Source: Tubulanus polymorphus (Eukaryota > Animalia > Nemertea). Taken from it: a DNA stretch of 64,000 bases. How positions within the stretch are numbered: position 1 is the first letter of the stretch; each line of letters opens with the position of its first letter. Shown here one piece after another: positions 1 to 64,000 of the stretch. The stretch covers positions 372,001 to 436,000 of the forward strand of contig NC_134036.1 in the NCBI RefSeq assembly GCF_964204645.1, given 5' to 3'. A program made the translations under genes and the position numbers. The notes below the pieces were generated by a model, which worked only from the letters and a program-made list of their open reading frames with translations, did no database searches and was not told the DNA's origin.

Positions 1-103
1 AAGATGTAAGTAATTCAACGATTCCTCGTGAACTGTTAGAACTGTATAAATCATGCTCATGTTCCTCACTCTCTCACTCTTTCCTCTCTTATTATATTTT
101 CAG

Positions 104-3100
104 TATCTGGATGATTTCAATATGTCGTCATCTAAAGAAATGAAGTTGGTATTTTTCCTGGATGCGATGGAACACGTATCGCGTATTGCTCGTATGATTA
201 GACAGGATCGCGGTAATGCTTTACTCGTCGGTGTCGGTGGTACCGGTAAACAATCTCTCACCAGGTGCGTAGTATCTCGGGAATTCTCATACATTGAATT
301 CTTTGAGTGTCTTAGAAGAATCTTTAAGTTGATGAAACATTTTGAGTTCCGTATTGAGATGATAGTATAGAATCCCACTATGATAATATAAGAGTTTTAG
401 AATCTTAGACAACGTAGATTCATGTCTTAAACCTCTGGGGCCGGTTCCTCAGTTGAGACTTAAGTCCAAAAATGGTCTTAAATTTTAAGACTGGTTTTAA
501 GTTGTTAAATGGGTTATAGAACTAAGATGGTCTTAAATTGGTCGTAAGTCTAAGCCATGACTATGGAACTGGACCCAGAGTCTTAGAATAGTTAGGTAGG
601 ATTACGAACTATTTACTGGTAGCTTCTATCAGGTTTGAAGATTATGCTATGCCTGAATAGGTAGAACGTATTCTAGTTGAAATGAACACACCTGAAGAGA
701 CCTCTCTGTAGTTTGTTGATCAAATCCTGCCTTAGAATTTCGTCATAAATTTGTCATAAATATTCTCTTAACTCAACCGCTGGTCTATGAGTATTTTCAG
801 ATAATATAGATGTTTATTTTTCTGGTTGTTATATTTCAGATTGGCGTCACATATTTGCGGATATCGTTGTTTCCAGATCGAACTTAGTCGTGGTTATGAC
901 TACGCTGCGTTCCACGACGATCTGAAGAAATTGTATCAATTTGCCGGAGTGAAAAATGAGAATACAGTTTTCCTGTTCACAGATACGCAGGTTAATTCTA
1001 AGAGTCGCTAATTCAGGAAATTCTTTAAAAATCTTAAACTGCCCTTTTTCCCCCTATTGCTGATATTTTGCAATGCCTCTGACTAATTTGCCGTTTCAGA
1101 AAATTCTTCAAGATCTTCACAAGTTAAACCGCCCCTTTACTACTCGATACTAACGCCCCCTGGTGTTGTTTCTATATTTCATATAGATCGTAGTCGAAGA
1201 GTTTTTAGAAGACATCAACAATATTTTGAATTCCGGTGAAGTTCCGAATTTATTCGAAGCCGATGAATATGAACAGTTGATTATTGGTTGTCGCCCGGCA
1301 GCGAAAGAACTCGGAATCGCCGAGGGCAACAGAGAGGCTATATTTGATTTCTGTATCAATAGAGTCAGGTATGAGTACTATGTATCATCTGTAGTAGACT
1401 GAAGTTAAGCCTAACCCTAACTAGTGCCGTACAGAGTACAGTGACCAGTGACTGCGGTCTTATCATTGTAAACTAGTGGATATAGAAATTCTACTTACTG
1501 ACTGGAATTAGTGTTGATATTTTGACAGTTTTAATCCAATCCTCTAAATCCAAAAATCCAATAGTTTGTCTTCAGGTTTAGCTGATCAATTAATCCATTT
1601 ATGATAAATCCTGTTTCAAACGATCTCCTGATTCACTGGAATCCTCTTGATAAATCTCTCCTAGTTAAAACAGTTAATAGAGCGAATTGTTTTGTTTATT
1701 TATCAATCCTTAAATTGAGTAATTAGTTTTAATGTAAGTTCCTCAGGTCAATGGAGTCTTATGTATTCACATACTGCTGGTATAGGCCTTAACAACAGGG
1801 CTGAGGTGTATGATCTATGTGCATTGAACCATAGCAAGTGACTGACTGAGTGAGAGGGCTTCACTGTCACTTGACACCTTGGGGCTAGCTCCAGTTGTCA
1901 ATTAGGGTTAGCCAGTATCCAATCATAACCCTAGGGTTAGGGTTAGCTCCTCCCACCAGTGACCCTAGGCTTGTGATTGGTTTAGAGCTGGGTGTGGCAC
2001 CCATACAAGTAAATACACATAATCAACAGCAAATTATTGAAATTTTATTGAACTTAGATGGAAAGTTTATGAGGTTTTGTCTGTTTTAACAGATCCTGAA
2101 GGGTTCTGAATGGACCCTGAGGGTTCCACTAGGGTATTCAGAGACGAACATGTCACTGTTATCCAAGGCATACAGTCAAACAGATAGATCTCTTATCTGA
2201 ATACTATGCCCCTAAACTATAAATGCTACATATATATTTCACTATTTTTCAAATAAAATTCCAGAACCCAACTCACCCACTTAACTCCACTTTACATGAA
2301 TATTATTAGTTAATAATTAAGTTGGTAATTTGTATTAGAATAAATAGATTGATATAAAATAGAATATTTCCATAAATTAAGCAAAAGATTACATGGATCT
2401 CACATTGATGTGCTACACTGATCATATCAAAATACAATTGAAGAATTATTTTTGTCTGATCTGATATTTCAGGAATAATCTACACGTCGTACTGTGTATG
2501 AGTCCTGTAGGGAACGCTTTCCGCAGTAGGTGTCGTATGTTCCCGTCACTAGTCAACTGTTGTACTATCGATTGGTTCACCGAATGGCCACGAGAGGCGC
2601 TACTGGACGTATCAAATTCGTTCTTCGAACATATCGACCTCGGGGATGATTCGTTGAAAGTAAGAAACAAGGAATAATGTCATAATCTTTTCACTGAATT
2701 CTAAACAAAACTTATTTCATTTAAAAATAGAATATATTGATAACTGATTCATATCAGAACATCTAATGTAGTCTATGATATCAGTTTGTGCAGCTGGCAT
2801 CAGAATCACTTTTTAGTGAAGAAAAGAAAAGTTGTCCAAAATCACTTACAAAATTCAAATAGTAATGTAATGATTTAATTCATGTATAAAAGATATATTG
2901 AATATATTTTTGAAATGGGTTTGAACCATGAAAAGTATGATATCGAAATCTCAATTGTCAAAAATAACTTTAATGGTCTATATTTAATGAAACAATTTGT
3001 TGATTCTAGAAAAAAAACTGTTTTTAACTGTCTTTAATTTGATTTTGATGAAATATTTTATGAAACTGACAGTAAGTGAATGATGTATTTGTTAACAGGA

Positions 3101-6100
3101 GATGGCATCAGAAATGTGCGTAGCTATCCATACGAGCGTCAGTGAAATGGCTGAACGATTCTATACGGAACTGAAACGCCGATACTACACGACGCCGACC
3201 AGTTACCTCGAGTTAATCAATCTGTATTTATCGATGCTCGGCGAGAAGAAAAAAGAATTGATTTACGCGAGAGATCGAATAAAAAACGGTCTGCAAAAAC
3301 TACTGGAAACGAATGAACTAGTTGCCAGTATGGAGGTAAATATACACAGCTGTCAACTGTCTCAGATTGTGTCTCAGATTGTCACCCATGAGGGTGTTTT
3401 TTTATGGTATTGAAAAAAACTATTGTTGTTTCTGAAACTATTTTCTACTGTCTCTCTAAAAAATTGTTCTAACTCTTAAATTACTTTTTTCCCTGATGCA
3501 GTAATTGATGAGTTCGCCGGTCTGAATATAACATCAGCAACTTATACTGGATCAGTTCCATTAACTGAATATTATATTGATATAGTATTTTACTGTAGGG
3601 ATATAACATTGGAAATTATATGATTTTAACTCAACTGATATATACTCAGTTAAGAAGAAGATAAATGACCCTTTAATGTTTCTTTGAAGATGGGATTTAG
3701 AGATTTGTCTCAAAACTGTTAGAATGTAAGATATCATTGATTGTGGGATCATTGATCTTAACTCTTCATAATTGACCGACGCGTAGAACTGGCTCCTGGA
3801 TGCCTCATTAGTTAAACCATCTTTCATAAATATTGAAAAAGCTTCATAAACTTAAGTCTTGTCTTGTATTCCTGATAGAATATACTTCATTTGTGTTCCA
3901 CTTATTATCTCACCTTGCCTGTAATTAGTCTAATAACAAGAATTATTAATTTCTCATAATAAATACACTTCCTCTTATATTATAGGTTGAATTGGTAGCG
4001 TTGGAACCGGAGTTGAAAAAGAAATCGGCAGATACGGAAGCTTTGATGGAGAAACTGGTCGTAGATCAAGAGAAAGCAGACGCCGTTCGTAAAGTAGTGA
4101 AAGAAGATGAAGCGGTTGCTAAAGTAAAAGCTGAAGAAACTCAAGCGATCGCTGACGACGCTCAGAGAGATTTAGACGAAGCTCTACCCGCTCTAGAGGC
4201 GGCTATCAAGGTACTTACTGCTAAACTAATTAACCCCCTCCCTCCACAGTTGCCCCTGAGTGGAGACAGGTAACAGGTATATGTATCTTGCCCAGGGACA
4301 CTTAAGTTCAGGGGCTGCAGTTGCATAGTCATGGCTTAGACTTAAGACCAGTCTTAGTTCTATAGCCGATCTAACAACTTATGACCAGTCTTAAGATTTA
4401 AGTCCACTTATGGACTTAACGTCACAACTATGCAACTGGCCCCAGGGCTGCAGTTGCTCAAAAGATGATTAAAGATGATTTGATGGATAGATACTATAGT
4501 AATAATAAACTTTCAATCATCTCTTTGTAAACTATCCACTGGTTAACTCTAAACAACTTTTCAGCAACTGGCCCCAGGGTTCAAGCCCATGGTTGATACA
4601 TTCTAACCAACCATACCTCAATGAATTCAAAGTATTCAAAAGATAATAGTTTGTAGTTTTTAGTGTGGAATTTACATCTAATTGACGATATGACCTGTTT
4701 CTACAATGTAGATGATACCATTTTGTTCTGATAAATATGATATTGATATATCTGATTTCAGGCTTTGGACGCGCTGGATAAAAACGATATATCAGAGATC
4801 CGAGTGTTCAGTAAACCACCAGAACTCGTGCAGACCGTGATGGAAGCCGTCTGCGTGCTACTGAACTGTAAAACTGACTGGCAATCCGCCAAGGTCGTCC
4901 TCGGCGACAACAACTTCCTGAAGAAGCTGTACGAATACGATAAGGATAAGATTCCCGAATCGACTTTGAAGAAACTGAAAAAATACATCGAAAATCCGAA
5001 TTTCACGGTCGAGAAAGTGGAGAAAGTATCGAAGGCTTGTAAGTCGATGTGTATGTGGGTGAGAGCTATGGATTTATACGCGAGGGTTTTCAGGACGGTG
5101 CAGCCGAAACGCGACCGTCTCGCGGCGGCCGAGGTCGAACTCGAGTCTACGATGAGTTTACTGAGAGAGAAACAAGCGAAACTACAGGACGTCGAGGATC
5201 AGATCGCTACGTTACAGAAACAATACGACGACAGCGTCTCCGAGAAACAGAGACTCGTGAAGAACATCGGGCAGACACAGGGTCGATTGAAACGAGCTTC
5301 GAAACTGACGACGGCTCTCGCCGACGAGCAAGGTCGCTGGAAGGAAGGGGTCGAGAATTACGAGCGACAGATCGGGAATATAATCGGGGATGTGTTTATA
5401 GCGGCGGCGTGCGTCGCGTATTACGGAGCGTTTACGAGCACGTACAGAGAGGAACTCGTACACGGCTGGATCAAACACTGTCAGGATTTAGGAATCCCCG
5501 TCAGCGAGGGTATCTCTCTAATCTCGATACTCGGAGACCCGTTCGAGATACGTCAATGGAACACCGACGGGTTACCGCGCGATCAGGTATCCACGGAGAA
5601 CGCGATTCTCGTCACTAGGGGGCGTCGATGGCCGCTGATGATCGACCCGCAGGATCAAGCTAATCGTTGGATTCGTAATAAGGAACAACGAAACGGATTG
5701 AAATGTATAAAACTAACGGACGGAAATTTCCTGCGGACTCTGGAGAATTGTATCCGAATCGGAATGCCGGTTCTGCTCGAAGAGATCGGTGAATTCTTAG
5801 ATCCAGCCCTCGAGCCCATCTTACTCAAACAGACATTCTTATCGGTACGTTTACAAGACAATTTCAAATTTCTGCCGTTCGTTTAAGAGCAAAACTCACA
5901 TTGAAGTCTTCATAGTTAGGACGAGCATAATGATGACTTACATGTAGTAAATAGAATTTTTAGTAGAAATTGAGACTCAATGTTAGAGACAACATCATCA
6001 GGTTTTACTGTTGAACATTCTAAAATTGTGAAGACAAAAAACTGATCTAATTGAGAAATATTTCTAATTGATATTTTACAGGGAGGTCGATTGTTGATAC

Positions 6101-9100
6101 GTTTAGGAGACAGTGACATCGAATATGACAAGAACTTCGCGTTTTATATGACGACTAAAATGTCGAATCCTCACTATCTTCCGGAAGTGTGTATTAAAGT
6201 GACGATTATAAACTTTACAGTCACTCCGGCCGGTCTGGAGGATCAATTACTCAGGTACGTCATACTCCAATACTTTCTGGAGGACATTTTTTACAAAATC
6301 TCCTTAAACTTTACTATTAAGAATCACGAGTTTTCGGTAGTCTGTTCACCTGGAGGAATGGTAGTATAAATCCCTATAACTCCAAGGTTCATCAAGTATA
6401 TGTCTCATATTTTCTGGAGGAGTTGCGTCTGAAAGTTGGTTAATTATGTGGTTATATTTGTAGCGATGTCGTAAGATTGGAGCGGCCGGATTTGGAAGAG
6501 CAACGAAATCAATTGATCGTCAGAATCAATGCAGATCGAAATCAGCTGAAAGCAATCGAAGACAGAATTCTAAAATTGATGTTTGAATCGGAGGGAAATA
6601 TTCTAGATAATGAGGAACTTATAAATACATTGAATGAATCTAAGGTAAAGACACGAAGATTCAGTTTCATAGCTGTTGGTTATGGTTAGACTCAGGGCCC
6701 AGTTGCACGGTCTCGACTTCAGTCTAAAAGTGGTCTTAACTACTAAGTTTGGTCTCAAGTAGAACTAAGATGTCTTCTTAGACTGGTCTTAGATATAAGC
6801 CTTGAATGTGCAACTGGACCCAGAGTTTCAGTTAGAATGAATCAAATCTGAGTTGAATTTAACTAGTCTATCGAAGCTAACTTTAGTCTATAGAATTAAA
6901 GTTAGTTCATTCCCAATATTTTCATCTTTAGTCTATAAATCTCTAGTAATTCTATTACCTAAAAGTTACGATATCATTCATTATTCAACTATTCTATAAC
7001 AATAGGTAAAGTTGCTATTTGATATTGATGTTAATGCTGTTTTAAATGCTAATAGGTAACGTCAGGAGTGATATCTCAGAGATTAGCCGAAGCAGAGAAG
7101 ACGGAGGATATGATAACAACCGCTCGTGAGAAATATCGATCTGTAGCTAAACGGGGATCGATCATGTATTTCGTTGTAGCCAATATGGGTGAAGTCGATC
7201 CTATGTATCAATTCTCTCTGAAATACTTCAAATCGGTAAGTAGCGCAATTACAAACCAGTCCGTTTAACGTCACAGTTCTAATCATATTTCTGTTCTTAC
7301 TGTGATCATTTACTTAAAATTCAGGGGCCGGTACCATAGACAAGACAAATCTTATGACTTCTCTTAAGTTGTTAGATTGGCTATAGAACTAAGTTGGTCT
7401 TCAATCGGTCTTAAGTCTAAGCCCTGACTATGGAACCAGACCCTGGGGTTAACTCAATTGAAAATGAATTGAGTTAATTAAAGATAATACCGATCTATAA
7501 AACCGGGCCCTAGCTATCATAAATACACAATCTGAAATATTTTAAAAATGATTGATAATCTTTCAGTAATTAGATCAAAAGCCAGTTCCACAGTAAATGG
7601 TTAGATTAAAGACCTAAGCTCATCATTACTCTATTGCTAAACCAAAACCTTAGGATCAGCGATATGTTATTTGAAGACCAGTTTCTACGTGAAAGTTACA
7701 ACTGTAAAACTAGGTTTAGACTTTGTTTCAAAATATGAAAATCAACTCTTAAATCTTACTAATAAATATATTTTCTCTGTTTCTAGTTGTTTAACGCGAC
7801 TATTGAGAACTCGGAGAAGAACAGCGATTTAGTAAAACGTCTAGAGATACTACTGAGTGAAACGACGCGTGTAATTTACGAGAATGTCGCTCGCGGTCTG
7901 TTTGAGAAAGATAAACTAGTATTCTCATTCCTGCTGTGCGGAGAGATTCTCCGTGGAGACGATGAAATCACCGATAACGAATGGAACTATTTCCTACGCG
8001 GAGCGGTCGCTGTCGATAAGGTGAGTTTTTAGAAATGTTTAAAATTTCTCTCAGAGTCCAGAATTTCGATAAGGTTAATAATAACTCATATTTTTATAGA
8101 AATGTTTAAAATTTCTCTCAAATTTATGAGTTCAGAATTTTGATTGTCTTTGATGTTTTTACAGGAGCGTCCTGCGAAGCCGGAATTTGATTGGTTAACG
8201 TTGAATCACTGGTACGCCACCTGTGATCTGGAGGATGCACTACCGGCGTTTAAAGGAATAAGGAAAGCGTTGGTTTCGACTCCAGTTTCCGCTCAAATAG
8301 GGGAATTACTGGTGAGTAATAATCTATTAAACCAGGGGGCGCTGCAGTTGCTGAAAAGGTTGTTGTAGTTAACCAGTGGATGACAAAAGTACTCGGTAGC
8401 AAAAGTTCATTGTTATTATGGTATCTATCCACCGGTTATCTTGAACCAACTTTTGAAAAGCAACTTCAGCCCAAGCTGTTAGTAAATTTTTCAATTTCAA
8501 AACTTAATGATTTGAATTAGATTCATAGAAATTACTGAATACAGTCGACTACAGGCTTGCCTCGGTTCTCACTGAGCCGGATAAATCTTCTGTAAGGCAG
8601 CGGTTGAATTGCATGGCAGACGAACGATGGGTTGTCATCACATGAATTAAGAGTAGGGAAACATTTTGTCCCCATGCGGGGTACGGGATAATCTGAAGCA
8701 ACCAGCTCGGTGGCAAGCGGGTGCGGTTTATTGTATATGAAACTGTCTAGTATGATTTAGATACGTGTGGTTGTATATTCAATTATTAATTACAGATCGC
8801 TGCGAATCCTACGGAATCTCCCAGCTATGGTCCGATGCCTCCAGAACCGACAGCAGATGAGGATCCTAATTCAGACGCTGTACGAGGACATTGGAATAAA
8901 CGACTTTCTAGTTTCCAGAAACTCATCTTCATCAAAACATTCCGTGACGAGAAGGTAAATTATATAAATACTCCACTAACTGCACTGACATCAACTTTCA
9001 CTATAACAGTATCCAGATCGACCCACTGAGCACCAGTCACTCGCTCGAAAGTCGAAAGTTGGTTGCTCGAAAGTCGGTTGAATTAAGAATCAGAGATAGA

Positions 9101-12100
9101 TATCATCGTAACAATACAGTTTTAATTGTCGCTATGTCAACTATCCTTTGGTGAACTGTAACCTACTTTTGAGTAACTGCAGCCCCTGAGTATGATTAGC
9201 AAGTTTGATGTTTCTTATTCCATGAATCAAAGGAGACATACCCAGAGAAGAACCTTCGACCAAGAAACACCTTTCAACTCTACCAAATTTAGTCAACATT
9301 GAATTCTAAATAGTTTCTATGATTGTTTCTACTTGCAGGTTATTTTCGCGGTGACAGATTTTGTGAAAGAGAATCTTGGTAAACAGTTTGTAGAAAGTCC
9401 ATCGACAGATCTACACCTATTGTACGGGTCGATGAATAAAATAACGCCGTTAGTGTTCGTTTTGAGCACCGGTTCGGATCCAATGGGTTCATTCCAACGG
9501 TTCGCTAAAGAGAAAGGATACACGGACAGGTATAGAGACTGATCATTAACACTGCCTCAATTCAGGGTGCCGCCACTGACCTGGAAAACTCTAGAAAAGA
9601 AATCTGGGAAAACTGGGGGAATTTGACAAATTTTGCGAAACCCTGGAACACTCGGAATTCGGATAATGCATTGACCACTATTGTTTCTTTATCAATTCGT
9701 GATTCAATGAAAAATTAATGAATTGTAACATTTTAAACCTAGAAATTTCTCTGATTCATTCAGGGGGAATTTGTGTAATCACATCGAAAAATCTGGGAAT
9801 TTGTATTGGTGGAAAGTGCTATTCAAAATGTAGGCCTATTTAGAATTTTCAAAATATCCTTGGGGGATGACTTTGCATTACCGGTATGTACTAATAGTTC
9901 AAGGAGGAATGTACGTCAATGAAGAAATTAGTAAACTCAAAACTTCCCCCTCTCCCCTCATATCTCAGCAGATATTAGTATTGATATTGCGTGTTTGTTA
10001 ATTGCAGGATACAAGCGATATCACTTGGTCAGGGTCAAGGTCCTGTGGCTGAAAAACTGATTGCAAATGCAATAAAAACAGGAGACTGGGTTTTCTTACA
10101 GGTACAGATACAATAGATATGTTTATTATAACTTCCTTATCTAAGTCTTTCATTTGAAATCAAGAAAATATTTTCTTGAAGAATTTAATGAAATCATAGC
10201 ATGCCACAGATGCTGAGTAAAGTAGACTCTGCTCAAATCTGAGCTTTATGAATGAAAATGTCCCACACTTGAGAGTGATATCAGAGTTGGATGGTACTGG
10301 TTTACAGGGTCAGAAAAATATTCTAGAAAAGCCCTAAATTAAACACAATCTACTGTAGCATCCACTAGGCTGATAGATGAATTTGAAATTCAAATGTATA
10401 TTAACTGTTTGTAGTAATGAATATCTGACCAGTAGAGACTGATGATATAAATGTCAATGTTATTTTGATTCCTCTGATGATGGTGATAGATGATGAAGTT
10501 TCGTGAAAACTTCAAAACTATCAGAATAAACTAAATGTTATATCATCAACTGTGGGTTTTGCTTAATAATCAAATGTTAGCAATAAATACTGAACGGAGC
10601 AAACTGCAGTAGAATGGATCATACAAATACAAACCAGTGAATAAATGAGGGAATTGAAACGGTACAATGATCGCCTCTTCAAAATTGTCAGAAAACTGGT
10701 ATCCCATCAACTGTGGGTTTTGCTAATTAATTTAGGTAACTGGTTGTATTGTATTTATAGAATTGTCACTTGGCCGCGTCATGGATGATCAGTATGGAGA
10801 ATCTGATCAAAGACCAAGCAGAAAATCCGACCGATATTCACGAAGATTATCGTCTGTTCCTCAGCTCGATGCCGGCGAAATCGTTCCCGGTAACCGTTCT
10901 ACAGAACAGCGTTAAAGTAACGAACGAACCGCCGAAAGGTCTCCGCGCCAACACCAAACGAGCTTTCAGCGAAATCACACCGAACTTCTTCGAGGAAAAT
11001 AGTAAGTTAATCTGTGAATGAAACATGGTTCGATTTTATAGTTTAATACTCGGGAACCCCTGTAACCGGTTGCACAGTCACGGCTTAGACTTAAGACCAG
11101 TCTAATACCAACTTAGTTCTATAGCCAATCTAACAACTTAAGACCAGTCTAAAGATTTATGACCTCTTTTGGACTTAAGTCTCAACTGTGCAACCGGGCC
11201 CTGGAGCCTTGGTTATAATTGTATGAACACTATGTGTGGGGTTAGTTCTATCTCTATCTATTTGCCTGCAGTGCTGAAGAATTACTAGAATGTGAACCCA
11301 TAGTTAAAATGCTATGAACACTATGTGAGGGGTCGGGGCTATCTACATCTGTTTCCCTGCAGCGCTGAAGAATTTACTAAAATTGTCATCTGTCTTTGTT
11401 TTTGAATCACAGTTCTCGGAATTCGATGGAGGAAGGTGATATTTGGAGTTTGTTTCTTCCACGCGATTATACAGGAACGTAAGAAGTTTGGTCCACTAGG
11501 TTGGAACATACGTGTAAGTGTCATCATTCATTGCTAGCAACTGTTATTGATAGTTCACTCTGTCTGAAAGAAGTCAGGGTTTTTATCTTATTCCCGGAAG
11601 CTTCCCTTGAATTCAGGAATGGAGAGTCTCTCCTTGTAGTATTTTATTTGTATCGACTAGTGTTCTATGTAAAGGAACCTTAAAGCGGTCAGAATTTTGT
11701 AAATCTAAAATCGATTTAATTTCTCAATGACTTCAGTAAATTGATATAGAAATATAAGATATTTTTGTGAAACTGTGTTCACAGTAAGACAGTAGTATTG
11801 ATGAACTAATGTTTGTTTGTGTTTCAGTATGAGTTCAGTGATAGCGATAGGGAATGCGCGTTACTCAATATGCAGATGTTCTGTGTTGATGGTGAAATAC
11901 CGTGGGACGCTTTGATATATATCACAGGAGAGGTGAGTAGTATCATACACCCCTCATAACCCCCAAACATACTGAGTACTGAGTCTCGGACCCCTCATCC
12001 TCCCTTTATCAAAACATGCTGAGTCTCAGCTTGTTTATTAATTACCAAGAGATGCCTTGATATATACCACTAGCTGGGGAGGTAAGCTGTATCATAGACC

Positions 12101-14723
12101 CTTCATAACCCCCAAACACGGAATTTTGTTAAATTTATTACCTTATATATCACAGGAGAGGTGTATGTATTATCATAGACCCACATCCCCCCTTAAACCA
12201 AACATACTTAGTCTCTGCTTCATTATTCATTTAATGAGTCAATTTAAGGAGCAATAAGATAAAAAAGAGAATTTAACTCTTGAACTAGTTGAGGGGGAGG
12301 TTTACTGTAATTTCACTTGAAGCATGTAATTTCATTCCTTGAAATTTAATCTTGTAATTTTTTGTCTTCATGTATAAATTACTGGGGCCAGTTGCTCAAA
12401 AGTTGGTTAAAGATAACCGGCCGTTAAATACCATAGTAACAATGAACTTTTGATTGTCACCATATCAACTATCCACTGATTAACTCTAACCAACATTTGA
12501 GCAACTGGACCCTGAATGATGAGTCGTCAGTTTTAGGATGTTTACGGTACGTTGATCGTTTGTATTTTTAGATAACGTACGGCGGTCGTGTAACAGACGC
12601 GTGGGATCAGAGATGTCTTCGTACGATTCTCAAACGTTTCTTCGCGCCGAACACGATCGACGACGGATACAAATACTCGGAATCGGGAATTTATTACGGA
12701 CCGAATTTAGACACGCTTCAGGAATATCGAGATTTCATCAGCGATTTACCGATTATCGATAATCCTGAGATTTTCGGAATGCACGAAAACGCTAACATCG
12801 CCTTCCAGGTAAAATAGCTATCGATCACGGTGGCGCCACCTATTTGAAATTCAGGGAAAGTCTGGGAAAAATCTTAAAATCAGGAATAGTCATTGAAATG
12901 AGATTGCTAGATCGCACGTAAGATCAAACAGTTTCTGTCTATGTCTTACATATTTGACTGCGTTAATTGATCGGATTGTTAGCAGATCAAGTCACGGAAA
13001 ACAACATGCTTGTCAGGGAACGGTCGGGGGAAAGTTTCACACTCTATTTCACTCATGTTGATTATTCATGATATTTATAGAATTCTATTTCATGATGAAT
13101 AGAATTCATAAAAAATAAATCCTAGTCCATAGTTCCTGGTTAACTTTAGACTCTTATCTACAGATAAAATGAGTTTATTTCAAATGTTTTTGACTCGCGA
13201 GTTGAATTTTAACTGACAAACTGCAACGGTCATTGCAAGTGTGGTCCTAAATCTTAAGCCCGGTCCTAAGTTGTTAGAATAAGAACTCTAAATGGTCCGA
13301 TGTAAGCTATCACTGTGCAACTGATTCCTGAGCTCAGAGCTCAATTGTTCCAGGGTGGTTTTAACTTTTCTGTTCGTCGTGGTTCGATAAAAGTGTTAAT
13401 TGAATAAATGAATGAAATCTATGTATATTTTCACAGAGACAAGAAACTCACGCGTTGATAAATACAATCCTTGAAGTTCAGCCTCGTATGTCTAGTGGAA
13501 CAAGTGGTAAATCTAACGATGATATAGTGTACGAATTAGCCGATAGTATTCTAGAGAAACTCATGGATAAACTCGATCTGGAGGAGGCTAATCAGGAGAT
13601 GTTCGAGGTCAGTATTTCATTTAAAGTTCATGAAATCAATGTTTCAATAGCTGTTTCTTTTTGACGCGTTTCATCGCAAAACCGACGAGCTTCACTTAGC
13701 TACAATCAGAAGGCCTTCCATTATTTCTTTCATTAAATGCGCGCTATGATTTCTAACTTTTTCACAAAATCAGGCTCTCGAGAAGCTAGCTAGTTCCACA
13801 GAGCTGGATCCTGATCTAATTGCTGCACTCTGTGGAACTGAGTCCTGTTTATCGCGTTCTATCACTGAATGATTGTGTCTGTGTTCATACATTTGTAGCC
13901 GGATGAAAAAGGAAGATTGAATTCTCTGACGACAGTTTTAACGCAAGAAGTCGACCGATTCAACAAGTTGCTGCAGGTCATAAAGGTAAGATTCGTGCTG
14001 CCCTCTGTAGACTGTATCGATAACTACTCTCGAGGATTGAGCCAAGCTTTGTGTTTATTCATTAAACATACGCGGCTTATGAAAGTAAATTCCAACACTG
14101 TTAAATAAATACAGTGGCATTAAGATGAAGAGTGCTGTTGGAGTGTTATACAGTATAGGCTTGAAGTATTGGAATATAAAGAAGCTTCAAGTCAGGGAAG
14201 CATCCTTCCTGCGTGTCGAAGTGTCTAAGTTACCCCTAGGGATAAATCCTCAATCTAGGTGACAATCAACCATATAAGAAACAGCAGAAATAACTGATGA
14301 ATTTCAAAAATGTTCCCAGGGATTATTTTACCCCCCACGTCTCTGAAACTCTGCCAGGTTTCTAAATGAATAAATAAGAATGATTCTCTTTGCTGCACTC
14401 AGCCTTTCGATGTTATAAATATATTGAGCTCTTAATAGTGAAAGCTTCAACATCATAGCTATAAATAACCTGCAAGAAATTGTCGAATAAATTTGCAAGT
14501 CTCTTTAAAACCCCTATGAAATATGTGAAAATTATTAATCTGAAACCCCTGCACTATGTGTCTATGAGCCCCTAATGAGACTTATTCTTATGTGCATGCA
14601 TGCAATTTAAGTTTATAAGCATAAAAATGCCTTCTTCGATAGCCGTGAATCTGTTATGATCAGATTGAAATACATCGCGTTACATATCCATTGCATGCAT
14701 CAAATATATATATATATATATAT

Positions 14724-14804
<81 letters not shown>

Positions 14805-17800
14805 AGCTGGTATTCATAGCGTGCAATGTCTTCATTCATATCAGAGATATCGTTATATCTATGAATTATTAAATTCAATCTGTTACTGACTTGAACAAAC
14901 AATTTCCTATCTGTAAAAACACGCACCTGACTAACGCGCGCGTCGACAGCTGCATCCGATTTCATACGTTCAATCAACGAGAATTTATATCATCAGAAAT
15001 CATCTTTATTTCCATAAAATAAACATTAAATTTACACATTGACGTATTTTATTTTTCACGGATGGTTGAAAAAATGGGTTTAAACAAACTGTTTGATTTT
15101 GATCCTAATTTACATTTTGAAATACAAACTTACTGTCTGGGGTAAATATACAGTATTGTTATTGCAGATCTAGTGTGATCTGTGCTGATAAACGGCGTGT
15201 TAATCGGTCTTGATTATTCATAAATCTGTTATATCCACAAGTCCTGAATTCAGTTTTAAATTCAATGAAACCTAATAATAACAACTTATTAACGCATCCC
15301 CTGGCTCGAACTCACCCGGGATTCTGCTGTTAATGATCAATAAAATCTGTTTATTAATTCATTGAGTTCAGCTCGAACGCTAACAGCTGATGTTTAGCTC
15401 AATTCGTGCAGCTGGTGTCATTCTTCTTGGTTATTAAACAGATTTAACATCATTTGATTTAACGCTAAATTGGTAGTCGTTCATTTACCCTCCTCCATCC
15501 CGACCCTTTGACTACCGCAAAACTTTTGATCATATTATTGCAGAATTAAAAAAACAACTCTAAATTCATTCGTTAAAATTTGAGCGTCGTAAAAAAAGTC
15601 ATTACGAAATTAAAATGAAAAACACCTGAATTCGTATTAATTCTGTGATATTGGAATGAAAAAGTTACAAGTTTTACAAGTTTTTACAACAAAGATGACA
15701 AAACTTCATAGAAATCGTTAATCGTTATTTTCGTTATAAGGTAATTCTCTGGGGAACGATTCGCGAATGTTTTGTCCTTTATCGAACCAGTATTGACAAT
15801 TCAGTTTATCGGTTTCCGCGTCGTAAACTTCCTCCCAATATTGCGATATTTTCGAACCGGCGTTGAATCCCGACGGTATGTGTCCGAATATCGCCTTCGA
15901 CTTATTCCCGATCAGTCCCCCGTATACGTTAACACCGTCCTTATAATCGAGGAATAGATCTCGACGTCCGGTCTGTACGATACCCGCTTTAACCGCGAGT
16001 ATCGACATGTAGATATAATCGGGGAACATTAACGGAGTTCGCTCGGCTATCGTCGATAGTTTAAACACGGTATCGTTAGTCATGAGAATATACGGACGGG
16101 ATAAATACGGAGGATACAGAGAATTAGTCCACTCGATACGTCCCGAGCTCTGATAGTGATCGGCGGAGAGCGAGTATTTCTTACCGCCAACTAGTACCGG
16201 CCATTGCTGCTCGGCGGCGCCGCCGTCGGCTACGCGTACTAAACTGCGGCGGATGTTACCGAACATGAGGTTGCGGTCTCTGAGCCGACCGCTCTCAAGG
16301 AGTCGGATCAGTTTAAACGGATTCAATAGGATATTCTCGGTAATTCGCAGAGTGTAACGAGCATTAGAACAGAACTCGCTGACCCAGTTCAATGCCGCGA
16401 CGTTCTTACGCGTCAGATTATAATAACTATCGACGAAATCCCGTTGAATGACGTCTTTATTTTTAAAATGTTCCTTAACGATTAGATACTGATTGGAGTA
16501 ATACTCGTTAGCGACGGTTTCCGTGCCGACGATGAACGCGAGTCGTATCTCGCGCCCGTACGCGACCGATAAACGACCCCAAGTCTCGCGGATAACTTTC
16601 CTTACGTAATACGACCCGACCTCCGACATCACGACCACCATCAAATACAAATCTTTCACGTTACACAAACTCGGGTTATTAATTACGTAACGATCGCCGT
16701 ACGGTTTCCACGGCGACGACGGTTTATTGTTGAAGTATTCGGCGGGTATCGGTGAACTGCGTTTCGGTTTGTGATCTCGTACGGCGGCTCGACGTCGTTT
16801 CAGTTCGTCGTTACCGATATAGTTATACCAGTGAGGTTGAGGTAGACCGCTCTGAGCCATCTTAAACAAACGATCGATCTCGACCTGAACCTCGGCGATA
16901 TTCGCTAGACTCTCCTCGACGGTCAACTCGCGTATACGAGTCCTACGCACGGAGATTACCTCGCGCTTATTACCCTCGTCGCTCCTCGCGAGGTCGCCCT
17001 CGGCAGCGGCCGGTACAATTCGACGGATCACGTCGATCTGATTGAAATCACGCGACGCTATGATACGTTTACGAGCGGCCGGTCGCCGAGCGTTGTTGTT
17101 GCTGTATAAATTAACATCGGAATTCTGCATATAAAACGCGTAGAATACGAACGTACTCAACGAGAATACGACAATAATCAACAATAGAAACGAGATAGTT
17201 ACTCGTTTAGAGCCGTTACCGTGGAAACCAGCACGCATTGTTATATCACACGCGCAATTGACTAACGGTTAATTAATTAAACCACTTCAGAGACGGAGAG
17301 CTGGAGAGAGGGAGCCTTTCCTCTTCATGCGTTACTGCGATCTATAGTCAACAGTTTGAAACTCTGAAATATATAAATATATGATTGAACGAACTGTGTA
17401 TTTACTGCAGCCTTTAGATTATTATCAAAGCCATCAGGACGACATCTCATCGGCGAACTGCAGGCCTTCCAACTATCAATTCAATTACAGCTTATTGATT
17501 AAATATTGATCTATCCCAGTTACAGCCACAATGCGAAAAGGTCGACTGAATCCAAGCGATAAGTAGTTTCAGAGTTTTATGTATCAAGTATTCACGCAGC
17601 TGATGCTTAAAACCGATGTTCCGTTGTTGTTAGGATTTAGTCCGAGATAGACATACGAATATCAGTAAATCGTCATCAAATCTCCTTCAACCCTCGATCA
17701 TTGCAAAATCTACTCACTGTCGCTTGAAATAAGTCTGACTATTGACAAAAATAAGGAAATACCTCGCAGGTTGTGGGAGCTCTGAACCTGATGGTTACAA

Positions 17801-20800
17801 GTGTAAACATGAATCCACTGACATTGATGGCACTTTTAAATCCCTGTTGGTAACCTATACGTGTAGCTCGAGTTCTCGATATAGTATGCGTGTATATATA
17901 TATATATATATATGAGAGTATATATTTGTGACCTGGTCTTAGTAAGCTCCTATACAATACTTGTTAGCAGTGCTGAATACAATCCCTCCTGGCGAACATT
18001 AAACTCATGCCTGAAATAAACAGGCATTCATTCAATTGAAACTTTTATTACCTAGCTTTTTAAACGTTTTATTCAAAAGAATCTCTGAAGCGCGTTTTAC
18101 AATAAAACAGTCAAGTATTAGGCGGGCTAAAAAAAATCAATAAGATACCAGTACCAGGACATGTGCAGCAATATCAGATATAGATACCAAATCAATATCA
18201 GTGGTACGACGTTTTAAAGCTGGTGCTATATTGAACTATATAGACTAGCGGACAATGTGTTCATACGGGGTCAATTACTGGTTTATTGCTATGGTTACTA
18301 TTTACGAGAGTTTGTTTATATACTGGTCAAAGCCTCTCTGATCAGTTTTTATCCCTCGTCGTGAATAGAATATGTCTACTCAACAATATGATCCTGTTTT
18401 ATTTTTCACGATTCAATTATTTCACCTCAATCATGCATATGAACGTGCACGCGTTACCATAGAAACTAACACGAATACGCACACATTTAGACGTCGGGAG
18501 TTGGTTTTTATGTGATTTAATGTCGCCGAGTGATAGACAGGTCGCGGGGATGAAAGTGGGGTTAGGAGTGTTAATTAATACGTCCGGCTGGGTGGATCCG
18601 GTAGGGTGGATCCCACTGGGTGGATCCCCGTATGAAAAATATACTGCACTTAGTCTAATAATGATAAGCCAATATTTTGTTGTAAAGTTTAATCAGCCGT
18701 GTGGAGATGTGTGTTTTATATGAGGTTGGCTAATATCAAATAGATCGTTCTATTCATACTACACTGTGCATATATCTCACCCTGTTAAACTGGTATATCT
18801 CTGTGAACACTGCTCAGCAGTGCAGTATGGGTGGTAATTATAAATTACACACAGTCAACTCATTACTAAAAACCAGTCGTCAATTTATTAATTAGCCACG
18901 CTTGTAGCCTTCACTTGGCTAGTTGCTAAGTAACGTGTCACACAATGGCGAGTATTCACCTACCTGTAAACAATAGCGCGCACAGAGCAGAGGAAAAATA
19001 TCCAATACCTTAAAATCTGTAGCTGCTCGTTACAGGGTCATTTATTATTAACTCACATTAATCTGGAAATATTTGATTTCAATTTCAACATTGTGCGTTG
19101 TCCGTCGTCCGATAGTTCTCATGTTTATTTAGAAAATATAAATATACCTTTATCTTATCAGAGACACTAGCTAACACATCCCTGGAGGCCCCTGGAGTAT
19201 TGTCGCGGGTTAACTCTGTCATTAGGATATGATTGTAACCTAGTGTTTCTATTCAACTATACCGATATATATACACTCGGTATAAGGGTATCACATTACC
19301 CTGTACTGGCTATTCATTGGATTCTTGTATAAAATTGTTCTTAATCAGTCTAGTATCAATGATATTCTGCTGGTAGTTTTGATTTGTGAACTATTAGAAT
19401 TAAGATAGCTGAAGTTATCCCCTCGTTAGAACGTCCCCCCCCCCCCCGCCTCCTCTCCTGGATCAGTGGATATTGAGTGGTGATGAGTGGTACTCTTAGA
19501 GACCACCCACTGCTACTCATCTATTCACTCAATACACAGTGTTCCAAAGAGTGCATACATCTTTTAGCCTTCTATTCAACTCTTTTTCAACTCTTTTATG
19601 TCTTATAGAAAATCAGTTCATTTGTTGAATTACATACACAAACATTACCTTGTATTAGTAAACAGTATGCATTAGTATTTAGAGTCCATATTTAAGAGAC
19701 ATGATTGAGACACAGACAGCATCAGTGAGATACAGAGTGAATACATCCTCTCCTCGTCGGTCTCTCTCTCTTCATCGCCTACTGATCAATAGTCTATTCA
19801 TATATCCGCTAGATGGCACCACTGATAACTGCTTGTGTGTGCTTGTGTCATTAGGCGTCAAATTTGAACGCGAATTTAAACAGCTAACTTTCATGCTATC
19901 ATCAAATACATCATATTCTTAAACAACTTCAGTATTTGATCAAAAATACATGTATTTTTGATGATATATATTATATTTATGATGAAATATTTTATAGCTC
20001 GATCCTTGTTAAGACTATAACTATTTGAGTTTTAGAATATGAATTTTGAAATTCATATATAAACATGAATTAATGTTGTATATGTTTATTTATTTGCAGA
20101 ATTCATTGCATCAATTAAAGAAAGCGATAAAAGGTTTTGTAGTAATGAGTGATGTATTGGAGATGGTTTATACTGCGTTCCTGAATAACCAGGTTCCGGA
20201 GCTATGGGCGAACGCGGCGTACCCGTCGTTAAAACCACTCGGTAGTTGGGTTAAAGATCTTATATTGAGATGTTCGTTTATCGACCTGTGGATTCATCAT
20301 AACCAACCAAAATCATTCTGGATCTCCGGATTCTTTTATCCTCAAGGTAAACTATTCAACTATTAACTGTGATAATTAGTTGCTGTTTGTGAAACGGAAT
20401 CGTATTTGACGTGATTTCAAATGATTGCTCCAAGCTAAAATAGAGGGTCGATTAGGTCCTGGTGTATCGCAAGTGAAACTATCATCCTGCCCTAGAGCCC
20501 AGGGGCTGCAGTTGCTTAAAAGTTGGTTAAAGATAACTGGCAGACTACCGTAGTAACAATGAAGTTTTAATTGTCACAATGTCAACTATCCACTGGTTAA
20601 CTCTAAGCAACTTTTCAGCAACTGTAGCTGCTCATGATAAGATTTTTAAGTCGTTATTTACTGACACCTACGAGCAATTATCTTTAGATAATTACTACGA
20701 GCTGAGACTAGGGGTCAGTTTAGAAAGAGAATGATGACAAACTTCTGAATTAAGATTTCAGATGAAGAAATTTAATCGAAATTGAATAAAAACTCTTTTA

Positions 20801-22522
20801 AATGTATAGAGATATCTATAAGAAATGAATTGATGGTTTTGTTTTACAGGTTTCCTGACGGGAACGTTACAGAATCACGCGAGGAAGTACAACCTACCGA
20901 TCGATCATTTATCATTTAAATACGTTGTGTTACCGAGTTACAGAGATCAGGCAGACGTCGCCGAGGGAATGAGTAAATTACAGTTTGGAGAAGAATTAGA
21001 TATGGATAAAGAGGTAGGGAATAATACACTCTATTCTATAATACGTGGCCTCTTTAATCGAACAAGTGGCAATTTATGTCAACTTGAAGTGAATGTCTAA
21101 ATGTACGTGACTCATTTTCGTACTTGAAATGAAATATGTATTGATAGATGATTTGTGAACACGGTCTTGCCTTCTTTTCTTATCTCACCTTCTCCTTTCC
21201 TCCCACTCAACTCTCTGCTTATAATCTCTTGCATCTATACAACGAACATTCAAGTTTTTAGTGATTAGAGAAATTTGCAACCGAAGAAATTGTAGAATTT
21301 TAGAATTAATTGAAATAAAGCATCACACGCGTCCTTCAACAAAACAACATCGGAATAATCATAGTTCAGTTCAAAAATGAGAAAATTTTGATTAAGAAAT
21401 ATTTGAAAAACAAAATCAACCGAATATTTTAGAATTTATGAAGGTAATCGATACTCTATTAGATGCATGGTCCTCGAATTCAATGCATGATCCTCAAATA
21501 CATCGCATGATCCTCAAATACAACGCATGATCCTCAAATACATCGCATGATGCTCATATTTCATATTTCTGAAATTAGGCTTTGATTTTAATACAAATCT
21601 AAAATCTGAATCTGTATAATGCAGTTTATAATAACTAGTTCATGTTTCTCTCACCAGATGGAGTCACCTGAAGACGGTGTATTGGTACACGGTTTGTTCA
21701 TGGATGGATTCCGTTGGGACGACGAGCGCCACCTATTAGCCGACGCGAAAGCCGGTGAAATGATGTCGTCTTTGCCGATGTTACATATGGAACCTCAAAT
21801 GGACTTCGAACCGGACGAAGCGAATTACGTTTCACCGCTTTATAAAACGGGTGAACGTGCTGGAACCCTTTCTACAACAGGTCAGTGACACCAGGGCGGC
21901 GCCACATACCTGCAAATCAGGGGGATAAGTCTGGGAAATTTCTTTTCTTTGAAGAAGTTAGGGAATATTGTAATTTTGTTAAAGAAGCTAAAAATCAGGG
22001 AAATTTGTTGGGATTGCTAATAGTCGGGGAAAAAGTGGCCACCTTGTCCTAGTTAACGACTAGCAGCTATAGAACTATTCTACAATGATATAAGTCAAGC
22101 TCTCTACTAATGTTGTGTTGTGATCAGATGAATTGTCAAGTCAATTTTGGTCATCCAAGTCAATTGTCTAAGTTTAGTTTGTCGGCATAATGATCTTGGT
22201 CCCAACAACAACTACTTTCAAGTTTCACCGTATAAAATATAATTGATTTCATCCCTTAGAGTAGATGTTTCTGGTTGATCTCAACAAAGGTCTATTTTGA
22301 ATTATGAACAAATGAATTTGTTTTCTGAATCAAATATCTCACAAAACCCTAATGGTCGGGCTTTTAATGAATATTTGAATTGCAACTGATTCGTGGTTCT
22401 CCTCCATTCTATTTTCAGGTCACTCGACTAATTTTGTGGTAGCTGTTTATTTACCGTCTGACCGCCCTCAGGATTACTGGATCGCGAAGGGTTCCGCTCT
22501 ACTCTGTCAACTCAATGAATAA
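104..22522 (+). CDS. DNAH6: Dynein axonemal heavy chain 6, 3' portion (AAA4, stalk/MTBD, AAA5, AAA6, C-terminal domain); 5' end lies upstream of the window
   Basis: Phase-compatible GT-AG exons: (..5), 104-264, 840-990, 1187-1368, 2473-2659, 3099-3335, 3986-4210, 4762-5844, 6082-6254, 6464-6644, 7056-7235, 7787-8020, 8165-8311, 8796-8954, 9339-9529, 10008-10101, 10761-11001, 11413-11513, 11828-11932, 12572-12808, 13437-13607, 13899-13985, 20100-20346, 20850-21013, 21658-21880, 22419-22522. Motifs include [16 protein letters not shown] (AAA4 P-loop), [23 protein letters not shown] and SLGQGQG. The C-terminus [34 protein letters not shown] is DNAH6-type. Confidence 0.95.
438..575. mobile_element. 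MITE family A (about 130 bp, GGGCC(G/A)GTT termini, PIF/Harbinger-like)
   Basis: Terminal inverted repeats gggccggttcc / ggaactggacc and an internal cttaag-rich palindromic body. Further copies at about 4312-4443, 6695-6821, 7325-7442, 11066-11200, 13224-13330 and 55366-55492. Confidence 0.75.
4312..4577. mobile_element. Two abutting MITEs (family A then family B), each bounded by CAG
   Basis: cag|gggctgcagttgcatag...atgcaactggccc|cag|ggctgcagttgctcaaaag...ttttcagcaactggccc|cag. Confidence 0.75.
12385..12512. mobile_element. MITE family B (about 128 bp; TIR gggccagttgctcaaa / tttgagcaactggacc; CTG flanks)
   Basis: Clear TIRs and a shared core (aactatccactggttaactctaa). Further copies at about 4447-4574, 8337-8472, 9030-9185, 20503-20625, 38260-38416 and 56698-56822. 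Confidence 0.78.
14705..14801. repeat. (TA)n microsatellite
   Basis: Long TA run with one interruption. Confidence 0.98.
15718..17238 (-). CDS. GT31 family (beta-1,3-galactosyltransferase-like) type II membrane protein, single coding exon, nested antisense in a DNAH6 intron; catalytic motifs degenerate
   Basis: 506-aa ORF with an N-terminal TM helix ([24 protein letters not shown]), a stem, and GT31 motifs [21 protein letters not shown] and YPPY. CpG-rich codon usage matches the other exons. A minus-strand acceptor (tttcag) near 17365 suggests a 5' UTR intron. Confidence 0.85.
   Translation of the reverse strand: MRAGFHGNGSKRVTISFLLLIIVVFSLSTFVFYAFYMQNSDVNLYSNNNARRPAARKRIIASRDFNQIDVIRRIVPAAAEGDLARSDEGNKREVISVRRTRIRELTVEESLANIAEVQVEIDRLFKMAQSGLPQPHWYNYIGNDELKRRRAAVRDHKPKRSSPIPAEYFNNKPSSPWKPYGDRYVINNPSLCNVKDLYLMVVVMSEVGSYYVRKVIRETWGRLSVAYGREIRLAFIVGTETVANEYYSNQYLIVKEHFKNKDVIQRDFVDSYYNLTRKNVAALNWVSEFCSNARYTLRITENILLNPFKLIRLLESGRLRDRNLMFGNIRRSLVRVADGGAAEQQWPVLVGGKKYSLSADHYQSSGRIEWTNSLYPPYLSRPYILMTNDTVFKLSTIAERTPLMFPDYIYMSILAVKAGIVQTGRRDLFLDYKDGVNVYGGLIGNKSKAIFGHIPSGFNAGSKISQYWEEVYDAETDKLNCQYWFDKGQNIRESFPRELPYNENND
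19805..19819 (+). promoter_or_regulatory. CTCF-type motif between the 5' region of the nested GT31 gene and the next DNAH6 exon
   Basis: ccgctagatggcacc matches the CTCF core CC(A/G)(C/G)YAGR(G/T)GGC(A/G)C. Confidence 0.5.
21465..21555. repeat. 20-bp tandem repeat (gcatgatcctcaaatacatc), about 4.5 copies
   Basis: Direct inspection. Confidence 0.85.
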
Positions 22523-23128
22523 GGAAATGTGAAATGTTTGTAAATATAACTGTGATAGAAACAATTGATTCATTCTCCTAAATCCGTCCAGAGATTTTAA
22601 CAGATATTTGTGATTGAATATTTTGAATACTGCTGTGATGTGTTGCTATTCTTCTATGACACAAAATATTGTTTATTTTTTTTGTTGAAATTGTGTAAAA
22701 CCCCCGTATAACAAAAATAGGCCTAAACGACAGATTTATATTTATTCAGAATAGTTTTTAACTATAGATTTAATCCGTCCTATGATTTTGATATATTTGT
22801 GATGAAAAATGATATTCGTATTTTTTGAAGTGATGAATTTTTGACGGCGAGACAAATAAAAACCGATCTTCGCTTGTCTTCAAGCTCCGTCCTGTTATAC
22901 TATTATTATTATACATATATTGAAATAGATTGTACTGAATATTGAAACAAAATTGTTGACTTGTTCTTTTTCAAGATGTTTTTGCATTTTCTTTCAGCTA
23001 AAACAAGTTTTCGCCGAGTTCAAATCTGCTTCATACATTCCAAATAACTAAATAAAAACACAAAACTCTTGTAAACATTGTTTTAAATTAAGTTTATTTA
23101 TTTTGTATAATACATGAATAGAAAGATA

Positions 23129-23180
23129 CAGTTGAACCTCGTTAATAACTTGACAATTTTGTATTAACGAGGTTCTACTG
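23129..23180. mobile_element. 52-bp Tc1/mariner (pogo/Tigger-like) MITE remnant forming a hairpin in the probable MCCC2 3' UTR
   Basis: ta|cagttgaacctcgttaata ... tattaacgaggttctactg (19-bp arms, 1 mismatch). Related ends at about 8541-8735 and 57690-57722. Confidence 0.6.
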
Positions 23181-23529
23181 TGTATTACAACTATTTCGTT
23201 TGGTTTCAGCACTCGTTACAATGCAGTAGATACCAGTTCTTATTCAGCGCTAGTACTTTATTACATTTCATGATTCTTAAAACATTACCAGATATTTGTG
23301 TCTAGGAATTGTTAAAGTTATGCTTACACTCACACACTATTAACATCACCGCAAATCCTGCTAAACATACTACTGTCCTAGTACAGATCCACCCCCCGAA
23401 TATCACTATACATTCCTGGCTCCAGTTCCGCATGTTCGAGTTAGGAGTTAAACACGGCACACTTTCGATGAGTTAACTTGGGGGGAGTCGAAACTTTCAG
23501 GTGCAGCTCTGCGCGATTCAAACTGTCAT

Positions 23530-26500
23530 CTACATGCGAAAAATTCCAAAGTTCGTTTCCGGAATTGGCGCGTTAAGTGAAGCGCTTAAACTGAGTCCTA
23601 GCACATCTCTAGTATCAACTGGATCGATAACACCGTCGTCCCATAACCTATAAAACAATATATACATATATACAGACCAGTGGTACGTGTGTGCGTCGAC
23701 TGATGATGGCTAACAGTTGTTAGCCGAAACGTCGCTCCTCAAATACAATCATTCTGATATAGAATTTTTCAATTTTGGCTTCGTTATTGTGGGATTTCTC
23801 TCGTCATCATCATACACGGATATTGTGTATCTACTCGTCTAAACGTGTGTGTGTGTCTTGTAGTAATGATAATATTGGACTGACGGCTGAGATGTAGCAC
23901 GTACCTAGCACTGGAGAAATAAGGACTTCCTTCGGCTTCATATTTCTGTATGACCGGATCTTTTAAAGCTTTTTCTTCATCTTCATTCCACTAAAAAATA
24001 TCATAAAAACAATCGCTTTCACATGTGAACTCGTCAGGACCTCGACCTCTCATCGATTGTGGCTGATGATATAGTTACCTCTTTACCCTCTCTCTTTCTC
24101 TGTTCTCTAGTGATTTGAGCGAGTACGTTCGCAGCTTGTTCACCACCCATTACTGATATACGAGCATTTGGCCACATGAACATAAACCGCGGACTAAACA
24201 TGAGAAAAAATAATTACAACTAAATCTTACTAAGGCTGAATACATTTGTCATCTGGGTAAGTCGTCACATTACTGAAGTCATCTCTATTCTTAGATATAC
24301 AACTTATAAGTTGTCATTTGGATAAGTCGCCAGATTACTGAAGCCATCTCTAATTTTCAGAGTCTGTATTTCTAATTCAATTTACTAAGTATGAGTCGTC
24401 ATTTGGAAATAAGAGTCATCACATTACTGAAGTCATCTCTATTTTTGAGTCTATTTGTGAATTTACTCAGTGTAAGTCATCAATATCATGATTGTTGACA
24501 CTATGTTAATGCAGAGTTTCGCTGTAATGCACATAAAACTAATAGCACACTCACCCGTAAGCTCGGCCGCACATTCCATAGTTTCCTGCTCCGTAAGAAC
24601 CTCCGACTATCACAGTGAATTTAGGAACTTTAGCGCAAGCAACAGCAGTTACCATCTTAGCGCCGTGCTTCGCGATACCGCCAGCTTCGGCCTCTCTTCC
24701 AACCATAAAACCTTTTAACGCAACAACAAGAATTGTGAAAACCACTAGTCATCAGCAAAGTGAAAATAGATTATTGAAGATAATTCAGTACTTTACCTGT
24801 GATGTTCTGTAAGAATATCAGAGGTATGTTTCTTTTGCTGCAAATTTCTATAAAATGCGTTCCCTGCAAACAGACGAACAAAACTCCATGTATTGTAAGA
24901 GCGGAATTGAAATTTGGAGAGAATTCAGGAATATTTAAGAGGTTTTTATACCTTTAAAGCTGATTCGGCAAATAATACACCATTATTACCAACAATACCG
25001 ACAGGGTAGCCCCATAGTCGAGCAAAACCTGAAATAAATAAACAAACAGTTATCCCAGGGTCCCTATAGATGGATATGAAGAGTTGGAAAGGAGATAATT
25101 TCAAATTTTGAGGAGTTTCTGCATCACTATCATATCCAATTAACAGTAGACTCCTTAATCAACCTGAAACCTGTAATTCCATTTAGGCATAGTTTACTGC
25201 AAACTAGATTAAAATTTCTTGTTGCCTTTTTCTCAGAATGGAAGGATTTTAAAGGAGTTTCAAGAAGCATCTTTGAAAGCATTTTCTGTTTTTAAGGAAT
25301 CAAGGAGTCGTATGGACGTTCAAATAATAATGAGACACATAGGTCAAATATTTCAATCACCTGTTACCAGTGTATCTCCATACATGGCTTTAAACTCATC
25401 GAATTTACTGCCATCGACAATTCTAGCGATCACTTCTCGTATGTCGAACGTTTTCTTCAGATTCTCGCTGACGATTCCGTATAATTCATCAGCTGCATGA
25501 ATCGGCGATTCGGGTTCTTCAATCGTTACCTAGTAACAAGCGTATTATTGGATTTTGATTAATTTCAACTCAGTCTCGAGAATGATTTAATATGATATTT
25601 TTCAAACTGACTTGTGGATTTTTTTTGTAGTTGAGATTTTTGATAGCTCTTCTCGCTAAATGCAAAGCGTGTTGGTCGTCTATAGCATAGTGGTCAGTTA
25701 CACCGGACTTACTGAAAATACAAATTTAAATACAAGTTACTGCTGAGCACTCTTACGATGAGTATTTTTAGCAGGTAAGACTTTTGTTGTTAAATCACTG
25801 AGTTGGCCGGTACTGATGTGTTCTGCCTGAATAAGATGGTTTCAGTAGGATTTGAACCCATAACCTCTCGACTGTTACTCTCTTTAACACCTTATCCACC
25901 AAGCCACAACACAGGATTTTGAAGGCCAAAATACAAATCAAATCAACATTGTTTCTGATTTGAAATCGACACAGATTTATAGACGCATATTTTACCTGCA
26001 ATGTAAATTAGCTCCGCCTAAATCCTCAGCGGAGACTGTTTCACCGGTAGCTGCCTTTACCTGATGAGAAAAAACACCAAACATTTAAAACCTGAACATA
26101 AAATGCCAGGGCCAGGTTTCATAGACTGAGTATCAAAGTTATCCCTAGGGGTAAATCCACAATCTGGGTGACAACCATCATAGTAACAATGAGAAACCAT
26201 GGATATAACTTGACGAATTTCAAAATGTTCCCAGGGACTATTTTTCTTCCACATCTGGATTATTGGTTACTTGAATCACTGCATAAGATTGACTATTTTT
26301 TATAAGACTTACGAGAGGTGGCCCGGCCAGGAAAATTGTGCCCTGTTTTTTTACGATGATGCTCTCGTCAGCCATGGCTGGTACGTAGGCCCCGCCCGCC
26401 GTACAGCTGCCCATCACTACAGCTATCTGAGGAATTCCTAACGACGACATGTTCGCTTGATTGTAGAATATCCGTCCGAAATGATCTCGATCTGGAAACA

Positions 26501-27707
26501 CGTCGGCTTGACGAGGTAAATTAGCACCTCCGGAATCAACTGTAAATAATCACATCAATTTAAACTCTCCATTTATATAACCATCAAACAGGGTGGCGCC
26601 AGTTACTACAAATTACAATTATCTGAGACTTTTACACAAAATTCCCTGAGTGTAAGTGAATCAGAGAGATTTTTTTAGATTTAAAAATTCAGTTCAATTA
26701 TCATTGAATCACGTATTGTTAAAGAAACACGTGGTCAATAGCATTATCAGAATTCCCTCCCGAGTTCTCCAGGTTTTTGGTAAAATTTGTCAAACTCCCG
26801 GAATTTTTCTGATTCACACAGTTTTCCAGGTTAGCGGCGCCACCCCGCTAAACACATTAAACAATACACACCTAAATAAATGCATGGAAGATGATTTTGT
26901 TGAGCTATTTCCTGAGCGCGTAGATGTTTCTTCACAGTTATCGGATAGTAAGAGCCTCCCTTGACAGTCGGGTCATTCGCTACTATCATACATTCAACTC
27001 TACACCAAAAACAAAAAAATTAATAAATTACTTATCATAACACGATTTAGAAAGAATCAAATCTAAAACGATGATATTAGTTTTACCCAGAGACGCGACC
27101 GATTCCCGAAATGATTCCACCGGCCGGCACGTCCTCTTTACCATACAGCTCATAACCGGCTAACTGTGACATCTCCAGAAACGGCGAACCTGGATCTAAT
27201 AGGCTGGTTATACGATCGCGTGGTAACATCTTACCTCGCGATGTCTGTCTCAATCTCGCTTTCTCACCGCCACCTATTGGAGATTATATACATCACACAG
27301 CTCGATTTCGACAATCAGAGTAACGGCCTAAAACCGACGGATCAGAATTTCGCGCCTACCTTGAACAATTCTGGATACATTTGATTTCAATTCGTCGACG
27401 ATCTCCTTCATTCGGCCATAATTACTCTTAAAATAGAAAAAATATTTCAGCTCAGAAAAAAAAACCATGCTTGCTACTGACCCTGTCCCTGCTGAACAAA
27501 CTCCAATCCAGACTGAAGAAATAGGCAAAACTTTAAATCGATCGATCGATGTCCGGCGGGACGTACCTGATATTGTTGCGAGTTGTACTCTGGTTTGGTA
27601 CCGATCGTTGGACAGCGATCCACGTGATATAATCTACTTCTCAAACTGACAGTTCGGGCAATTAAAACACAACCAGTTCTAAAAACAGGCGACGATGACG
27701 GAATCAT
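23530..27707 (-). CDS. MCCC2: Methylcrotonoyl-CoA carboxylase beta chain, mitochondrial (complete)
   Basis: Exons (minus strand): 27567-27707, 27360-27426, 27087-27273, 26872-26999, 26313-26539, 25996-26060, 25612-25711, 25361-25529, 24952-25028, 24797-24863, 24555-24711, 24079-24193, 23905-23990, 23530-23647. Arg/Ser-rich transit peptide. Motifs [28 protein letters not shown] and [15 protein letters not shown]; C-terminus FGIFRM*. Confidence 0.96.
23694..23842 (+). mobile_element. Short dispersed repeat with a minimal hammerhead-like core (Penelope-like pLTR fragment)
   Basis: CTGATGA-T-ggctaaca-gt-tgttagcc-GAAA-CG-TC at 23700-23733; flanked by direct repeats ACGTGTGTG; homologous inverted and direct copies at 49769-49955. 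Confidence 0.55.
24247..24480. repeat. Degenerate tandem repeat (gtcat.tgg.taagtc...attactgaagtcatctcta), about 3 copies
   Basis: Recurring attactgaag.catctcta block in an MCCC2 intron. Confidence 0.7.
25843..25908 (-). mobile_element. tRNA-derived SINE head (Pol III A and B boxes) in an MCCC2 intron
   Basis: Minus strand gtggcttggtggataagg (A box) ... gggttcaaatcc (B box) at tRNA-like spacing; no complete cloverleaf seen. Confidence 0.5.
26589..26847. mobile_element. MITE family D (CAGGGTGGCGCC termini, hAT-like)
   Basis: TIR cagggtggcgcc / ggcgccaccccg. Related ends and cagggaa-rich bodies at about 9563-9800, 12828-13030 and 21892-22047. No TSD seen. Confidence 0.55.
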
Positions 27708-28430
27708 CCTGCAACAAACAAACTTTACTGTACGGCAAATTTTTCCTACAACTTACGATATACAACCTACGACATCATGACTACCGTCCGCTAGCGCCAC
27801 CTCAGGGTATTTGTATGGACACCGGTACCGGACTATTGATTGATTACTCGGACTACTGGCGTTGCTGGCAGCGTCTATAAATACTTATTGCACCGCCAGG
27901 CATTTAAGGATTTTTGCCGAAGTATTGCTACTCCGTCCAGCGCCCATAGTGGACACTTATGAGGCCTTTTTATGAACCAGCAAAATCGAAATAGATTAGC
28001 TATATAGATTATATAGCCGATTAGTGTCAATTAGCATAACCGGGTATGTTGGTTGATAAAAACGCCAGGTAGAAAATATTCAATTATGGCCTACTCAGCA
28101 GCGACTTCTACCGAGAACACCATATCGGTTGGATTAGATAATCGGCATACTTGCTCGCCGAGCGAGTATGCTGAGTATGCTAATCGATTATGATAACCAA
28201 TGTTCATAAAAATGACGGATTATGACATAATCCATGCTCATAAAAACGTTTTGCATACTCGAATATACTAATCGAGTGTTCATAAAAAGGCCTATGGTCA
28301 GCTAATGAGAGTAAGCACAGGGAAGCGAGTTATACCGTCGGCGCTAGTCGATAAATAGTATGACCGGAAATGTGATAATTTTGCGATTTGCTCGAGATTT
28401 TTCGTTTTCAACTGCTTATTTATCAAATGT
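27708..28430. promoter_or_regulatory. Probable divergent promoter region for MCCC2 and the most upstream ZO-1 start
   Basis: CpG-enriched; CTCF-type motif gcgccacctcaggg at about 27794; ETS-like ccggaa at about 28364; plus-strand donor |GTGAGT at 28429 suggesting a non-coding first exon. Confidence 0.45.
27962..28293. mobile_element. 332-bp MITE with perfect 16-bp TIRs and a 3-bp TSD (ATG), PIF/Harbinger-like
   Basis: atg|aggcctttttatgaac ... gttcataaaaaggcct|atg. Confidence 0.85.
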
Positions 28431-29168
28431 GAGTTGAATTGATAGTTTGAAAACAGTTGATATGGAATTTAGAGACTGTTCAGAATAAGATGCAGTAGTT
28501 GTCATCAAACTGAAATAAACGGAAACTCATCAGGTTTTACGATATATTTCCCCGACCCCATCTGATGACAATTCGTACCCTGCATATATACAACGTGTCC
28601 CCACATTTCGACAAGCTATTTACAAATCCTACTTAACTGAATCATATATTTTCCTGTTTATCATCTGACTATTTTCTGTTTGACATCAGATTTGGATCTA
28701 GCTAGGGGCTGTAAGAACATAATTGTACTATTCCAGTATTCTGATAATGCTTCCACAAGCAGAGTTGTAAAATTTTGTTGGCAAGACGCGTATGAAATGT
28801 CCAGAAACTAACAACAGGATTTGAGCATAGTCCGGTATATTGGAAAACTTTTAAAAATGAGTTAATGAGCTACGTCATGAGTTGACTATGACATCAGTGA
28901 TCTGATATAGTTTTTGAAAAGTAAGAACTATAGGCCGACAGCTGATACACTGTTGTAAAATTCATTGATGTTACGCAGTTTCAATTATGGCTTCATTTGT
29001 TAAACTATAAACTCTTTGTATCACTGTTTTTATAGCCCAACAGGACTGACAGATTTTCACGATGATGAGCTCTATGTGAGAAGTGTTTGATGAGTGTTAA
29101 CTTCCGTCCATGTTTCTGTACCGTCCACTCTCGTCCACTTTCTCGTCCGACCAGATATCTGATGCAAT

Positions 29169-29434
29169 ATGAATAATGCTGAATACAGGTATGTCAAAAA
29201 TTCACAATAATTTCGATGCAGAATTTTATTTTATTAATTCGTTTATATTTCTTAACTCCTCATCTCTTAACTAGTAAATACACTTGGAACTATGATACTG
29301 CTGACGCGAGGACACGCCCGGGTCCGCGGGCTCAACCACCGCATACTGATGCGAGGAACGGCCCTTACTCTCAGGATACAGCTGATACACGGAGAATTGA
29401 TCCTAACCCGCAAACTAATAACATTCCAGAAACA
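29169..29434 (+). CDS. Candidate ZO-1 alternative N-terminus A (two exons, 29169-29188 + 29275-29434; MNNAEYSKYTWNYDTADARTRPGP...NIPET)
   Basis: ATG at 29169; donor AG|GTATGT (phase 2); polypyrimidine acceptor ctag at 29274; open frame to donor ACA|GTAAGT (phase 0), which matches the phase-0 acceptor at 49023. Confidence 0.6.
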
Positions 29435-29479
29435 GTAAGTTGAATTTAATTCTTATTTTGGCAGAAAGTTGGATATTTT

Positions 29480-29710
29480 GATATCTCATTTGGATGGTAC
29501 AGCAGACTCCGCTCAAGTCTGATCTTTTGACTTGAGAGTGATATCTGAGTTGGATGGTACAGTAGACTCCGCTCAAGTCTGATCTTTTGACTTGAGAGTG
29601 ATATCTGAGTTGGATGGTACAGTAGACTCCGCTCAAGTCAGATCTTTTGACTTGAGAGTGATATCTGAGTTGGATGGTACAGTAGACTCCGCTCAAGTCA
29701 GATCTTTTGA
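29480..29710. repeat. 60-bp tandem repeat, about 3.8 near-identical copies, each with an internal hairpin
   Basis: Unit gatatctgagttggatggtacagtagactccgctcaagtc(t/a)gatcttttgacttgagagt. Confidence 0.95.
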
Positions 29711-30725
29711 TAACTGAGTTAGATGATACATAATTCAAGGGTAAAAAATCCATGATTTGGTTGGATCTTGGACTGATTTTACTATATTTCTCAATTGTTC
29801 GGTGTTTATATTTAGAAAGTACGAACAAACATTCTGCATCAATCGCCAGAACAGTTGACAGGTTGTGATAAAATTACTGACATTCATTAATATCAAATCG
29901 CTTTATTTCGTCAGCCAGGAAATTTTACCAATTTGGTAAGTCAGTCTCAAAAATACCTTTAAAAAGAAGTTTTTTTCGTATAACCTAGGAATGGAATCTA
30001 TTTTCGATACTTTCGTTGTCATCGGTTGTGATTTGATTAGCGAAAATAAGAAGCCGTCGTAATTAAGGGTAAATAGTTGATGTAAATCAGAGGGAGTCTT
30101 ATCCATACATTCCACTGTATATTACCAGTTCGATCAAATTACATATACACGTATAGTAAGAGTTCCTATTGTTTTAAATCACAGACCACAATGAGTCAGA
30201 CTGCTAGTCGCGACTCTCGCAGTCTTACTGACTGACTCCTGGATGACTGGATAACTTTTCTTCCGATGAAGAATCAAGTTTAGTTTTCGGTTTTTGTCCG
30301 GTTTTGGAAGTCAGCGTTTTTTCGTTGAAGGAATACTGATTTCAGCAACAACGCGCCCTGGAGATTATTGTGTCTATTTTCGGCTTTCGACGAACTCACC
30401 TCACCTGCCTGAGCCTCCTTCTATATCAGCTGTTCATTATTTCAATCATTTTATGGTGAAACTTTAGTTCGATGATATCTCGCCAAAGTGTTTATACTTG
30501 ACAAACTCGAACCCGGGAACACGACGTATCTGACTAACGCGCTATTGTCTCAGAAGTTCAAATTCTTCTAACTCTGTTTTACAAAGTCAATTGTTCTTAT
30601 ACTTGAAATTCATATTCAGGAAATTGAAACAGATTTAGGAAATTGAAACAGATTTTTCATTGCGCAGTTGAAGTTTGGACACTGGTTTAACTGTAGCGAT
30701 TGTTGTAGGATTGATCGATTTTACG

Positions 30726-31019
30726 ATGGCTCGAAAAAAGGATCAGAAAGAATCGAAAAATCTGCATTACTCTAAACGACTTGCGCCCCCTAGGGGTAGA
30801 TACGGTCACCCGGTGGTGCCATCTAGAGGCAGATACGGTCACCCGGTGGCGCCCCCTAGAGGTAGACACGGTCACCCGGTCCCGTACTGGTATGGGTCGT
30901 TACCACATTTTCATTCGGCGTGGTGGGATTTCGAGGATAGTTTGAGAGAAGGTGAATGGACTTCGTCCCGGCACCGTTCGCCCTATTTACCGTACCCCAG
31001 CCCGCACGGACGCAGTAGG
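30726..31019 (+). CDS. Candidate ZO-1 alternative first coding exon B (98 aa, with three 11-aa APPRGRYGHPV-type repeats)
   Basis: ATG at 30726; GC/CpG-rich open frame; donor AGG|GTAGGT in phase 0. Confidence 0.6.
30783..30880. repeat. 33-bp coding tandem repeat x3, each unit carrying a CTCF-type motif
   Basis: gcgccccctagggg (30783), gtgccatctagagg (30816), gcgccccctagagg (30849). Confidence 0.85.
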
Positions 31020-31583
31020 GTAGGTTTAACTGAATTTATTTTTGAACTATGATCGTGTCGTAGCTGAGTTCAGAGTTTCAGAGGAATGTTAAACAGCTGT
31101 TGATATAAATATCATATCGATATTTTACAGATATATCATATTACACACGAGCGGGCGTCGGTTACATTTCAATATCAATTTCACTATTCTATGTTGTTGT
31201 ATATATACATATGGTAACCTTTAAAAAGGGAAACATTTGTTGAAAATAAATGTTTGAAAAACACTTTTTTAACAGTTTAATTTCGCATGTAATTTATTTT
31301 GATAATTGCTCGTATTAAACGTAAGGGAGGTGATTTTTAGAATATCGGTAAAATATTTCTACGATGAGACAGATGTTTTCGAAATGTTGAAGTGTTTTGT
31401 CAGGAGGTGGAGAGAGTGAGAGAGAGGGGGGGTGACGTTGTTAAGTAATTTGTTTCTATCTGTTATTCTGTGTGTTGAGTAGTAGTAGTTGTCGATGTGA
31501 TCAGAGTCCGGTGAACGAAATCTTCTTTGAAACCAGAATCAAAACTTTCTGTCGTCATCTTCGGGAAAACCATGATTTTCTGA

Positions 31584-32171
31584 ATGCTCGAATTTTCGTC
31601 GTTGGTCGTCGGTATTTTTCGCCTGATATTATTTTCGATTATTTCGCGGCGTGTAATTTCGTGGATTTTACACCGACGACGACGACCGCTGCCACCAGGG
31701 GGAGACGCCGAGATGCCGTTTGCTAGGATCGTCTCGTTGTCGAGGTTGGATAGCGTGAGTTTATTGTCGCTACCGGTCGGAGAGATCACTCCGGATGATA
31801 AATCTCTTCAACACGGTTTAAATACTGATTCAGTTTCAAACTGTGAAGATAACCCTCTCTTGGAGCAGCTGTTCGATGAACGCTCATCCTCCAAATCGGA
31901 TCATACGGAAATTCAGTTAAATTCTGGAGAGGAAGATGAGAAATTGATTCAAACTGTGACTCCTCTACCGGCGGAGTCGACTCCGGAAGTCGACTCCGAA
32001 CAACGGGATACGTTGTTACCTGCTCTGAGCGTCTATACCGTTTTACCTGACCAGCACCAGGGGGAGACACCTGATGGAGGTATAATTTCGCCTCCGGTAG
32101 GATTTCGCACGTCGGAGGAGTCGATCCGTCTGCTCCCTTCACCTCCTCCGAATATCAATACTTTTCGATCG
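31584..32171 (+). CDS. Candidate ZO-1 alternative first coding exon C (196 aa; hydrophobic N-terminus, RRRR, acidic/Pro-rich linker)
   Basis: ATG at 31584; long CpG-rich ORF; donor TCG|GTAAGA in phase 0, after which composition turns intron-like. Confidence 0.65.
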
Positions 32172-32315
32172 GTAAGAAATTTCAATCTCAATTTATTTCT
32201 TCGACGCTTGATTTTATCAAATGCAATAATAAGGGGGATATATAGTTGATGCTACGATATCAACTTGAATTCTGCATTTGAGAGATGTCTACTTTATAGC
32301 TAAATAGGACTTGAC

Positions 32316-32575
32316 CAGACGCGGATCCAGAGTGGGGTTTCAGGGGTCGTGACCCCCCTGCTCAGCTACCAAAAAAGTTTTTTGTCATTTTCTTGAAGAA
32401 GTTATGTACTCAAGACAAATCGGGCGGACAGTACCGGTACATAATCGGTACCCTATCATCTTATGTTTGGCCCAACAATATGCCGTCTAGGCCATCTATC
32501 AGAGATTTTAGTCAGCGGTTTAACATAAACATTCTTTATTAATCCCTTCTGGAAAAAATCCTGGATCCGCACTTG
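32316..32575. mobile_element. 260-bp MITE with GCGGATCCAG-type TIRs and a 5-bp TSD (TTGAC)
   Basis: ttgac|cagacgcggatccag ... ctggatccgcacttg|ttgac. Confidence 0.7.
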
Positions 32576-35500
32576 TTGACTAGTCGAATGGGGTCCCTAC
32601 ATGAAAGGTAAAATAGACTGTGTCCTAGCTCGTCGTAGAATAGGGTCTGTAGGTAGAATAAGTTGTGTACTTGTATGAGTGATTATTGTTGAAAGCCTGG
32701 GACTCTCTTTCTCGATAGTCTAGTCCTACTGGGTGACGCTGTCACGTACAGTACTTTACAAACAATGGGCTCGTTCCAGGGTCTCGCTGTAAAATATATA
32801 TATCTATATATATATATATATACACAGTCCACGAGGTGTATTAATATACACACATGTAACAAGGAGTACTACAGACGATTACTACAACGCGTTGTAGTCT
32901 AATACTAATCATTTATAACTGAGATTATAATTCATTATGGTATTAAACATATTTACTATATATCATTAGTGATTATGATCGGTGTTTTGTTTGGAGTCTG
33001 AGAATTTGTGAATATTTCAAGCGTGTTCGCAGGGATTTATTATTGAGTTATGTCTACTATGAAGGTATTCAGGGATTATTTTAGATTAGTAGCTTTCCAT
33101 TCATATTCGCTTAACTTTTTACTATGATACATATTTTTATTACGTAGATGCTTTTTAACTGTTATCTGAGACACTAAGTTTATATAGAGGAACAGCTACT
33201 TTTTGAGAATACTGATTTTACTGATAATCAAAATAGGGATTAGAGAGAATAGAATTTATACGTGACATAGATTTGAATAGTGTAATATATGTCAATGTAT
33301 AGATGTATAATTTTTTAAACATTATCAATATCAGTTACTTTAACTAGTATTTTAACTGTATTGGATATCATTAACTGTTCTACGTTTATGATAAGACAAT
33401 TTTAAATAAGATTGGATTAGATACTATTTAATTAATCCATGACATGTGAATTAACATTTTCAATTTGAAAACATTGTCAATATTGGTTATTTTTCTAACT
33501 AGTATTTTAACTGTAGGTATCGGATCATCCTGTTCCAATTTCACATGGAGAAACAGATAAACAATTTGTAAAGGGTTTGAGTATCTTATGATGTCATTAT
33601 ATGTTAAAATGAAATGTAATGAATTTATTAGAAATGGATCATGCATAAACACATATAACAGCGATGTGTGACGTACTACAGCAGTATTATAGGAAATATA
33701 ATACTTCAAAAATCTATTGAATGTTTAGAGTGTCAATGCAGCCCCCAGTCTATACACAACGACATTGCTGTTATTCATTTCAATTTAAACAGTCGAAATA
33801 TATCCAATTGAAGTTATTCGATTCAGGCAAATTTCTATGGAATTATTGTTCACTCGTGGTGCAATTATTGTTTTATTCGATGATTTCTTTACCCTGAGGA
33901 TATGAGTAACATCTATATCAATCAATCTATACCTGTCTATCTCTCTCGAGGAAATGGCTTCAATTCATATTTATTTGTTTATTTCTTGACCTGTCAGGTT
34001 TTCCTGAGATAGATATCACCTCACAACATCGAGAGAGTAAATATGAAGGTGTCCTAACACGTCCTGTATTCAAATTGACCTTATTTACTTTACTTTTAAA
34101 TGGTTGAATTCTACTATAATTGGTGTCTATATCTCCGGGCTATGTTTGTGTAGGGGCTCGTTAGTATTATTCATGTAGTATGGATTTCATTGTCGCCGAT
34201 CTAGAGCTAATGAGCGTAGAAAATTGTAATTCACATTTCTTAACAACTGTTTTTCACGCTGTTCTGTGAAATTTCAGGTAATTAAATTCAGAATCGGGTA
34301 TTGATTGAGTTGATGATATTTTAGCTCGGTTTTAGTAGATATCTTTAGGCTATTTGTATTAGGGGTTAGGGGTACAGCGAGGTCTGGCTGAAATCTGCTG
34401 TTATATTCTGGGAAAATGACTGTTTGATTAAAGCAATAAGAAAACAGAATGGTGTAATGACAAATATTAGTTTTATAAGTTATAGTTAGGATAGATGTTG
34501 GTTCTTAGCCGGGACAGTTATATTCTTGCCTACAAGTTTAAACATTCAAAATTCTCAGAGATTAATTATTAAAAAAATTGCAGAAATTTCCAGTATAGAA
34601 AACTCTCAAATACACGATATATGTGTGATACCTGTTAACTGGATTATCTGTTGAGAAAACTGGATTATCTGGAGATTAAACTGGATTAAGACAAGATGGT
34701 AAAGGATTATGAATGGATGCAGGTGACAGAGGTTTGTATATTGTTTGTCATATTTTTATAAAAGGGGGCAGGGGGTGGGGGGTTGTAGAGTGTTTGAATT
34801 TTTGACAATGTTAGATGGTGTAGAACTTGAGGGAGGGGATGGCAGGAATAAAAATAAGGAGACTTATATTAATCTCAGTATTCAGAGTTTATGAATAAAA
34901 AACCCACGGTTTATTTTGTGACAGTTTCAAATTAAACTTCTTCGTCAGAGAAATGAAAAAAATGAACTAAAACGTGTGGACATGGAGTTGAGAGGGTTGT
35001 AGTAGTATAGGTTATACCTATAAAAAATAAAAACCAACCATGTACAAATCTAAAAGCAAAATTTATTATTCAATTATTGAAAATTGAAAGTTCTTTATAA
35101 GAGCGTTTTATATATTTCCTGTACTGAATTTCTAGTTTAAATATTTTCCAGTGCTAAAACAACTTGTTCTTGTCACTACTAGAAAAACATGCAGCTTAAA
35201 AAGTGTCAATTGACGAGTAACCTAAATACAGTCAGTACATTTACTTTCATATAATGTCGCGTTGTAAAGGGTGACAAGTTTATTCCATAGAGACAATAAA
35301 AGATAAATGTCTATTTTGAATTCTGGATTTCTAGAACTATCATTGTCGTTTCATAGTCAAATTGCGATTACACGTTTGGTACAATTAATATATATAGAGG
35401 TTTATTGCAGATCAGTGGCCATTTACCTTTACTGGAATATTTGTAGTTTTAAAGTTGACCTAACAGATTTTTTCATGAATCTGTCGCGAAGGACGTATTT

Positions 35501-37662
35501 TAAAATCGTTTTGATGCAATTTATTCAGTTTAAGTTTAATTTTATTCACTCGCGTTGATGCAGTAGATCAAACATTTCTAGAATCAGATATTTGATCATA
35601 ATTAGTGATCACACGGAGAAAATTTGGTGCAGGCCAAAAATGCTTGTTCAATCGCAGCTATAGTGTAAATTTGACAGTATTACGAAAAGCTATCGTTGAA
35701 ATCTGGTGAAGAATTTTCAGTGTTCCATATGTTAAAGGTGTTATATGTACTGATCCAATATGTGTGTAATTCAATCTGTAATCAGTTTATATTTGACTCC
35801 CTTTAATTACATTATACTTCTAATCTACATATATATTACTTTCTTCTTTTCGCCCTGAATTATACATTCATGTTTGAGTGATTTAGATAAAATGAATTGG
35901 GCCTTAAATCAAGTACTGTATGCAAGCAGTGGGGCCTTACATGACCTGATCACTACTCACTCACTGAGGTCACGTGACCACTCAGTGACCATCAACAGTC
36001 AGCATAGAGACCTAGCCAATCACAGAAACCCTAGCAGACCACTCTAGTCTGCATAGAGACCTAGGGTTAGGGTTAGCCAATCACAGTAGCCCTAGCAAAC
36101 CATGTGACCTAGGGTTAGGGTTAGCGAATCAGATCAGCTCTAACAACGACCAATCAGCATTGTCCTACTGGTAGGGTTTGGGCCTGATATGTCATGATAT
36201 TGACACACACTTTTGGACATAAAAATATCATTGGGAGCCTCAACTTGAACTAGTACCACACTAGTTGAAAATAAGCTCGAGTTAGAAATGAATGTAAAGA
36301 GAGTTTAGTTCAGTTTATTACCGCCAGGTGTCGGATAACATCATTTGTACGTTTAGATGTATTTACAAAGAAAAAACAAGATTTTCAAAAGATAGAATTC
36401 ATCATGTTCCATATCCTCACACAATTTACAAACAAACAAAATGATGATCCATTTCTCTACATTAATACCAAACCTAAATGTATATATTACACTAAACAGT
36501 GTTAGCTGTTTAATAGTTAAATGTATTGAAGTCCATATATTTCTCAATGAACTATTATTTCTCTAATCATTTCGGAACAATAGGCAGTGCTGCCACATTG
36601 TGGTAGATATACTCACTAATACTGTCTAGCGCACAATAATGGGCTGAGTTTAATAGACTGGTATTTACTTAAACCTGGGGGTTTACTCAATTAATAATGA
36701 ATTGAGTTGGGTTTAAGTTGTTAATACCAGTCTATAAAACTGGACCATGGTATTTAAGTTAGTGGAATAGTTGAATATCTTATGAATCTGTGTTTAACAA
36801 ATTTTTTTCATTATTCGAGCAGTTTTTATTTCCTGGAAAAATGCTAAACATTTTCAAAAACTTCCAAAATGACCAACGGAACAATAACTGAGACAATCCT
36901 GTTGAAACAGTGATGATGGTTGTTTGACGGTGCTTTGTATCAATCTATTGTTAGTGGATGATGAACCATTTTCCTGTCATTTCCCGTTGGACAAATTTCA
37001 TTGTCAATAACTGAAGAATAGTTTCTACACCTAAAATGTGTTTTTCAATGATTTCATTAATTGAAAAAGATGCTGTTTTTATGTACGTCAAAGAAGAAAC
37101 CCTTTTTTATCAAGATGAAAAAGATACAATATGATAATAGCTGAATATGTGTCATTTTATGGATAATGAATTCAAAGTTGTTTCTTTTGATGAAATATTC
37201 GAGTAAAAAGGCTCGGCGAGTTTGCGCAGCGGTCATCTCTGATATCGGTAACCGTGGGAAACCAGACCCCTCGATTGTAACAATTAGCCCGCATGTTGTC
37301 GTTTTGTGTTTCTTTGTACAAAAAAAAGTAGCGATGGTTTTTGACGGATTTCGATAGCTCCCTCACATTACAAAAGTTCCTATACATATTTTTGCCCTCG
37401 GTTTATTTATTTAACACGCAGGAAATGGTGAAAAAATAACAAGTATAATTTAATGCTCGGTGATAAAGTATTCTTCATGTGTGGTCAGTGCGGGAATCTG
37501 AAATGGACATTTCATTTAGACTGCTCCCGGCTTGTGGCTAATTCCTTCAATGCGTAGTTTTTTCTATGAGTTTCCTCCAAAGATTCATGTATTTCAAAGA
37601 ATAAAATGAAATCGTTTGAAATTATTGGATAAAGATGTGTGGAATTTTCAACCTTAACTCAG

Positions 37663-37706
37663 TATTCCTGAAGATGACTATTAGAATATAGTCGAAATGT
37701 CGGATA
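37663..37706 (+). ncRNA. Minimal type I hammerhead ribozyme motif (Penelope-type)
   Basis: UAUUC-CUGAAGA-U-GACUAU(uagaau)AUAGUC-GAAA-UG-UC-GGAUA: conserved core, 6-bp stem II, 5-bp stem I, no stem III. Degenerate homologues on the minus strand at 52270-52360. Confidence 0.55.
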
Positions 37707-40700
37707 GACTACACTTGCTTTAGGAATCATATTCAGTCATTATTGTTGTGAAATTATTATTACCTGTCATTATTTTTTTGTCATTAAGAAATTAGAAACT
37801 TGAAGTAGACTCTAAGCGCACCAAGACTGTGATTTCAATGCCTAAAGAATTGAATATTTGAAGATATTTCAACCTTTATTCACCGGGCGTTTATCGGGTT
37901 CCTGTTTAGAATATTGCGGTCAGTTGACCTACTCACAAGTCAATTCATGCAAAGTTCATGAATTTTTTAGTTTTTGTCATTTTAACCTTCACCTAAAGAT
38001 GTCTTCATAATCAAATATGGGAAATTCTGAGAAGGTAATAGAACTGTTTCCAGGCACCGCATCTCGGACAAAGTCGTTTTTGAAAAAATCTCATTCCTTT
38101 TTAAAGGTCACTAGGTTTCCAGACCAGGAAATATTTCCCAGGTTCAACGACAAACAATATTATCAATATCTCTTCTCTTGAGACGCATCAACCTGATGAT
38201 TATTGATATCGGGTTCAATTATCTTTTTCATCAGCTCAAACTACCAGCAATGAAATCATGGGCTGCTGTTGCTCGAATGTAGGCTACCAGTGGATAGTTG
38301 ACAGTGACGATTCAAAGTTCATTGTAACATTGTTACTATGGTATTTTTATCTGCCAGTTATCTTTTGAAAATAATAATTTATATTATAATTTAACCAAGT
38401 TTTCAGCAACTGGCCGCAGTGGTTTTTTTCAAGGTGTTCCCACGCTCACTCGCTCGATGGATTTTTTCTTTTTAACTTTTTTTACTATTTCCCCCTTCGT
38501 ATATTGTCTTGTTTTCTAAAGGTATCCAGGGTTAGATAGATTGACCCTCCGGTCGGAATTGCTACTGATATTACACTTTACCATCCTGTTTGCCTTTCAT
38601 TACTTCTTTCCTCGTATTGTGTCCATTTTTTCGACCCTGGTCCGCAGTAAGAACTGGCCGTTGTTTGTACTATTGTCTAACCTGATCCAGGGGTTACTCA
38701 ACAACCTGTTCAGCCGTCTTTGAGGTTCCTGGACATCGCCGCGAGCGCAACAATGAAAAACTTGTTTTTCACCGTGGCAACCATTTATATAATGTTTTTT
38801 AGCGGTTCCCACAGGTTTTACAATAACAGTGATGGCCTCTTGACCACATGGATGGATTAACCTCACTATTTGTCATCGTCCGACAATAGTCTCGGTCCTA
38901 ACGATAATTGACTCAGATCACCGGCAATTGTGTTTATTTCACTTTTATTTAGTCTCGGGATTTCTATAAACCGGTCAAGCATAAATTTGAGTAGAATGGT
39001 CTGCGTTGTTTCACGTCACAACACGTCGTTGACCAGACGTATCCCTAGATCACCTAGTAAACCCTGCACCTGAACTACTGATCTCTATTTACCCCTTCAC
39101 CCAGTGCTGCTGTGCCTGGACCGCGTGAATAGAATGCATCAATTTATTGAAATGAGCTAAGCTGGAATACCAAACTCTAAGTTGAGTTTCTTAGAAATTC
39201 TTTGATGGATGTTGATGTTGAACTTCGTTAATATGATTCAGTTTAATCCGTTTGTTAAGCATTAATTTCCAGCATGTCCCAGCTAACGTATTTATATCCA
39301 TCCAGATTTGAAAAATATCAATACCACAATTTCACTTTTGCCGACAAGATTCATATTAACGAGGTTCATTGTATTACTATTTCTATGATTTGCATAGAAA
39401 CCCGTATGTCGAGCAATTTCTACAAAATTGTCTTTGATTTAATGAGATTCATCGGAGAAGCCTGTAGGCTCCTGAGGGACAGTGACAGCGGTCAGTATCG
39501 CGAGGACAGACAGTCATCACTGACCACTCGCTGACCACTCATTGACCCCTAGTTTGTTCCATCCATGAAATCTACATCTGTCGTTATAATTAGTGCAACA
39601 ATCTGTTTAGTGACAATTTATCTGATTTATTTTATCGCAGATTCACACATGAAAATTTGATATTTCACTCTCATAATGTGGTTTATCAATTTTTGATATT
39701 TCACTATCATAATAGCGTTGATATATCTGATATTAAAGCGATGCTGATGGCATCCATTAGTTTAATGAAAATGATTTTTCTCATATCACCTTCACTTGAA
39801 AATCTTTGAGATTTTCTAATGATATTCTCTTGAAAGCGTTTGCGAGATTCTAATGATATTATCATCGATCAGTTTATGATGAAATGATAGAGTGATATAT
39901 CTGAGATTACAGCAGTAACGCGCCTGCACGATATACATGACTATAGTGCCTCCACACGTGCGCGCGCGCAATAACTTGTCATCATTTTACTAATAGATTA
40001 ATTTCATGAAAGCTTTCAATACATTTGTAATTAGAAATGTCTAGGGTTTTATATGATTCACATGGCCCAGCGCGAGGCAGACAGATCACGAGGGCCTGCG
40101 CGAAGCAGGCAGGTCACGAGACCTGGTGCGAGTTAGGCAGGTGACAGATAGTTGTAGCAGATGTAGACCAACTATTGACACGGAAAAAGTGGCTTTACTT
40201 ATTGAATTTTTCCGGAGCAGCTGCCTGCCACCCAAAATTACAATAAATGATTCTATCGATGAATTGTTATCGATAAATTTAGAAATCAAATGATCTCGTT
40301 GTCGATATTGTAGAAAGTGTGCCGGTTTGTGTCTGAGCTGCAGCTGGGGTCTAGTACCAGCTGGTCGCGTCGCCGAGCAAGCGCTAAAATGTACAAATGA
40401 ATCGAGAGATTTTGTTAAAAAGATTTGAAGGGTTTTTGTGTTTGATAATGATCTCTTGTGTAAAACATAGTGTAGACGACACGTGTCACCCTATACATGT
40501 GGGATATTCACATCTTTTATCAAGGAAGGATGGGCCGATCCTAACCTCTCCGTGTCTACCCGTGTGTTCATTGTCACATTGGATCATATGATATCTAGTA
40601 TTAGGTTGACTTCATTTTATTATGCAGAAACATGTATTTGATCAAGTAGATCAATGATGTAGCCTATACCAGCCTTTCCCAGTTCCACACTTTGTGAGTT

Positions 40701-41732
40701 AGTGTAAACTCTGAACTCAGGATTCATTTCCACAGTTGTGAGTTAGAGTTAACTCTGAACTCGGGATCCATTTCCACAGTTGTGAGTTAGAGTTAACTCT
40801 GAATTGAGATCAGTTCATATTCAGTCTTTTAACTGATTTCTAGACTGACCTTTTGTCTATATTATGTACAATTGTTTGTTAGGACTTTGTTCTTAACCAC
40901 ACAGACCTGTAAATCACGATCCAATAGGTCAAAAGTATTGCCTAATCGTCCGTTCGATCAAACATTTCTGGTATTTGTAGTTTGTATTTATGTAAAATAA
41001 AGCTAGAATTTATCACCAAATAAACCACTGAATTGTATAACACTATAGCGATGTTTGTCTGGATTTAAAAATAATAAACTAATATTATATAATAGCATAG
41101 GAGTTAGAGTATAGTAACCCAGAATAAACAGTTGGTTGTGCAGCTGATATGTCCAGGAATCAAAATATCCTAAGCTCAGGAATTTGACGAATCTTGAAAA
41201 GAATATTTGAAATTCTCAAATTTAGATTTCAATCTATTGTTTGAATTGTGGGTTGGATTGTTTAACTGCCCGTGATATTCACTGGTTCTAAATCCAATAT
41301 GTCACTAGCTACTACCGCCCACGCTTTATTCCCTAGAGCTATGAACCAAAATTATGACAGATTTTATTACATAATTCGATGTGAGTTTTATAATCGGCTG
41401 ATCTCCGTAGAAATCCTCTTACTCGTAACTCGTAACCCCGCTGATCTCCCCCTGTAGCTCACCCCTGACTCACTCACTATCCAGTGATGTTGTGAAATAT
41501 AGACCAGCGATTGTGAAATCACACAGTGAAGTGTTTGGACCGAGGCCGCTCGGTGAATATTTCGCAATAATCTACAGAAATTTCCTAAGCGAAAAAGATC
41601 AAAGCTTTTGAACGAAAACAAAGATCACAAACTTCAAAGATCGCGATCGACTTCAAAGTGTTCTGGGTATCGATCGTTTCAAGGCTTTCAATTGAATTCT
41701 GAACTGAAATAGTTTGAAGTTTTCTGGACACG

Positions 41733-41798
41733 ATGAAATTTATTAAAAAAGGAAAAAGACAATTATTGAGAAAGATCGCAAAGGATTATTTAGAATTA
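41733..41798 (+). CDS. Candidate ZO-1 alternative first coding exon D (MKFIKKGKRQLLRKIAKDYLEL)
   Basis: ATG at 41733; 22 codons; donor TTA|GTGAGG in phase 0; CpG-enriched leader upstream. Confidence 0.45.
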
Positions 41799-42359
41799 GT
41801 GAGGATTACTGTTTTATCGATATTAAAAACATATGCGTGCGGTAGCTAAGCTAACTTCCCCGTACACTGTATAATAGACCAGTCTATTCTAGTTCACCTG
41901 CCTTGCCGGGTCAATTCATTATCGGGTATAAGAGGTCGGTTGACTGGCGTTTATTATTATTGTGACACATTCTCGTCGAACATGTTTAAACGCGTGCGGC
42001 TGTAGCTCCAGCCTCCTCCGGGTTTTAACAGGTAGCAGTTCATCTCGCCGATCAGTTGGATGCAATCACTCACCAAGTGATGAAATCTATTTCATATTGA
42101 TTTGACTAAGAGTTTAATAACAACACACGGCGACGTTCACAGCAGATATCAATTCTGCTGCTGCTGCTGCTGCAATTATAAAAAAGAACGGACTGGAAAA
42201 CTGCTGCATAGATGATGTTTATCACGTATGGATTAAAGGATTAATGGATTCAAAGAGTTAATCTAGTCGATTTAATCTCAATTCAAAACGCGCGCATTTA
42301 TCACACTCGGGTATTTGAATTTATTGCGTATTAATTAGCGAGACACTCTAATTAGCAAA

Positions 42360-42434
42360 ATGTACATTAACGAAGAAACAGAATTCAAATATTGGAAAAA
42401 TAAAATATTTGATTGGCTCGAATGTATTCTATTG
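42360..42434 (+). CDS. Candidate ZO-1 alternative first coding exon E (MYINEETEFKYWKNKIFDWLECILL)
   Basis: aaaATG at 42360; 25 codons; consensus donor TTG|GTAAGT in phase 0. Confidence 0.55.
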
Positions 42435-45400
42435 GTAAGTGATTTTACTTATAAATCTAAAGTATTATTATGATTTTGATAATAATAATTATTATTATTA
42501 TCATTTACCATATTCGGTGAGTTATTCAATGGGATATTGTTTTAAGCAGGCACTATCAAAAAATATGTATACATAATTAATTAAAGTGTGGCTAATTATA
42601 AACTTGAATAGAAATATAGGAGCTGATCTGAAATGGTTAAAATAGGTAAATTGAATAGAATATTTGGAGGAAGATCAATTAGGCTAATTACAGAAATTTA
42701 TTCATTCCGAAATATTCAATGAGATAATATGAATGAGGGGTTAGTAGAGACCGTGGGATTAGTTTAGTATCTGCATGTGAAATATTTCTCTTATTGTGCA
42801 ATGATATTGTGAACTGTGAGACTGGTTTTTCATGAAATTCCTTATCAAATTCGAACACAGTTAGTTGTCTATCAGCGACCAGTGATCATTATGTGTGTGG
42901 GAGGAACTTCAAACAATTCATACGTATTGACTTTCAAATATTTCTTTGCCCTATGATACAATTCTATAATTTATCGATTTCAATAATTAATGTATTGCTC
43001 GTGTCTTGATAAGATATAACAGGCATTTTATCTGAGCTTATCGGTTTAATATTCCCTAGGCTTATTTGAAACTATGACAACATTTCAATGATTGAGATAA
43101 ATTGATATTATAGAGCCATTGCCTCTTAAAGCATCAATCGATGTTGATGATTATTTTGATATTTATTAAGTCCACTTACCTCCGTATCAGTCATTCAGAC
43201 TATTGTCGGGAGCCAAGTAAATTAGCTCACTTAAAGTCGCATGAGTTTAGTGCGGGCTTCTTAATGAAGTGGCTCTGATAAGATGACGCGAACCCTCGGG
43301 CACACATCCTGGGTTGAACCCTCGGGCACACGCATGTGGTACACACTATTATTACACAGATGATTTATTCAAATATTTAATTTTTATTCACTCCGTTGAA
43401 AGTTGAAAGTCATATTTGAAAAGTCATTTGACAGATGTATTGAATTGTGTTTGTTTATGTGGATGTAATAACCCCTCTTATGTTTACTGTACTCAATTTA
43501 CCTCGTATAGTAAACATGCAATGATATCTATATTGATATTTGATACGTATTGGTGTGATGGAAACATGGCGCAATAGAGCGATGGTTTTAGCAGTTGTGT
43601 AGAGAGGTGTTAATGTATATAACATATATTTTAAATGTTCTGTTTTAATGTATTGATTTTCTGGTCATATGGAAATTGATTTTCAATATAGGCATGAATG
43701 CATTGAGAGTCTCTGCAACATTAGCTGTAAAGCTATATTTCATATTGTGTGAATTGAATCCAATATGCGACTGTAACACCTGCCTCATGTGACCGCTAAC
43801 TCAACTCTATACATCAGTCTATTGTTTCCACGGTGATGAGATCATCGGTTTATTAGTTATTGTGATGGCGTTAGTGTATATAGTTAGTTAAATCACTGCG
43901 GGTGCAAAGCAGAACCTTGCTTTATACCTATAAAACCTGCAATCGGTTATTCGTAAGAAATATTTTTTGGCAAGGCTTTACAGATTCGGGATTAAGCAAT
44001 TACAGTTAAATGAATCTGAATATAGTTTTGCGAAAGACTTTTATAATGATAATTATTATTAATTTTATTGAATAAAGATAAAGCAATATGGAATAGGTTA
44101 TAAATATGGGGGTTATATTGAACTGGGTAGAGGTGCAAGCGTGGGAATTTACTGAGGAATTTTTCAAGTGGGTTTAAATTCACTAGTGATTACATTCCAT
44201 GTTTATATGAATTGTTCTATTTGGTCAACGGTCAGAACATTGTCACTCCTTAAAACTGTACCGGTAGTGGTGGTCAGTAAGGTCAAGCTAATGAGCGAAT
44301 GGTCAGTTTACTGGTCGGCGTCATTTCACGATTTACCGCTAGAAAATCGAATCGAATCGAGCTTATTGTCCGTCGATCAAAGAATTCTTTTATTTTTCAA
44401 ATCTAGTTATGCTGAAAATTCTTTTATGTTTTTAATGTTTTGCGCAAAGAATGAAGAAGATTGCTTTCAGAAATCTCTCCCTCTTTCTCTCTATTTTTTT
44501 CTCGCTGTCCCTGTCTGTTTCGGGTCTTGTGGTTTAAGCAATGACAATGAATGCGCTTAACTTAAAATATATATACACATGAGACATTAGAATTCCAAGC
44601 ATTTTTGGCAATAGACAATTATTTGAGGCTCGCGTTTGTGTCACGGTGACATACATTGTACATTGTTTATTGTATTATCTTAACGCGACTGTCTTTGTGA
44701 ATTCCTTATGAAAAATGAATAATGTCGTCATAGTCGGTTATATCGCGGTGGAGATTATGGGTTTTGATTTCGAGGTGCCTCAAATTGTCGTCAGTAGAGT
44801 TAAGATTGCTGTTATGTAGTTTGAATGTGGCGTGGAATTGTTTTAACTCATGGTTGTGATCAGTGATGGATATCACAATGATTGGGCAAGTATTTTAAAT
44901 ATCTCAATTCTCTGGTCCAGAGTTTGTGGGCTAAAGTTAGAATCAGTTCAGTTGCAATGTTTCAACCAGGTTTGATAGTGATTCAGAATTATATTGTTCG
45001 AATTGATATCTGTAACTATCTGTATTATTTGCTTGAATTGTAAATCAATGATTTAAAATCCATGGTTAAGATGAATTTTTAACTCCTAGATGACCACCTG
45101 ACCAACCTGACATGACTTTCAACCAAGAGGTCAATCTTATAAATAACTATTCACAATTTTGTAAAAACTATTGTCAAATGACATATGTTTGATTAATAAG
45201 AATCAAATTAGGCCGTAATTTTCTGAGGTGTCTTGGTCAATGTAAAGATGATTATTTTTATCGCGTGGGTTCAATGACAGTTCTTGATATAGGTGAAAGT
45301 TAAAGAGTTAGGTATATGTTTTGAACGTGTATATCACCCCTTGATGAATTTCAAGTATTCATATATTATACACTGAAGTATTGTCTGAATTCATTAATAT

Positions 45401-46241
45401 CGATAGAAATGTCAGAGGAAATGATAAGGACGGCGGCTAGACTTACTCTATTAGTTAAGGGTGGTCCCTCACTAAATTCCTCTCTATCTTTATCTTTGTG
45501 ACAGATACTCACGATTATTCCGTCCAGTTCTATGATTCCTGTCTTTGAGGTTTCAACTTCGTTTTTAAGAAATTTTTAAGAATGTACTAATAACTATGTG
45601 TACACGTCCTACGCAGTTGTCCATCATCCAGTTGATAATAATTTCGATATTTCATATGATAATTTTGATAACATCAATACCACTGGAGTGTGTTGTAGTT
45701 TTATAAGAGGAATCAGTTAAGTGCGAGCTGTGAACAGATGCGTTGCGAGTAATTGCCGATTTTTGACAGCTTTTAATAATATTTTGCGAATTCGCTTCAA
45801 TTTCGTCCAAAACATGTTATTAAAAAAAGAAATGTCATCGAGTAAATTATTGCCGGCGGCCGCCGCTGATAAATACAGTATATATAACAGTAATAGCTAT
45901 TTATTATAAGTGAGTAGAACGGCTGTAAACTGTGACGAGGAGCTATCGTCTTGTTACCATGGTTACTGTTTCCGTAGTTGTCTCTGTTCAAACATTTATA
46001 AGATGTCGACTGATGGAGAGAGTCATACAACGCGTAATTAGTCTGTCTTATTTGATAATTAGCGTGATTTGATAATAGCGCCGATGATGCGTCCATCCTC
46101 CTACTGTGCGTGCGTCATGCTTCATCACAGAGAAATATCAATTAGATAGAACTTCTCATCTTTCAAAAAGTTTGTCAAAACTTTTGCTTTGATTTGTGAA
46201 ATCAATGAATTTCTAATTTGTCTTCTCAGCGATCTCTTTGT

Positions 46242-46347
<106 letters not shown>

Positions 46348-47283
46348 TTTCCCCCTCTTTCTTCCTCTCTCTCTGTCTCTCTTCCTCTCTCTCTGTCTCG
46401 TGTCTTTGCTGTTTGATCTGTAATGTTACATGCTTCAAACTTGTGTTAGATGAAAATCATTTTGATGAAAACTGTTTTTTTTTTAAAGGCGTGAGCTACA
46501 GACCTTCATTTATCCAGTTTGATATATCAGCTGGATATCAAACTCATTAATTTTCTATTGAAATTAATGATGTTTAAGACTGAAGGAGTTTATGGTATTT
46601 AGTGGTAAGACCGAATGGTTTATCTTTAATCTAAAATTCTCACGATGAGGTCCCAATTGTCTGAAATACTCCATCCATCATCATCATTATCTATTTGACT
46701 GGTTTCATCCCGTAGAGAGATTGCCTCACTCCTCCCTGCTCCCCACACCCCCGGGAGATTGAAGAGACTAATTCCCCTCCCCTCCCCGCCCGCCTGCCGG
46801 GAGAAGCTGCTATTATTGATTCTAAGCACGAAATTCACCATTAATGCGATTACTTACGAAAATTAATCAGTAGGTCGTAACCGCGGTAACGCGTATGAGA
46901 CAATCTCCCGTCGCCGAGGGAACGAGGTAAGCAGCGCCACCAGTGCTGATAAGAGGAACAAAGTATCGGAGTGTATTTAATAAAGTCTCCGATGAAGAGC
47001 TACTCTTCACTATATCGGAATATTTCAGAATATCGAGATTTTAATAAGCGCATATCTCGATAATATCGCAGATTATTTGAGATGTAGGGATACAGTGAGA
47101 TAGACTGTGTGATATTTGTAGGATTTCTAAAACGATTTGTGCGGAATTTTCATGTGGATTTCTGACTGTTCTGAACGGTTTCTAAACTTCTTGGATCTAT
47201 AGTTAATCAGGCTATTTCCGATTTAAGAGAATTGTAGAATTGCTATTTGATTTTTTTTCATTTGCGATTTTTCTATATATGCC

Positions 47284-47421
47284 TGGATCTAGTTCCAAAG
47301 TTGTGAGTTAGAATTAACTCTAAATTCTGGATCCAGTTCCACAGTTGTCAGTTTAAGAGTTAGTGTGAGTTGAATTCAGTTGATTTTCAATGAATTAACT
47401 CTGCACCGTGGAACCGGGTCC
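47284..47421. mobile_element. MITE family E (ggatccagttccacagttgtgagttagagttaactct)
   Basis: The same motif recurs, partly in tandem, at about 13790-13846, 23418-23480, 40678-40810 and 53882-54010. Confidence 0.6.
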
Positions 47422-48446
47422 TTAGTTAGTATTTATTGAATATATAGTCAATCATGCAGATATCTGCCTATTCTGCGTTGTTATGTGTTGGTAACTGAGT
47501 GATAACTGGTCATATTCTCTATAGACTAGAGAATGGAATAGTTTTAATAATTTAAACCACGCGATTCTTTCATTTACAAAATGAATATGTATTAATTCAT
47601 TTGAAAACCCATGAGAATAACGGCCATTTCTGTATTGCGATCGTCAAATTTTAAACATTCGCGAATAAATTGTTCGGAAAACTTTCCTCCATTCAAATCG
47701 ATGTTCGTTACATGATTCGCCTTTCATTTACTTTTTCAAAATCGTTGATAATTTTTTTTGCAAACTCTTCTAATATTGATGATGTGAAAGCTTTCTCATG
47801 TGATACTGCGGTTATAGGAGTTTTTGCCGGAGGGGTCTTATCTCATCTCATCTCATCTGTTTTCTCTTGTTTTCTATTGAATAGTTTTTCTAATCTGCCT
47901 CAGTATTCTCTGATTAGATTTGATGACAATCATTCACGGAGATTTGATGACAATCACTCACGGTTTCTCATTTGCTACAATTTTCATATCGACGTCTCTG
48001 AATTTGCTGCTGCTTAGTGTGACCGGTTATGTAAATGATAACCGCCCTGATTGTTGAGGGGTTTCTGATGCCTTTCACAACTCCGGAGTGACATCGGTTA
48101 TTGATAGCGCGGAGTGCCTGAGTGCCGGGATACAACGCAGTTTTAAATTAATTTGTTATTGCCTGTTGTAATATTTGCGGGAAGTCAAGTTATTGTTGAC
48201 TTTGGATGAAATATTATATTTACGATATTCAGCGAGCGTCACGCGACGACCGACCATTCTGGAATATGTTAGCAAACGTAAAGCATATTCAAATTGGATT
48301 TTTTCGCGTAAATTTTGTAGCAAAATGTAAAATTCTTATTTGACATTTGCTACAAAAATTAGTATAACGCTAATTCAGCATCGAGCAGCGCAGACAGGCG
48401 ACTAAAGGGATTGTGACAATTTTAAAACAGTGTTTAGAACAGAACA

Positions 48447-48533
48447 ATGAGATTTTATCATTTTAAAGGGCACAGGGTTGGATTACCAGAGGATTATGAG
48501 TGGAAATGTATTAAAAATCAGATTTGGCAACTG
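48447..48533 (+). CDS. Candidate ZO-1 alternative first coding exon F (MRFYHFKGHRVGLPEDYEWKCIKNQIWQL)
   Basis: acaATG at 48447; 29 codons; consensus donor CTG|GTAAGT in phase 0, about 490 nt before the first constant exon. Confidence 0.6.
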
Positions 48534-49022
48534 GTAAGTTCTGAGTTCAATCTTAGACCTCATGTTGTTGTTCGATGTATTTTTGATAACTCGTGGTTAC
48601 ATTCATGTGCTCACACTCCTCTCCCTCTCTCTATCTCTGAAGAGAGTGATGTTTGCTTCCAATCCCATCTCATGGATACTACACAAACAGATAAAACTAT
48701 TAATGTTATTTCTCTGGTAACAGTTTTCTGAGATTGTGAATGAATGTTTGGAGGTGTGTTTGTGTGTGGGGGAGATGTTGGTGGTGCACTGGGGATGTTA
48801 TTCCTTATCATAATACGTGTTACAGAATAAACAGACAAGATTTTACAAATAACCAGTTGAAAAAAATGATATCTATTATTTTCGATTTTTATCCCAGACA
48901 CAAGCCAGTAAAAACCACTGCTTTCAGGGGTTACACAGAAATTTAAAAAACCATTTTCTATTCTTATCCCTGAAATGAAATTCGTTCTATTAATTCCATG
49001 TTTGATTATGCTGTATTTTTAG

Positions 49023-52000
49023 GGAGGAGGTGACCGGTTTATTTGGGAGACGCACCACGTGACGTTGAATAGGGTCGCCGGGTTTGGTTTCGGTATTGCG
49101 GTTAGCGGTGGTAAAGACAGTCCACACTTCACCAGCGGAGACCCTTCCATAGCTATATCCGATGTGCTAAAAGCCGGCCCGGCTGAAGGCAAACTACAGT
49201 AAGTCAAATCATCTTTATATTTGAAATTCATTAAATTGCGATTTTATCATAGGTTCACTGAACGGATCTTGTGGATTAGGGAATTCTGACTGTTATCGTG
49301 AAAATCAGGGAATTTGAATTTTTGGTGTCTATCTAGCTCTTGCTGGTGATGAGTGGCAAAAGGAACCTCCTAATAAGCAGAAACAGCCCTCACTGAGGGT
49401 ACCTTATAATCTAAACAGAGAATTCTTATTATTAATCACGAAATGTTTTAAATAATGAAATGTGTTTATTTTCTAGTATCAATGATCGTGTGATATCTGT
49501 GAATAACGTGCCTTTAGATAATGTCGACCACGCGTACGCTATCTCATTACTGAAAGAATCTGGAAACACCGTTAATTTAGTAAGTACAATCAAAGAAATA
49601 TCTTAAATCTTTGAGATTGAAAAGTGGGTTCTAAAACCGGGTTCTTATGTTATTCGCAGGTTGTTAGTAGGAAACTAATGATAGGAAACAATGAACCGAC
49701 TCCGGAACCAGTCAAAGTGACGTTAAACAAGAAAAATAAAAAAGATGGTAGGTTACTTGAAAAACTGAGAGAAATCCCACAATAGATTCAGCCAAAAATG
49801 AAAACTTCTATATTAAAATGATATCTATACATTTGAGCAATGTTTTTGCTAAATACTAATAGCCATCATCAGGTGTACTTTTCATTTTTGGCTGAATTCA
49901 TTATGGGATTTCTCACGTTATTCATCATACACGGATATTGTGTGCATCTTCTCGAGTGAAAAATCCCGAAAATTCACAATTTTTGAGTTTTAAATCTTGA
50001 ATCTTTTCCGTCGCTTAATTTCGAATCTGATTCTGATTTTTGTAGAATATGGAATCGTTCTCGGTTGTAAACTCTACGTCAAAGAGATCACGGGGAATAG
50101 TCTTGCCGCTCAGGACGGCGGACTAAAAGAGGGCGACACCGTACTGAAAATTAACAACGCAACAGCCGAGAATCTGTCGCTGACGGAAGCGATGAAAATC
50201 ATCGAGAAATCGAAGGATAAATTGAATTTGATGATTTCGAAATCGACGAAAACTTCGCCACTCGACATTAAACATAAAAAACAAAACAGTGAACCGACTA
50301 TAGATAGTGAGTAACTCAGCCACTAGAGGGCTCTTTATAATAATCATATCAATCTTCAATATGAAATATGTTAATGTCCTCTACATATCAATAAATACTT
50401 GTATTTAAAAAATGAATGCTTGTTATTTTCAGATTTCAATTTCCCGAAATCCGAAGCTCGACAATTCACGCCTAAACTCGATAACACGGAGAGGGGAGTC
50501 GGGAGAGCCGGTACGCAGTACGGTGCTGCCCCCTATGCCGATCGACATTATAACCAGACGTATGAAGCTAATTCAGATGGAGGCTCGGGGTCGCCGTACG
50601 AGGAACCCCCTCCACGTCCCCCGCTGCCGGATATGGATATAAAAGCTGGTACGTTTCATTGCATCCAATATCTGATCATATTCCGGGAATATCTTATCTG
50701 AAATGTTTGAAATATTCAAATCTTACAGAACCTCCGCCGAGGCCTCCGACTCCGGGCAAAGAAGCGTCTCATCCGGCGTACCGCGGTCATCCTAGTCACA
50801 TCGCAGCGCCATCTAGCTATAAATCGGTGAACAATAATGAACTACCAGCCCCGTCGGTTAGACAGCATAGCTTGTAAGTATTAATCCCTATCGAGTATAA
50901 ACAGTGTTCATCGCTCAAATTGAGTTTGAAATTAATTATTCTCATTCAGGATTCGTCAAATCAACTCCCCTTTCTGTAGGTAATGTATATAAATGTTTTA
51001 TGTGGCAATTTTGTGCATTTTTGCTCGGGTAATTTTTCCTGAAAAGAACGACGATTTGGCTTTTCTGCAAATCTTTTTTCGCTTTAAAATTCATCGAAAT
51101 TCTTTTGAAAATGGAATAAGCCTTTTGAGATATCTTTCTTGTTGATAAATGAAAGCAATTTAGAGCAGATGATTAAAGAGTTGCTATACATCACTGAGTT
51201 GTGTCTATTCACTGATGTAAACAGTATTTAGCATGATCTACCATTACGATATTTTATGGTCTTGAAATCCCTTTCACAGATGTGTCTCTTTCACCTCCAT
51301 CAGTTACCGGGTTGTCACAGAACTATATTGTATGTTCTCTATCATTAATCAGTTTTCACAAAATGCCTTTGGTTGAAGTTTGGTTTTTCTGGGCTCTGGT
51401 TCTCGGTAAAAACTAAAGATCATCAAAACAATATTTCTAATGTAACATTTTTTTGTCTCTTACAGTCCGGAACCTCGGCAGGTGTCTTTCTACAAAGAAG
51501 ATTCTAATGTTGGTATCAGACTCGCTGGTGGCAATGCTGTGGGTATTTATATAGCGACAGTACAGCCCGGTAGCCCAGCTCACGAACAGGGCTTGAAAGA
51601 GGGAGATTTATTGTTACAAGTAAGTCGAGTAGATTCTAACTCGGGAAACCTCCATCGCTACTGTAGCAATCGAGGATTCCACTTATGGCAAGCGAGGATC
51701 TCTTGTAGTTACTCAATCTTTTCTCTTATGAAATCCGCTCAATTCATCGTATTCAACATGCGTCTGTTTTCTGTTTAGGTGAATAATGTAGATATGAGAG
51801 GTAAAACTCGAGAAGAGGCCGTGCTGTTGTTACTGAGTTTAAATACACAAATAAACCTGATCGTTCAGCATCGTAGAGAGGATTACGATCGATATATTCA
51901 TAGCAGCGAGTTCGGTGATTCATTTTACATCAGGTAGGGGGCGCTAGCAATCAAGTGTGATTAAATACTATTTTTTGTAATGTGCTAAATGGATATTGTT

Positions 52001-55000
52001 TGAATTTTGTGCAGGACTCATTTCACGCACACGGATACTGAGAATGGTTTGATACAGTTCGGTATCGGAGATGTATTCCACGTTACTGATACATTACACA
52101 ACGGAGTTGTCGGCTCGTGGCAGGCTGTGAGAATAGGAGGCAATAATCAGGAAACACAAAAAGGAATCATTCCTAATAAAAACAGGTTCGTCGAAAAAAA
52201 ATGCTATCAAATACCATGATACATCACAGAAAAGATTTTGAAATGATTCCTTGAGCTAGACGTGTTTATTTGACTATATCCTAATTGTCATCTTCAGGAA
52301 TACTGTATTCCTTGAGCTAGTGTAGTTTATTCGACTATCCTGATCTTCAGGAATACTAGTGTTAAAGCAAAATAAGAGATTTATATGCAATCCAGAATAT
52401 AAAGAGACAAATTAGATAATTAAATATGATACAACCTTGGCCTGATATACAGCATAAGCATGTTCTCAACTGAAGTTGGATGGTTAGATTGATAAACTAT
52501 GTTTGAATTGTTTTTCTAGAGCGGAACAGTTGGCTCTTGCTCAACGTCAGAAAGCAAGTACGACCGAGGATAGCAAAGAGACTCAACCGAAACGCGGATT
52601 TTTCTTCAGAAGGAAGAGTGCCAGACGTACTAAGTCGTTGAGTAAAGAGCACTGGGAAGAGTTGATATTCTGTAAGTATCAGTACAGCGCCATCTAGATT
52701 TAAACTGTGTAATTAACAATGTTAGTAAAAGAGTGTTGTTGTAATTTTTGTGATTTAGCTAAATTCAATGGTGAGTTAGTGAACGCAGCCTTTCTCCTCC
52801 CTCCCTCCTCTATCTATATAGAGTTGCACTGCATGATATATCTTGAAGCTACGAACAAAATATGTATCAAATCATCTATTTCTGTAAAATATTTATCAAT
52901 ATTTCTTTCCTCTGGAGTGCTAGAGGGGATCAGTCTGTCTGGAGTGGTACTTAACTATCAGGGAGATCAGTCTGTCTAGAGTGCTTCTATCAGAGCTCAG
53001 TCTATCTGAAGTGCTAATATTAGGGGAACAGTCTATCTGAAGTGCTACTATTAGGGGAACAGTCTATCATGTAATATATTTCACCACTGTACTAGCTGCC
53101 TGTCTTACTAGCTACATTTCAGAACCTATCATCAAATATAGTTGATTCAATGCTCAAATATTCCAAAAACTTAATCACTTTCATTTAAAGACTACAATAC
53201 ATTCTGAACCTTGTGAATATTTATGTTGAATATTTTCTACTCTATTTTCAGCGAATCCAGTCTCGAAATTCCCTGCATATGAAAGAGTTTTATTACGACA
53301 AGGTATTGAATCTCACTGTCGCTAAAACCGTATGAAAAACTTCAAAATTAATTTCTCGAATAAAACAACTTGATCGCTGTTTCTAATTTTAGCGAATTTC
53401 GTGCGACCCGTTGTGATTTACGGAGCTATTGCCGATGTTGCCAGGGAACGATTATTAAAAACAAGTCCTAAATATATGTCTCCACGTAAGTGTTCACTGA
53501 TCACATTTGAATAATGAAAGGGTTTGCTGCAAAATAACAGAAACTGATGATGATGAATTCTAATGAACTGTTTATACTCGGTATTTCAGAAGCTGATCAG
53601 CAGGGTAATAACCCGGGTATCATAAAGCTAGGTTCCATTCGTGAGATAATGGACCTCGATCGTCACGCGTTACTAGACGTTACCCCTAACGCCGTGGATC
53701 GATTAAACTACGCCGGTTACTACCCGATCGTCGTTTATCTGAAGGCAGACGGAAAAAATATGATTAAAGAATTGAGGCATAAATTCGTGAAGGGTTCGCC
53801 GAAAAGTTCGAAGAAACTTTATGAGCAGTCGGTCAGATTGGAACAGGTTTACGGTCATTTATTTACTGGTAAGTTATATTGCTGGATCTGGTTCCAAAGT
53901 GTTGAGTGAACTCTCAAGTTAAATGATTCCAAATGATTAAAAAATGATTTTTAAAAATTTAATCAAGTTAAATGATTTTCAACGAGTTAACTCTTAACTT
54001 ACAAGGAACTGCATCATTGTTCCACAGACTGACTAAGATAAATCACAAAGTGTTCCATAGGAAAATTTGCAAATTATTGAGATATTTATTTTCTGTAGTT
54101 TAAATTCATCCCATTCTTGATTTAGAATTTCTTAAAAATTTTGTATTTTGTCATGAATTTCTAGGTGTTATTCCTTTGACTTCAACGAACGACGACTGGT
54201 TTGAAAAAGTGAAACAACTGATTGAAAACAGTCAAGGTCAGGCGATTTGGATGTCGGAAGACGATCAAATGGACGCGGCCAATCAGGATGACTTCCTGTT
54301 CCCGATGTCGACTACCGATCGTCATAGTTACGCGTCGTCGCCGGAGTCTGAGCTGGAATCTGCTGCGGCGTTGACGCTAAGACATCACAGCACGGCGACG
54401 CCCGGATCACCTCAATATCCGGCTTACGAGAGGAAGAAAATATCGAGGACAACTTCAGATCCGAGCTTAGCGACGAAAACCGCGGTAGCAAATCATCCAA
54501 TAGCTGATTATAGGAAGGTGCGTTAAACTGACTCTTAGTGGTGCCATCTGGTTGTATTTACCAGTATTCTATTAATAATGATCTGTTCTATTTTGATATT
54601 TATAGAGTGCGTATGAACCTGGTCAGTCGTACCCGTCGTCTCAAACACACCCGGCGTATTACGAACCCAACAATGATGACGTCTTCCAACGCGATCCGGC
54701 GAACGCGTTGCCTGGCGACCGGTATTACAACAATACGCAGTTCACACACCGCAGTTTACCTCGCGATGCGCGAGCTCAAATAGATCCGTACGCAACACTG
54801 ACACCTAGTGAGCGTTTACGGTACCAACAACAGACTAATGGTCAAGGTAAGGGAAGAATGAAAGATGGATGAATATTCTTATGAATTTCATCAAATTGTG
54901 ATATTTCTAATTCCGTGTCTGTTATTATTTTAGTTGATCCATATGGAATGACGTATCAACCTCCAGTTCCACCTAAACCTCAAATATCTTACAATTCATC

Positions 55001-58000
55001 TGCAGCAGCGGTATATCGTGTAGAGGGGCCCTCTAGCGGTGACTGGGAACAACGCACATTCGAAAATAAGGTAGGACATGTTTTCTCTATCAGAATGCGA
55101 CGAACAAGATGTTCATCAAAAAAAAAAAATTTCAATTTATTTCATATTTTGCATGATAAAGAAAGTAAGCATGAACACAGTAAACAATGGTTTGGAACTA
55201 TGAAACAGTAAACTCAGTATTTTCATCCTCAAAACCATGAAACTGATTTACGAAGATAGATATAATAGGGCATACAAGCATATTTTGATGATAGTTCTAC
55301 CTTGTGCAAGTCTTATTCGTGACACATATTTGGCTGGTGACGACCTACGTTTGATAACTGCTCAGGGGCCGGTTCCATAGTCAAGACTTAAGACCAAAAG
55401 TGGTCTTAAATCTTAAGAATGATCTTAAGTTGTTAGATTGGCTATAGAACTAAGTTTGTCTTAGACCGGTCTTAAGTCTATGGAACCGGACCCAGTAGTG
55501 TACTGTGTTCAGTTTATTTCTGCATGATTTCCTCAAACTGAGGCGTTTTTATTTAATTTTCGATTCTAGATGAACGCTGAAACTCACAGTTCCAGCAGCG
55601 ATTCTTACTCTAAATACACGTCGAACCCTGCGAATAAACACGATGATTCGAAACTACGCGAGAAATTCGGCATGATTCCCGGAATTCCACCACCTCCTCC
55701 GAATCGTAACACGTCATCGGGGGATGCGTATAAATACACTCGTAGTACGGCTAATCCGTATAACCGCGTAAATCGGTCGAACGTCGATAAAGCGAAGTTG
55801 AACGATTTGAGTCGGCCGTTGGTCGCGCCGAAACCGGCTTCGAGATCGAAGTCTGAATCGACTCTCGATCCGGTTCGACCGGACCCATCTTTAAAACCGT
55901 TCTTAACGGCGCCGTCGATGTTTCCGGACGACGATTCTAAATTAAAACAGCGCAGTATGCCTGACATCGATAGATACAACGCGATGAGATATACAGAGCC
56001 ACCTGGTGGTCATACAGCCAGGTAAGATTCATTCGACTTCACGCATTATTTCACAATTTCTAAATGAAGGAAGTCAATTTGAATGACATTGATGTGTTTT
56101 ACCTATTTGTAGACAAGATGATAGTGGAAGGTCCTATGATAATGACTCCTATATGGACCCTTACAATCGGCAAATCTCCAGAGCCAGGTAATTATTCGAC
56201 TATTCAATGTTTGTAGATGTGGTCTGTTCTGTTCTGTTCTGTCTTCTAATATCAGTGTAAATGTGAACTTTAGGGCTCGCAGCGCCGGAGAGACGACCTC
56301 TGATACGCATCAAGGTCGTATACGCCATAGTTTCGGTTCGCATCAACCCGCCACCAGGGCGGCGTTGTACGGTGATAATAGGCGTCATAGTTACTCGAAT
56401 AGGTACCTGACTCTAACAGTAGTTTAGTCTGCTATGGGAAATAATATTTATGATATATCAACCCTTGAAAAGCTTTAGAAACTAAAACTCATTATACTCT
56501 ACTCTAATGACTAGCTATGATATATTTCTGTAATACAATATTCTTTCTGAGTTGGTGCTGAATATTGGCATACCCCTGTATCATACTATCTCACTGTACG
56601 CTTTTAGTATTAACCTTTGCATAATTCTGGGTTAGAGATGCAAACTTTCATTTGCTAGTTCCACTCCAGGTCAACAGCATTTTTCTAAGCTAACCTGGGG
56701 CCAGTTACTCAAAGGTTTGTTTGGTGGACAAATACCATGGTTATGATGTGAATTCATTTGTCACTATGTCAACTATCCACTGGTTAACTCTAACTAACTT
56801 CTTTTGGTTAAATCTGCAGCCTCTGACCATTAAACCCATATCTATTATGTCTACAAGACACATCTTTGTAGATTAAGAAAAATTATTTCTAAAACTATTT
56901 AATCAAAAGGAAATTAATACTCTACAATGATTCGAATTTTGACTATAACCATGTTTATCATTTGTTCAGGTCTGCGTCACGAGAACGTTTACCAATAGAT
57001 GGCGCTCCGCCTAAACCGGTATCGCATCACGATATGAAGGATATGGATGATCTGAATGGACAGACGGTGGTCGCGACGGCTCAGGGCATGTTCGATTATA
57101 ACGGAGGGGTCCTCGAATCTAGAGAAACTGGTAAGATTTATATACTTCACCTAAATTCTGAAATTGTTCATTGATTTGACGAGAATGATTTAGTATGGTA
57201 TTGTTGTTATTTTGTAGGAGTCAGTATTCACATACCTAAAGGTGCTATACCACGCGGTGTAAATCAAGAGGTTTACTTTAAAGTTTGTCAGGATAATAAC
57301 ATTTTACCTCCACTCGATAAAACTAAAGGTATGAATTACATTAATTTCAACGATTGATTTATCAATTAAAAATCGGATCATAACTTCATTCGTAAATTAT
57401 CTACAAACCCATGAAGAGGGAGTGTACAAAAAATCGTCCACTTCTTCCTACATTGGAACCATGTTACAGCAAACTTCAAGGGACCAGAAAATCCCAGTTT
57501 CACAAAAAAGTTTGATTCAAATTTCTGATGTAATCGCCATTGATTACTTCGTATTTTCAATGAGGACAACAATTAATAACCGTTTTAGGCTTAAATTTTT
57601 TTCGTGAGACTGGTTCGTTATAACCAATAATATCAAATTTTTCTTATTTTGGACGAAATTCTATACTTGTTGTATCCGATGAACCGTTGTATCTGAGTTC
57701 GTTATAACAAGGTTCCACTGTATTAACTTATTGGTTGGTATTCCTTAATTCATGCGGGTTAACAAAATCTGCAGCAACCTTACCATAAAACTCAAATCTA
57801 TTTTATTTAATTCCTATGACCATGCCTACTTAATCGATGACCCCTACCTTTCTATCTTTAATCATATCTTCCTTTATTTTCAGGTGAAACCCTTTTGAGT
57901 CCGCTCGTGATGTGTGGTCCGCACGGACTGCAATTCAAACAGCCCGTAGAGTTAAGGTTACCGCATTGCGCCTCGATGAATCCCGACAGTTGGTCATTTT

Positions 58001-58131
58001 CCCTGAAATCAAGCGACTCACCGACCGGTCAACCGACGCACTGGAAAAACATGACCCTCGCCGGTATCGACGGCGTAGCTCAAGGTCGCGTGGAGAAAAA
58101 CAGCGTCGTCGTAATGGTCGATCATTTTTGA
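49023..58131 (+). CDS. TJP1: Tight junction protein ZO-1 / polychaetoid-like MAGUK, constant exons (PDZ1-PDZ2-PDZ3-SH3-GuK-Pro-rich-ZU5)
   Basis: Exons: 49023-49198, 49477-49579, 49660-49747, 50046-50306, 50433-50648, 50729-50873, 51466-51619, 51779-51933, 52015-52185, 52520-52671, 53252-53302, 53393-53485, 53590-53868, 54165-54517, 54606-54846, 54934-55070, 55570-56021, 56113-56187, 56274-56402, 56970-57130, 57218-57328, 57884-58131. PDZ1 [25 protein letters not shown]; PDZ3 [13 protein letters not shown]; SH3 [13 protein letters not shown]; Gu[17 protein letters not shown]; ZU5 [12 protein letters not shown]; C-terminus VMVDHF*. Confidence 0.94.
52912..53068. repeat. Degenerate roughly 30-bp tandem repeat (gtgct..tattaggggaacagtctatctgaa)
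   Basis: About 5 imperfect units in a ZO-1 intron. Confidence 0.7.
55366..55492. mobile_element. MITE family A copy with intact TIRs and a CAG target-site duplication
   Basis: cag|gggccggttccatag...ctatggaaccggacc|cag. Confidence 0.8.
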
Positions 58132-59369
58132 AACTCGACCGATGATAATGTGATGCATTTATCGCCAAATTTAAAAAGAGGATAGAATTTGGATAAAGTG
58201 ACTGATAAGATTTGACAATTGGGAAAAACTTTGAGATCATGAAACCAAAATAAACGTGTAAAAAATGTGTACGATGAACTATAAATAGCCCTTTACTGTA
58301 CATAGTTTACAGGTGAACCCTGAAAATGGAGGGATCTGTAATCAGTTTATGTATAAGATTTTTTCTACTTGTTAAATCTAAATTCCGAGTCTTACTTATT
58401 ATTGTTATTCCATTTGAAAATAAAAAACATATCAACTTCTATTTATTAGGAATTCTATCTGGTTGAAGTGAAGCATTTATTGATTAATTTCAATAAACTT
58501 AGAGACTTCAAATGATATAGAATTCATACCTAATTAAAAGTGATTTAATTCTGGTCTCTCTTTGTGTTTTGTAATATTTCAGTTGAAATGTATATTATTA
58601 ATATATAATTATTTAAGCTAATAATAAAGTTATCAATTAATATTAAATTTGAGTTTAATTTGTACTGGTTTCGTCCCCTCAGAAGTGATCAGTAGACAAC
58701 AGTCTGTATTTCTAAAATAAATAGAACTTTTTTATTCAACAAAAACAAAAGAAACAGAACACGCAAAAAGACATTTAACATTTTGTACTCAAACAATCTG
58801 CATAAGGTATTTCCTTATCATAGAACTCATTTACAGAATGTTTTTACCTGGAACTCTTGAAAAACAGTTAACTTTAAAACAGTAATATTCAAATAATATA
58901 ATCTCTTGAGATTGATTGCACAAATTGATACTAGATACACAGTCTGCATACAGTATTTTGTATTAACTTAACAATAGTAAAGACACTTTTAACAGAATGT
59001 ATTCTCTTAAATTGTGATAAACCACTTTATATAATATGTGATGAATAACATTAACAGTGATAATAATATTGCATAATAGAGATTAAACACAATCAAATAT
59101 AAAGTAAAACTATCATTTGAATAATCGCTCTCTCTTGAAGAAAAAAATTACTTGTTCAAAATGATACATAGAGCCTCAATGGATACTCGGGGGCAACTCC
59201 TATATAATAGATGAAATCTTTAAACTACATATGAAAACTTCAACTGAAAATATATGTTGATTGCACAAGATTGTAGGAGACCACGAACAAATTAACAATA
59301 ACAATTACGAGGAGAAAGGGAGAGATTGACACTATATAACAATACTTCATGAAATAACAGTTATTGAAG

Positions 59370-62300
59370 TTACACAGAATGTTTGGTTTTTTTATGGTAA
59401 TATAGACCAGCGCGTTGAGTGAATGATTGATCACATAAATCACAATGATATGGCTTTTCACCACTGTGCAGTTTCATATGTGTCTGTAGATTACTACTCC
59501 GAGTAAATCTCATACCGCATATACTACATACATATGGCTTTTCGCCTGTGTGTATTCTCATATGTGTCTGAAGATTACCGCTATCGTTGTATGATTTATC
59601 ACATATTGAACATCTATATGGCTTCTCTCCACTGTGAATTCTAAAGTGTCTCTTTAAATTACCATTGTGAGTGAAAGTTTTTCCACATACATTACACTCA
59701 AACTGTTTTATCCCTGTATGGACACTAATGTGTGTCTGTAAATTACCATTGTGAGTGAAAGTTTTTCCACATACATTACACTCAAACTGTTTTATCCCTG
59801 TATGGACACTAATGTGTCTTCTCAGATCGGCGGCTCTACTAAATGTCTTACTACAAACTCCACATGTTTTTTGTTGTTCATCAGTTTTTTGCAGTTTAAT
59901 GTAAATTTGATCGGCTACTTTACGAACCTCGGCGGGGTCGGCGTCCGGGTGTTTCCGACGGATGTGTTCCATCAGTGTATTGGCCGTACTCAACGCTGGC
60001 CAGATGCAAAACGGACAACGATATTTATCGGCTAGAAAAAGAAAAACATCAATTTAGACTCTTTATTTGAGGCAAAATTGAGAAAATTGGATGAATTAAT
60101 TGGTACCTTGAACCGGTGAAATGTTGAGTGTCGAAGATTTGATTTCGCCGAGCGGTTTAATTTCCATATTCTTGGGTCGATTTTTCGAGATGATTTTCAT
60201 CGTTGTTTTCACGGTTTTATCGCGTGACGATTTCCCCCAAGCTTTCGATTTACAGTCGATACCGATTTCCTTCGCGTAATCTTCGCCGTACCAAACCAAC
60301 AGTTCACGACCTTTAAAACAATTTCATACGAAAAATGATTCTTTTCGATCTTAAAATGATAATGTTATCTATTTTAATGGTATAGATAGAATCTAATGAT
60401 TCTAGCTGATGACGAAATGGCAGATTATCGCGAAGAAACTTTTCCTACCGGGATTAATGTGTTTGATAGTTCTATAGTAGATTTCTCCGTTATATTGAAA
60501 CGCTTCTAGATTCTGTTCTTCCTCGTTTCGCGCGCAATTCACAAATCTCATCCAGTTTGATAAACTCACGTCACTGGCATCGATGAAATGATGTGGTTTA
60601 CCGTCTCGACAAATCTGTAAAATAACGAGGTAAAACTGCGCATGAATCACGAGAGACAAGTAAGATGTAAATCCCACAATCACGAGATCGAAAAAGTTAT
60701 TTAAAAGATTTTTTTCGAAATTTTTTGAAAACCCAAAATTTCGGAAACCCAAATTTTCGGTTTGATGCTAAAAACCATTTTCAAGGAATGAACTTGGGAT
60801 TTACATTTTAAATCTGTAAAATACAAATTCAAAATTCTCACCTAAGTTCAGTAAACCCTGCACATCATTGAGACCAATGAAAATAATCCATGTCAACAAA
60901 ACCCACTCAATAATCTGGTAAACTATTTGAAATCATGGATCTTGATTTTACTTACGAGCCAGGCGTAACCAGATTTATGAACCTCCATTTCGTCGTAGCG
61001 TGATCGCAGTTCTCCTTCGTACGGTCCGAATCTAAGACCAGTTAACAGCAGTTTATCGGTAAACACACCTCTTCCAGCTCGCGGTATTTTCGATTTCTTC
61101 ACCATTAAACCGTCGGGTACCGTCTCAAACGCTCTATCGGGTTTTCCCTTCGGCACCTGTGAAATAAATTCAATCTCTTCTTCATTTCTTGTTTCTATTT
61201 TCAAATGATTTTGAAAAATCTCTTCATACAAATTACTTTCGAGTCGTTGATTATGATGAATTTTCCGTGTTCCTCGCAACCATCCAGATATTCTTGATTA
61301 CAAATTTCACAAACTAAAAAATATTCCACAAATGAACAATATGACGCTGGGATCAGGGAGATCAAAGGGGTTGATCTCTGAACACTTACATATAAACTTG
61401 TCATCCTCGGGCATTTCTAGTTCGGAATAATTTTTGCGCGCGATGTTACGTTGCGGCCGGTTTGATATTGGTTCCGTCTCATACAGTTCACAAAGGGGAA
61501 GCTGAAAATAAATTTGGTTACAATTCAATTGACTCCATACCCAAACTAGATGCCGTATTAGATATAAAACTCACTTGAACTCTGGGTCGTTTAGTCTGAG
61601 GTGCCGGTTTATGTTGCCCTAGAATTGAAGACAATCCCATTAATAATCCCTTCAGATATTGCAGTAGTCACGAGGTGTCTATTTTGCTCTTACTGGGCGG
61701 CACGAGGGGTTTGAAAATGTTAGCCATCGGTTCTGGTTTAGGCTTCGCGTTCCACTCCTTGTCGGGATCATCTTCTTCGTCGTCTTCTTCGACAGTTCTT
61801 CTTTTTTCTTTCTTGTAACGTTTCAGCATGAAATCAGGTTTTCTGGCCGGAATTCCTGGAATCATATTTAGAATTCATTTTAAAAGTTATTTATGGCCCG
61901 TATCCAAGCCTTGCAACTAGACCAGTTTGAATAGATTCATTTAAATCTAGACAATTTTCTTAAAGAGTTTGGGGTATCCTTCACTGATGAGTAGGATCAC
62001 AGCTTATAGAGCACTGAGACTGGAGACTGTCGACACCATTTCTAGAACTGCATGAAGGAACTTGAGTCGACTCAATATCAACTCTGGCCAGTCAGCTTTT
62101 CATCTTTTGATCTTAAAATAGGGATTGACCCTGTGATTTATTTGATTGGTAAATTTCGTTTGATTTTTTGATTTGGTGTCCCTTACAAACCCACCACACC
62201 TGCCGGGAAAGAAACAGGGGGTTTGATTTTGAAATCGGAAATCGAAGTACAAATATAGTTGTGTGATCGGCGGTCGAGTTCACAGAATTTTTTGTTTAAA

Positions 62301-63677
62301 TCGAAGTACATAATTTGAAATTTTCGGTTCCGGTTCATTCTAACAATCTTAGCCACTGGACATAGGGCACAAGCCAACTCAATTAGTTTGTCTCAGTGAC
62401 TGGACACAAGGCACAAGCCAGCTCAATTAGTTAGTCTCAGTGGCTGGACACAAGGCACAAGCCAGCTCAATTAGTTTGTCTCAGTGACTGGACACAGGAC
62501 ACAAGCCAGCTCAATTAGTTTGTCTCAGTGACTGGACACAAGGCACAAGCCAGCTCAATTAGTTAGTCTCAGTGGCTGGACACAAGGCACAAGCCAGCTC
62601 AATTAGTTTGTCTCAGTGACTGGACACAGGACACAAGCCAGCTCAATTAGTTTGTCTCAGTGACTGGAGACAGGGGCACAAGCCACCTCAATGAGTTTGT
62701 CTCAGTGACTGGGCACAGGGCACAAGCCACATCAATTAGTTTGTCTCAGTGGCTGGACACAGGTCACAAGCCACCTCAATTAGTTTGTCTCAGTCACTGG
62801 ACACAGGGGACAAGCTAGCTCAATTAGTTTGTCTCAGTGGCTGGACACAGGGCACAAGCCAGCTCAATTAGTTTGTCTCAGTGGCTGGACACAAGGCACA
62901 AGCCACTTCAATGAGTTTGTCTCAGTGACTGGAGACAGGGGCACAAGCCTCCTCAATTATTTTGTCTCAGTGACTGGACACAGGGCACAAGCCACTTCAA
63001 TTAGTTTGTCTCAGTGACTGGACACAGGTCACAAGCCACCTCAATTAGTTTGTCTCAGTGACTGGACACAGGGGCACAAGCCACCTCAATTACTTTGTCT
63101 CAGTGACTGGGCACAGGGCACAAGCCACCTCAATTAGTTTGTCTCAGTGACTGGACATAAGGCACAAGCCACCTCAATGAGTTTGTCTCAGTGACTGGGC
63201 ACAGGGCACAAGCCACATCAATTAGTTTGTCTCAGTGGCTGGACACAGGTCACAAGCCACCTCAATTAGTTTGTCTCAGTGACTGGGCACAGGGCACAAG
63301 CCAGCTCAATTAGTTTGTCTCAGTAATCATGGGTTGAGCTTCACTGAAATAAGAACATTAGTCAGAACGACACAAGGACTATAGAGCCTGATGGATGCTT
63401 CAAGAACTGTGTGAACTGCACATCCCCTGCTATAGTGATAAAACATTGATGAGGAATTGTTTGCATTGTCGTTACCTAAACATTTCAGCATTTCATAATT
63501 CCGACGAACGTTTCCCAAATGAAGTCTTTCGTACGCGCCGATTTTCTTCCATTCGGTTTCCGTGAAAAATTCCTCGATCGTCAAATTTTCCACTTCCTCT
63601 AACTTTGCTTTATCGACCCCTGGGAAACCGTCAATCGTCTCTCCCGAACCACTACCGGCGCTACTGATATCGGCGCG
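59370..63677 (-). CDS. PRDM9: PRDM9-like histone methyltransferase (KRAB-SSXRD-Zn knuckle-PR/SET-proximal ZF-6x C2H2 array); start codon not located, probably beyond the window
   Basis: Exons (minus strand): 63476-63677 (KRAB: IEEFFTETEWKKIGAYERLHLGNVRRNYEML), 61694-61855 (GIPARKPDFM...DDPDKEW), 61575-61618, 61390-61501 (SSXRD: RPQRNIARKNYSELEMPEDDKF), 61237-61313 (CEIC...CEEH knuckle), 60956-61156 (FGPYEG), 60449-60614 (NWMRFVNCARNEEEQNL...IYYRT), 60107-60310 (ELLVWYGEDY), 59370-60031 (CPFC..H..H plus six tandem C2H2 fingers). All junctions are phase-compatible. Confidence 0.9.
62354..63325. repeat. 44-bp minisatellite, about 22 copies, in the PRDM9 intron between the KRAB exons
   Basis: Unit gtctcagtgactggacacagggcacaagccagctcaattagttt; no unique spacers. 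Confidence 0.97.
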
Positions 63678-64000
63678 CTAAAAAATAATGAGAAAATATA
63701 CTTGTAAAGGGAGAAAAAGATTTACTTCTCACAAACACCAATGTTCCCAGGGTTGCACATATCCTTATGCAAATGTTATTGTTTTATCCAACTGCCTTTC
63801 TTGGGTTTCTTGCCTCGGCCCCCCCAGGGGTTGTTTTGCTCATTTTTTTGGGATGCAATTCTACTCGTTTCTATCATCTATTTTCAGGTTTTTCAATGTT
63901 TACTTTTCTAAGTACACAACGTACATTAATTTGGAAATATCGAGCAGTTCCAAAACGCTCAGAATCCATGAGAAAAGAGACCAATTTTTCTTGAAAACTT

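Follow-up and report, generated by a model that had tools for sequence, protein, structure and literature searches.

A probable single-copy PRDM9 orthologue with an apparently old, unhomogenised zinc-finger array in the nemertean Tubulanus polymorphus

PRDM9 places meiotic recombination hotspots in mammals. The mammalian genes (human and mouse; structures 4IJD, 6NM4 and 4C1Q) share with the T. polymorphus locus described here the order of their modules and a C2H2 array carried by the terminal exon. In mammals, however, that array is a near-identical minisatellite, whereas T. polymorphus has six dissimilar fingers whose diversity is not concentrated at the contact residues. Furthermore, the KRAB and SSXRD modules of T. 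polymorphus fall below Pfam thresholds.

Complete PRDM9 genes have also been described in invertebrates: in the sea urchin (Birtle and Ponting 2006, cited in Oliver 2009), in Nematostella, Lottia and Capitella (Oliver 2009, PMC2779102), in termites in 2025 (PMC12047536), and in 2026 in 28 cnidarians, in which ZCWPW1/2 co-occur with them (bioRxiv 10.64898/2026.09.07.749791). The novelty that an earlier sequence-only reading of this DNA had implied for a complete invertebrate PRDM9 was therefore overstated, and the T. polymorphus gene, taken alone, is an expected orthologue. It resembles the published invertebrate genes in its complete KRAB-SSXRD-SET-ZF architecture and its conserved catalytic tyrosines. 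In most of these publications the emphasis is on fingers that evolve in concert or are diverse at their contact sites, whereas the T. polymorphus array shows neither property. We found no paper joining PRDM9 and Nemertea in the literature searched.

Within the phylum, two proteins of the ribbon worm Lineus longissimus are called PRDM9-like in RefSeq: XP_064647498.1 (here P0028) and P0154. Their architecture is collinear with that of the T. polymorphus gene, of which exons 2, 3 and 5-9 all match P0028. The Lineus genes are recently duplicated paralogues on different chromosomes, in contrast to the one gene of T. polymorphus, and each has nine fingers instead of six. The identity between the SET core exon of T. 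polymorphus and P0028 is only 64%. The gene neighbourhoods differ and are uninformative as to synteny: Zwilch adjoins one of the Lineus copies, and a ZO/TJP-like gene neighbours the T. polymorphus gene.

Gene model and N-terminal modules

The gene lies on the minus strand at positions 59370-63677 of the window (the whole stretch of 64,000 nucleotides that was analysed), where it had been placed earlier (Table 1). The nine exons found in the window, exons 2-10, join into an open frame of 609 codons; all of their borders are AG/GT, and their phases are compatible. The modules follow each other as a KRAB-A-like box, SSXRD, zinc knuckle, PR/SET domain, one post-SET finger and six C2H2 fingers, so that the sequence-only reading was right to claim an ordered set of modules across phase-compatible exons. 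Exon 4, which also has AG/GT borders, is the sole phase-compatible bridge from exon 3 to exon 5; no homologous sequence backs it independently. Exon 10 is the terminal coding exon and carries the whole array: Pfam recognizes six zf-C2H2 fingers in it, and a single post-SET finger (CPFC...H....H) stands at its start. No further C2H2 array was found anywhere in the window. The joined protein model was used for the frame check, the local profile alignment and the tree.

Table 1. Exons and other features of the T. polymorphus PRDM9 gene, in window positions
Feature	Position	Strand	Content	Basis
Exon 2	63677-63476	-	N-terminal linker and ancestral KRAB-A-like box (...EEFFTETEWKKIGAYERLHLGNVRRNYEMLKC)	
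Exon 3	61855-61694	-	KRAB-related region continued (PARKPDFM...), acidic stretch to DPDKEW	
Exon 4	61618-61575	-	Short basic linker, 14 whole codons	Splice phase only
Exon 5	61501-61390	-	SSXRD motif (RPQRNIARKNYSELEMPEDDKFI)	
Exon 6	61313-61237	-	Pre-SET zinc knuckle C-x2-C-x7-C-x2-H (CEICNQEYLDGCEEHG)	
Exon 7	61156-60956	-	First part of PR/SET: AGRGVF, FGPYEG	
Exon 8	60614-60449	-	SET core: NWMRFVNCARNEEEQN, IYYRT	
Exon 9	60310-60107	-	SET end (ELLVWYG) and linker	
Exon 10	60031-59370	-	Post-SET finger (CPFC...HIRRKH), spacer, six tandem C2H2 fingers, stop	
Stop codon TAA	59372-59370	-	End of exon 10	
Recent finger duplication, in register, 84 bp	59643..59810	-	81/84 bases identical	
Stretch with half-depth variant contig	59586..59689	-		Sole public DNA run

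Because exon 2 contains no in-frame ATG upstream of the KRAB box, the start codon must be located further upstream. An ATG within the window, at about 63760, was rejected because its phase does not fit exon 2. The best candidate for the first coding exon is a predicted 15-base exon at 64120-64106, just beyond the window. The 300 bases upstream of this predicted start have a G+C content of 0.49 and an observed/expected CpG ratio of 1.42, and resemble a CpG-rich promoter. Within the explanation that we favour, the whole coding region very probably comprises ten exons, nine of them inside the window, and would encode ~614 residues.

That the first coding exon is a prediction and that exon 4 is placed by splicing phase would also be compatible with a locus that does not work, being either an unexpressed relic or two adjoining genes, one with the N-terminal KRAB/SSXRD modules and one of SET-ZF type, which stand in order only by coincidence. 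We consider this highly improbable: none of the nine exons is interrupted, their splice sites are canonical and their phases match; the same collinear order occurs in dozens of annotated single proteins from other animals; the sequence before the predicted start is promoter-like; and the sole heterozygous change in the non-finger coding exons, seen in one DNA run, is synonymous.

The N-terminal modules were searched for with a profile built from the N-terminal halves of 29 other PRDM9 proteins, from which the T. polymorphus sequence was left out. Of the 2847 open frames in the window, this profile matches exactly seven, which are collinear and all lie on the minus strand. Their E values range between 1e-3 and 9e-31, and that of the frame ranked next is 0.33. 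We judge such an ordered series of matches to be far beyond chance. Exon 2 matches profile positions 8-52 (E 1e-8), and the stretches that Pfam calls KRAB in vertebrate proteins correspond to positions 10-48. Exon 3 continues at positions 48-84 (E 1.8e-4) and aligns with PKPAFM...DSDEDWTPK of the vertebrates. Exon 5 occupies positions 166-196 (E 1.3e-3), compared with 163-190 for the vertebrate stretches called SSXRD by Pfam, and is aligned by BLAST with some 20 PRDM9-like proteins at the expected place; a PDB search with this exon gave chance matches only (E 0.35). Weak when taken alone, the SSXRD match appears convincing through its position and order. The zinc knuckle of exon 6 (CEIC...C..H) matches positions 190-219 (E 5.7e-6), and this exon also has a weak match to Pfam Zn_ribbon_PRDM4 (E 0.0099).

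The Pfam models themselves, KRAB (PF01352) and SSXRD (PF09514), gave no match at E<=1 on the PRDM9 exons. They likewise gave no match on ten invertebrate PRDM9-like proteins tested, which points to a limit of the models and not to a difference specific to this gene. Both modules are thus identified through homology to PRDM9 proteins instead of curated models: a scan of the kind suggested earlier with KRAB and SSXRD models is negative with Pfam and positive with the homologue-built profile, which places exons 2 and 5 at the KRAB and SSXRD positions of the vertebrate proteins.

PR/SET domain and family assignment

In a residue alignment to the solved human and mouse PRDM9 structures (6NM4, 4IJD and 4C1Q), the equivalents of Y276, C321, Y341 and Y357 are all intact in T. 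polymorphus, as they are in the mammalian proteins. Y276 corresponds to the tyrosine of FGPYEG in exon 7 (codon 61021-61019), C321 to the cysteine of VNC in exon 8 (60536-60534), Y341 to the second tyrosine of IYYRT in exon 8 (60476-60474), and Y357 to the tyrosine of LLVWYG in exon 9 (60290-60288). The four motifs quoted in the earlier reading are therefore all present.

Each of the three SET exons has PRDM9 as its best match in the PDB. The E values are 1e-9 for exon 7, compared with 2e-5 for MECOM, and 3.7e-15 for exon 8, compared with 4.6e-11 for PRDM12. Exon 9 matches PRDM9 at 0.017 and then PRDM14 at 0.59, and no other family at E<=10. Pfam PRDM2_PR matches exon 7 as well as exon 8 (1e-25 in the latter), and the PRDM9 N-terminal profile extends into exon 7 (E 2e-22) and exon 9 (E 3e-8). 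An exhaustive search with exon 8 recovered 1540 relatives, among which proteins named PRDM9-like ranked highest. The closest proteins are the PRDM9-like proteins of Lineus, a chiton, scallop, mussel, limpet, annelid, urchins and amphioxus. In a reciprocal check, the next-best SET exons of the genome had PRDM1 and PRDM14 as their best matches, and thus the 268-Mb genome contains one PRDM9-type locus only.

A tree was computed from the zinc knuckle and SET domain of 41 proteins, all of them PRDM9-like, so that the assignment to the family stands on the best matches and the N-terminal modules. The tree recovers the major animal clades, with the deeper forks unsettled, and groups the T. polymorphus protein weakly with the Lineus pair. 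The branch leading to T. polymorphus is long (0.83, compared with a median of 0.19), and may reflect relaxed or changed constraint. With SET exons that match PRDM9 best, ordered profile matches and PRDM1 and PRDM14 as the genomic runners-up, the earlier identification of a PRDM9 orthologue of complete architecture is upheld. We conclude that the locus is very probably the single, intact PRDM9 orthologue of this nemertean, for which a mechanism of action can be proposed from its family.

Zinc-finger array

The six fingers are 49-81% identical to one another at the DNA level, with a median of 62%. Third codon positions are near saturation, at 46% identity, and the fingers thus do not show concerted evolution. 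The share of amino-acid diversity that falls on the contact positions -1, 2, 3 and 6 is 0.18, where a uniform spread would give 0.14. Among 79 homologue arrays, which have a median of 0.39, this value falls in the lowest 9%. Published shares for full-length PRDM9 are 0.33-1.0 in vertebrates and 0.29-1.0 in cnidarians, and those for truncated copies that do not direct hotspots are 0.158-0.524 (bioRxiv 10.64898/2026.09.07.749791). The T. polymorphus share is consequently under every quoted full-length vertebrate or cnidarian value and inside the range of the truncated copies. As judged from these measures, the fingers are old, have diverged from one another and show no homogenisation.

The two Lineus arrays behave differently: their median finger DNA identities (94% and 84%) indicate homogenisation, and their contact-site shares are 0.64 and 0.34. 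Shares close to that of T. polymorphus (0.20-0.22), together with high per-site diversity, are found in PRDM9-like proteins of amphioxus and barnacles (P0119/P0153, P0156, P0157 and P0193), and at least one of them, P0119 of amphioxus, is in addition similar to the KRAB, SSXRD and knuckle exons of T. polymorphus. These proteins, however, come from distant phyla, where they are members of multi-copy families. Partial vertebrate PRDM9, such as that of swordtail fish, which is without KRAB and SSXRD, likewise has a slow, unhomogenised array, and the T. polymorphus share lies within its range. N-terminal domains or catalytic residues are missing from these vertebrate copies, whereas T. polymorphus keeps them all.

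The array is nevertheless not frozen. It contains a recent in-register duplication of a finger (Table 1), in which all three differences alter the protein, at helix positions +5, +6 and +8. A variant finger contig, probably the second haplotype, differs at five places; in finger 3 it has T instead of R at contact position +6, and in the linker V instead of E. A paralogous source was rejected because there is no second copy in the assembly, and a misplaced copy of another finger was rejected because the next best fit is 77/104. The recent duplication and the probable haplotype change at +6 count against a stable array.

An old and diverged array is what an ordinary transcription factor would have, and the gene could be a PRDM9 orthologue that never positioned recombination, or no longer does so, and acts, in the germline or outside it, as a conventional sequence-specific regulator of chromatin or transcription with fixed finger specificity. 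The long SET branch agrees with this reading. A further point in its favour is that the first description of mouse Prdm9 (Meisetz) reportedly presented it as a transcription regulator of meiosis. For old truncated cnidarian paralogues, the gain of another function has been proposed (bioRxiv 10.64898/2026.09.07.749791). According to the same study, however, slow finger arrays in vertebrates accompany the loss of KRAB/SSXRD or of catalytic residues, and T. polymorphus keeps KRAB, SSXRD and all of the catalytic residues. Such retention suggests selection on the whole set of recombination-type modules, and we regard the conventional regulator as a somewhat doubtful explanation.

Readers of the double mark and the question of hotspots

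The earlier reading had suggested looking for ZCWPW1 and ZCWPW2, and genes like both are present in the genome, each with zf-CW followed by PWWP on one strand. The ZCWPW1-like gene (G000:C26, about 61439-62430) has ZCWPW1 as its best PDB match (4.7e-11), and the ZCWPW2-like gene (G000:C10, 1297136-1298150) has ZCWPW2 (1.2e-12). Being divided between exons, the PWWP parts have weak scores. TEX15-type DUF3715 also occurs in the genome. In vertebrates, ZCWPW1 and ZCWPW2 are lost together with PRDM9 (PMC8892340). The retention of both readers in T. polymorphus is a further argument against a conventional regulator.

In the mechanism that its family makes most likely, the protein would bind a DNA motif through its finger array in germ cells, and its PR/SET domain would trimethylate both H3K4 and H3K36 of neighbouring nucleosomes. 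Partners would be recruited by the KRAB/SSXRD end, and the ZCWPW1-like and ZCWPW2-like proteins would read the double mark. As the fingers appear old, diverged and not homogenised, the marked sites should be stable over time instead of quickly turning over. That these sites are recombination hotspots is possible, although we would place it short of probable. The proposal of the sequence-only reading that this animal may have PRDM9-directed hotspots is thus favoured by the complete modules and the presence of the readers, and disfavoured by the contact-site share and the finger identities.

A system of the mammalian type, in which PRDM9 designates double-strand-break hotspots away from promoters and a fast-evolving array runs a Red Queen race against the erosion of the sites that it binds, would fit the full domain set with its intact catalytic residues, the two reader genes, the recent finger duplication changed at +5 and +6, and the probable allelic change at +6; the Lineus arrays show that the pattern occurs in the phylum. 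It is unlikely for T. polymorphus, in which the array has only six fingers, shows no concerted evolution, and has a contact-site share near that of a uniform spread and below all published full-length values. More tentatively, and in our estimate quite improbably, T. polymorphus could be an exception to the rule derived from vertebrates that fast-evolving fingers accompany every complete PRDM9, namely a gene with KRAB, SSXRD, an active-looking SET domain and both ZCWPW readers in its genome, yet with an ancient, unhomogenised array and, if it still positions meiotic breaks, stable, motif-specified hotspots.

The gene adds a data point from Nemertea, in a second lineage besides Lineus, for a complete PRDM9 module set older than the vertebrates. 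It also sets up a contrast within one phylum, between the duplicated genes of Lineus with homogenised nine-finger arrays and a T. polymorphus gene with full equipment and six old, dissimilar fingers. Such a pair could test whether hotspots are predicted by domain completeness alone or by the behaviour of the finger array. Should breaks still be positioned by PRDM9 in T. polymorphus, the gene would either have escaped the hotspot paradox or represent a stage at which the Red Queen race had not yet begun.

Gene structure and identity of the modules

The PRDM9 gene lies on the minus strand (63677-59370) of a 268-Mb assembly of 77 contigs. Its nine exons (exons 2-10; Table), joined from the window's open frames, give 609 open codons and a TAA stop in a local frame check, with AG at all acceptors, GT at all donors and compatible phases. 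Exon 2 contains no in-frame ATG 5' of the KRAB box; just outside the window, GTAAGA is preceded by an ATG and four further codons, a stretch that is in phase with exon 2 and would be the first coding exon. The 300 bases 5' of it are CpG-rich (GC 0.49, CpG o/e 1.42).

The Pfam models for KRAB and SSXRD gave no match at E<=1 on these exons, nor any in ten invertebrate proteins named PRDM9-like, and the modules were therefore identified through relatives. Exhaustive searching with exon 8 as the query yielded 1540 proteins; the best full-length ones bear the names PRDM9-like or PRDM7_9 and come from Lineus longissimus, Liolophura, Pecten, Mytilus, Lottia, Owenia, sea urchins and amphioxus. A word search with the Lineus protein added vertebrate PRDM9 proteins that Pfam recognizes: the KRAB model matches a turtle and three cartilaginous fishes, and the SSXRD model exceeds its threshold in the turtle. 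A profile of the N-terminal halves of 29 PRDM9 relatives, excluding the window sequence, matched seven of the window's 2847 open frames, all in the PRDM9 gene and in order (Table). Since the Pfam-called vertebrate KRAB and SSXRD stretches occupy profile positions 10-48 and 163-190, respectively, exon 2 can be assigned with confidence, by profile position, to an ancestral KRAB-A-like box, and exon 5, a weak match taken alone, is probably the SSXRD, as its place and order fit. The module order across phase-compatible exons claimed in the sequence-only reading is borne out, with KRAB and SSXRD visible to the relatives' profile and not to Pfam.

Exons 7 and 8 match PRDM2_PR/SET (Pfam), and exon 6 weakly matches the PRDM zinc knuckle. 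When the SET exons were searched one by one against all solved structures, PRDM9 ranked first for exon 7 (1e-9; MECOM 2e-5) and exon 8 (3.7e-15; PRDM12 4.6e-11); exon 9 matched PRDM9 (0.017) and PRDM14 (0.59), with other families absent at E<=10. The alignments place FGPYEG, VNC, IYYRT and LLVWYG at human Y276, C321, Y341 and Y357, so that these residues, earlier read as intact, are confirmed. With the 4IJD chain start, which we take to be residue 195, C321 is Cys and Y341 is Tyr, and the numbering fits.

Features of the PRDM9 gene and its surroundings, with matches to the N-terminal profile
Feature	Position	Strand	Profile positions	E value
Putative first coding exon	64120-64106
Exon 2	63677-63476	minus	8-52	1e-8
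Exon 3	61855-61694	minus	48-84	2e-4
Exon 4	61618-61575	minus
Exon 5	61501-61390	minus	166-196	1.3e-3
Exon 6	61313-61237	minus	190-219	6e-6
Exon 7	61156-60956	minus	218-286	2e-22
Exon 8	60614-60449	minus	283-340	9e-31
Exon 9	60310-60107	minus	338-365	3e-8
Exon 10	60031-59370	minus
Finger duplication (84 bp)	59643-59810
Half-depth contig	59586-59689
Dispersed repeat, intron 2	62098-62348
Satellite, intron 2	62355-63324
Variant path, intron 5	61307-61421
High-depth stretch, intron 7	60613-60814
16-bp tandem, intron 7	60729-60760
Convergent neighbour	about 51400-58150	plus
ZU5-like exon of neighbour	57895-58131	plus
Long open exon	4756-5883	plus

Orthology and pathway partners

When the whole genome was searched in six frames with exon 8, the sole high-identity locus was this gene, and the next three loci (46-54% identical) best match PRDM1 and PRDM14, which indicates a single PRDM9-type gene. 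A maximum-likelihood tree of the knuckle and SET of 41 PRDM9-like proteins, which is no test of family membership because other PRDM families were not included, recovers urchins, vertebrates, molluscs and amphioxus as clades, with deeper forks not settled. The T. polymorphus gene, on a long end branch (0.83 vs a median of 0.19), forms a weak group (SH-aLRT 84; inner forks not settled) with two tick proteins and the Lineus pair, itself a recent duplication.

We consider it very probable that the gene is a true PRDM9 orthologue, complete and apparently intact. The original paper on the sea-urchin ancestral KRAB is reportedly that of Birtle and Ponting in 2006. Complete invertebrate PRDM9 is already known, and the present gene adds one more member: a sea-urchin orthologue has the ancestral KRAB (PMC8835667), full-length PRDM9 was inferred in two termites in 2025 (PMC12047536), and a 2026 preprint (bioRxiv 10.64898/2026.09.07.749791) reports it in every one of the 28 cnidarians it examined. 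Oliver et al. (2009; PMC2779102) relied on the KRAB-SET-ZF architecture as confirmation of orthology; they described fingers undergoing concerted evolution in Nematostella, Lottia and Capitella, and a male-gonad EST for Lottia PRDM9. In Lineus, RefSeq names two proteins PRDM9-like; no paper on PRDM9 and Nemertea together was found in the literature searched.

The suggested check for ZCWPW1/ZCWPW2 gave two genes with zf-CW then PWWP on one strand, with ZCWPW1 (contig C26, about 61439-62430, plus strand; 4.7e-11) and ZCWPW2 (contig C10, 1297136-1298150, minus strand; 1.2e-12) as best PDB matches. Both are candidates for reading the PRDM9 double mark. The zf-CW domain also occurs at a third locus, a MORC gene, and a TEX15-type DUF3715 was found as well. 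ZCWPW1/2 accompany PRDM9 in cnidarians (bioRxiv 10.64898/2026.09.07.749791) and, according to PMC8892340, are lost together with it in vertebrates.

Introns and neighbouring sequence

The dispersed repeat of intron 2 (about 250 bp) has >2500 candidate copies genome-wide on first look, many 90-99% identical, and very high DNA-run depth; it resembles a young SINE or MITE. Beside it lies a tandem satellite (44-bp unit, 265-bp higher-order unit, 22 copies, 91% matches). One further array is on contig C6 and nearly all others are on contig C12, that of the window (about 481-482, 585-586, 629 and 917-925 kb), so the satellite is seemingly enriched on that chromosome. In intron 7, a stretch at 10-20 times the local depth is probably another moderately repeated element. 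The half-depth variant path in the DNA run (three substitutions and a 2-bp deletion) affects intron 5, save for a single change, a synonymous one, in the final codon of exon 5, and is consistent with a heterozygous individual.

The convergent neighbour has PDZ-like, guanylate-kinase-like and ZU5-like exons and, judged from open-frame translations alone, resembles a tight-junction scaffold gene of the ZO/TJP type. The 376-aa open exon appears, as read by eye, to resemble dynein heavy chain.

Evolution of the zinc-finger array

Exon 10 encodes the post-SET finger, followed by a tandem array of six C2H2 fingers. Pairwise DNA identity among the five regular fingers is 49-81% (median 62%), and 46% of third codon positions are identical. 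The share of amino-acid diversity at the contact positions (-1, 2, 3 and 6) amounts to 0.18, whereas uniformly spread diversity would give 0.14; the median over 79 homologue arrays is 0.39, placing this array in the lowest 9%. The value falls below the published ranges for full-length PRDM9 of vertebrates (0.33-1.0) and cnidarians (0.29-1.0), and inside that of truncated vertebrate copies (0.158-0.524; bioRxiv 10.64898/2026.09.07.749791). By this comparison the array resembles that of a zinc-finger protein that evolves slowly.

There are two hints to the contrary. One is an in-register duplication, 81/84 identical, in which all three differences alter the protein (+5, +6 and +8). The other is a half-depth contig in the sole public DNA run, with five changes, among them R to T at +6 of finger 3 and E to V in the linker. 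The assembly contains no second copy, and the variant is probably the other haplotype, although contigs from one run are not proof.

The earlier suggestion of PRDM9-directed hotspots stands as a possibility; given the contact-site share and finger identity, the fast-turnover form known from mammals is not favoured and seems unlikely. That the gene has any role in placing recombination is less improbable, but still doubtful.

The two Lineus genes (OU343005.1 and OU343007.1), on separate chromosomes and sharing 85% identity across their first 400 residues, have homogenized arrays of nine fingers each, whereas the six fingers of T. polymorphus are old and non-homogenized. The pair is unequally homogenized (94% DNA identity with a contact-site share of 0.64, vs 84% with 0.34), and looks like a recent duplication with one copy ageing. 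A complete module set combined with an old, non-homogenized array, beside a relative of the same phylum with a fast array, is the point worth following.
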